A stretch of 64,000 nt of DNA from Paragordius varius (lineage: Eukaryota; Animalia; Nematomorpha). The stretch covers positions 9,176,001 to 9,240,000 of the forward strand of contig OZ176051.1 of NCBI GenBank assembly GCA_964247055.1. The letters run 5' to 3'. The notes beneath the pieces were generated by a model. The model was not told the DNA's origin. It did no database searches and was given only the letters and a program-made list of their open reading frames with translations. This document shows positions 1-64,000 of this stretch, piece by piece (within the stretch, counting starts at the first letter, position 1; every line of letters starts with the position of its first letter). The position numbers and the translations under genes were made by a program.

Positions 1-238
1 ATCAATGTTAGATATAATTTAAATAAAATATTAGCTTTTTTTACCCTTAAATAAATGAAGACGATATTTTGCAAAAAATTTGTAAAATAAAAATGGCGTC
101 GAAGTAGTTTGACATGAATTTTTTTTTTCAAAACAAAATTTTATTAAAATATTTTGGCATATTTAATTTTTATTAGGGTAGAATAAAAATATTAATCTAA
201 ATAGTCTGGGGTATTTAGATACCCCAAATATCGAAGTG
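1..238. mobile_element. piggyBac-like MITE, one end (truncated by window start)
   Basis: Ends GGGGTATTTAGATACCCCAAATATCGAAGTG|TTAA; internal sequence is shared with the 5710-6395 and 55731-56287 copies. Confidence 0.7.
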
Positions 239-2024
239 TTAAATATTAATAATTTTAATATGGAATTTATTTAAACTATGCAAAAGTTTACATTTATTTA
301 ACACTTCATTTCCTTTTTTGTTCTAGTTTACATATTCGGGTAGCTCTGCGTTAATTTTGTAAAAATACTACAGTTTTAAAAGTTATAGCAAAATTTAATT
401 AACAAACATAGATCTCATTAAGATAAAAAAGCTCATAATTATTGAGTTTTGTGACTTATAGACTCTAAAATTAGAAGGGCTCCAAAACATTAACACAAAC
501 CTTTGATATAAAATTCACTACATCAAGTTTTTGCAAATGTTTACCATAAACTTCTAAAGGTAATTATTTACAATGTTTGCATAATATACATTGATTTGCC
601 TGTTGAATTAGCGCCTAAAAAATATATAAAAATAGCGGTAAAAAGAAGGAGATCAGGATTTTATACAATTTTACATTTTAATTTTAAAAATTTGTATAAT
701 GCCATTAAAAAGTTAAAGAATTTTCTTATATTCGACTTAACATTTTAAATACTTTTCAGTATCCAAGGTAATTGAGTGTTAAAAGATGTGCCGAATCTAC
801 GAAATGATTTATATAGATATAATTAGCTAAATAGGACTTGGGTGTAGTAGCCATATCTAAATATAAATAAAAGAGGCGTGAGCTTTGAGCAGGGCTCGTG
901 AAAAACGGATAATCCCATTCGGGTTTTAAATTACAAATTATTTAATCATTTATTAATACGTTGATGAATAAACGCTTTTTATATGGCCCTTAGTTTTACC
1001 CCGTGTAAAATTGAGTTTTTTTGAATAATTGGAAGCCCCTATTTTAAATTTAAACGAAATTTCCGGAACGTGTACTTTCTGGTTCAATAGTGTGTGTCAT
1101 TATGTTAAATGCGCCGAGAGTGACTGATCCCTTTTTTTAAATTAATCCCTCAATTTATACACACACACTTATTAAAATTATTTTGGAGGATCTGTTAGCT
1201 TTGGCACAATCCGAAAAACGTGTAGGCAGAAGTTTCCAAAAGCGTGTTTAAATTGTTTCAAAGTAGCCAAAGACCTTTTTTAAATTATTTCAACAATTTA
1301 GCCACACACTTACGAAAAATGGGGTTTTTGGAGGAATTGTTGGCTTTGGCACACAATACCGAAAAACATGTGGGCACAGTCAGTTTCCATAATTTTTTAA
1401 ATTTTTTCACAATTGCTCTGAGGTTGACCAAATTTTTTAGAATAGCCCATCAGTTTGGCCTCACTTAGTGTGAAAATAGAAGTTTTAAAATAATAATGAA
1501 GTTGTTGAGTGAATTTTTTGCAAGCAAGTACGAAAAAAGATTATTTATGTTTAAATATTTAAATAGCCCTATCTCGTTTATTTAGTTAGAATTTAAAACT
1601 TAAGAGACTCTTAAAAATAAATATATTTTATTTTTTAATTATAATTAATGTTATGTATTATGCTTTCAAAGTTCTAAAAATTCCAAATCCACCTAGGTAT
1701 TCTATTAAGTTTAATTTAATACTTAACAAGACATTCATACTTTCTATTCAAATTGGAGTATTTATATACCCCAGGCCTATATAAAATTAAATATTTCAAA
1801 AAATATGAAATGAATCAAAACCATGGCAAAAGTTTGCACTTACAATTAAAAAGCCGAAATATACAAAAATTCAATAGGTCGTCAAATAAATTTTTTTCGG
1901 CAAAGAAATTCGCTGGTAATAAGCTATCTCATGAAAAAAAATTTGCATTCAGTGTAATTTCTGCAAGTATCCCTTTTTAGCGTTTAAATATAGCCATATT
2001 TTTAACACTACCTAGATTCGTAAT

Positions 2025-2200
2025 TAGGTTTCTGCCAGCAGATGTAATGGCAAGAGAGGCAAAGGACGAAGACGTATTCGTTGGTAAACGAAATCTTATC
2101 ATTCTCTAAAATGTCACTGCAAAAACTATCTCAAAAAGCCCACGACAGAACCGAGTGGAGGCCTATAAAATCGCTAATGGTCGTTAACCGACTACAAGCA
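2025..2200 (+). mobile_element. RTE-clade LINE 3' fragment (end of RT ORF)
   Basis: Translates with a frameshift as ...GKRGKGRRRIRW...QKAHDRTEWRP, resembling the RTE C-terminal GKRxRGRPRxRW...AxDRxxWR motif. Confidence 0.55.
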
Positions 2201-2296
2201 CAAAAACAAGTTATTTCATTTTGAATACTTTATAAATGGCACAAATCAGCCATTTGCCTTTGTTTACGTTATTGGGCACATATTTAATCAGTTGAA

Positions 2297-2839
2297 CATT
2301 TCGATTCAAATTAGGGTATCTAAATACCGCAGACAATATTTAAGATGATATTCTTAAAAAAACTACTGAAAGAAACGGTTGATTTATATTATTATGCTGC
2401 TATCCTAATAAACTTTATTTAAATAAGCTAAAATATCTAAATAAAATTAGTTTTGGAAAAAAACTCGTATCAAACTCCTGGTACGCCTTTTTATTTTATA
2501 TCATTTTTACATCGTGTTTATTTGCTTCTCAGCCTAAAATTAAGTTTACTCTTTTATTAATATCACAATTAACATTGGTATAAACAGAAAAAGTGGTATA
2601 TATTTTGCATTTTTTATATTTAGCTTATGCACACATGATATGTATGGTGTTTAATTTTTGCATTATTTTACCTCCTAAGTAATATCAAATATTTTTGAAT
2701 GAGTATTTTTCATACTTCGGTTCAATAATAATATATGAGTGCAAACTTTTCAAGATTTCAATAATTCCATTTTTGAGAAAAATTTTGAACAACCCGAAGT
2801 ATGTAACCACCCCAATTCGAATCGAAGTACTGAAATGTG
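2297..2839. mobile_element. piggyBac-like MITE
   Basis: Inverted ends TTCGATTCAAATTAGGGTA / CACCCCAATTCGAATCGAA; same family as 31889-33635. Confidence 0.65.
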
Positions 2840-3864
2840 TTGTATACTAGTTACGTTTATATGAGAATGTTACTAATAAAGAAGAATAAGAAACTGACTA
2901 AAGATAATTTTCTATGAGTCAGCTGTCTTGACTTTATAAACTAATGCAATATGAACTGTGTTCTTCAACCGTATTCAATTAAAGGTTAATCTCTTAAAAT
3001 ATTTTGCCTATCATACATGAAAATTTGGACTTCATTCGCCACATGGCAGATGAATATTATATAGCTTTATTTATAATATATATCTTACGAATAAAATTTT
3101 ATACGCTTGAAATTGGTGATTATACTCAAATTAGTATCTGAGCATGGATAATCCTTATTCCACTGAATATATACCACAGCTTGATGTACCAAACATCTTT
3201 ATAACAGTATCTTTATGGTCAATTTTCTATACAGTGGCATATGGGCAAAAACATTATTGAATTTAACATTTTTCAATATCCTATAACATATTTGCTATTA
3301 TGGACCAATTTTGTTTTATATCAAATGCTACTGTATTACCTATTGGCCAGCATAAATATGGCTGTAATAACCAATCTAAGAATAACATTTCTATTTTAAC
3401 AGACGGGCTGTGATAGCTATTTTTTGGCGATAGTCAGCGGACTACACATTTAATAATTATTTAGCGTCGTTATGTACCACATATCTAGAGCATTCTACGT
3501 ATCATGAATATAGCGCAGACGTCAGGCAGGGTTATTTTTATGTATCTATAATATAATACTCACTATTAATGCATTTAGGTTTTATAATGGAGATCTTCAT
3601 TTGTAGATACTGTCATAACATACGTCCTTAATATCTAGCATACATAGAGTTTAGACATTTAGCATTGATTATCCTTTATTTAACGCATTTCATTGATAAT
3701 TCATATATAATGTATTTATTTATTTGTAGATTTATATTATTAACGTTGAGCCATTCCAAGTATAGATACTATCGTAACATAAAGCGCTTTAGACACATTA
3801 TTGAATATTTGTTAGAAGAACAAAAGTAACCGCACCAAAATTTAATATTAGAGTAAATCTTCAT

Positions 3865-5223
3865 TAGGGTTGTGATTTTGACCCCCTTTTTTCGAAAAAG
3901 GGGATCTGACCTAGGTCATACCATATGTTATTGCCAATAATAAATAACTACATACATAAATACTTGATTAAATCACATAAAAAAGGTTTTTACATAAAGT
4001 GTATATTTTTTTAGAATTATACTTTCACCAATCCTGATAATTTAAATTTCTACAATTAACGATCTTTCCTGGAATCATACATAAAGACTTATAGAAAGTT
4101 TCAAATCACAGAAAGCTAAGACTAATGAAAAAATATGCATTTATTTAAGCCTATTTATGCTCTAAATATTTAAAATGTATAACAACGAGTCAATGTCCAT
4201 AAACTTAACGCTAACTTAGGATGGTTCAAAGTTTTTTTTATACTTGAAATTTTTTATACGATTTATTAGAATATATAATCGTGCTCACTACATTTAAAAT
4301 TTCAGTAATCTTATTAAGATTAATATATTCTTAGATCAAATTATATATTATATGACATTGGCATACATGTCATATTATATTAGGATATTCTTTATTAATT
4401 AAATTTTCAGCAGCCTTCATGTTCGCTGCATTATCGGTCACAATGGCATTAATTATTAAAATTTCCAATATCTTTTATAATTGGTTCCATTATGTTATAG
4501 ATATATTCGGCAGTCTTACTATGATAAGATGCGTCAATAGTTAATAAAAATGATTTTTGGGATCCTTGGCCAATAATATTAATTATTTGCTTCCTACGAA
4601 TATTGGTAAAGGGATCGACGATTAATAAAATATTATTTTTACATATTCCAATAACTATTTTTATATCTTCATAACATGAATCTAATAATTTATTGGAAAT
4701 CTGTTTTCTATTTGGAATAGCATAATTAGGTTTAAACTATGAATGAAACTCCGAAAATGTTTATTTTCAACTATGTTTAGAGTTGAGGATGTATAAATAA
4801 ATTTTGCGGCTAATTTCTCTTGAAAACAGAAATTTTTAAGACTAAACTTAAGAAATTAAATAAATAGCTTGCTTTTCGACCATCACCTTCTCATAAAATT
4901 TTCATGAACTTCATTTAAATGTTTCTTCATTCGGTTTTTATTTAATATATATAGTGTAATTACATTTCTTGCATGTAACTTGATTTTTTTTGATCGAAAA
5001 ATTTCCACAAGGCTGATTTCATTATGATTTAGTAAGTAAAGAAAAGATGTGTATCATATGATATTTAAAAAAAATTAATACATATATAAATAATATAAGG
5101 TTTTGTTTTCCTAAAAATTGTAAAATTAAAAAAATTAAAAAAAAAATAAAAAAATTGACCTAGGTCATTTTTTTTCGTGGTCTGGTCATGACCCTAGGTC
5201 ATTGACTAATGGGCACAACCCTA
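3865..5223 (-). mobile_element. Non-autonomous hAT element (internal DUF659-type transposase remnant)
   Basis: TIR TAGGGTTGTG...CACAACCCTA; exact 8-bp TSD ATCTTCAT at 3857-3864 and 5224-5231. The minus strand at ~4380-4620 reads ...FLLTIDASYHSKTAEYIYNIMEPIIKDIG / AIVTDNAANMKAA. Confidence 0.92.
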
Positions 5224-5709
5224 ATCTTCATTCAAGTCCTCCATGAGGCACACACAATGTCGAACAGCTTTTTTGTACGAATCAAATGGATTGCTTGATA
5301 GCATCGCCTTTTCTAACAAATTATAAAACTGTGATTTGAATTTAGAGAAAAGGTAGCTAATAAATTTTACCTTGGCGTTACACATTCTTAAGCTCCAATT
5401 TTAAATCTTAACGAATAGCAGTGGCAAGAAATTATTATTGCAAATATGTTATTCTTGATCATACTTCTATGATAGTATCCTGAAGGCAAAATCATTGATT
5501 AAGGCATTTTCATGCATTAAAAGAACAATGAGGGTACACAACCTCGGCATGACGTAACTTCGGACACAAAATCATGATTTGATATATTTGATGCATTTAT
5601 TAATATATTTGCAAATTTTCTGAAAATTATTTTTATGTTTTTTAACTCTAATTTTTTTCCATTTTTAGAGTTAAATAAATTTTTTTAATTTTTATATGAA
5701 TTAACATTT

Positions 5710-6395
5710 GGATGCAACCTATTCATTTTAGTACTTCGATATAAATTGGGGTTGTGGTATACCCCGTGTAAATTAATTACTTAAAAAAATATGGAAGGAA
5801 TTGAAACCATAACAAAAGTTTGCACTTATACATTAATTCCAAAATATTACAAAAATACTTTGATATTACCTATTTTAAAGTAAAACCCAAAGGAAAAAAT
5901 TTAGTCATGCTATGTGTGCAGTGCTACTTTCACCAAAAATTTTATTTAAAAAAATATGCTTATATTTTGTCATTTTTGATATTGAGCACTCTCCACAAAA
6001 GTGTAAATAACTTTTATTAATCACTCGTAAGGGCCAAATCAAAGCACCATTCCTGATAATTTTAATAACATAATATATAATTTATCATGTTATTGTTTTG
6101 TGGACGCTGCGAAAAACCAAAAGAATTAGTAAATTTATAAATAATACAAAATTAAGGACTTTTTTTTGTTTCTAATGTTATTTAATGAATAAATAAAAGA
6201 TTAACTTTAATATTAAAAAAAAATACACGATATTTTGAAAAATGTTGTAAAAAATGGCATCGAAGTAGTTTGATATGGAATTTTTTCAAAACTAAATTTT
6301 ATTTGGATATTTTGGCCGATAAACTAAACGTTTTATTCAGTAGCTTTTTAAAAATATTAACTTCAATATAATATGGGACCCCGATTTGAATCGAT
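5710..6395. mobile_element. Degenerate piggyBac-like MITE
   Basis: TAGTACTTCGATATAAATTGGGG...CCCCGATTTGAATCGA ends; internal blocks shared with 1-238 and 55731-56287. Confidence 0.55.
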
Positions 6396-6869
6396 CTGTT
6401 TAATAAAGGCATTTTTTTGGTTATATATTCAATTTTATCCTAAAATATCCAAATTTTTCGGTATATATAAAATAATTCGTGACCAATCGTTATTTATAAA
6501 AGTATTGTTAATATATGGTTTTATATTTTTCAATTTCCATTTCCTCTATTTATTGCATTATAGAATAACTATCAATGAGACTACGCCACAGCGAAGCGTG
6601 ACATCGCCAGCTAGTATTAAAATTATGCATAAACCACATTTTCTGTCAATATTGTGGGAAAATATTAACTTAATTTTATCCTTAAAATCAAATTGACACA
6701 ATAAAGTTTCAAATATAATAACGGTTGATGTAGTTTAATATTTTCCAAAAAAAATATTTTATATTTTAGCTTTGTTAATATCAATTTAAGGATAGAAGCA
6801 TAACTTTAAATTATAATCATCACTAGTAATTTTTAATAATATCAGTGTTAATATGGTCATATAGTATCA

Positions 6870-7950
6870 TAGGTTTTCTGAAATTTGACTCCAAGGCATG
6901 CTGTATCGATATGGTGACGCAATTTTACGCGGGCCGATTAAAATTTTTGCCTTAATCCGGTTAATTCCTCGAATCATGAATGAAGAAAAATTGCCTCAAA
7001 ACCAAAAAATCATTCTAAGGCGCATTTTTCAGGGCAAGAGCCTAATTAAGGTTTGCCTTTTTACGCTGAATATTTTAAGCCCTTATTGAACTTATATGGC
7101 CTGATAAGTTTTCTGAAAATTAACTCCTAAACGCAATTTTGATAAGGTGGCGCAGTTTTAGGCGGGTAGCTCCCTACCCGGCTATACAAAAAACCGCTTG
7201 ATTAAAATTTTTGCCTTTTTACGGAGTATATCTGGAATCATGATTGATTCCATATGTTCTTATTAGTATTTAAAAAAATTCCCTCAAAACCGAAAGTCAT
7301 TCTATGGTGGCGCATTTTTCAGGGCGTGAAGGGCCTAATTAACGGCTAATTTTAAAAAACCGCGACCCAAATTTTTGCCCCATTACAGCTAATATTTTAA
7401 GCACCTATTGAACTCATATGGGATAGGTTTTCTGAAATTTCGCCCCAAAGACACACTATGATATGACGAGCAGTTTTTAGCGGGTATCTGTTTACCAGCA
7501 GCGAAAATAAAAAAAGACACGACCAAGTTTTTTGCCATTTAACAGGGAATACCTGGCTCTATTGAATTTTTACGGGCTATACCTTGGGTGAAAAATAGAT
7601 TCAAAAAATTATTTTTGTGGACTTGGTTTTTTTGAAAAAAATGGCATTTTACGGGGAGAGCGGATAAAAAGAGAGTTTAAAATAAAGAAGCAAACCGATT
7701 ATATTCGGCGCAATCGAAAATAAGTTAAAAAAATTATATTTGAAATCAAATGGTCCAACACGTTTTCCGGAAAATTGTCTCAAAGACACGATTTCAACCC
7801 GTTTTTCACACGGGATGGGCCCGAACTGGGGGCCTAATTCAAAAAAGCGAAGCTATTGTCGGGGCATTCATTAATAATTATATTTTTTGACATTTGAATA
7901 TGAATGGGTCTACCGGTTTTCGGGAAACAGATGACAGCCTGCATTCCATT
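6870..7950 (+). repeat. Dispersed unclassified repeat with internal ~300-bp tandem units (copy 1)
   Basis: The unique terminal block 7560-7950 matches 30620-31020 directly and 12255-12680 in reverse complement. Confidence 0.8.
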
Positions 7951-7980
7951 TTTATAAGTATATAGTTTAAAAAGTAATTA

Positions 7981-8663
7981 TACCGTTTCCATCATCCCTC
8001 AAAATAAAATGAAGTAGGAAGCTTCAACAAAATTTTGGTAAAAATTAAATTTCCGAAAAAAGTAATTATTTTTTAAAAAAAAAATTTAGTTGAATTTAGC
8101 ATGCATTTAAATTTTTTCATCGCACAATCTTAGCATTTTTGCGTTTTTTTATGAACACTAGTTCATTTCAAAAGAGACAATATTTGCGAATTTCGGAGCC
8201 TATATCAAAATTAAATTTAAAAAAAATATATTTTCTTTTTATTTGTAGTTTATGATATATTTTAGTGATATTTCTAGAATGATGGATTTTGCTTTCACCA
8301 AAAAAATTTATTTAAAATAATGTGCGCAAATTTTACATTTTTTTGATATGGAGCACTTACCACAAAAGTGTAAATAATTTTTTAAATTACCCATAACAGC
8401 CAAAACGAAAAGGACCATAATAATCCTGATATCAGTATATAGAATTATATTTATAGATTTGGAATTCGAAAGCCCCAAATTTTTGGCCTCCAATAAGTTA
8501 GTTCTCTTAAAATACACGCGAAAATGCCAAAATTTTGCTACACAATTTTTAATATTTGCCAGATTAATATATTTTTGAAAAAAATGCATATTCTGTTTTA
8601 AAATTCGATTGTGGGAAAAATGTGGTTGCTTATCTAATACGATTTTGATTCATCGAAACGGTA
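7981..8663. mobile_element. TA-flanked MITE with TACCGTTTCCATC termini
   Basis: TA|TACCGTTTCCATCA at 7981 and CATCGAAACGGTA at ~8651-8663; internal blocks recur at 5930-6060 and 25140-25320. Confidence 0.55.
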
Positions 8664-8880
8664 TTAAAACACTTTGAGATTTTAAAACTTCTTTATAGTT
8701 CGATTTTAACAATACTATCACCTCAGAATTTAGAATAAATATTTCGTGTTCAAATTTACGTTTAAATAATGTTTTATTTGTGAAAACTCGCTAAAATTTA
8801 AAGTAACCTTAAATTAAGATTCTGAGTTGGTAAATTGTCGGCATCGTCAGAGTAAAGGGTTTAATCATAAAGCGCTTTTA

Positions 8881-10236
8881 TACCGTTTCCATCATGCTTC
8901 AAAATTATAGAACTCGCCTCACCAAAATTATATATTATATTTTTATGCAGTTCTTATCGGAATAAATATTTTTTGATGTCAAAATAGGATATATTTACAT
9001 ATCGCTTAATCTCGGCCTTTTCCCCTTCACTTTAAAGGGGCTAGCCAATTTTTAACAGGTTTAAAAAACTAAAGGATTTTGCAGCCCACTTTAAAATTTT
9101 ACAGAAACTGTTTTTTATATGTAGTCAATGATATAATCTACTGTTTTTTGGAACATTTAGCTTTCAGAAAATAAAATTTAACACTTTACATTGGGGTAGT
9201 GTCGTTCAATAAGGACCTAAAATATTTATAACTCTTAAAATACAAAAATTTTGGTATAGGGGGTTCTTTTAATGAGTCGCTTAGTAAAATTTTACGCCCA
9301 TGCGCCGCCATAGAACAATTTTTTAGTTTTGATGCAATATTTCCGTGAACTTATTGGAACATATAGAATCCATAATAATTCCAGATATTCCCCATATATA
9401 GGGCAAAATATTGTCCAACGCTTTTTTTATCCCTGCCCCTTGAACTACTCGCTAAAAACTGCGTCACTATATAGAAATCGCGTTGTTTTGGATCTATTTT
9501 ACAGTAAATTTATGGAGCCATATGATCTCATTAAAAGATTGAAATAAACCCGTAACTAGGTAAAAAGTAATGTCATCCGTTTTTTATTAGCCGTTAATTT
9601 GGGGCCTTATGCCCTAAAATACGCCATCATGATTATTTAGTGTTGAGGTATTTTTTCGAATAACCCATAAGACGATAATATGTTTTTAAGGCTATTTTTC
9701 CCAAAAATTTGTCATAATAAATTAATTAGGAGTGCAGATCGCGTATAAAGGCATTTTGTTTGCGTACTGTGTATAGATATATATTAAAAGAGCAAAACAA
9801 GATTATAAAATATCTATATTTAGATGTGGGATGGAAAGCCCCAAATTTTTGGCCCTTCTTAAATGCGCGAGTTCTCTTAAAATAATCGCGAAAATGCCAA
9901 GATTTCGGGCCATAATTTTTTATATTTATTAGATTATGGCATCTATTGAAAAAAAATTTGTTTAAAGCTTGAATCATCCCAAAAAAACTCACACTTCATA
10001 AACTATATATAAAATGCAAAAAATATATTTAAAAATTTTTCATTTTAGATGTAAGTTTGAAAGTCTAAAATTGTTGGACCCGTCTAAAATGGGCAAGTTT
10101 TCTTATAAACTTTAAAAAGGCATATTGTGCGATAAATATGCTAAATGACATCAAAAGAAGTTTTTTTCTGAAAAATTGGGTCCTAAATTTATTTATATAT
10201 GATGAAGCGAGCTTAACGTATGTCATGATGGCGGTA
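8881..10236. mobile_element. TA-flanked non-autonomous DNA element (TACCGTTT family) with a nested fragment of the 300-bp-unit repeat (~9255-9725)
   Basis: Left TA|TACCGTTTCCATCATGCTTC...AACTCGCCTCACC; right GATGAAGCGAGC...CATGATGGCGGTA|TA. 9260-9720 matches 13740-14190. Confidence 0.6.
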
Positions 10237-10706
10237 TAAAGCACTTTAAATTATAAAAAATAAATACAAATCAATAATGCTGAACTATTCTATGACCTGG
10301 TATTTTTGATTAAAAGATACATTTTTTAAGAAATATGAGTTATTATGAGTTGTCTTTATTCTTTTCCAAAATAATTCTTCTGTTTTTTGATGACTTTGGT
10401 CGAAAAACAGGGTCGCAATGGGCGATGGTCAATTACTTGGTCAGCACAACCATAGATTTAATGTGGTGTTAAGCACTCAAAGATGCGGTGGCCATACCTG
10501 GTGAGTCTCAATATAATTGCTTCATCTGATAAAATCTTACAGCGGAAGCACTGGATTGGATGATTAATGAGCACCTATCTTTCTGGAAGTGCGAAAGGTC
10601 CGGTACGGTGATATTATGGTGATAAAGCTTGATAATTGAATGTTGAGTGGTAGCTATTAAATTCCGAAAAAGACAATCCACAAATTTGCAAACAAAGTTT
10701 TGGCAC

Positions 10707-12027
10707 TAGGGTTGTGATTTTGACCTCTTTTTCAAAAAAGGGGGTCCGACCTAGGTCATACCATATGTTATTGCCAATAAATAATAAACTACATACATAA
10801 ATAATTGATTAAATCACATAAAAAAGGTTTTTACATAAAGTATATATTTTTTTTAAAATTACACTTTCACTAATCCTGATAATTTAAATTTCTACAATTA
10901 ACGATCTTTCCTGGAATCATACATAAAGACTTATAGAAAGTTTCAAATCACAGAATAAGACTAACGAGAAAATATGGATTCATTGAAAACTATTTATGCT
11001 CTAATTATTTAGATTGTGTAAAAACGAGTTGAACTTAACGTTAACTTAGGACGTTTCAAAGTTTTTTTATACTTTGAAATTTTTTATACGATTTATTGGA
11101 TTTAATATATAATCGTGCTCACTACATTTAAAATTTCAGTAATCTTATTAAATTTAATATATTCTTTGATCGAATTATTTATTATATGACATTGGCATAC
11201 ATGCCATATTATATTAGGATATTTTTTATTACTCAATTTTTTAGCAGCATTCATGTTCGCTGCATTATCGGTCACAATGGCATTAATTTTTTAAATTTCC
11301 AATATCTTTTATAATTGATTCCATTATATTATAGATATATTCGGCAGTCTTACTATGAAAACATGTGTCAATAGTTAATAAAAATGATATTTGGGATCCT
11401 TGGCCAATAATATTAATTATTTGCTCCCTACGAATATTGGTAAAGGGATCGACGATTAATGAAATATTATTTTTAAATATTCCAATAACTTCTATTTTTA
11501 TATCTTCATAACATGAATCTAGTAATTTATTGGAAATTTGTTTTCTATTTGGAATAGCATAATTAGGTTTAAATGAATGAAACTCCGAAAATGTTTATTT
11601 TCAACTATGTTTAGAGTTAAGGATGTATAAATAAATTTGCTAAATGTTTCTGGCTAATTTCTCCTGAAAAGAAATTTTTAAGACTAAACTTAATAAATTA
11701 AATAATTAGCTTGCTTTTCGACCATCACCTTCTGTCATATAATTTATTTCATGACCTTCTTTTAGATGTTTCTTCATTCGGTTTTTGTCTGAATATATAT
11801 AGTGTAATTGCATTTCTTGCATAACTTGATTTTTTTTTATCGAAAAATTTCCACAAGGCTGATTTAATTATGATTTAGAAAGTAAGATGTGTATCATATG
11901 ATATTTAAAACAAAATAAGACATACATAAATAATATAAGGTTTTGATTTCCTAAAAATTGTAAAAAGGTAAAAAAAAATAAAAAAAAATTGACCTAGTCA
12001 TTTTTTTCGTGGTCATGACCTAGGTCA
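10707..12027 (-). mobile_element. Second copy of the hAT element at 3865-5223 (right TIR missing)
   Basis: Colinear high-identity direct repeat starting TAGGGTTGTGATTTTGACC and ending GTCATGACCTAGGTCAT, without the terminal CACAACCCTA. Confidence 0.9.
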
Positions 12028-12254
12028 TATTAGAACCAAATTGAATTAAGGACACTCTTAATGTGCAAATGGTATATACGCTAATATAAGTTTGAAATAG
12101 CCCCCCATTTTCTACAATTTTTCAAAGTTAAAAGCACCTTTCCATCATAGTAGTTTATCGATATTGTCAATCCAACCCTTATAATGAGTCGAAAATAATA
12201 ATAAAATTTACTATTTTTTTAATATCTAAACACAATATCTATAAAAATGAAAAA

Positions 12255-14390
12255 TGCTGTCTATGTGATCTTCCAAAAAAAACCAGTAGACCTATAATCC
12301 AAATGCCGAAATATAATTATTAAAGAATGCTCCGACAATAGCTTCGCTTTTTTAGGCCCCCAGTTCGGGCCCACCCCGTGTAAAAAACGGGTTTTTTGAA
12401 AACACAAGTCCACAAAAATCGTGTCTTTGAGACAATATTCCGGGAAACGTGTTGGACCATTCGATTTCAAATATAATTTTTTTAACTTATTTTCGATTGC
12501 GCCGAACATAATCGGTTCGTTTTTTTAATTTAAACCCTCTTTTTACCCGCTCCTCCCGTAAAATGCCATTTCAAAATAACCAACTCCACAAAAATAATTT
12601 TTGATTCTATTTTTCGCCCAAGGTATGAGCCCGTAAAAATTTAATGAAGCCAGGTAATACCAGTTAAAAGGCAAAAATCTTGGTTCGTTTTTTTATATTC
12701 GCTGCTGGGTATGGTGATACCCGCTAAAAACTGCCCCGTCATATTGAAATAGTGTACTTTTAGTGCTAAATTTCAGAAAACCTATCAGTCCATATCAGTA
12801 TAGCTGCTTAAAATACTACGCGTACCGAGGCAAAAATTAGCCGTTAGTTAGGCCCTTCACGCCTTGAAAAATGCGCCCTCATAGAATGATTTTTTAGTTT
12901 TAAGACAATTTTCTTAAAAATAAATCAGAGCATATGGAATCAATCATACCAGGTATTATCCGTAAAAAGGCAAACATTTTCATAAAGCGCTTTGTCAGCT
13001 TTTGGGCTGGGAGTTACCCGTCTAACAGTGCGCCACCATATCGAATTTGCCTTGTTTAGGAGTTAATTTACAGACTATATAAGTTAAATAAAACCTGAAT
13101 ATAACCCGTAAAAAAGCAAAAATTTAAGTCACCGGTTATTTAAATTACCCTTTAATTGGGCCCTTCACGCCCTGAAAAATGCGCCATCCTAGAATGACTT
13201 TTCGGTTTTGGCAAATGTGGAATGAATAATGATTCCAGATATTTCCCTAAAAAGGCAAAATTTTTATCTAATGTCTTTTTTATATTGGCCCTGGGTAGGG
13301 GGCTACCCGCCTAAAACTGCGCCACCATATCATGACTTTCGAGGCCAATTTTATAAAACTTATCAGGCCATATGAGTTCAATAGGGCTTGAAATATTACC
13401 CGTAAAAGGGCAAAAATTTAAGTAGGCCGGTTTTATTAAATTATTCCTTAATTAGGCCCTTGCCCTGAAAAATGGCCATCATAGAATAACTTTTTTGTTC
13501 TGACGCAATTTTTCGAAAATCCCACGAGAGCGGAATCAATCATGATTCCATGTATAAGGCAAAAATTTAATCAATCGTTTTTTTCGCCCCTGGTTAAGGG
13601 GCTGCTCGCGAAAAACTGCGTCACCATTACAGCATGTCTTTGGAGCCAAATTTCAGAAAACTTATTAGACTATGTGAGTTCAATAAGGGCCTAAAATAAT
13701 TATTACCCCTTAAAAAACAAATACTTGTTAAGTATATATAGAAGGTTATTTCAATGAGTCGCTAAGCAAAGTTTTGCGCCCTGAGAAATGCGCCGCCATA
13801 GAACAATATTTTGGTGATTTGAAGCAACATTTCCAAGAACTTTTATGATATGGAACCCATTATAATTCCAGATATCCATATAAAGGCAAAAAATTTTCCC
13901 AACGCTTTTTTCTGCCCCTGGGTAAGGAACTACACGCCAAAAATGCGCAACTATTTAGAATTACAGAAAATATATGAAGCCATATGAGCTCATTAAAGGC
14001 TTTAAATATTACCCGTAACTAGGTAAAATTAAGGTTAGGCCTTATTAGACTAAATTTGGGGCCTTTATGCCCTAATACGCCATCATATACCGACTATTTA
14101 GTGGTAAGGTATTTTTTCGAATAACCCATGAGACGATAGTATCAGAGATGAATCCAAATATTTGCCCTATAAAGACAAAAAATTTAACTCAGCGCTTATT
14201 CCATATAGGTCTATGGGTAGGGGTATAGGTTTAAAACTAAGACACCATACAAAAATGGCGTAGTTAGAGCTAGTTTAAAAAACTTGAGAAGCCATACGAG
14301 TTCAATAAAGGCTTTAAATAATACCAAGAGTAAATTATAATATAGCGTTTCCGTTAGCCGTCGATTTGAGGCCTTGACACCAGTAAACAA
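12255..14390 (-). repeat. Dispersed unclassified repeat with ~6 tandem ~290-310-bp units (copy 2, inverted)
   Basis: A CATATGAGTTCAATA(A)GGGC-like motif recurs at ~12790, 13080, 13370, 13673, 13981, 14293. Confidence 0.8.
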
Positions 14391-15199
14391 TATATTATGA
14401 ATGCACAATTTTAAAAATTCTATGAAACACCATAACTATTAAATAATGTTCGAAATATTATAGATCACAATTTTGTTGATCCCTTTTTTCAAATAAACTG
14501 GCTGCGTAGCCCGAAATTTACGCTACTATTTAATAAAAGGTTATATAGATTAAAATTTAGTAATAATTTTTTTTGAATATTTTTAAAAATTGTATGATGC
14601 GGGATTTTTCCCACAATATTTTGTAATTTTTTTACTTTTGTAATTATCGTCTATCTATGGATATAATTTTGGATAACGCATTGAGGCTTTATGAAAGGTA
14701 AGGACGTTATGTGGGGGCACCGACGTTCATCGACAGGACGCTTTATACCTATAACTTAATTGTAATAGCCATATGTTAGAATTTGTTACTTTTTCATTAT
14801 TAATATATTTTATTAAGTTATTAACCTAAAAGCCATGGTACGTATCCGAATAATAAATAGGCAATTCCTATAATATTTACCGCATAAATGCATTCCCATG
14901 TCTTTCAAAATATAAGAACCTCCAGGTAATACAAAGTGACCGCCTGTTTTTATTAATGTAACAAATATTTCTGATTCAATTTTTTTTCACATTATAATTT
15001 ATTTTTCTTATGTTTAAAAAAATCACCGGTTAATAAAAATATATATTTAATCAACTAAAATAAATAAATATATATATATATATACCCACATATTTGGTGA
15101 ATTGCCGCTCTTTTCAATTCTTTTTTATTTACATATTTATGTGATTCGGCTTATTCTTATTAAAATGTATTAACCCAGAGATCACGATTAACTGATAAA

Positions 15200-15669
15200 C
15201 ATTTGAAATCTTGCCTGATTGCGCTGACTTCCTGTGAACCCAATTTTGAAAAACTTTCTGAATTATGGCATACTCAATCATCTTAAATATTATTTTTAAG
15301 AATCATCAAGTGTTTCCACATTTAGTTCATATGACATCAGATCCGTTTCAACCGAAATTCCAATTAACGATCTCTAATTAGTTTTTATTCGACATCCAAA
15401 TCTGGTCATTAAAATCTGGTATGCAGTAATCCATAAAATCTGGCAAGATAAAGATGTTTACCAAGAGCTACAATCCATTTTTTACTTAAATCATCTAGAA
15501 TTCGTCCGAAGAAGTACAGTTAATCTTATCCATTGTAAATTTAATAACTTGAATAAAGTAAATATTTTAATATTTTTACACTGATTGTGGCAACCAGAAT
15601 ATTTTGATAAAATTAAGGTTTTAAATAATAATAACTGCTCAAAAATAATAATTTTTGACCTGTGCTAGT

Positions 15670-15715
<46 letters not shown>

Positions 15716-15822
15716 GTTTTAAAGTGATAAACGAACCTCTAATATTTAATATACATACGTACCCGCGTGAAATTTTCTCCCAAAAAGTAGCCCGCGGGCA
15801 AAGAAAAGTTGGCCACCCCTAA
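15200..15822 (+). mobile_element. Decayed hAT (Buster/Charlie-type) right end
   Basis: Ends GTAGCCCGCGGGC...TTGGCCACCCCTA (reverse complement of a CAGGGGTGGCCAA TIR); shares blocks with 50700-50930. Confidence 0.45.
15673..15712. repeat. (TA)n microsatellite
   Basis: Uninterrupted TA run; similar runs at ~17335-17377, 22624-22709, 37638-37657 and 62673-62696. Confidence 0.95.
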
Positions 15823-16099
15823 AATATATTATTTAGTTGCAACCAATTTTCTAAAGATTCACTTTTTTAAGATCATCTGAAAAAAATGCTTAGCGAGTTA
15901 TTTCTAATGCATACATGGAGTTTAAGATGCCAGACAAGGTGGATTTGAAATCTTAAAGGCCAAAGAAAATAGAAAACGAATTCTTGTATCAGTTAATTAT
16001 TTCATGAATTTTTTTCAAGTAGCTGCTAAAAAATTGAAATTTAACTTTTATAATAATAATTAATTTTGACAATTTATTTAGTGTTGCTGACACAAATTT

Positions 16100-16260
16100 A
16101 TCAAAAATGAAGTCATTGTATCATGATATGTATAATCCCCCTAAGCCTTCACAACACCTTCTAGCACCTTCGTGCTATCAAAATCGGTCGTTTTAATAGG
16201 ATGCAAGCCTTTTTTATATGTTTCTCTACCACATTCCATCTACACATTAATAAAATTTAA
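16100..16260 (-). mobile_element. Tc1-like transposase C-terminal remnant
   Basis: The minus strand gives WNVVEKHIKK and, in another frame, EGVVKA*GDYTY, similar to the Tc1 ...W..LE..L...AVIKARGGxTxY ending. Confidence 0.4.
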
Positions 16261-16556
16261 TTACATTGTAGCATACATCATATCTATAATTGGGATCCAA
16301 AAATATCAATAAAACACTAAAGAAAAGAGGAAGTTTATAATGAAATAATGAAAGGTCTCCGTTTTTTTCTTATAAAATACTAATGTCTTTATGATATTAT
16401 ATTTATTATGAATAAAGTTGGTTTATTACGCTTGTAATAGGTCCATGAGAATATCGAATCTCTTTAAACATTTTACGATTTAAACCCTATCAATTAGTTT
16501 TAAGTTGAAGATCATTCAACATTTTAAAATATGGTCTATTATATTTTTATGAAATA

Positions 16557-16790
16557 TACCATTTGCAATTCGAATTCACCCTAAAATAAATTTGTTTTCG
16601 AGCTAATATAACATCTCATGATTAATATGAAATCTATTCCTATGACATAGTTAGTTATTTTTTCAGTATTATATTAATTTTTAACAAAATTTCAAATTTT
16701 AAAAATATAAAAAGATATAGGTAACTTTTAACTTCAAAAAACACATAATTTATTTTAGGGTGAATTTGATTGTTCAAGGGTTTGAACTAT
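16557..16790. mobile_element. TACCATTT-terminal foldback MITE (AATTCACCC family)
   Basis: TA|TACCATTTGCAATTCGAATTCACCC ... AGGGTGAATTTGATTGTTCAAGGG inverted arms. Confidence 0.65.
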
Positions 16791-19700
16791 GTGTTTGGCT
16801 ATACTATTTTTTTAATTCATGGTGTTTCTTATTCGAAAACAATAACATTATAACGCGTATATATAAGTGTTCTCAATAAATCCTTCAATACATCAAAAAT
16901 ATTGATTACAGTTATATTGGAGTGGCGTAACTAGGGGGGAAGGGGGCTGATGCCCTTGGCGCCATAGTTGAATGGCGCCGGATTACAAAGTTTTTAATAT
17001 TTCAAATAGCGTTTTAGACAAAATTGATATTTTAGTAATATTTTTCACATTTATAATCTAGGCTCATGAAAACACAAGTCCCATAGTTAATCAGTATTAT
17101 CCATGTTACACAAAAGTAAGGAAAATTAACTATTTGACAATCAAAATAGCGAAACCTTGTAAATTAATAAGTAAGAGATTCGATAGTTATAAAGCTGATT
17201 CAACGCAATTATTTTTTTTAAAAAATCAAAAGTATATTCGTGGTGATCTTTAAAAATTTGTCTAAAAGCGCTTAGTTTTTTCATACTATGTTTTAATTTT
17301 TGCATTAAAAACATGGGACTAACTCCTAAGATGGTATATATATATATAGATAGATATATAGATATATATATATATATTAAAAAGGGAATTAATAATAATG
17401 AACTTTATAATAAATTTAAAGATAATATAAATTTTCATATATGACACACATTATTTTCATTTTAACCAAATTAATCTAATATAATAAGTTACTGAGTCAT
17501 AAAAAAAAATTTTATATTAAACAAGTTTTCATTTGATAAAACCCACAATCAAAATTATATAAAATTTCTTTTGATTAAAAATTCAGCCGCTTTATTTTAT
17601 GATTGTCAATTATCTATTTAAAAGGTTTTTATATATATACGATGTTTCTAAAATTAAGCACGTTTTTTTAATACTCTTTTATAAGATATTTTAAGATAAA
17701 CGAATCTTAATCGAAATTTAACAGGGATGAGATAAAAATATTGACCATCAAATTATATGGAAAAAGATTTTCATATTATAGTTTATATACCGTTTTCGCT
17801 ATGCTTCAAAATACTGTAAAACTCGCTTCACCAAAGCCAAATTTGTATAAATTATTCGGGATAAACTTTATTAAAGTCAAAATTAGCACATTATAAAAAA
17901 AATATTGCGTAATAGGCATGCGTTCACTTTTAAAAACTTGCCCATTTACCCAAAAATTTAAAACTATCCCTACACTTAATATTGTTTTGTTTTCTCAATA
18001 TGTAGTATTTTTTTTGAAATAAATCACAAATAAAATTTATTTAGCAAAATGGGCGGATAGTTACCTAAATTGATTAATTTTTATATCACTCGTGCCTGAA
18101 ACTATAAGCGCTACGAGCTTTATACATTTTTTTCTCAGATTTATGATATTTTTGTGTGCACTGTGTAATGTTTTTATAATAAAATTTTTAATATATAATA
18201 TACTGTGAATTAGTACAAATTGTTTATAATAAAATAAAGTATGTTTTCTAAATATAAATTCAATATAAAACACCTTTTATCAAAACAGCATTAAAAACTA
18301 TTGTTGGGATATCCTAAAAAATTGTTTATTATGTATTATTGGGCAACCAATAATAGCTAGCCTAATATCTGAAAAAAATACGAAGTTTGACAATAATTTA
18401 AAAAATATCAAAAAATACCTCTTTGGGAAAATATGCAATTGTATGCGCTTTTCCCTCATTAATATAAAGATATTGTTTTATTGGAGTATAGATCCTCGCC
18501 ATGCCTATAAACATAAAATTATTTAACAAATTTTCAAGTTTGTAAAAAAGCAAAAAAATGGGCTTTGTCTGCAAAATTATCTCGAATCAGGACTCAGCAT
18601 TAAAGTTCGGTCAGGAGCTGGTTCTGTAGGGAATCAACCAGTTATATATTATAACTTCTCAAAAACCACCCTGTTTTTTTTCTATTTTTGAAATTTTAAA
18701 TACGAACAATTATTTCCATATATAATGAACAACCGTGGGTCAACTTTCTACTATAATGTTGTGGATTCCAAACCAAATCGATGGCGCGTCGATTAAGCCC
18801 AATCTTTGAAAAATTCATTAGTATTCATTTCATTTCTTTTTAGATCAAAATTGTTTTAATTGATAAACTTATTGTTTTGCAGTTTCATATTATTATTATT
18901 ATACATTTTGTGGCTTAATTTTATTTGTTAATATCTATTATTAATTTGGAATTCTGATTATATTTTTGTATTTAAATCTATTTGTCGATGGCGAATTTTG
19001 CTTTATAATAATTATTAGCAAATTGGTCAATACTCTTCGATATTCTATAAAGAAATCTTTTATAATCATCGTTAAGAGGACAACAAAATCATCTAGAAAC
19101 TTTAGTTTTAAAAATAAGAGACTGAAATTGTTTTGTTTTGTAACTAGCCCCGAATCGTAAAAAAGCAAAGTCTTCACCTTAATCCAAAATCGTATATTTA
19201 TGATTTACAACGAATCATCTACATTTTGAATATAATGAGAAATTAAATTTAACCGATCAATTATAGTAGATTGTGCTGTCAGGTGATTTCAACAGCTCGC
19301 TATTATATTAAAATAGGTGTTATATTAATTTCATGTTGAAAATGTTAAAAAGAGCACCATGGTAAATTAAAATATAATTAGTGCTGTTTTAACACTACCT
19401 GGAGATCGAAATGTTAAAATTAATTAATTTACCTTAAAAAGATAATGATTATTTTATAAATTACAAATATTTTTTTTGATTTTATATTTTTTTCACAGCA
19501 TGTTGGCCCATTGTGGCGGCATTATAGATATGGAAATTTATAATATCTTTTTTACCTAGAGACTAAAGGCAATCAATGCGACAAAGGAAATCACTTTTGC
19601 ATAATTTATCGTAAAAAAGTGCTAGATCAAATCATAATCAATGATTAATTAAGAGGGAAATTAGGAGAATTAGAGAAGGATTTGTTTTTTAAAGTTCGAA

Positions 19701-19815
19701 TCCAGAATCTCATTTATGGAAATAACCTGGTTTTGTCTACCCTCTAATTCTATGATCACATGATGGTGGTACGATACTTTGGCATATTTTAAAGCCCTCT
19801 TGTAAATGTTTAAGC

Positions 19816-20252
19816 CAGGGGTGTCCAACACAACGGACCGCATTTTTGCCTCAAAAAACCTCGACGGCCGCATTCGAAATATATATGGGTTTTGTAAAAT
19901 ATTTCTTAGATTTCCAACACAAAACTGTATTATGCAAACACAATATGGCAACTTTCTAATTGTATTAACTTATTTATAAAAATTGTTTAAAAATTAACTA
20001 AGATTACGGTCATGTATCCTTTATTTTATCAAAAATTTATTTTTTTTCGTTAAATGGGTATAAATATTTTGGTAAAGAATGGAAAAACAAGAGCTCTATG
20101 ATAATTCTTATACTTTGATGAATATGATATTGTTAATACCATATATCTCTTGATTTTAACGGTAAAAAAATTTTTGGTAAAAAAAAGGATGCATTACTGT
20201 ATGTAAATATTTTGCAAGTTATAAATTCTCAGGACGCCTGTTGGTACCCCTT
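19816..20252. mobile_element. hAT MITE (CAGGGGTGTCC termini)
   Basis: TIR CAGGGGTGTCCAA / TTGGTACCCCTT; degenerate 8-bp TSD GTTTAAGC / GTCTAGGC. Internal 20015-20100 matches 63905-64000. Confidence 0.65.
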
Positions 20253-20783
20253 GTCTAGGCCAATAAGAAAACAAAAATCGTAATTTTTGCATTATTTTTC
20301 GGTATTTTTTCCTATTAATATTTACAGTAGACCCTTTCATTTTAAATTATTAAAAAGTATATTACAATGTCTCCATTCAAAATGAAGAACTTTCGAAACA
20401 ATAATCTCATTCTCCAAATTATTTTGAAATATTCTAAAAACCTATCATTATTATTTAAATAATTTTTTGTTAAACATAAGCCTGAGATTACCAAATTAGT
20501 GATATAATTATAAAACAAAATTTACCTTTATATTCGAAGAGTTTAGCTAAAATAAATATATTAAATTCAATAGTATTATGGAATATTTTGGCATTTTACA
20601 GTGTGTATTTTTATGGTTGCTTATTTCAGACTATAGGGTAATTCGCAAAACATTATCGTGTATGGAAAAAAATGTGGAATGAACAATTTTTTCCTTCCTT
20701 TCTTCCATTTGTGTTCCGAATTGCCCAAATATAGTGTGAAAAAATCAACCATTAAAATGCATACTCTATAAGATGGTATTTAA

Positions 20784-21923
20784 AAACTGTGTGCAAAACG
20801 GAGGAATAATTTTTTTTAACAAAAATTTCTTCTGAGATAGCTTATACAGAATTCATTTGCCGCAAAAAAATTTTTTTGTTGCCGACCTAGTTTTTGAAAT
20901 ATTGAGAAAAAATCAAAATTGGGCCCAAAAAAATTAAGGATAATTGAGGATAATTAAAAAAAATTATAAATTATGAGATATTATAATTTATAATCATTTT
21001 GCAGATATTTACATATAAATAGCCTAAAATCATATAGTTAGGGTTTTTATAAAAATCTAGATCAAAAAATGGCGTTTTAATAACGTACTAAAAAGACAAA
21101 AAAATTTTATGAAACTAAATTTAAGTAGCTTTTTCAATTATTCACTAGCTAAACTCCCTATTAAATTAACAATCACATTTTAGTAATTTATATATCAAAA
21201 TAAAAATAAAATAATGTTTTTTTTTCAGTTTTTATGATCTGGTTTATGAGTGTATAAAAAAACTACTGTTTTATTTTGGAATCATACATGAGCGGGAACT
21301 ATAAAGTATATGATGTTAGGATATGTAATGGAATATCAACCAACAATCCATATAAATCCCTGTGAAATTATTTTAAAACAAATTAATATTTTTACTGGGT
21401 TTTGTACGGATTTTTGGTTGATATTCCACTACTTGCAAATGTTTTGTATTAATTTATATACTGTATAACTCTCGCTCATGTAAGATTCCAAAATAAAACA
21501 TTAAATTTATAAACCCATAAACCAAATGAAAATAAAGGAAAAAATATAAAATATTTTTTAGTTTTACTTTGATATATAATTCTTTTTTATTGAATAAAAT
21601 ATGAATGTTAAGATTTTAATAGTGAGTTTAGCTAGTAATTAATATGAAATTTTTTAGATTATTTTTTCTTTTAAGTATGTAAATATATATTTATAAAAAC
21701 TCCAACTATATATAAACTATTTATAAATTGTAAATATTTGCTAAAATGATAATAAACCAAAATATCTCAAATATCATTATTTTTTTAATATACTAATTTT
21801 CACTTATTGCCATTTTTAATTTTCTCTGAATATAAAAACTAGGTCGTCAACAAATAAAATTTTACGTTTGGTAAGCTATCTCATGAAAAAAAAAATTTTT
21901 AAAAAATTAATGCACACAGTGTA
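20784..21923. mobile_element. ~1.1-kb palindromic (foldback) Tc1/mariner-type MITE
   Basis: Ends ACTGTGTGCA / TGCACACAGTG|TA. Paired blocks TTGTTGCCGACCTAGT / ACTAGGTCGTCAACAA, GAGATAGCTTA / TAAGCTATCTC, TTTTATTTTGGAATC / GATTCCAAAATAAAA; centre ~21375. Confidence 0.75.
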
Positions 21924-22676
21924 ATATCCATTGATATGAATGATTTTTACTTTTTTTTTGTTACATATATTGAAATTATGAATGAAAAGTACAGTGGCTG
22001 TTCGCAAATATTATGTTAGCAATAATTTTAATATGAGTAATAAATTATAAATTTAATACTAATCATATCCATTAAATACCCTTTTAACCAATTAAAAACC
22101 GAAATGGTCAATAAATTATTTCGTTAGTGTGTTAATAAAATACCAGTTTCGTTGTAATAATGAATTGTAACATTGCAGATAGGATCTACTCTCAAACTAA
22201 AATTTAATCAAAACAAATCGAGTAAATATTGAATAGATATAAAGTAAACATAAGCATCAACTTGCTAAATAAACAAAATAAATTGATTTTTATATCATAT
22301 AAACTTTTTCAAAACTACCCAAGAAATTATTAACTATTTTTTGTTAAAAATTTATATTTACAATTATTCCATCTTAAATTGTGCAAATTTTTTAAATAAT
22401 TTCCGCGATTTTCATATTTAATGAAATCCATTTTATGCTTTAGTATCATGTTAACTTGAAGTTATGGTTACTATTTAAAACATAGGAGTTAGCGATGTAA
22501 AATAATGTTTTAAATATCTTATAATAAAATTTGTATCAATATATGTCATAAAGTATATACTCCGGTATTTGCTATAATAATTAAAGAAATTATATAAAAT
22601 TATGTTAGATTATATTTTAATACATATATATATATATATATATATACCTCTTGACCGATTGCTGTTTAAACATATA

Positions 22677-22708
<32 letters not shown>

Positions 22709-22798
22709 GATTTTGGATTTTTTCCAAATTAAAGGATATGCTTTTATTGAATAAAAAAAATGATGGGTTAAATTTAGAATTTGTTTATAAGAAATATA

Positions 22799-23194
22799 TA
22801 TCATTTGCACTTCAAGAGTCTCCTTGAACACTTCAAGTTCATCCTTGATATTAAACCGTATATCTTTATTACTTAAAATTAATTTGGATATTTATAAGAT
22901 TCATTTAATTAAAAAAATATAATTTTCTGGGTTATTTATTACAATTTTGCATTTAAAACATTTAAAAGTTAATAATTTTGTCATATTGGAAAAAAATTAG
23001 TTTAAATAAAAAAGGGTTTTTGGATAAAAAATTTTATTTTTAAATGAATAAATATATAATAAATAAAGAAAATTAAGTAAAAAAATAATAAAAAATAAAT
23101 GCAAAAATTATGGTTAAATTTAAATAAAAATATTTAAGGACCAACTTGAAGTGTTTAAGGACCATTCAAGGACCAACTTGAAGTGCAAATGGTA
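22799..23194. mobile_element. TACCATTT-terminal foldback MITE (CACTTCAAGTTGGTCC family)
   Basis: TATCATTTGCACTTCAAG ... CTTGAAGTGCAAATGGTA inverted arms with 21-bp units. Confidence 0.75.
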
Positions 23195-23674
23195 TCAAAA
23201 CCCAATTTATGGTTTAAAATGATTTTCAAAAAAGTCTGTCCAACAACTTAAATAAGGCCAATATCTTCTTTTTGGCACTTAATCTCATAAATAAATTACT
23301 AAGGCAATATTTTATAATTATTTTAGTAACTTTTTTTTATTAAAATACCATGTAAAATTATATCCTATTTAAGAAAAGAGGCACTCTACTCAAAAATTAT
23401 TTTAAATACACTTATAATATATAAACTATTTATAATATAATATGAAGTTTTTTAGACCCTAAACTGCATTATTTAGATTCATTTCTTATGGGTTAAACCA
23501 CTACAATATAACATTCAAGTGTATAATTATTTTTAAGTTGTGGAATATTTCTTCATACATAAAATAAAATATAACTGACGATTTTCCTCAATCTGGTTTT
23601 TAAACTATGATGCGAAAAAAATGCATCATATTTGTGAAAGATTTTATTATAGAATTTTGATCGCAATTATTATA

Positions 23675-24270
23675 TACCATTTGCACTTCAAGAATGTCTT
23701 AGAACACTTTAAGTTAATCCTTAAACACCTTAAGTAGGTCTTTAAACATTTTAAGTTAATCCTTGAACCACTTCAAGTTGCTTGCACATTTCAGGTTCTT
23801 AAACACTTCAAGTTGGTCCTTAATATTTTTAATTTTAATTTAACCATAATTTTTGCATTTATTTTTTCATTTATATTATTCATTTATAAAATTTTTATAC
23901 AAAAATCACTTATTTGTTTTAAACTATTTTTTTTCCAATTTTACAAAACTATTAATTTTTTATTCAATGAAAAATTTTAATAATAACCCGGCAAACTTAT
24001 ATATTTCTGTTAAAATCTTATATATATCCAAAATAGTTTTAAATTAATAAAGATATATGGTTTCTCAATGATTAAAAGTTAATATTTATTTAAATTTTAT
24101 GTTAATTAATAGAAAATGGGTTAAAAACGATAAAATAGATGAATGATATACGATTGGATTGATAAAATTAAAAAAAGCAATAGGACCAACTTGAAGTATT
24201 CAAAGATTAACTTGAAATGTAGAAGGACCAACTTGAAGTGTTCAAGGACACTCTTGAAGTGAAAATGGTA
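23675..24270. mobile_element. TACCATTT-terminal foldback MITE (CACTTCAAGTTGGTCC family)
   Basis: TA|TACCATTTGCACTTCAAG ... CTTGAAGTGAAAATGGTA|TA; ~21-bp tandem units in both arms. Confidence 0.8.
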
Positions 24271-25532
24271 TATTTAAAAGACTTTTAGCTATCAAATTAT
24301 CAGAGTGCACACAATTTATAAAATAATATCGGGATTTTCATGTCGTTTCTGTCAGGGTTACAAAAAATATTACTTATAATTATACAATAAACACAAAAAA
24401 ATGTTCTTAGGATATATAATATATATATTCTGATAGAAAAATGCGTGGTGAAAACTAGCTTTATTGTAAAACTACTAAGATATATCATTAACTTATAAAA
24501 TCAAAATAATTTTTTAAAAAATTTAATTTTTAGATGTAGGTTCCCCTCTAAAATGGCCTGGTTTTCTTAAAAACGCAAAAATGCCACTGCGCGAAAAAAA
24601 TATATGCTATTATTTTAACAAAGCATATAAAAAAATTTTATTTTTTTGTTGCGTACTTCATCCTATTTAGAGGCATGATGGAAACGGTATACCACCGTTT
24701 TAAAAGCACTTTTTCTAAACTTTGATGCTGAATATTACCTCAGAATATGATCAAATATTCTGTTTGTCTTCAACTATATGTTAATATAAATTGTTTTTTT
24801 ACAAAAATCACCAATATTTAAAGCAAACGAACATTCTAATTATTCTGAAGCGATAGTTATGTTCAGTCTTATCGAATTTTATAGAAAGTTCAAAATATCT
24901 TAAAGCGTTCTAAAATTGTTTCCACAATGCTTTAAAATAGTATGAAGTACACTTAAAACAAATTTCGCTAAAAAAACTATGCACTTTTTTAAAAAAATTA
25001 GTTGATATCAAAATTGAGCTTATACAAATCGGCATTTTTGACTGTATTTTAAAAAAAAACAGGACAGCGATATGCGATTTTTGGAGCCCGCATCTAAAAT
25101 TTAAATTTTTTGATTTTATTTTGCTCTCTCTTTTGATGTTGTTTATGATATATTTTAATGCTATTTTTAATGAAGCAGTTAGCTTTCACCCAAAATAAGT
25201 ATTTTAAATGTGCCTAAACTTTAACATTTTTTGATATGGAGCACTCTCTTACGACAAAAGTGTAAATTTCTGGAATAACTTCGTAGGGGCCAAAACTAGC
25301 ACCATGATAATCCTGATACATTTTCCTATCTTCTATATATTTAACCAGGATATTTTTTATATCCCCCGATTCCATACACTGTGTTATCAGAAACTAAAAT
25401 TTTCAAGAAAGGGCATAATGATCAATGTAAAAAAATTAAAAAAAGTTATTGGTTTAGCCCATATTAAAATATGGCTTATCGCCGAATAAACATAAATGCA
25501 ATAGAGGAAAACTCGTGAAAAATCTGTAAATA

Positions 25533-25770
25533 TACCATTTACAATTCAAATTCACCCTTGAACAATTCAAATTCAGCGTAAAAATAAACTATGTGATTTC
25601 GGGTTAAGATTAACTTAAATATAAAATATTTTACGATATAGTTTAGTATTTTTTTGGCATTACATTAATTTTAAACAGAATTGTAAATTTAAAGGTTTTT
25701 AATCTTATAAAAACACATAATTTCATTTAGGGTGAATTTGTATTGTTCAAAAGTGAATTTAAACATAGGG
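25533..25770. mobile_element. TACCATTT-terminal foldback MITE (AATTCACCC family)
   Basis: TA|TACCATTTACAATTCAAATTCACCCTTGAACAATTC ... AGGGTGAATTTGTATTGTTCAAAAGTGAATTT. Confidence 0.65.
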
Positions 25771-27126
25771 TTAAATTAAGAAAAACCTTGATTATGATTT
25801 TATATTTTTGGGACTTTTGTGCTTTCATTTGTTAAATTATGTATAAAGATGAAAAAATGGCCCAATTTAAAGAAGAAAAATTTTTGAGTTTTGTAATATT
25901 GATGCTATTTTTGCTAAATAACCCGTATATAAATATATTAATGACTCATATGAACCTGGCCGATTTAAAGAGATGAGGAGCATCGCAATCATATAAAGTT
26001 TTGGAGCTGACATATCCTATAGTTAAAAAAAAATTTTAAATTTATCTTAATAACAAATATTTTTACCTGTGGAATTGGATAAAATAAAAACAAAATGTAA
26101 AAATAAAAATATTATTTTTGATAAAGACTAAATGAGTGTATCAGGTAAACAAAATAAAATAACCAATCAGAATAACACAAGTATTAGTAAATAAAATTAT
26201 TTGAAATTGTTGTGTCTGAAGATATTTGATTTTATACCATATCGACTATAATTTATATAACGATAATATAAAAATCAAAATCAGAGATAAAGTTACAAAA
26301 TATTTATATTTGCCTTATAATAACAATTGCATAAATGTTGTAATTTTGTAAAATTAAGAAGCATTATTATTCAATGATCATTTAGCCGCATTAAATTATA
26401 CACAGGCTATTAATGATTTTGGTTAATGGCTAAATGTGGTTTAACTTACATGTCAGTTACGTTTGTGAGAATCATTTTTAGTCACATATTTAACTTAAAA
26501 CTCTATTTTTCTCGGCAATTTTTTAATATGAACAAAAACGAAATATTTATACATGGCAATCGACATGTAAATTAAATTACCTTTTATCTATTTAAATATC
26601 AGTCAATGGACATTCAAAACTCGCAATAACTATGACATAAATACCTGCCTCATAAGCGTTATTAAATTTAATGTTGTATCGTTATTTTAATTGATTATAT
26701 ATTCTTTATTTAAGAAATCAGACTTGTGAATAAAAAATAATATTGGTTAATACACATAAATTTTTTGTTAGCAAGGTGCATAAAACAATGGTTAAACGAT
26801 TTAGAGAAAACAATTTTATAGGCCACTATCTTTTGGGGTAAAAGGCATCGTTAGTGCTATCCAATATGTTTTGTGTGGACCATTCCATTAACGAATATTT
26901 GTCTTATAATATAGGCATTTTTGTGTTTTATAAAACTTCATCAACAATGGAAATTTAAATTTGGCCAAATAAAAAATTGTTATATCTTAGTGAATAAATA
27001 ATTATAATAATATCCTTGATTTTTTTCCATATTTATATAAGATGGCAATTTTATATCACGCATAAAAAAGGTAAATGTAATATTTTGGTTTCATGCACAC
27101 TAATAAATTATATAAATAATAAAAAG

Positions 27127-28050
27127 CGGGGCTTGGAACCGCTTCAAAAAAAGTGAAACCAGAACCGGATCGGTTCCTGAACAAATGGAACCGGAACCGC
27201 ATTGGTTCTTGAGAATTTAAAAATAGAACCGGGCGGTATCTGAAATTTTGGAACTGGAACCGGGGTGGTTCCTGAACAAATGGAATCGAAACCGCGTTGG
27301 TTCCAGGTTTCGAAACCGGTTTTTTACATTTAGAACCGGTACCATTTTCTGTTCCTGACTTTTGATTAAATGATTTATAAAATTATATTATAATAATACA
27401 ACCAAAATATTAACATTTAAAAATCAATCAATTTATTATAAATTGCCAAATATATAGTCAAAGATAAATAGTGTAGCATAATAAATGGAACAAACTATAA
27501 ACTACAATAGGAAAATGTATGAGTACAAAAAAATGAGAGTTAAATTAAGTATGGATCTAAAATAATTTAATTTAACTTTAAAAAATTATTGGACCAAGCA
27601 ATTCGCTGGTTAAACTGCTTCTCAAGTCTGAATATACAAAGTTAAGGGTGAAAAAACTGCTTTCAACGGCTATATATACGAACATATGTATTATACATAA
27701 ACTCGAGTTATGACTATTAGTTTTTTTAGAACAGTTGAATCGCGAGAGTATCGCTAATATAATATTAGGAGCTTAATTTTAAGTTTAAAATATGTAATAT
27801 ATAGTAATTATTAATTTAAATAATAAAATTAAATTTTTATAATAAAAATCATATTGAAATCAGTAATTAAGGGGGTGCGGAACCGGGTTGGTTCCTACAA
27901 ATTTATGGATAGAACCGGGGTGGTTCCTGAAATTTTGGAATCGGCACCGGGGTGGTTCCCGGGGAAGTGGAACCGGAACCGCGTTGGTTCCATCCCAATG
28001 GAACCGGTTTTTTAAAAATCGCAGGAACCGGGTTCCGGTTCCAAGTCCTG
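27127..28050. mobile_element. Non-autonomous hAT element with GGAACC/GGTTCC subterminal arrays
   Basis: TIR CGGGGCTTGGAACCG / CGGTTCCAAGTCCTG; exact 8-bp TSD ATAAAAAG at 27119-27126 and 28051-28058. Confidence 0.9.
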
Positions 28051-28599
28051 ATAAAAAGCAAATAATTCTTTTTATTATTTTTAAAATATATGTCAATTTT
28101 TCCATATTTGACCAAAATAAATATAGCGTTTTCTTGTAGTATTAGGTAATATTTGAATATAAATAACAATTATTTCCACTAAAATATATTTATTTTTTTC
28201 TCTATTTTTGTATAGGGTTCCTATTAAGTAGTATGAGAAATGGGATTCCAATATCTTTTAATAATCAAAATTGTTAATACAAAACTCCTATTATTTAATA
28301 TCTATAACCAAGAATATAGGGTTTAAAATGGATGTTTATAAATCTTATATTATTGGATGTTAAATCTTCAGGATAATGAATATCGAAATTATTAATTTGA
28401 TTATACTAAAATAGTTATTTTATGGTATTAGCCAATCTATAGTATGCAAGTAGTATGTGTCATTAAGACCTTTTAATTAAGATTATAACTTTTTTCTCAA
28501 GAAAACTATGAGAATCGTTATTGCACTTTGACCTCATATTTGTTCAAAAAAATGGGCGATTATGCGGTAAAGATTATGAAATGTTTTTACTATCATAGA

Positions 28600-29030
28600 A
28601 TAATATGCAGAGAGAAATCTACGAGCTTTCGACGATTGTTTCCAAGCCGATATTTGTATACAGATTCTTTTATTCTGACTAGGAAGGGTTTGTTCAATAC
28701 TAAAATGCAATCAAGGGTCATTTGAAAAATGGTTGGTTGGATCACCATCGGTAAATAAAACAAAGTATAAGATGCGCTATTGCATCCAAATCAGCCTAAA
28801 CGTTTTCTAACATATTAACTCTTAAAACCAATATGGCTAAGGGCTAATTTCAAAATTGGCTCTGTTATACTCATCCTATTTATGAATGAATTTTTCTTTA
28901 AGAAATTCAAACGGGCTCTGACAATTAAAATTGTCAATAACTCCAATTTTCAGGTAAGATGATGATTCGGTCATCTATAAATATAACTTAGCCCTCGCGG
29001 CATATTCCTCTAAATAACACTCTTAAAATC
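28600..29030 (-). mobile_element. Possible decayed hAT C-terminal dimerization-domain remnant
   Basis: A minus-strand frame reads ECYLEE...SPFEFLKENSF...PILKLAL with internal stops; resemblance only. Confidence 0.3.
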
Positions 29031-29569
29031 GGTTAGACTGAATATTTTACACTGCTGCAAAACCAATAATTATTTACCATTTTCAGTAAATTATTGGTAA
29101 TGAATTTTATTAAACATATGATACCTTAGACATATTTCGATAGATATTAAAAAAACTTCAAAGCGCTCACACGTTTTCCAGAAACATAATCGAAACCAAG
29201 GTTTTTTAAATAACCCATTACAGGAGGCTCCTGAAAAACTGAAAAAAAAACAATTCACCTTTTAACTAAATAAGCTAACATGGGGGCAACACTGAAAGAT
29301 TTCATAAAATCAGCCATACCCTTTAAGCATTTATAAATTAAAAAATTAGATTGTGCCCCCACGTTTTCTGGAAAATTACGTTTAGCCTATATTTTACATA
29401 GAAAATAAATAACAAAAATATTGTCTCAATAGTGTGGTAATGTTTATTTGGACTCCTTAATAGTTGCAAAATATAACTCAAATATAATAAATTAATTGGA
29501 ATTTTAAACTTCAGATTTCTTGGGAGGAGAACGTTTGGGATATTCTAAAAAAACATCAACAATAAATAA

Positions 29570-31020
29570 TCGTTATATGATGGTGTATAGGGCATAAAGG
29601 CCCCAAATTAACGGCAAATAAAAAAACCTGACCTTAATTTTTACCTAGTTAAGGGTAATATTTCAAGCTTTTAATGAGCTCATATGGCTTCATAGATTTT
29701 GTGTATATTGGCTCCACGGGTAGCTCCTCAGAGGCAAGTATAAAAAAACGTTGGGTAATTTTTGCGGGAATATCTAAAATTACATGGGTTTTTTATTCCT
29801 ATAAGATCTTAGAATTATTGAAACTAAAAATTTGTTCTATGGTGGCGCATTTTCCAGGAAGCCTGATTAAGGAGTAATTTAATAACGCTTTACTTAAGTT
29901 TTTGCCTTTTAACGAGTCATATAAGCCCTTATTGAACTGAATCTATATGGTGGGGCAGTTGTAGGCGGGTACACTACCCAGAGGCCAAAATAAAAAAGGC
30001 GTTTGATAAAATTTGTTGCCTTCATAGGGGAATAGCTGGAATCACTATTCATTCCACATGTTTTAAATAGTTTTTGGAAAAATGGCTTCAAAACTAATTA
30101 ATTGTTCAATGATAGCGCATTTTGGGCGTAAAGGACATAATTAAGGGCTAATTTAAAAAAAAACCGCTCGACCTAAATTACTGCCTTTTTACCGGTAATA
30201 TTTCAAGCTATAATTAAACTTATATGGCCTGATAAATTTTCTGAAAAATACCTAAACAACCAATTTCGCAATGATGGGAGGCTGATGCAAAAAAACTCTT
30301 GATTAAAATTTTTGCCTTTACCCGAGAACACCTGGGATTGATTCCATATGCTCTCATTAGTTTTCAAAAAATTGTTTCAAAACAAATCATTATATGGTGG
30401 TGCAATTTTCAGGGTGTGAGGAGCCTAATTAATGGCTAACTTTAACAAATCGCAGACCGAAATTTATGCGATGTTAAGGGTAACCTTGAACTCATATTCT
30501 GATATGTTTTCTGAATAGCCCCAAAGGCATAATATTTCAATATGACGGGGCAGTTTTTAGCGGGTATCTCTTTACCCAGCAACCAATATAAAAAAACGCA
30601 CGACTAAAATTTTTGCCTAACAGGGAATTCCTGGAATCCTTATTGAATTTTCACGGTCTCATACCTTAGCGGAAAAATAGTACAATCTATTATTTTTGTT
30701 TACTTTTTTGAAAAAAATGGCATTTAATGGGGGAGCGTGGAAAAAGAGGACCTAAATTAAAAAAGCGTGACTATGATCGGCGCAATCGAGAAAAAAAATT
30801 ATATTTGAAATCGAATGGCCCAACACGTTTTCCGGAAAATTGTCTCTAAGGCACGATTTTTGTGGACTTGTGTTTTCAAAAAAACCTGTTTTTTACACGG
30901 GATGGGCCCAAACTGGGGGCCTAATTTAAAAAAAGGGCGAAACTACTGACGCATTAATGATTATATTTTTTCGGCATTTGGATTTGTGTCTACCGGTTCT
31001 ACAGAGACAGATCACAAAGC
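29570..31020 (+). repeat. Dispersed unclassified repeat with ~300-bp tandem units (copy 3)
   Basis: 29570-29900 is the reverse complement of ~13850-14120; 30620-31020 matches 7560-7950. Confidence 0.8.
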
Positions 31021-31888
31021 CATTATTTTACATTATAAATATGTAGATATACCTTAGAAAAATATTTATTATTAATTATTTTACAAATTAAGGTGGTGAA
31101 AAAAGATTTTTAAATATATGGAATGGATTAAAACCATTTTAAACTTTTATCTAACATTAAAGCAATACTAATTTAAATTATTTATGGATAAACTTGAAGA
31201 AATTCATAGGACATATGTGCATTATTAAATTTTATAGTGCGAATTACATTTTTCTCTCGATAATAATGTCGTGATGTCCGGGATGTATGGGGCTTAGTTT
31301 AATATCCCAAAACTCAATCTTGAAAAACTAGAGTTTTGAGTAAATTTAAATATTAAACATTGTTCTCCTGTATTACATAAATGAATCTCTTTTTAAAATC
31401 TAAAATTAGGAGACCATAAACGTAACAGCCGATTTTAAATCAATAATATCATTTTTGCTGGTAAAGGCAATATGAAGTACTAAAGTAATTCTTTACATTT
31501 ACATAATATTTTATTTGCCCTTTGTATTGGCAATTTTAAAAATTAAAAGAAAAAAATGGCGGTGAAGTTTGATCTAAGGATTAAAATTTTATTTTTTTAA
31601 AGATTTAGTATAAATCACCTGAAATAAAGAAGGCATATTATTAAATTTTACCTATTATCCCAACACTCAACACTTATAGGGTAATATTATATCCCATAAT
31701 GATTTATTGAATATAAAAAGTATTTAAGCTATTAGGCCGATTAGGCACATTTTTTATTTTTTAATGTTAAATTTAAAAAATCCTAATATCAAAGTTTTTT
31801 ACCACCATTTTTTCCATAGATTTTTTAAATCACTAAACAGGCAAATAAATGTATATTATGGTTAGAAAACGTACTTAATTAACTTTAA

Positions 31889-33635
31889 CACTTCGATTCA
31901 AATTGGGGTATCTAAATACCCCAGACCTTTTTCAAATTAGTGTTTTTAAAAAACTACCCAATAGAATGGCCCTAATTTAAATTTATGCTTCTATCTTTAT
32001 AAAAATTATATAATTAAACCAAAATAACTTAGTGAAATTTAGTTTTGAAAAAAATCTCATCTCGAATTGGTTGGCGCCAGAATTATTTTTGAATTTTTTT
32101 ACTTGAATGCACAATCCCACCTCCTGTAAACATATCATTTAAAGTATTTTCCGTTACGAAGCACTTATTTTGTTGTTTTGGAAGGTTATTCAGATAATTT
32201 TGATAGTAGCAGAGATTATAATGTGGATGACTCCTCATCTTCAAAGTCAGGTATAAAATTATTTTATTTAGTTTATATTGTAATGGAAAATCTAGCAATC
32301 CAATATAATTCGTTTTATCCCCGGGCTGAAATCAATTATCTAGGACCCACTTACAACATTTATTATAAACTATGACGTAAAAAAATTGATTTGATGCCTT
32401 TTTAGGTATATTATCTATATACAAATTTAGGTATCTTGATTGCTATGGGCTTGCGCAAATCATACATGGTCCCTTAAATAATTTTTTTGGCTTTATAACG
32501 GTTTGCAATAATATTAATGTGCCAAAAAGGTATATATACTTATATATTCTACAAGGTGCTATTTGCGTCGAAGATCTGTTCACAAAAAAAATATTTTGCC
32601 AAGCATGTCAACAGAAAAACAATTATTTATTGCGATCCTCTTAAATTGTTTGCAAACTGTGAAAATAATCTAAATAAATTATTTGGAATTAAGATTTTTT
32701 TTATACTATATTTATCGATCAATGCTTAATTGGAATCCGTTGTGATTATCCTTCTTGACAAATCTCATTAAAAATAATTTATTTTAATGTGCCTTGATCC
32801 AAGCTGAGACAAAACAAGATCGCTTTAGGAAATTAAATACTTGGATCAAATTTAACTAAATACCTATTAAACGACCTAAATTTTGAAGGGTTTAAAAATG
32901 AGAAATTAGCATTATTTTTTAAAAAATCACAAAAAAATAATCTAATAATTGGCATTAAAATAGAAGTGCCCGGACCCTGGTAAGTTTCACTGATCTAATA
33001 AAAAACAATTTACTTCTAACAGGCAAAAAGCAAGTTTTGATTTATTTTGACGTAGAATAAATAAAAATACATGATTAGATATAAAGCATCAAATATAAAA
33101 TTATTCGGTAGATATTCTGAGAGATCAAGATTTATATAAATTTTGATGACCTGTTGACAAAACCATCTTGGTGTATATGATTCTGTTCTTTCATGATATT
33201 AATACTATTTTATAGTAAACCTAAATCTTCAGAAAGTACGTGGAATGTTTTCAATTTAAGCAAGTCTCTTTACAAATTTTATAGGACTAATTTTATAGTT
33301 TGTACTCGAGATTCAATAACTCTCCAATATCCTATATAAGGATATTCAAGTATATGTCTTTATAAGCCTATGAATTAGAAAAACTTACTTTTAAAGATTT
33401 TTTCTTTCTTTTATGGCGATGCGAGACATAAATAATAGATATTTGTAAATCGATTGTCTGAAGCATGTAGAGACTTGAATTAATATGTAATTTTCCTGTT
33501 GTATTTAGTCAATTAGCTATCAATAAATATAAGCGATAGGACTTAAAAAAATAGGTGTTTAGTAAATTATTTGCTTTACAAAGGCCTGGGGTATCCAACT
33601 ACCCCAATTTGAATCGAAGGACTAAAATGAATGTG
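31889..33635 (+). mobile_element. piggyBac relic (deleted, decayed transposase)
   Basis: TTAA|CACTTCGATTCAAATTGGGGTA left end; TACCCCAATTTGAATCGAAGGACTAAAATGAATGTG|TTGA right end. Internal frames include an acidic DNFDSSRDYNVDDSSSS stretch, LGILIAMGLRK and IFIDQCLIGIR, resembling PGBD motifs. Confidence 0.7.
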
Positions 33636-34065
33636 TTGAATCCAAGTGTTAAAAGGCTTGTGGCCACAGCATAACTTGATATATTTTATTAATAGCGGTT
33701 CGTTTGATAGGTCTTTGGAGCTGTCCCAAAAAACTCAGTTAAAAAACTTTAAAAAATAAGTCGTTTTATCCAATACATGAGAACAGTTAGATATATATAT
33801 TAACTAAACCTTCAATGCTGTAGTTTATTTACGAAATCGAATTTGGGATATTACTACACCAAAATAACTAGAAGAAGTGAAAAGGAAATAATATTCGAAA
33901 TTCAACACTCCGAAAATAAAACAACCCTAGTGTTAGATGTGATCATATTTATTAGAATAAATACGATATTAACTAATGGCATTAAAATGGTTATATATAG
34001 AGCCTTTTCATTTATTTACATTTAGATATTTTGGTCTTTTTGATTTGAAATAATTTTTATTTTAG

Positions 34066-37000
34066 ATGTCTGGAACATTTAATTACAATTGCAAGTCTCG
34101 ACTTGATTACTCAGAATTGCTGGTGTGGCCGTACAGATTTATCAATATTCATGCATATACAATATGATACTTTAATTGCCCCAGGATGATTTGATTAACT
34201 TGCAAAAAATGAAATGGTGTTAATGATACTCGTTTTGAATTTGCTTTCCATTCGGACATTAGATGCTTTTGAGGATTTATCAGCTCATAATATATCCTAT
34301 TTTAACAATAAAACCCCATCTGTTATTATATTAGATGGCACTAACAAATCGGCTCAAGTATTGTATTATATATATGAATAGATTCCTTTATCTGTTATAA
34401 ACAACTTCTTTAATTCTTTAACACATTTTATTAATTTATATTGTAATTTGCCCGATTTGTGTGATACAGCATATCCCCAAACTTTAAATTTAAGGTTGTT
34501 TTATATAGATAATTATCTAGCATCAACAATGTTATCTGGCAAACCTTTCCTATTGGACCATATAAAAAATATATTCGATTTGAAGTTATTGCTGCTAATA
34601 ATTCAATACCTATACGGGCTATACAAATGATTTTGTCCAGGAATTCGGATGTATTAGAAAGCATCATTGGTTGCAAAGTATGTGGCACATTTTTTCCAAA
34701 CATTTTGTACAAAAAGTTTTAAATATACCATTTTTCATGCAAAAACATCATTTTTTCAACCAAATGCAACATTTTTTCAACCAAACGCAACATTTTTTCA
34801 AGCAAAGACATCATTTTTTCAAGCAAACGCAACATTTTTTCAAGCAAACGCAACATTTTTTCATCCAAACGCAACATTTTTTCAACCAAAGACAACATTT
34901 TTTCAAGCAAAAACAACAATTTTTTAGAAATTAAAAACCATTTTTTTTATTTTAAGACATATTAAATTTAAAGTTAATGGAAATTAATTTTAGCGTAGAA
35001 TTATGATTTTTATTATTTTATCATAAATATGTGATGGTATGATTGATTTTCAAACAAAATTTTGCCCATAATTGCATTATTTATATTATTTTATTCTTTT
35101 AGAACTTTAGTTTAACCTTATCAGTCCATACATTTTGCGCTTCAAAATTGTCCTTGAAAATTTAAAGTTGGTCCTAGAACACTTCAATTTGGTCCTTCAA
35201 TATTTTAATTTTGATTCTAACTTTTATTAATCAAGCAATATTATATTCATCTATCCTATCATTAACCTATTTTCTTTATTTCCTAAACTTTTAAGGGAAT
35301 ACCATTTCTTTCATAAGAACCGTATATCAATATTATTTTTTATAAAAAATTTAACATTATTAAACATCTAGGATTTGTGGGTTATTAATCGTAATATTTA
35401 GTTTAAAACATCAATAAGTTAATAATATTGATTTAAAGAAAATTAGTTTGAAACAAATAAAGATGTTTTTACTATAAAAATATTATTTTTGATTCAAATA
35501 CTAATAAATAAAGATATTAGTTTAAATTAAAAAAAAATAGATAATTACATACGAAAATAACGGTTGTTTGCAAAAAAATGAAAGAAACTTTAAACAAGAC
35601 ACTCTTAAAGCGCAAGTTGTATTTATTGATTTAGTGAAACTGTTGTAAAAGAAAAAATATAATATAAATAATGCAATTATGGGCAAAATTTTGTTTGAAA
35701 ATCAATCATACCATCACATATTTATGATAAAATAATAAAAATCATAATTCTACGCTAAAATTAATTTCCATTAACTTTAAATTTAATATGTCTTAAAATA
35801 AAAAAAATGGTTTTTAATTTCTAAAAAATTGTTGTTTTTGCTTGAAAAAATGTTGTCTTTGGTTGAAAAAATGTTGCGTTTGGATGAAAAAATGTTGCGT
35901 TTGCTTGAAAAAATGTTGCGTTTGCTTGAAAAAATGATGTTTTTGCATGAAAAATGGTATACAAGCTGTAATGTATTTCACTTATAAAAGATTCGTTGTA
36001 TTTAACTTTTGCAATTTAATGGTGATGCAAACCATTATCTTTCGTATACATATTGTATAGTTTTGTTTTTTGCTCCACAAAATTCGTTGCAAATTAACTG
36101 TTTATGCACAACATATAAAATTGAACCGCTGTTAGGTCACCATGATTCAGCCAATAAATGGGTATAGATGGAGTATACTTTTGTTGATAAATTAACAATA
36201 TATACATATTAGTATAAAAGGACTTTGAGTTTAATCAAACAAATTTACGATATATGATTTAAATAATTTAAATTTTTTACTATAAAATGCTTACCTTATT
36301 GAAATAAAAAAGTAAACAAGTAAATGGTGTATCGTCGGAAGATTGTCGGCCACCTGCCGTCAAGGCAATCCCTACCAACCCGTAATGCATTGAGCTTCAG
36401 AACGGGGAAAATATAAAAAATTTTACAGCCTGATTCATACTAATAATATGTGATCATATGTATTTAGATGACTTAAACTGATTCTAAATTTTGATTTGGA
36501 TTTAGTATCAACCAATTTCTGATAGTCAGTTTACCTATTATTTTTGACCATTTCAAACAGCAAGTTTGGTTCTTTCCATAAGACATGTCTTTAATGATAA
36601 CAATTTCATCTTTCAGATGTGATTATTTCTGACTTTTATTTCAAAATCTGATTAAATGTTGTTATTTTAATATGAATTATTGTATCCGGTGACATATGAA
36701 TTGGTTATTATTTTTTTGTTAAAAAAACGTTCAGGACAAAATACAATAATATATTTATGTTATGTGCCAATTTATTTGTTCGAACGATATGTAATGATTA
36801 TGGCCATGTATTTCTTTCATATTGTATATAGCAGTTTTTTTGTTGATTACATTTACATATGTAACGACAAATACAACCCTTTAACTATTAAAATTTTATT
36901 TGAGATGTCATATAAAATTTTATTATGTTTTTTAACAGATAATCCTTCCACAAAAATCTTTTTATACGTTTGCATTTTGGGTTTTGCCTATAGTGGCAGG

Positions 37001-38541
37001 ATTTATCTTTTTCTTGGTCCTGGCTTCAGTTGTTCTCATATATCATTTATGGAATCCGACATTTGGGTATTATTTATATCATGTTATGTCAAACTTAGAA
37101 TTTAGGATTACTACTTATATAAATTATTTTACTTACACCATCAACTAAAATTGTATATAGACAAATGCAAACTAAAAAGTGATTAATAAAATGGGTTTGT
37201 CATTAAACAGGAGCTCTTCCGAAATCATATGCTTACATTAAATGCGTTTGACGCCAGTTTTGACATATGCTATAGATATTTGGCGTTAAACACAAGAGAA
37301 TCGATTTATGAGAGCAGAAAATCGTACAGTACGTTTGATGTTAACCCAACTAACTTCCATACCCTCTTTATTTACATAGGAATGAAGACAATATATAAAT
37401 TCTGCTATATTCATATTTTTATAATAACCCATTTAGTTTGGAGGGAATGATCTTAACCATTTTCGTTATTTGGACAAAAGATTTAACTGCTAAAACAGAT
37501 TGTATTGCTAAAGAATTGTAATGCCAAAAAGTTGTATATATTACGACGTGTAAATGTTAAAACCAACAAAACCCGATTTATATTTTTTGTTTAAAAATGG
37601 AACTAAGTTGCAGAAAGTTTTTCAGTAATTCAAATAAATATATATATATATATATATCTTTTAAATACGAGAAAAATACATGGCTTAATATCTGTATCAT
37701 GACCCTTTATCTGAGAAATATTGGATTCGTAAATCTGCAAAAAATTTAAATTTCTTCTTTGTTTCCTTTATAAGGAAACACTTGCAATCCAATTGTATGG
37801 AAGTTGTAATCAGCTCAATATCTTAACGAAAATCTTATTACAGGAAAAAGATCAGCGTAAACATTTAGCCGCTAAGCTTATTATATGTTAAAAATTAGCC
37901 CTAATTTTAAGTTATAATCTATGATGTTATCTTGAACCCATTATAATGAGCCAAAAAAATTCAAAAATAAATAAATTTTATCATTTTTTTTATTTTTTAT
38001 ATATTTTTGTTTAAAAAGATGTTGCCGCAAATGACCCATGTATTTTATTAAAATAAGATCAATATTAAGGGTATTCACTATATATTGGATAAAAGAATAG
38101 TTCAATAAATATTTGGTGCTTCTACCAATATTTACATAATTATACACAAATATAAAGGGTGAATTTAATAGAAAACTGGGATTTTATTTAGAGGTATGCG
38201 AGAAATAAAAAACCAAAATACATTTTTATTTTAGCATTTTTATTGCAAAAAATATACAGTTTAGAGTCCTTTTTTTTCTTTTTTTTATTAAAGGGTATGG
38301 ACTTAAATGTATCCAGACATGTGAAGGCTTTAACACTCGCCTGATATGGCAAACATTAAATTAAATATTTTCTTCCTGCACATATTTTTTATCTCATAAT
38401 AACTTTACCTTTTTACTTATGCGTAGGAATAAAATTATGGCAAAATATTTGGGCCGCGATGAAGGAACTAGTCTCATTGTAACTACATCCCCAACTGAAT
38501 CTACCAATGTCATACCATCGGAAATGAAAATTGCTGCTTGA
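34066..38541 (+). pseudogene. Possible degraded or poorly assembled multi-exon gene for a single-pass membrane protein
   Basis: Exon-like blocks with splice sites: 34521-34677 (INNVIWQTFPIGPYKKYIRFEVIAANN...IIGCK|GTATGT), 36939-~37082 (hydrophobic FWVLPIVAGFIFFLVLASVVLIY), 37211-~37339, 37775-37856, 38427-38482. Upstream parts contain stops and frameshifts, and the overall structure is unresolved. Confidence 0.35.
34726..35959. mobile_element. Foldback element with near-identical ~310-370-bp inverted arms containing 21-bp tandem repeats
   Basis: TA|TACCATTTTTCATGCA ... TGCATGAAAAATGGTA|TA. Unit AAACGCAACATTTTTTCAA(G/C)C occurs x9 in the left arm and x6 in the right arm; the centre holds a degenerate CACTTCAAGTTGGTCC-family MITE. 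Confidence 0.9.
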
Positions 38542-38713
38542 TAAATATTATTTAGCAAAACTATATATGGCATATGCGGCAAAATATAGTAGTTTTGTAA
38601 ACACTATGCACAATTTTTTTTTGTAAAATAACGTTTCCATTTATATATATATGTGCATTGACACAAAATAGTCTCTTCAAGATTAAGCTGATACAAATTA
38701 CAATTATTGATAT

Positions 38714-38717
<4 letters not shown>

Positions 38718-38753
<36 letters not shown>
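38718..38753. repeat. (TA)n microsatellite in the presumed CDA 3' UTR region
   Basis: Uninterrupted TA run ~60-95 nt downstream of the CDA stop. Confidence 0.95.
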
Positions 38754-38757
<4 letters not shown>

Positions 38758-38811
38758 ATAATATTAATATATAAATATTAGAAAAAAAGATAAAAATAGC
38801 ATATAAAATAT

Positions 38812-40163
38812 TTAATTTGCATAATTATTCTTGTAATCAATCGCTGAATATATATGACGAAATCTTCTAAACTTTTGAAAACTTTTTGCATTATTTTTTC
38901 TCTGATTCGTAAATTTCTTATTTATAGATTCATTTAACTGATTTCGATTTGATTTTGGTTTATGTTGTTGATCCATAAAATTATTATAATTGTTTGACAA
39001 CGAAGAAACCGGTTTTATAATTTTATCGGTGACAGTCCCATTTTTAATATCATGGAATATTATTGAGCCATTTTCATTCAAATTCTTATGTTCAACTATA
39101 GTTTTATTTGATATGGTAAACATGCGCTTGATAAATTTTCCATCAGCTTTATTATTTATGCTTGAATTTCCGTAACGAATGTAGGTAACGTTGAGTAAGG
39201 GCTCAAAATATTTTTTGTATTGCAAATGATGTTTCTCCTTTATCTTTTTAATTATATCATTATCAACTATGGCTCGTATTTCACCCAATTTATTTATATT
39301 TCCCCTTATTTCTTGATTTTCGTATTGTGTCTTTTGGGCAATTATCTTTATCGGGTTTGTAATTTTACTTTTAACGGTGACATAACTGTCAATTTTACTT
39401 GATGTCATAACATCCTTTTTATTTAAATTATTCAGATTAATGAATCTTTGCCATGATTTGTTAATTGTTTTGCTACGGCGGTAGGGGTGATTAAAAACAG
39501 TTGTTCCTCGCTGATATTTTGGTATTGAAGGATAATCACCGTTTTTACTATTCAATTTTAATGATAACTTTTCAGGTATCTTAGCCATAGTGGTTCCTAT
39601 ATAGTTTTGAGCTCTTATGGGGAATTCCGATTCTAAATGTTGTGATATGCGTCGCAACTTATTTTGCCATGTTGGTTTGGTAAAATTTTCATATCGTAAT
39701 GATGATGCAAGATTCGATTTAGTTTCAATCATTAATTTTTTCTTTGCGGTCTTTTTCTTACTCTGAAAATCACCCGAACGATAATCTAATGAGTCGTGCA
39801 AAGCATTGTGGAATAGATTTGCCGATGGATTTGCTGTTTTAAAGACACTATAATTTTGTAAATTAACAGATTGTTTGAGATCAAGTGTTTTATCACTTTT
39901 ACCATTGGTGGAATGAAATAATGCCATGTACCTGGTTCTTGTGTTGTCCCTTTTGTCGTTATCAAAAATACTACCATCATTACTTAAGTTGTTAAACTCT
40001 TCAATATAATGAGAATAGTCTTTGAATGGTTTGCCTAAGTAACTGTTGGTACTGAGTGAAACAGAGTCGGAATATTTCAACAAGGAGTCATTAGGATTTT
40101 TGATAGGTGGTAAATCCAAAAATTGGTGTGTGTTTCGGCGTTTATGTAATTTTTTGAGACGTT
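38812..40163 (-). CDS. Chitin deacetylase exon 9 (1352-nt terminal tail exon)
   Basis: Contains most of the 455-aa ORF 38812..40179; the acceptor GATATTAG before 40163 is the phase-1-compatible AG; ends ...DYKNNYAN*. Confidence 0.72.
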
Positions 40164-43100
40164 CTAATATCAAAATCAATATAATAGGGCTGAAATACTT
40201 GTTTTAAAACAAACCATTCTCTAAAAACTAATCTTTTTTCGATTTGACCACTGAAATTCATCCTTATTAATTCCAAATTCATCATAAAACCTATTTCCAT
40301 CTGCGATATATAATTAATTTAATTTTATATTTGTATCGTAATACAGAAATCATAAATTAGAGTGCCGTATAGTTTTTTGATTATGATTTATCAATATACG
40401 TTAATGGTAAAATCTTTACAAACCACCTTTTCACTTTTTTGTCCGCGATGATATATTGGGGTACAGAACTCGATGTGAATAAACTACTGTTTTGTTTTAG
40501 TTAAAATTTAATTATCAAACATTTTTCTCCCGTTTTGGATGAAGCTTATATTTTTTACAGTTTTATAACTTCTAGAGAAAATTGGGAGATTTTCGAAACA
40601 CGGCTAAAAGCTAATTTTTGAATCAATAAATATCAAGTTGTTGTTGGTAAAAATGCAACCTGAAATTCTATTAAAGTTAATTTTTACATTTTCAAACCAT
40701 AATATCATTTTTTTGCTTATTAGCGATTTGAAAAATTTTGAAAAAAATGGCGGCGAAAAAGTTTGTGAGGTTTTTTTACAATCAAAATTTTATTTGTATA
40801 ATGCGCAAAGGCTACAGAAAGCATATTTTGAATTCGGCCTAATACATTTTCAGATATTCAAATCGCTCTGGCGTATAAAACTAGCTTGAAAAATCATAAA
40901 GTGATAATATCCACCACTAATGTTTTTTTTATTTCCATAAAACACTTAATTGACACATTCATTTAGTAAAAAAAATCCTTTATCAAAAATTGTAGGGCAA
41001 TGTATATGCAATAGATGTTTTTGAGAGATATATTTTCTGTTTATTTAGTAATAATTACATATTAGCGTCCAATTTAATTTTTTATGTGATAAAAAAAAAT
41101 AATTAATATTTTAACTTACGGCTAAAATTTGGTAATTTCGATGGTTTCAAACCATAAATGCTGGCTGAAAATGGAGATTTGAAATCAAAATTAGCAGATA
41201 ATGCATACGACAGAGTGGGATCTACCACCGTTTTAAAAGCTGTTTCGGCATCAGACTGATTTGCATTTAATTGCTTTCTAACTTCTTGTGGGTCCAACAT
41301 ACTGTAAGTCGATGAAAGTTTATACCTCTTTTCAGGAACTTCTAGAACATTTTTAGTCTTTATTCCAGCGTGCTCATAAGGTGGTAATTTTGGTGTAAAG
41401 CGTTTGAAATTCATTTTCATTATTTTGTTAAACAATTGTTGATTACCAAAACTTTTGTTTGAGAGTCGTTCATCCTTTCTGTCATCATTGGAGTAATGAT
41501 TATTTTGTGGAATAGGCTCTAAACTAATGACTGTTACAGCTGGCAATTGTGTCCTAATCATGAATAAATCAAACGGTGAAACTGTTAAAAAACCTCTATC
41601 CGTTGTTATCGGCGTCAAAGCAACTTTTGTTGTTTTTTTATGCCCCTTTATGCTAGTTGATTCAAGAAAATCTGAGGTTTGTTGTGTGGTACGAAGTGGA
41701 GAAATACTATCTTTTTCTGACATGTAAGGTAACGGATAACTCAACTTATTATTTTTCAAATATTCTTTATAGGACATTAAATTGTTTTGGATGTTATTTC
41801 TTAAGGTTTGTGATTTAATTTTTTTATTGACTTGGGGTTTTTCTTGTTGTAAAATCACTTTTGAATCAAGGGTCGACGCATAATTCTTTTCTATATTATC
41901 GGGTAATGTCATCATTGTGGAACTATAGCCATTCCTGCTTCTTAAATAGTTTCTAAGTAATTTGGCGAATCTCGTATTTTTTTGGTTTTTTGTTCTGTTC
42001 ACCGTCTTATTTTGTAAGTTCACAGCTCCAGTTTTATCCTTAGAAATGTATTTTAGCTTATTATCATTAATTTTTTTGGGGTCCTTTTTTCTCTCATTAT
42101 CTATGTTGTTAGAGCCGCGTGTAATATCTCGTAATCGGTTAACAAAACTGGTTTGTTTCCAAAATTTTGGAAAAGATTTAGGTTTTTCAGTTGTAAAATA
42201 GAATTTATCGTCGGACAATGTCGTACTTTTTAAATAACTATTGCCGACTCCTTTGTTATCATCAATTTCATACATTCTGATTTCACCCATGCGTTGTTGT
42301 TTAGCAGCTTCGAAGTTTTCGCCTGATTTATAAATTTTACCAAAGTTATCCTCCATATTTATATTTCCCAATTTTGACATAAAGCCATGTGATGCGTCCG
42401 CTTTAAGGTTTTGTTTATTTCCTAAATATATTTTATAGTAAATAATTGAATTAATTGTTTTTAAAATTATTACTATCGGAATTCGACATACTTAGATTGT
42501 TTGGTGGAGATTCTGGAGCAATTAAATTATCTGTTTTTCCTTTATTTTTTACATCTTGATAAATGTCGAACCCTTTTGCTTTTGAATAATTGTGGTTAAT
42601 TATTGCTTGAGGAGGTACGAACGCTTCAGTATTTGCCCGATAGTAAGTATGCTTTCTTGTTTGATCCAAATATTGGGGAGCTTTTGTTTTGTATGTATTT
42701 GATAAGATTTTAGCTGTTGTTGATAAATGGTTCAATGATTTTTTTTGGTTTAAAAATGAAGCCAAACTATTTCCCCCGTGATTTAATAACGGAGAAGCCG
42801 TTGTCGATATAAACGATGAAGTGTCTTCTCCATATGGATTCCCATACCAGGGATAAGATTTAGGACATGGTGAACATGTTCGAACATATCTAATTTTGAA
42901 TTAATTGGCACACGTAATATTTTATATTCAATAATATTAAAAATATTCATATAGATTAGGTATTTGTGGATGATCGATCCTCATTAAAAAAGCCATTATG
43001 GTGATATAAAAGTCAGTTTTGATTAGTTTTTACTATTTTAAGGTAAAAAATAAAATATTTGACTTTGTTTATTAGAAGTGGAATGCACTAAAGCAGGGGT

Positions 43101-46100
43101 GTCCAGCCTAAATGGCTTCGCTCCCATTTTTAACTCAAAAAACTTGGCTGGCCACATCTTAAATTTAATGCGGGCATTATGATTATTAAATTTCACAAAT
43201 AAGTCTGTAAAATGCAAACACAATATAATAAATTTTTTAGTTCTTGCCAATTATATAGACTGAATCAAAATTGCTTAAAAAATATCAATTTTATTAAGAT
43301 TTTATGAGCATATGTTAGCAAATTTTGGAATTATAATTTTTTCACCGGCCGCAAAGTCTCGAAGGGCCGCGTGTTGGACACCCCTGCCTAAAACGATGTG
43401 TAACAAAATATTATATTACCTGTAACCATATTCAGTAAAATAGGTGCATACATTGACTTTTTGACTAACACATCGCAAGTTCGGTAATTCTTCTTGACAG
43501 CTCCACGGTCGAAATTTATCTTTTTACATACAAATGTTTTTTCCATGTTATTATTTAAACCAATTTTGATGTAAATAGGCAACATAAAAACATGATTAAA
43601 TGTTAATACCTAATTCATTTAGAGCAGTTGGTCTTTTAATCCATTCCAAGGCTTTGCTGATAGAAAGGATATATACATCTTTTAGGGTAGATAATTTTTC
43701 CAAAAATTTTCGGAGTCCAGTCCGATAATGTGGAATGTAAAACCACATTGGATGAAAAAACATGGGGAAGGGTGCTCTATATATTAAACGATATAATCAT
43801 AATGATAACCCATATACATATATTCATTAATAATTTTTGAACCGTGTTTCTTATGGCCTATAAAGATTTACCTTCATAAAAAATTACCATATTTAAAAAT
43901 ACAAGTTTTAAGCATGATTCGAAGCTTTTTTGTTAAATTGTTTGAATTTGCTCAGATATTAGTTTTTAATACAGATCATAATGATCTAGCCCTCTTTGAC
44001 AACGATTTCAATTGCCATGTCCTAAAAAGTTCATCCTAATTTGAGAACTGTTACCGTGAATCACAACCTTTATTTTCAAGAGTTAAATATGCCGAAAACA
44101 CCCTTATATTACTAAGATATCTTATTTGTAAATTAGAAACGATTATTGACTTAGAAAATCTCTTGACAGATCGAACATTGAGGTAATGGTTTCACCTATC
44201 TGATATATGGATAAGTGAAATGCATTATTTTATATTCGCTGTCAAACTCACTCTTAAATGGCAACTAAAATTTAAACCCCTCTCATAGTTGCTCGTTAAA
44301 GGGCAATATATTTTTTTTAAATTATCGTTTTATGAATAATTATATATTTTAAAAATAAATATGGGGCTATAGGTGTTCTACAAGTAGCAAAAAATTGTTT
44401 TAAAACCATATTGATATCTTTATATAAAGGGTGAAATTCTCGGTTTAGTAAAAATTATTAGCCGAGGAATGACTTTATACTATTCACACACTATGCTTTT
44501 TTCGGCTAACCTTAAATTGACCCTTTAACGCTTAAACATTTTATTATGTATGACTATGATATTTTTAAATAGTCTTTACTCACTCAAGAATGAAATGCAT
44601 AAAATATACATTATAAGACACATAACATACTCCGAACATGCTTTTGAAGCATCAACCTAAGTTCAGTTATAAATTATATACCTGGAATATGCATTTTAAT
44701 GCCTATTCACATTATAGTTGATGTATTGGCATAGTAGTGTATAAAATGAAAAATAATGTCAAATAAACGCCTTTCTCCTATTACATTATTTTTCTCTTTT
44801 TATTTCACGTTTTATTGTTTTTTTCCATACACTGTGTTGCCTATTGACCAACTATAAACTGATTAAGCCACCATTAAAGAGCATACTGTATAACAGTGGT
44901 ACTCAAACCGCGGCCCTAAGAGTGCTTTAAAATTGCCCTATGACCATATTGATACATAAGCTATTTATTATTGTTGAATTAAAACACACACAAACGAATA
45001 TCTCTTATTTTAATATTAATTTATTTTATTTGGATTTGATTTTGGTTTGATTTTTCACCCAATTTAAGATGTAGAAAAATCTACCTACAAATGATGTCAA
45101 AATTTTGGCACATTGTTTCTGTTTGTATTCTATTTTCCTTTCATTTTTAAAATTTTTATTGTCCTTTTTTTGTATTTAACCAAGCCTTTCACCCAAACTT
45201 GCATATTCATATTCTTTTCATTGCTATCCTGCATCATTTTTAAAAGTCATTCCATAAAATATTTTTCAAATCAATACTATTAAATTACTTTATGGCATAA
45301 TTTAAATTGTATTCCTATTTTTTTGAAAAAAATTTACATATTATTTAAACATAAATTTAAAGGATGACATCTAATGTTAAAAAACGTAAATTATCCGATG
45401 AAAATCTCTCCTTTAAAAAAGAATGGGAAGAAAAATTTTTTGTTGTTTTAAATAAAAATGTTGTTACCTGCCTTATATGTAAGGACAATATGAAAAATAC
45501 AATATTGAAAGACATTTGACATCAATCATTCTCATAAATTACCAGAAAATCATGATGAAAGAAACGAAAAATATAAAAAGATAAAGGAATTATTCCATAG
45601 AGAAAAATATATTATGTCCATAGCTTTGCAGGAAGCACTAACATTAGTTTCGTATGAAATTTGCTATTTTAGGAAAAAATATGGAACCGGTTAGTGATTC
45701 CCAACTAATAGAAGAATGTCTATTGGTTGCATTTTATTTGATAATTTCATTAATAAAAATCAAATCATGAGGCCAATTAAAAAACTTCAACTTTCTGATT
45801 CAACATGTGCTCGACGCATTGAAGATATGTTTAAATATATTTTTAACAATACGTTATTGGCTCTGAAAAACTGCAAATATTTTAGTATTAATATTGATTT
45901 TAGCACTGATATTAGTTCAACACCTCAATATGCGCTCTTCGTGAGATATTGCAACGACAACATAATCAACGAGGAATATTTAAAATTTTTACCAATGAAT
46001 AATACCACGAAGATTTTCCTTTTATAAATACAACACTCCTATATTTTCCAACACTTAAAACGATTCAGGAAAATATAGAAATTATCGCGGAGATTAATTT

Positions 46101-48120
46101 AATAGACAATCATTTAACATTTTTATCTAATGAGATAATATTCAGATTTTCAAGAATTAAGAAATATAAAAATTGCTTAAAACTCTTTGAAAATCCATGG
46201 CATATGGATAGACCCAATATTAAGCAACTTGAGCATTTCGGTTTTGATCAGGCTCATAACATTGAAGAATTCGTAGATTTTACAAATGATTTTATTCGGA
46301 GACTATTAAGGAGAATCCATAGAGAAGAAAGATATGTATAGTTTTGGCAGATGTGCCACATAAATATGAAAATATAAAAAAATGTGCTCAAGTTATCCTA
46401 ACTGATTTTCCCTCAACTTACACGTGTGAGATGGCATATTTAAAAATGAAGTGTGTTAAGAATACACACAGAAATCGCTTAACCGATGATCATATACCAC
46501 GTATTAAGATTGGCCTGTCATGAGGCGAAACCAAATTTGTCAAAAATTATTGGTTAATATCTAAATAAATGTTGTTATCATATTTTAATTTTTTTAACTA
46601 AATGATGCAAAACGAGTTTTTAGCTGGATTTACATGCGATCCGCAAAAAAATTCATTGTGCCGATTTAGATTATAAATATGTGCATATGTTTCAAAGAGC
46701 TATGGAATAGCCTTATATAAGGTTTATGGCCCTCGAAAAAAAAATATATTTTATTTGCCCGTCAAATTTTTTTGGTGAGTACCACTGCTGTATAATAATG
46801 AGCCTTTTTGAACAGCCTATCAATAATTAACATATGATATATAAAATAATTATACTGTTATACTTGTTTGTAAAGTAATGACGTTCAAAGTTATCATTTA
46901 ACAAATCAAAAGCTTCTTGTTCTGAATTAGGCGGACTGCATGCGTCAACCATGGCACATCCAAACCCATTTTTATCTTCGTAATGTATCAAAGGGACTTC
47001 CCATAAACCTCAATATAAAACAAAAATTGTAGGTTGATAGAAATTACAAATTAATTGTATATGCGTTATATTTTCAAAAAAGCACATTATCACTGTTTTT
47101 TGTAAAAATGTAAGGTATTTTGGCAGATTTTTTAATTTAAAAAAATCAACGCCTAATTATAATGAGTAATAGATGACTTGAGTAATATGACATTAAATTT
47201 ATTATCATAAAAAGGCAATGCTGCATGCGGCCCGGGGCCTCGCTTTAAGTACCAGTGCTTTACAGTTCATACCATTAAATACCTGGAAAAGAGGTTTGAG
47301 GACAAGGTGGAATATTACATCTTTCTCGCATTTTAAAATCAAGCGTAAAGGGCCATTGAGGAGGCCTTGTAAGTTTGGATGTTATGGAAGAATCCCATTT
47401 AAATCCATAATCTGTGAGCATTTTAAAATAGGCATCTCCTCCAATCTTTCATATAACATAATTTTAAGAATAGAAAAATACATTGGAAGTTGCATGGAAA
47501 GTAGAAAAAATTATTTGTTGTATACTTGAAGAAATGGAGCTCGTGCACCAATTATTTTTTCCCTAGGGATGTTTGCCAAATCAATCAAAATTTCCTTTTG
47601 TCCAGCCATTTCTTCAATCCAATCTTCGTACGTAGCGTTGGCCCACCAAGTTTGAGGTACTCGGTGACTTAAAAACCAATAAAATTTATTTTATTATTTA
47701 TATATAAGTAATTAATTATCGGCAGAAATCATTCATTTACCTTATAGTGTGTGAGGCTATTTCATGGCCTTTCGTGTACCATTCCTCCACCATTTGATAA
47801 TTAGTGTATTCATGACTAACAAAGAAGGTAGTTGATATAGGGCACCCATTTGGATTTTTTCGCCCATAGATTAGCGCTCTGTATTCCTCATTGTTGGGTG
47901 AGGTGACCGAATCATCGAATGAAATAGTAACTATTTGTGGTACATCATCTAAGCTTGCAAAGTTGTTGCCAGCTTCCAGCAAATCAATGGATCCTGAACA
48001 TTTGCAAAACGGTAGTTTGCAGAATTCCGTCGAACACACTAAGGCAGAAGTTGACATTCGCATCATTGTCAGCACTGACCACAAAAGGATGAAGGGTATA
48101 GAAAAGTGGCGATGAACCAT
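38812..48120 (-). CDS. Secreted chitin deacetylase (CE4/NodB polysaccharide deacetylase, catalytic-domain-only type) with ~1000-aa C-terminal extension; 9 exons, predicted 1382 aa
   Basis: Manual exon join: 48120-47741, 47667-47526, 47445-47283, 47008-46864, 43776-43610, 43519-43420, 42889-42492, 42421-41120, 40163-38812. All introns are GT-AG with compatible phases; the total is 4149 nt = 1382 aa + TAA. Signal-peptide-like start MVHRHFSIPFILLWSVLTMMRMSTSA. CE4 motifs ISFDD, HTISH, RAPF, WDSS, PMFFH. Typical arthropod-type CDA ending CPKSYPWYGNPYG. Exons 1-7 are high confidence; joining of exons 8-9 is somewhat lower. Confidence 0.88.
41120..42421 (-). CDS. Chitin deacetylase exon 8 (1302-nt tail exon)
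   Basis: Contains the 425-aa ORF 41103..42380; acceptor TATATTTAG before 42421 (phase 1), donor C|GTAAGT after 41120 (phase 1). Confidence 0.8.
42492..42889 (-). CDS. Chitin deacetylase exon 7 (end of catalytic domain, start of tail)
   Basis: (R)YVRTCSPCPKSYPWYGNPYG continues without a stop into ORF 42451..42765; GTATGT donor after 42492. Confidence 0.88.
43094..43386. mobile_element. hAT MITE in CDA intron 6
   Basis: TIR CAGGGGTGTCCA / TTGGACACCCCTG; the TSD is not exact. Confidence 0.75.
43420..43519 (-). CDS. Chitin deacetylase exon 6
   Basis: (D)KFRPWSCQEELPNLRCVSQKVNVCTYFTEYGY; phase 1 to phase 2. Confidence 0.9.
43610..43776 (-). CDS. Chitin deacetylase exon 5
   Basis: (K)APFPMFFHPMWFYIPHYRTGLRKFLEKLSTLKDVYILSISKALEWIKRPTALNEL; not in the ORF track, read manually. 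Confidence 0.93.
44894..46787 (+). mobile_element. hAT (Buster/Charlie/SPIN, GTF2IRD2-like) element with disrupted transposase, in CDA intron 4
   Basis: TIR CAGTGGTACTCA / TGAGTACCACTG; exact 8-bp TSD CTGTATAA with central TA. From 45364: MTSNVKKRKLSDENLSFKKEWEEKFFVVLNKNVVTCLICKD; 45716-46027 ...SDSTCARRIEDM...YFSINIDFSTDISSTPQYALFVRY; C-terminal FPSTYTCEMAYLKMK...HRNRLTDDH. Frameshifts and an internal deletion. Confidence 0.95.
46864..47008 (-). CDS. Chitin deacetylase exon 4
   Basis: (G)LWEVPLIHYEDKNGFGCAMVDACSPPNSEQEAFDLLNDNFERHYFTN; phase 1 to phase 2. Confidence 0.95.
47283..47445 (-). CDS. Chitin deacetylase exon 3
   Basis: IGGDAYFKMLTDYGFKWDSSITSKLTRPPQWPFTLDFKMRERCNIPPCPQTSFP; phase 0 to phase 1. 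Confidence 0.95.
47526..47667 (-). CDS. Chitin deacetylase exon 2
   Basis: (S)HRVPQTWWANATYEDWIEEMAGQKEILIDLANIPREKIIGARAPFLQ; acceptor TTTTTAAG, donor GTATAC. Confidence 0.95.
47741..48120 (-). CDS. Chitin deacetylase exon 1 (signal peptide, Cys-rich N-terminus, motif 1 SFDD, start of motif 2)
   Basis: ORF 47737..48120: ...CKLPFCKCSG...VPQIVTISFDDSV...NPNGCPISTTFFVSHEYTNYQMVEEWYTKGHEIASHTI; donor AG|GTAAAT after 47741. Confidence 0.95.
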
Positions 48121-49912
48121 ACCAATAATAGATAATTTGTTTAATTCTTTTTTTAAGCAAAGTAATATAAAACTGTTTTTTTCCGCATCAGAAATAAATT
48201 TTTAAATATCTAATAAACTTTCTACCATAACAACATTATTAACCTTAATTCATAACTATAGATTAAATATGTTTTACGTATATAATTATTTAAAAAGGGA
48301 TTAGCGCTAATCTAAAAACTTTGGCAATTACAATTTTTATTCTTTTATGTCAAAAAAATTGTGTCAACGTTATAGTAAAAATTGAAGGTGGTGTATGGAA
48401 AACTAGCGAAAAAAATGGATCTAAAATGCTGTGAATTTTTTAACCTTTCTGCTCTAAAAATTTTACAACGATTTATCAATTAAAAAATAGATAGTGCTAA
48501 CCTAATTTATGTATTACAAGGGCTACTTTTCTAAAAAATGCCCTAAAATTCTCTAAGTAAAATTAAATTTAAATATTTTTGAAATAAAATTAGTAGATGA
48601 TTAATTTAATTAAAATTTTTATAGTTAGAGGATAAAATTTTGAGTTATTGAAACTTCAATACTCCCATTATTTTTAAAAATTGTTACACAAAGCAGCATA
48701 TTCATGGAATAGTATTATATGTGTTAATTCATACTAAATTATACATTATTTTTGATTTTAATTTATAAATCTATATAAACATGTGATCATGGTCCACAAC
48801 ATTGAATTTATTTGTCCTTGTAAAACACATAGCCGCACAAATTATGTCATCAAAATCAAATATTTAAAAATATCATTCAGATACAATAGTCGGCTTAAAA
48901 ATTTGGAAATGGTAGAAAATCCGCACTAAAGCTTCCATAATAGATATATTTTAAACTAAACAGGAGACCTTGTTAAAGACTAATGGTTTTGATACGGTTG
49001 AAACCAAAACCAGTTTCTATTTATTTTGTTTGATATTCATTTTTAAATGATATTTATGAACTTTTTCAAAGTTTTACCATAAAAATTCTTACCCATTAAT
49101 TTACTCATATATCCCAAACGAAAATAATAATTATTATATAGAATATAAAAATTTTTATGATAAAATTTTGATTGTAAATTGTATCTTAGCAGCTCCATGG
49201 CTCCTCGTTAAAACCGGTGTGGCGGATGTTGGCCAAATTCCATATTTTGCTGCATCTCCAAAATAATGGGCCACGGGGCAAAAAAATCGCACATTCGTTT
49301 ATATCAGGGCTTTTTAAACTTTTCTACTTCCCGACCCGATTTATGATTGCGAGTTTCTTAACGACTCCAACAAATATATAAGATCTTCTGATTCATAGTA
49401 AATTTATACAAGATATTATAATGATCGGAATAGAAATGCTGGTATAAACAGTCTTTCCGAACCATAGATATATAACTTCACTATTTTTTCCGGAGATAAA
49501 TATGAGTTCCGATGATGATTTTTTGGATATATAACGATTATTTATATATTGATTTAAAAATATATGGTGTGTGAATTTATTTCTTTAAAAAATTTTTTGG
49601 ATTAAAATATATGGCACTTAAATTGGAATGTCTACCCAAAACAACGGATTAAAAACGGTTTGATGGAAATGATTAAATTAATTATAAATTGTTTATAAAT
49701 ATATATTGCAGCAAGCACTCTGTTTCTGATTGGTTTTAAGCGTCATTATATTTTAGTTGTGTTAAAGAAACATGTATACTCTACCTTTTGGGCTAATTTT
49801 ATATAGCGATTTGAAATTTGTATATTTTAAAAAGTAAGGTATTAAGCTAAATTTAAAATATACTTTCTTTAGTCTTTTAGGTTATGCTAATTTTTTTTAA
49901 AATGTAATATTG

Positions 49913-50935
49913 CAGGGGTGGCCAAACGGTCCGACCGCTAGATTCTAAAACCTGACCGCCCTAAAATTTTTGAAAAAATGTAAAAAATATTTTTGCATAT
50001 AATTTTTTTCCCACAAAATTATAATATTTCATTTTTATATTGTGTTTAAAATTTACTTGTTAACATATTTAACTAAATTTATTTTATTCATATCAATGTA
50101 TAATTTTAAAACTTATAATCAATTGTCAATTCCTCTAAAATATTTAAATTTAGTAAAAAAACAGAAACAGGTATCCTTTAAATTTATATTTTAGATAAAA
50201 CATTTAAGCTAGATAATTAATCCATTGAAAAGGATACTACAACGTATCGAAAATCTTGCATATAGTTTTTAATAAGTTTTACGAGAATTTAAATTATTAT
50301 TTTAAGCTAAAATATATCGTTATAGAAATGAATGGAAGAATTTTTCTCTAATGAATGATAAATCTACTTGTTTGATATATTCCCATTGCCTAAAAACGCA
50401 AATGTTCCAAGACTTACTATGCCTAATAAGAACTATCACAGCTATTGAAAGAGCAACTAAATGCGCACAAACTACATTGTAAATACAGCAAATATCAAAA
50501 AAAATTACATAATGCAACTTACAAAATATCTGAAATCCTAATAAAAACAACTTTCAGCACGGAGAAATTCGGAAAATGCTTATATTAATTGTGATGTGCT
50601 GTTCAATTATGAAAACAAAATGAATATTATGGAATCGATATTTTTATCCCTATCATTGTAAATTTAATAAAACAAATAATGTTGATGTTTTGGTTTATGT
50701 ACTGATTGTGGAAACCAAAAGTCTTCTGAATCAACATTATTTATTTGATAAAACTCAGATTATATAAAAAAACTAATGAATATAAATTTTTCGTAATATT
50801 TATTTTAAAATGGCCTGTGATAGTAATTTTACTCTGCAAATAGAGATATTTGCATAATCTGCGTTGAAGTGTTTAATAAACCTTTTAATACATAATATTC
50901 ATACGTGCCCGTGTAAAATTTTCTCCCTACCGCTG
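49913..50935 (+). mobile_element. Decayed hAT (Buster-type) left part
   Basis: CAGGGGTGGCCAAAC left TIR; plus-strand fragments NEWK..FSLMNDKSTCLI and ATYKISEILIK resemble the Buster N-terminus; right end not found. Confidence 0.5.
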
Positions 50936-51355
50936 TAATAATAAAATCATTATCAAACTTTTTTAGCGCCATTGTTTCGATTAATCTTTTACCTCGCTAG
51001 ATAAAATGATAGTTAGCTTTAAAAAGCGTTTAGGCTACATTTTACCAGCAAAAACTTGATAATATTGATTTAAATATCAGCTGTTTGTTTCAATCGTATT
51101 TTGAAGCTGTCCCAATTTTGGCCCCTAGAAGTCGCAAAACAAATATAAGCTTTTATAATTAATACATGCGATGCGTGACAATTAAATTTAAATTTTCTGT
51201 GGTTTAATTACGAAATTGAGCTCTGGAATATATAATTCCAAAAGGTAAACTTGGACAAAAAAGTGAAAAGGTAATAAAGTGTCAATCATATTACAGATCA
51301 ATCATATTCCATAAGATACTTTTAACTTCAAAGCTCTGGAAAACCCTGTTTGTTA

Positions 51356-53269
51356 CAGTGGCGGAACTATAAATTGTGAACTCTCCCGCAAAATTTAATA
51401 CTGGCCCCCCTACCCCTAAAATCGTTTGCAATTATCTTTTCACCTGGCGCATCACTTAGATTTGTAAAGATATATTATATTTAAAAATGATAATATTTAC
51501 ATTATTGGCATCCTGAATCTAAAAGTTTTGCGTTCCTGGAATTATTATATATGATGGCTAGTACCCACCCGCCCACCGCCGATTCCTCAGTCTTAACGTT
51601 CATTTTTAATAAATAACCTATTAAGAGCATGTATTAATCAGCAAATCATCATTTAAAATTTCGTCTTCTCGATGTTGCGTGAGCAAATTTTCTAATTATA
51701 TCCTATCCATTTGATCCGCCATCTCCGCTTCGATTGCGGGTAATGATTTGCTCAATTTTTTTTCAGCCATCGTGCTTCTAATATAATGTTCAATTATTTT
51801 TAACTTTGAGAATGAACGTTCCGCTGTAGCATCCGTAATTGGTAAAGTCTAAAACAATAATGCTGTTATAACTTCATCACAACTGGCTGTAGCTGTTGGG
51901 TATATAATAATTATTAGCTATAATTGCCTGGCTTTGTTAATTTGAGCGATCTCATGCTTAAGCGAATTAGAAACTGAGACTATTTGAATAGGAAAATATT
52001 CACTCAAATCGTTTGGATAATTAATTATTAATATTTTGGCTGAATTGATAATTTCCACTCATTTTGGCTAACTTTGATAGAAGAATTGAAATTTACTAAT
52101 TAAATGGAATATGAATGTGCGGACCGCCAAGATTTTTAAAATTTTGAGAATGACCCGCTAAAACTGCCGACCCCTATTTTAGTGTGTTGTAAAAGTTTAT
52201 TAAAAATTTTATGTTTTAGAACTAAAAATAAATTTAAAAATAACATGCATCAAAGATTAAAAACATTATCAAAATAATGAACATTAATGTATACCAGCTA
52301 TATTGGCCAATTCACTTTACAGTAAAGTATGTGAAATATCAATCATTCTGTAAAATTTAATGAATATCTTCACGATGTATGCACGGAAAAACATTGTTTA
52401 CAAAATTATTGTTATTTTTTATACTTTGCTGTAATATGAATTGGACAACATAAATGTGAGTTGGCCTGCATCAAATTGCATATTATATTATCAAAATATA
52501 AATCGAGATTACTTGTTAGATGATATTGTTATGATGAATGTTTTTCTTTTTTCCCTCCTTTTTTTCACTATTAAAACTGCCAGAAATTAATGAAGAAACA
52601 AACAATTTCATTATGGCTAAAATGTAATGGATAATAATCAAATTACTTAATAATATTTAAATTTACATGAACCCATTTCCTCATAAAAAATATGTAAATT
52701 GTCTTTCGCACTACATTAAAAACAAAATATATTTTTGCGCTATATGAATATATTATTGCAAATGAGATTTTATTTGTAATTAACAGATGCAAAAAAATTA
52801 AATCTGTCAAAATTTTGTGAATTTTCATAAAACTATAATACCATAATATGTTATAACAAAATAATTTAGGACTTGAAAATTTATAAGCTTCACCTAATTT
52901 TTGGTGGCAACATTCTATACTCATTTATTTGTTTTTTAACTATTTTCACTTTTTTAAGGTGTTAACTGGAGATATAAGAGTGTTTATTAATTATCAACTT
53001 ATAATAAAACCGCTTATTGAGATAGTGAAAAAATGCATTTTTTCGCTTTTTCTTCTTCGCTCAATAACAATTCTCTTTATTCTTTGCCAATATACTTTCA
53101 ACAGGCAATCATTAGTTACATATGGGTAAATAAAAATAATAAATTTTAGGCCCACCGCAAAATAGAAAGGGGGCTTAAAATTGATATAAGAAATAAAAAA
53201 GGGCCCCTGTTTTAGCTTTGGGCCCCCCGCCCGAAATGCTCCCCCTAGCTCCCCGTAGTTTCGCCACTG
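51356..53269 (-). mobile_element. Non-autonomous hAT element with C-terminal dimerization-domain remnant
   Basis: TIR CAGTGGCGGAACTA / TAGTTTCGCCACTG; TSD GTTTGTTA / GTTAGTTA (7/8). The minus strand at ~51700-51850 reads LPITDATAERSFSKLKIIEHYIRSTM. Confidence 0.88.
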
Positions 53270-55730
53270 GTTAGTTAATAAATACGTAAAATACTTTATA
53301 ACTTTATGTGTAGGCTCCAAGGTGTCAAATTTTGCGTTCTAAAATAAGCTGATTTTACTTAGATTATTATATCAAATTTTATTATTTTAAATAAATGCCT
53401 ACAATATGAAAATTTTATTTTAAGAAAAGTTTTGTCAAAGAGATATTAATTCTTATGAAGCAAACATAGCAAAAACTTAATCTTATTGATTCAAATTAGC
53501 TATATGGTTTAATTGTTTTGATCCCTAATTGTATTAGAAGTTAACTGAAAAAATGAGGTTTATTTATCCAGTTGATAATTAAATTTAAATTAAAATACTC
53601 AAAACACTAATTATACAAATTGAGCTTTGGGATACTAGCCCAATACATCTCGGAAAAAATGTGAAAAGGTCATGACATATTTATATTTATATCGACAGAA
53701 AAATGGTTAAATTCGTACAATAAAGTTTCTTAATGCAAACATTTTCAAATTTCTCTATTATTACACAGCGTCCACAAAAAAACAACAAATAATATATATT
53801 CTTATGGGATAATGTTTTAGGATTTTCACTGCGCTTGTTTTAGTCCTTACGAATGAGTTATCACTAAAATTAATTATAAACTACAAAAGCCAAACAATAT
53901 TTTTAGAAATCTTATTTTTAGATGTGTGCTCCGAAAGTCCCAAATTTTTTGCCCTTCTAATATGGGCTAGTCCTCAACGCATATATGTCGGGCTTGCGCG
54001 ATAAAGATTTTAAATATATGAATTTTGATACCAATTAAAAATAATTTTAAAATAATGCCTACTTTTATAAAAATTTATTTTATAGAAAAATTTTTCTATG
54101 TACAAACTATTTAGAGGCATAATAAAAACGCTTCATATTAACACTTGTATATATAATTTGATGATTCTGAACCATTTTTACCCCGAAATTCGAATTTTCG
54201 TTGGTTTTTCATGTAAAAAAATCATTTTTTATGAAAATTTACCAAAATTTGAAAGGTTATACCAAATTCTGATATGATAGCTACGTTCAGCCATCGAAAA
54301 ATGCAGAAAAAGTTTTTTTAAGCTTAAATGTTATATTATACCGTTTTCATAATATGAAATACGCTTCATCAAAATTTTGCTTTAATTTGGAAAATGTATG
54401 TATGCATTTTAAATAAATATTTTTATTTGATCCCATAATTTATCATATTGAAAATTTTTATCGCACGATATAAGCCTTTTTGCGTTGATCTTAAGTCCAT
54501 TTAAGTAGAGCGTAAAAATTTGGGACTCCTTCAAAGCCCATATCTAATAACTAAAATTAATAAATATTGTTTTGCTTTATATAGGTATTATATTGCTACT
54601 CTTTTGGAATGATGCATTTAGCTCTGACCAAAATTGCTCAACAAAATGTAAATTTCGCCATGTGGATCCCTTACCACTTAAAGTGTAAGTACTTAAATGA
54701 ATCGTAAGCACCATGAGAATATTGTATTTATTTATCAGAATAGACATTTTATCAGGATATTTTTAACACTCTATTATATTTGGGTAGTTTTATACCGCAA
54801 AGCCATTTAAAATTGAATATCAAAAGTAATTAAGGTATAAAGACGAATTTAAAATATGCTTTCTTTATTTTAGGTACATTATACAATTTTTTTTAAAAAT
54901 GAAAATTATAAAAAAATCCTCATCTCAAACTTTTTTGCCGCCATTTTTTTTCAATTAATATATTTTTGCTAATGCAACAGGCAAAAATGTTTATTATGGT
55001 TGGAAAATGTAAATAATTAATTTTATAAAGTTTCAGGCTATATTATAGCAAAAACTTGATATATTTTGATTTTAATATCAGCTGTTCATTTCAGTATTTT
55101 CGAGCTGTTCCATTTTGAGGCTAGAAGTCACAAAGCTGTAAAAATTTTAAGTGTTTTTATCTAATACATGAGAAAAATGTTTGATAATTTAATTATAACT
55201 AAAATAACAAACAAATAAGTAGTCTATACAAAATCGAGCTCTGGGATATAAAACTACCCCAAAATGTAGGACAAAAGTGAAAGGTTATCAAATGTTAATT
55301 CCCTTTGGTCACGGTGCTTATAAATTGTAATATTTAAAAAATTTTACACAAATACGAACGTTTAAGTTGGCTAAGGTGATATAATTGTGCAGCATAATCG
55401 AATTACATAGAAAAAATGTTTTAATAAATCAAGCAATTTATACCGTTTCAATCATGCTTCAAAATAGTATAAAGTACGGTTCCAACAGTTGTTAAATTTG
55501 TAAGCAAATCTATTCTTTTGATTTTTTTGTTGTCAAATTTCAGGATTCAAACATATATTTAATATCGGAAATTTTGCTACTTTTCAAAATTCGCCCTTTA
55601 TAGAGTCCAAAAATTTGAGTTCGGGGTCCTCATCTAAAAAAAAATTATAGTTTAAAATTGTCTTGTTTTCATATGTTATATTTTACTGATATTTGCGGAA
55701 TGAAGCATTTAACTTTCAACTTGCATGCAA

Positions 55731-56287
55731 GACATTAATTTCAGTCCTTCGATTCTTAGGGTAGTTGGATACCCCAGGCCTGTTTAAAATTAAATTCTTA
55801 AAAAATATAGAAGGAATCGAAACCATGGCAAAATATTGCGCCTAACATTCATAAACAGTAATATATATAAAAATTTATTCAAAAATACTTGATAATTTTT
55901 TTAATGTAAGACCTAAAGGTAAAATTTTAGTTAATGTAACATATGTCCATTGGCTATATTCAATAAAAATACAAAATAAACCATTTTTCCTATTTCCATC
56001 AATGTTAGATGTAATTTAAATAAAAAAATCAGCTTTAATAATTTTAACGTTGGAATCAAATAAACACGATATTTTGCAAAATGTTTGTAAAATAAAAATG
56101 GCGTCCAAGTAGTGTGAGATGAAACTTTTTTTTCAAAACGAAATTTATTTAGATATTTTGGCTTTTTTATATAATTTTTATTAGGATAGAAGCACAAACT
56201 TAAATGGGACTGTTTCTTTTAGTAGTTTTTCAAAAATATTATTATAAATTTAGGGGGTATTTAGATACCCCAATTTAAATCGAAGTG
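55731..56287. mobile_element. piggyBac-like MITE
   Basis: CAGTCCTTCGATTCTTAGGGTAGTTGGATACCCCAGG ... GGGGTATTTAGATACCCCAATTTAAATCGAAGTG|TTAA. Confidence 0.75.
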
Positions 56288-56982
56288 TTAAACATTTTAT
56301 TTAACAAAATGTGCGCAAATTTTGACGTTATTCCTGATATAATATTTTATCAGAATATAACATTTCGGCATATTTTTAGCTCCATATATTGTACGCAGTG
56401 TAAGTGTAAACTTTAGCATTGGTTTTTTTCCATATTTTTTGAAATATATGATTTTATACAGGTATGGGATCATTAGTACCCTAATATGTAAATACTGAAA
56501 TGAATGTGTTTTATCCCTGTGTTATAGCATTAAGGAACCAAAATCACATTGTGCACCAATCTTTTGTGTAATTTTACACTTCAGAATTGGCATGACAGCT
56601 ATATATTAATAATTGAGAGGTTTTTTAATGCAAAACAACAGAGAAAATTCTTTTTTAATTAATTTTTTACATATATTTTATATAATTTTTGCAATACTAT
56701 TGTCTAATGTCGCAAGTAAATAGCTATATTTGATCTACAAAAATGAATAACGATTTGATGTCAAAATGTGACAATTTTAAAGCTGAGATATTTTTAAAAT
56801 TATTTAATAAAAGTTAAGAAAAATAATGTTAAACTCTATGTTATATATTTTCCATACACGGTTCATATATAAAATATTTTAACTAATTTATTTTTTTGCG
56901 ATGAAGCTTTGAAAAACTTTAATTTATTGGTTCGTATATTTTTATAATTTTGAAATGTAGCATATGTTTAATTGAACCCCGT

Positions 56983-63943
<6,961 letters not shown>

Positions 63944-64000
63944 TAAATGGGTATAAATATTTGGAAAAGAATGGAAAAAACAACAAGAGCTCTATGGTAT

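Follow-up and report, generated by a model that had tools for sequence, protein, structure and literature searches.

Introduction

The closest described relatives of the enzyme reported here are the catalytic-only metazoan CE4 chitin deacetylases (CDAs), comprising insect group V enzymes such as BmCDA8 (PDB 5Z34) and the cnidarian, priapulid and chelicerate proteins termed 'chitin deacetylase 7/8-like'. These consist of a signal peptide followed by a NodB-type domain, are 360-400 residues in length and, at the median, terminate 2 residues beyond a conserved NPxG. [quoted passage not shown]

Very long additional regions have been described in several deacetylases. In insect group IV CDA5 the CE4 domain is accompanied by a very long region that is of low complexity or unassigned (PMC7953033), and the nematode deacetylases LGX-1/C54G7.3 (1876 aa) and F48E3.8 (2444 aa) likewise combine a CE4 domain with a very long region (PMC3396651, Table 1). 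In all three the long region is N-terminal and accompanied by a chitin-binding domain, with the deacetylase domain near the C-terminus. Lytic polysaccharide monooxygenases (LPMOs) may carry disordered C-terminal regions (dCTRs), which are long Ser/Thr-rich extensions without known fold or function; they are weak, near-neutral polyampholytes and have so far been reported in LPMOs only (PMC8615602).

Here we describe a locus from the horsehair worm Paragordius varius, contained in a 64,000-nucleotide stretch of contig OZ176051.1 (the window), at which a CE4 deacetylase and a basic, Cys-free tail of approximately 1000 residues probably form one gene, joined via two predicted introns. The best explanation of the locus as a whole is a nine-exon minus-strand gene encoding a secreted protein of 1382 residues, to which we assign a probability of about 0.58. 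Compared with CDA5, LGX-1 and F48E3.8 the order of the parts is reversed and a chitin-binding domain is lacking, and homologue searches found no sequence similarity between their long regions and the present tail. Neither the retrieved homologues nor the literature compared yielded a CDA with its non-catalytic bulk at the C-terminus and no chitin-binding domain.

Proposed gene structure

The gene model consists of the following features, in order of transcription, with coordinates numbered from the first nucleotide of the window.

Exon 1, 47741..48120, minus strand: start codon, signal-peptide-like N-terminus, motif 1 (SFDD) and first His of motif 2; from phmmer against BmCDA8 5Z34 (E=1.4e-26) and BmCDA1 5ZNS (5.7e-24), tblastn of seven homologues, and donor GTAAAT
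Exon 2, 47526..47667, minus strand: end of motif 2 and motif 3 (RAPF); aligned to 5Z34 residues 103-149 (E=1.1e-8), with tblastn of homologues
Exon 3, 47283..47445, minus strand: conserved block containing both WDSS and the IPPCP loop; from homologue alignment
Exon 4, 46864..47008, minus strand: motif 4 (AMVDA); aligned to GCAMVDSCS of BmCDA1 and to BmCDA8
Intron 4, between exons 4 and 5: 3087 nt, containing opposite-strand ORFs without a Pfam match
Exon 5, 43610..43776, minus strand: motif 5 (FFH); from homologue matches
Exon 6, 43420..43519, minus strand: Cys-bearing C-terminal loops of the catalytic domain; from manual reading and homologue alignment
Exon 7, 42492..42889, minus strand: final 20 residues of the CDA domain, ending in ...NPYG at residue 386, and the initial 112 residues of the tail
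Predicted intron 7, 42422..42491, minus strand: 70 nt, GTATGT...TTTAG, phase 1
Predicted exon 8, 41120..42421, minus strand: 1302 nt, symmetric phase 1-1, 433 full codons of basic, Cys-free tail
Predicted intron 8, 40164..41119, minus strand: 956 nt, GTAAGT...TTAG, phase 1
Predicted exon 9, 38812..40163, minus strand: 1352 nt including the stop; end of the tail, 449 full codons

The nine exons sum to 4146 coding nt, or 1382 codons. Seven of them are anchored by homology and encode, from 48120 to 42829 on the minus strand, a signal peptide and the whole of a CE4 chitin deacetylase of the catalytic-only type, whose conserved ending (...NPYG) is residue 386 of the model.

Catalytic domain and its relatives

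Judged by its sequence, the enzyme is an intact CE4/NodB-type chitin deacetylase. Exons 2, 4 and 5 match successive parts of the BmCDA8 and BmCDA1 chains in order, and homologues of 360-390 residues were covered end to end in tblastn and blastp searches. Motif 1 (SFDD) and motif 2 (HTI/SH, the stroke marking the interruption by the 73-nt intron 1) align with TFDD and HS(I)xH of the homologues, and motifs 3-5 are present as RAPFL, GCAMVDACS and PMFFH. An earlier note on this DNA, made from the sequence alone, had reported all five CE4 motifs as intact, and this was borne out except for its assignment of WDSS as motif 4; WDSS belongs to a conserved block and the true motif 4 is AMVDA (PMC6463723). 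With the zinc-binding and catalytic residues present, the enzyme is therefore predicted to turn chitin into chitosan. Exon 1 alone scored 20 bits against Pfam PF01522, below the cut-off of 23.1, as several exons share the domain. The start codon directly precedes the signal-peptide-like stretch, which is followed by the CDA core with neither CBM14 nor LDLa ahead of the domain. No CBM14 match was present in the 64-kb window, the nearest on the contig lying approximately 345 kb away, and the earlier description of a secreted deacetylase agrees with these observations. A paralogue in the same genome carries long charged inserts.

The best matches to the catalytic domain were from Nematostella, a jellyfish, corals and Priapulus, at 44-50% identity, and insect proteins scored no better than these. 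The framework of insect CDA groups in which the earlier note had placed the enzyme was thus not upheld. Lack of CBM14 and LDLa fits insect group V, a catalytic-only, short, midgut class, whereas the length does not fit the approximately 380-400 aa of that group, and the gene is not an insect gene, its best matches placing it outside the insect clade. With catalytic-only metazoan CE4 enzymes in general, the present enzyme shares a signal peptide followed by a NodB-type domain, a loop insertion, Cys-rich C-terminal loops, the five motifs, the absence of CBM14 and LDLa, and 44-50% identity over the whole domain; it differs in having at least 125, and probably 996, extra residues. In the 75 homologues compared, the chain terminates a median of 2 residues past the position matching the CDA end. 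A close relative of this gene was not found in the protein collections searched, and exon 1 as query retrieved nothing above 61% identity, and fragments only.

Coding sequence downstream of the catalytic domain

The expected probability of a stop is 0.078 per codon. The reading frame nevertheless continues past the CDA end in exon 7 for 125 codons without a stop, which has a chance probability of 3.9e-5 and confirms the earlier observation that the frame passes the usual CDA ending at about residue 386. Left unspliced, this frame reaches a stop at 42451-42453, so that no splicing is needed for the enzyme to carry a tail of 125 residues or more. Further downstream lie two ORFs of 462 and 463 open codons, each expected by chance with a probability of approximately 1e-16, against 154 open codons for the next longest ORF in the window. 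These two large ORFs are real coding sequence. In exon 9 the first ATG is preceded by 92 open codons (P=6e-4); exon 9 therefore needs an upstream exon and cannot begin a gene by itself.

Probable joining of exons 7, 8 and 9

Consensus donors of the form GTA[AT]GT are rare at this locus, with three sites in 4.2 kb of minus strand and a background of 0.38 per kb, and two of the three lie 13 and 5 codons ahead of the ends of two ORFs. The first is the donor of predicted intron 7, which at 70 nt and 17% GC resembles the homology-anchored introns 1, 2 and 5 (73-90 nt, 16-23% GC) and differs in GC from the tail exons (32%, P=0.005). The second, 5 codons before the end of its ORF, is the donor of predicted intron 8, whose acceptor lies 13 codons past the opening of the next ORF. 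The GT-AG sites in matching phase, the exons of 1302 and 1352 nt and the 1382-aa product proposed by the earlier note were all reproduced on re-examination, and the proposed splice sites were found to resemble those of the gene's other introns. From these features we infer that exons 7, 8 and 9 are probably joined at introns 7 and 8. A 19-nt intron (42491-42473) was also considered and rejected; it is in phase but would insert a hydrophobic stretch.

The same region can be read as two genes in an operon-like arrangement, which we regard as a real though less likely alternative. The CDA would then stop at 42451 with a 125-residue tail, and an orphan gene made up of exons 8 and 9 would start from an ATG at 42380 (or 42356). 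Its product would be basic, disordered and approximately 870 residues long, and, lacking a signal peptide, would be intracellular or nuclear. A precedent is provided by a verified same-strand pair in which the ASNS stop and the TRIP13 ATG are separated by 59 nt containing AATAAA and TTAG. Within 70 nt after the CDA stop there is similarly an AATAAA (42418-42413) followed by an ATG, and this AATAAA falls between the predicted acceptor of intron 7 and ATG 42380; however, the acceptor precedes the AATAAA, the opposite order to that in ASNS/TRIP13. The basic, Cys-poor, K/N/S-rich make-up of the tail is likewise typical of disordered proteins of the nucleus, and its sequon count is at chance (see below). 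On the other hand, a rare consensus donor lies 13 codons ahead of the CDA stop, in a phase that fits the acceptor. The 41 nt from the acceptor to ATG 42380, the first in exon 8, have a GC content of 39% and form an open frame, and in all 37 open codons lie upstream of this ATG (P=0.05). Its context is also poor, with T at -3 and an overlapping out-of-frame ATG 7 nt upstream. With regard to trans-splicing, an Rfam search for SL1 gave no match, and the nematode SL1 22-mer, used as a lead only, was found at four sites; two of these belong to the same repeat, and at no site does a donor follow. The absence of a nematode-type SL1 gene from these searches speaks against an operon, although another spliced leader may be used.

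A fused protein could also arise without intron 7, exons 7 and 8 being continuous and the change of frame reflecting either an error of one base or an indel of very recent origin within 42491-42454. Over these 38 nt both frames are open and A/T runs are abundant, such that a single-base change would join the ORFs. This is highly improbable, as the 38-nt stretch has a consensus donor and a T-rich acceptor precisely at its limits, shows the intron-like GC content of 17%, and is accounted for without assuming an error in an assembly of only 44 contigs.

The single spliced gene remains the preferred reading, and standard gene finders may end it at 42451 or split the model. Operon-like pairs in this genome make decisions between a fusion and neighbouring genes unreliable without RNA data. 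If there are two genes, the locus would amount to a deacetylase of ordinary type, only slightly extended, with an orphan gene as its neighbour.

Properties of the tail

In the spliced model the tail comprises residues 387-1382, a total of 996 residues; residue counts given here are sums over its three separate pieces, in which 994 residues were counted. No Cys was observed against 18.3 expected from base composition. The net charge is +80 and the pI 9.5-10.1. The maximum 19-residue Kyte-Doolittle mean is 1.21 and the tail therefore has no transmembrane helix, and neither TRF nor blastp detected tandem or internal repeats. These data match the earlier description of a tail lacking Cys, membrane helix and repeat. 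The same note had drawn attention to more than 10 N-x-S/T sequons, and 17 were indeed counted; as 17.0 are expected from composition, the number is uninformative. Its description of the tail as disordered is weakly indicated, in that FoldIndex is mostly negative over the tail and single-sequence AlphaFold2 models give no confident fold, the pLDDT being 39 for exon 8 and 41 for exon 9, with approximately 29% of tail residues hydrophobic or aromatic. These single-sequence models and the simple index suggest that the tail may be largely unstructured, the last ~45 residues of exon 9 being predicted as helical (pLDDT ~75). One 38-residue likeness, linking exon 9 with the tail part of exon 7, was beaten by 2/300 shuffles and is marginal after three comparisons.

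No homologue of exon 8 was found among 1.84 billion representatives, a homologous-protein search with exon 9 gave no match, and Pfam searches of all pieces gave none in the tail. Searches of the ESM Atlas with both tail exons gave best scores of 0.77 and 0.82, the level obtained with shuffled sequences. Within its own genome the tail, together with exon 7, is single-copy, with no paralogue or second haplotype. A transposon or viral origin of the tail was rejected on account of this single copy number and the lack of a family match.

Residue frequencies in the tail are mostly 0.6-1.8 of the neutral expectation, and likeness of composition among the three pieces is expected of any weakly constrained sequence in DNA of 27% GC. 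A tail translated without a specific role, either as a neutral extension driven by AT bias as in other very AT-rich genomes or as young read-through into captured sequence, would account for these near-neutral frequencies, for the absence of relatives, domains or repeats, and for the presence of long charged inserts in the paralogue as well. We nevertheless consider this explanation improbable, since 996 codons are free of stops where 0.078 per codon are expected and Cys is wholly excluded. Together, these two features argue for selection along the entire tail, provided that it is not very young. A frame of 996 codons kept open where stops arise easily suggests that the tail is needed and not just tolerated.

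Possible role of the tail

In the proposed mechanism, residues 1-386 would act as a secreted, complete catalytic-only CE4 deacetylase with predicted conversion of chitin to chitosan, and residues 387-1382 would form a lineage-specific, basic (approximately +80), Cys-free and non-repetitive tail without a recognisable fold or relative. The tail may keep the enzyme in, or help to build, a chitin-based extracellular matrix via multivalent electrostatic contacts. Its partners would be anionic, and the cationic chitosan product would not be bound. The model for such a matrix role is the chitin cuticle of nematodes, which is rich in disordered proteins (PMC9629831), and by this analogy the role is presumptive.

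A more elaborate version, speculative and in our estimation rather unlikely, is that the tail is a new polycationic matrix-building arm which, by its covalent attachment to the deacetylase, would couple chitosan formation to the assembly, possibly by phase separation, of the larval cuticle, cyst or egg coat of horsehair worms. The protein would then mirror the nematode enzymes, whose extension is N-terminal, and the symmetric 1-1 phase of exon 8 would allow tail length to be adjusted by exon skipping.

If the joins are true, the locus encodes a deacetylase with its non-catalytic mass at the C-terminus and no chitin-binding domain, and would offer a way into the building or masking of chitin structures in a phylum that has been little studied. 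It would also add a further case for studying the function of long disordered extensions on secreted carbohydrate-active enzymes. The LPMO dCTRs and the present tail are both C-terminal to a secreted polysaccharide-active catalytic domain, a resemblance by analogy only; the present tail belongs to a different enzyme class, is strongly cationic and is much longer than usual.

Gene model of the deacetylase locus

The window has a GC content of 27%, and its longest open frames (462 and 463 codons, with a third long frame of 149 codons) lie on the minus strand at 48120-38812, the maximum elsewhere in the 64 kb being 154 codons. A gene model was reconstructed manually from the sequence, guided by tblastn with seven full-length homologues.

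Exons and introns of the chitin deacetylase (CDA) model
48120-47741, minus strand, exon 1 (manual model, tblastn)
47667-47526, minus strand, exon 2 (manual model, tblastn)
47445-47283, minus strand, exon 3 (manual model, tblastn)
47008-46864, minus strand, exon 4 (manual model, tblastn)
43776-43610, minus strand, exon 5 (manual model, tblastn)
43519-43420, minus strand, exon 6 (manual model)
42889-42492, minus strand, exon 7, CDA end and tail start (manual model)
42421-41120, minus strand, predicted exon 8, tail (manual model)
40163-38812, minus strand, predicted exon 9, tail (manual model)
Introns 1-8 in order, minus strand: 73, 80, 274, 3087, 90, 530, 70 and 956 nt (7 and 8 predicted)

The nine exons sum to 4146 coding bases, reproducing the 1382 codons of the earlier note. 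The conserved CDA ending (...CPKSYPWYGNPYG) runs to residue 386 and is followed in the model by the tail, residues 387-1382. An (AT)32 microsatellite (38717-38778) has its first base 34 nt downstream of the tail stop codon. On the opposite strand of intron 4 (3087 nt), open frames of 109 and 112 codons lie next to each other (45698-46338, plus strand); by eye they resemble a transposase remnant, and a Pfam search with them gave no match.

The enzyme part and its relatives

Judged by sequence, the first seven exons encode an intact CE4 chitin deacetylase of ordinary type. Exon 1 matches the solved Bombyx structures BmCDA8 (5Z34, E=1.4e-26) and BmCDA1 (5ZNS), exons 2, 4 and 5 match successive later parts of these chains, and the seven enzyme exons align in the same order to catalytic-only homologues of 360-390 residues. 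With motifs defined as in the CDA structure paper (PMC6463723), all five were found: SFDD, HTISH (interrupted by intron 1), RAPF, AMVDA and FFH. Their integrity had been noted previously, although WDSS, then listed among them, is a conserved block and not motif 4. The N-terminus resembles a signal peptide, with a short basic segment at its head, a hydrophobic core and, immediately ahead of the homologues' mature-chain start, a site of small residues (STSA); the enzyme is accordingly predicted to be secreted. No CBM14 chitin-binding module was found within the 64-kb window.

The closest matches to the catalytic domain were from Nematostella, a jellyfish, corals and Priapulus (44-50% identity), with insect, spider and crustacean CDAs scoring no higher. 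With exon 1 as query no match exceeded 61% identity, and the top ones were fragments only. By these matches the enzyme is not an insect gene. Its earlier placement within the framework of insect CDA groups I-V was thus not upheld, and comparison with those groups is an analogy, not a classification.

Deacetylase paralogues are present on two other contigs of the same assembly (110 Mb, 44 contigs). One of these (L005:796-3013; G000:C3:11378039-11380256) carries long acidic/basic low-complexity inserts ahead of and within the catalytic domain and ends normally, directly after NPLGL. It has ALNSI at the motif 2 position in place of the expected HxxxH, and may therefore be catalytically dead.

The tail as coding sequence

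Neutral expectations, computed from the base composition of the minus strand, give a stop frequency of 0.078 per codon, or one per 13 codons. Against this, the 125 open codons past the CDA domain end have a chance probability of 3.9e-5, and the exon 8 and exon 9 frames of approximately 1e-16 each. As the first of these lies within exon 7, an extension of at least 125 residues requires no splicing. The frame passes the usual CDA end as described earlier, the median number of residues past the conserved C-terminal motif being 2 among 75 retrieved homologues, a set confined to proteins of at most 525 residues and so excluding long-tailed ones. On these probabilities the tail is genuine coding sequence beginning within the enzyme's last exon.

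Retention of 996 codons without stops and without Cys argues for selection on the whole length of the tail, the alternative being that the tail is very young. Searched separately, the catalytic domain was recovered as a CE4 CDA and the tail exons had no homologue: an exhaustive search of 1.84 billion representatives gave no match to exon 8, a homologous-protein search with exon 9 was empty, ESM Atlas neighbours of both exons were at noise level only, and Pfam gave no match on the tail. Each tail piece is also single-copy in its own genome. This absence of relatives says little about the age of the tail, because even the closest sequenced relative matches the enzyme part at only about 50% identity.

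One gene or two

We favor fusion of the enzyme and exons 8 and 9 as one gene, with a probability of about 0.6. Within the enzyme's own exon 7 there are already 112-125 tail residues, and of three GTA[AT]GT occurrences in 4.2 kb of minus strand (background 0.38 per kb), two lie 13 and 5 codons before ORF ends. Both donors are in phase 1, as are their acceptors; the GT-AG sites in matching phases reported earlier thus exist, their use in mRNA being predicted. Exon 9 has 92 open codons ahead of its first ATG (P=6e-4) and must therefore be spliced to upstream sequence, its obvious candidate partner being the donor GTAAGT at 41119.

Intron 7 (70 nt, 17% GC) resembles the homology-anchored short introns (73-90 nt, 16-23% GC) and is unlike tail exon sequence (32% GC; P=0.005); that exons 7 and 8 are instead one continuous exon with a one-base error or recent indel is very improbable. 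The 41 bases between the acceptor and the first exon 8 ATG are open and 39% GC, and upstream of this ATG the exon 8 frame stays open for 37 codons (P=0.05). The ATG itself carries a T at position -3, and a second ATG, 7 nt upstream and out of frame, overlaps it.

A deacetylase followed by a separate downstream gene is a less likely arrangement. It would have a precedent in this genome, where 59 nt separate the asparagine synthetase stop from the TRIP13 start on the same strand, and AATAAA and an ATG do occur within 70 nt after the CDA stop. However, the acceptor here precedes AATAAA rather than following it; the asparagine synthetase/TRIP13 interval (L012:4380-4760; G000:C2:3906379-3906759, minus strand) contains AATAAA (AATAAATAAATAA) and TTAG. 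The first coding exon of TRIP13 is followed by a micro-intron-like GT...AG of 28 nt only (gtaaat...tgtag). A search confined to spliced leaders of the nematode SL1 type found no such gene, and the 22-mer matches serve as leads only. Two 22-mers (L013:1501-1522 and L015:1501-1522; G000:C4:5338835 and C2:14191890) had 2-3 differences from the nematode SL1 sequence. These lie in copies of one dispersed repeat, with similar flanks on both sides, and have no following GT donor, and are therefore probably not spliced-leader genes. Fused and separate transcripts could also both exist as alternatives.

Under the favored single-gene model, a third GTATGT (41302, minus strand, phase 1, inside exon 8) joined to the exon 9 acceptor would drop 61 codons with the frame kept, and exon 8, being symmetric (phase 1-1), could be left out without a frame shift. 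Either event might give rise to isoforms that differ in tail length.

Properties of the tail

Tail composition (994 residues, summed over three separately counted pieces)
Main residues: K 12%, N 11%, S 9%, L 8%, T 7%
Net charge: +80
pI: 9.5-10.1
Cys: 0 (expectation 18.3)
Trp: 3 (expectation 5.9)
N-x-S/T sequons: 17 (expectation from composition 17.0)

The tail is Cys-free and basic as first described, and its hydrophobic stretches are too short for a membrane helix. Searches for tandem and internal repeats were likewise empty, in agreement with the earlier note, and no furin-type R-x-K/R-R site was found in the 994 residues. The sequons do number more than ten, but equal the composition expectation and so carry no information. 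Shannon entropy, approximately 4.0 bits, does not differ from that of the enzyme exons. Residue frequencies are otherwise mostly 0.6-1.8 of neutral expectation, with D, G, A, P and N raised and I, V, H, W and C lowered, the direction expected for disorder. FoldIndex was below 0 in 79-91% of 51-residue windows, and AlphaFold2 without alignment produced no confident fold for the tail exons (mean pLDDT 39 and 41), only the last approximately 45 residues appearing as a helix, with pLDDT about 75. We infer that the tail is largely unstructured, as proposed earlier, although these are weak indicators and approximately 29% of residues are hydrophobic or aromatic.

Proposed role and comparison with known systems

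The enzyme would convert chitin to chitosan. Chitosan is itself cationic, so a polycationic arm would not bind the product; the tail may instead bind anionic partners, for example sulfated glycans or acidic proteins of the matrix, thereby holding or spacing the enzyme in a chitin-based layer. Alternatively, the tail itself may be matrix material. Nematoda is the sister phylum. The C. elegans deacetylases are also giant (1876 and 2444 residues), but have the catalytic domain near the C-terminus (PMC3396651), whereas here it is N-terminal to the tail. Many LPMOs bear a disordered C-terminal region, a formal analogue of the tail, although those regions are near-neutral polyampholytes (PMC8615602), in contrast to the strongly positive tail. 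The earlier reading of an intact secreted deacetylase with a long Cys-free cationic extension is thus retained, without its insect framework and sequons. If the predicted introns 7 and 8 are real, the gene adds a new architecture to a known enzyme family, in a phylum about which little is known.

Other features of the window

Exons of a protein kinase gene (59297-59566 and 63656-63943, plus strand; PF00069, E about 1e-15), by eye of STE20/GCK-III (MST3/4-like) type, form the nearest recognizable neighbor upstream of the deacetylase. Near-identical DUF659-type ORF fragments occur 7 kb apart at 4452-4736 and 11286-11594 (minus strand; PF04937, E=5e-8, slightly under cut-off), and a weak hAT C-terminal dimerization fragment at 51699-51848 (minus strand; PF05699, E=0.003). 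These look like decayed copies of hAT-family transposons. In a region of locally higher G+C (27059-28141), both strands contain long open frames that encode Gly/Thr/Pro/Arg-rich repeats without a Pfam match; the region looks like a satellite or repeat array.
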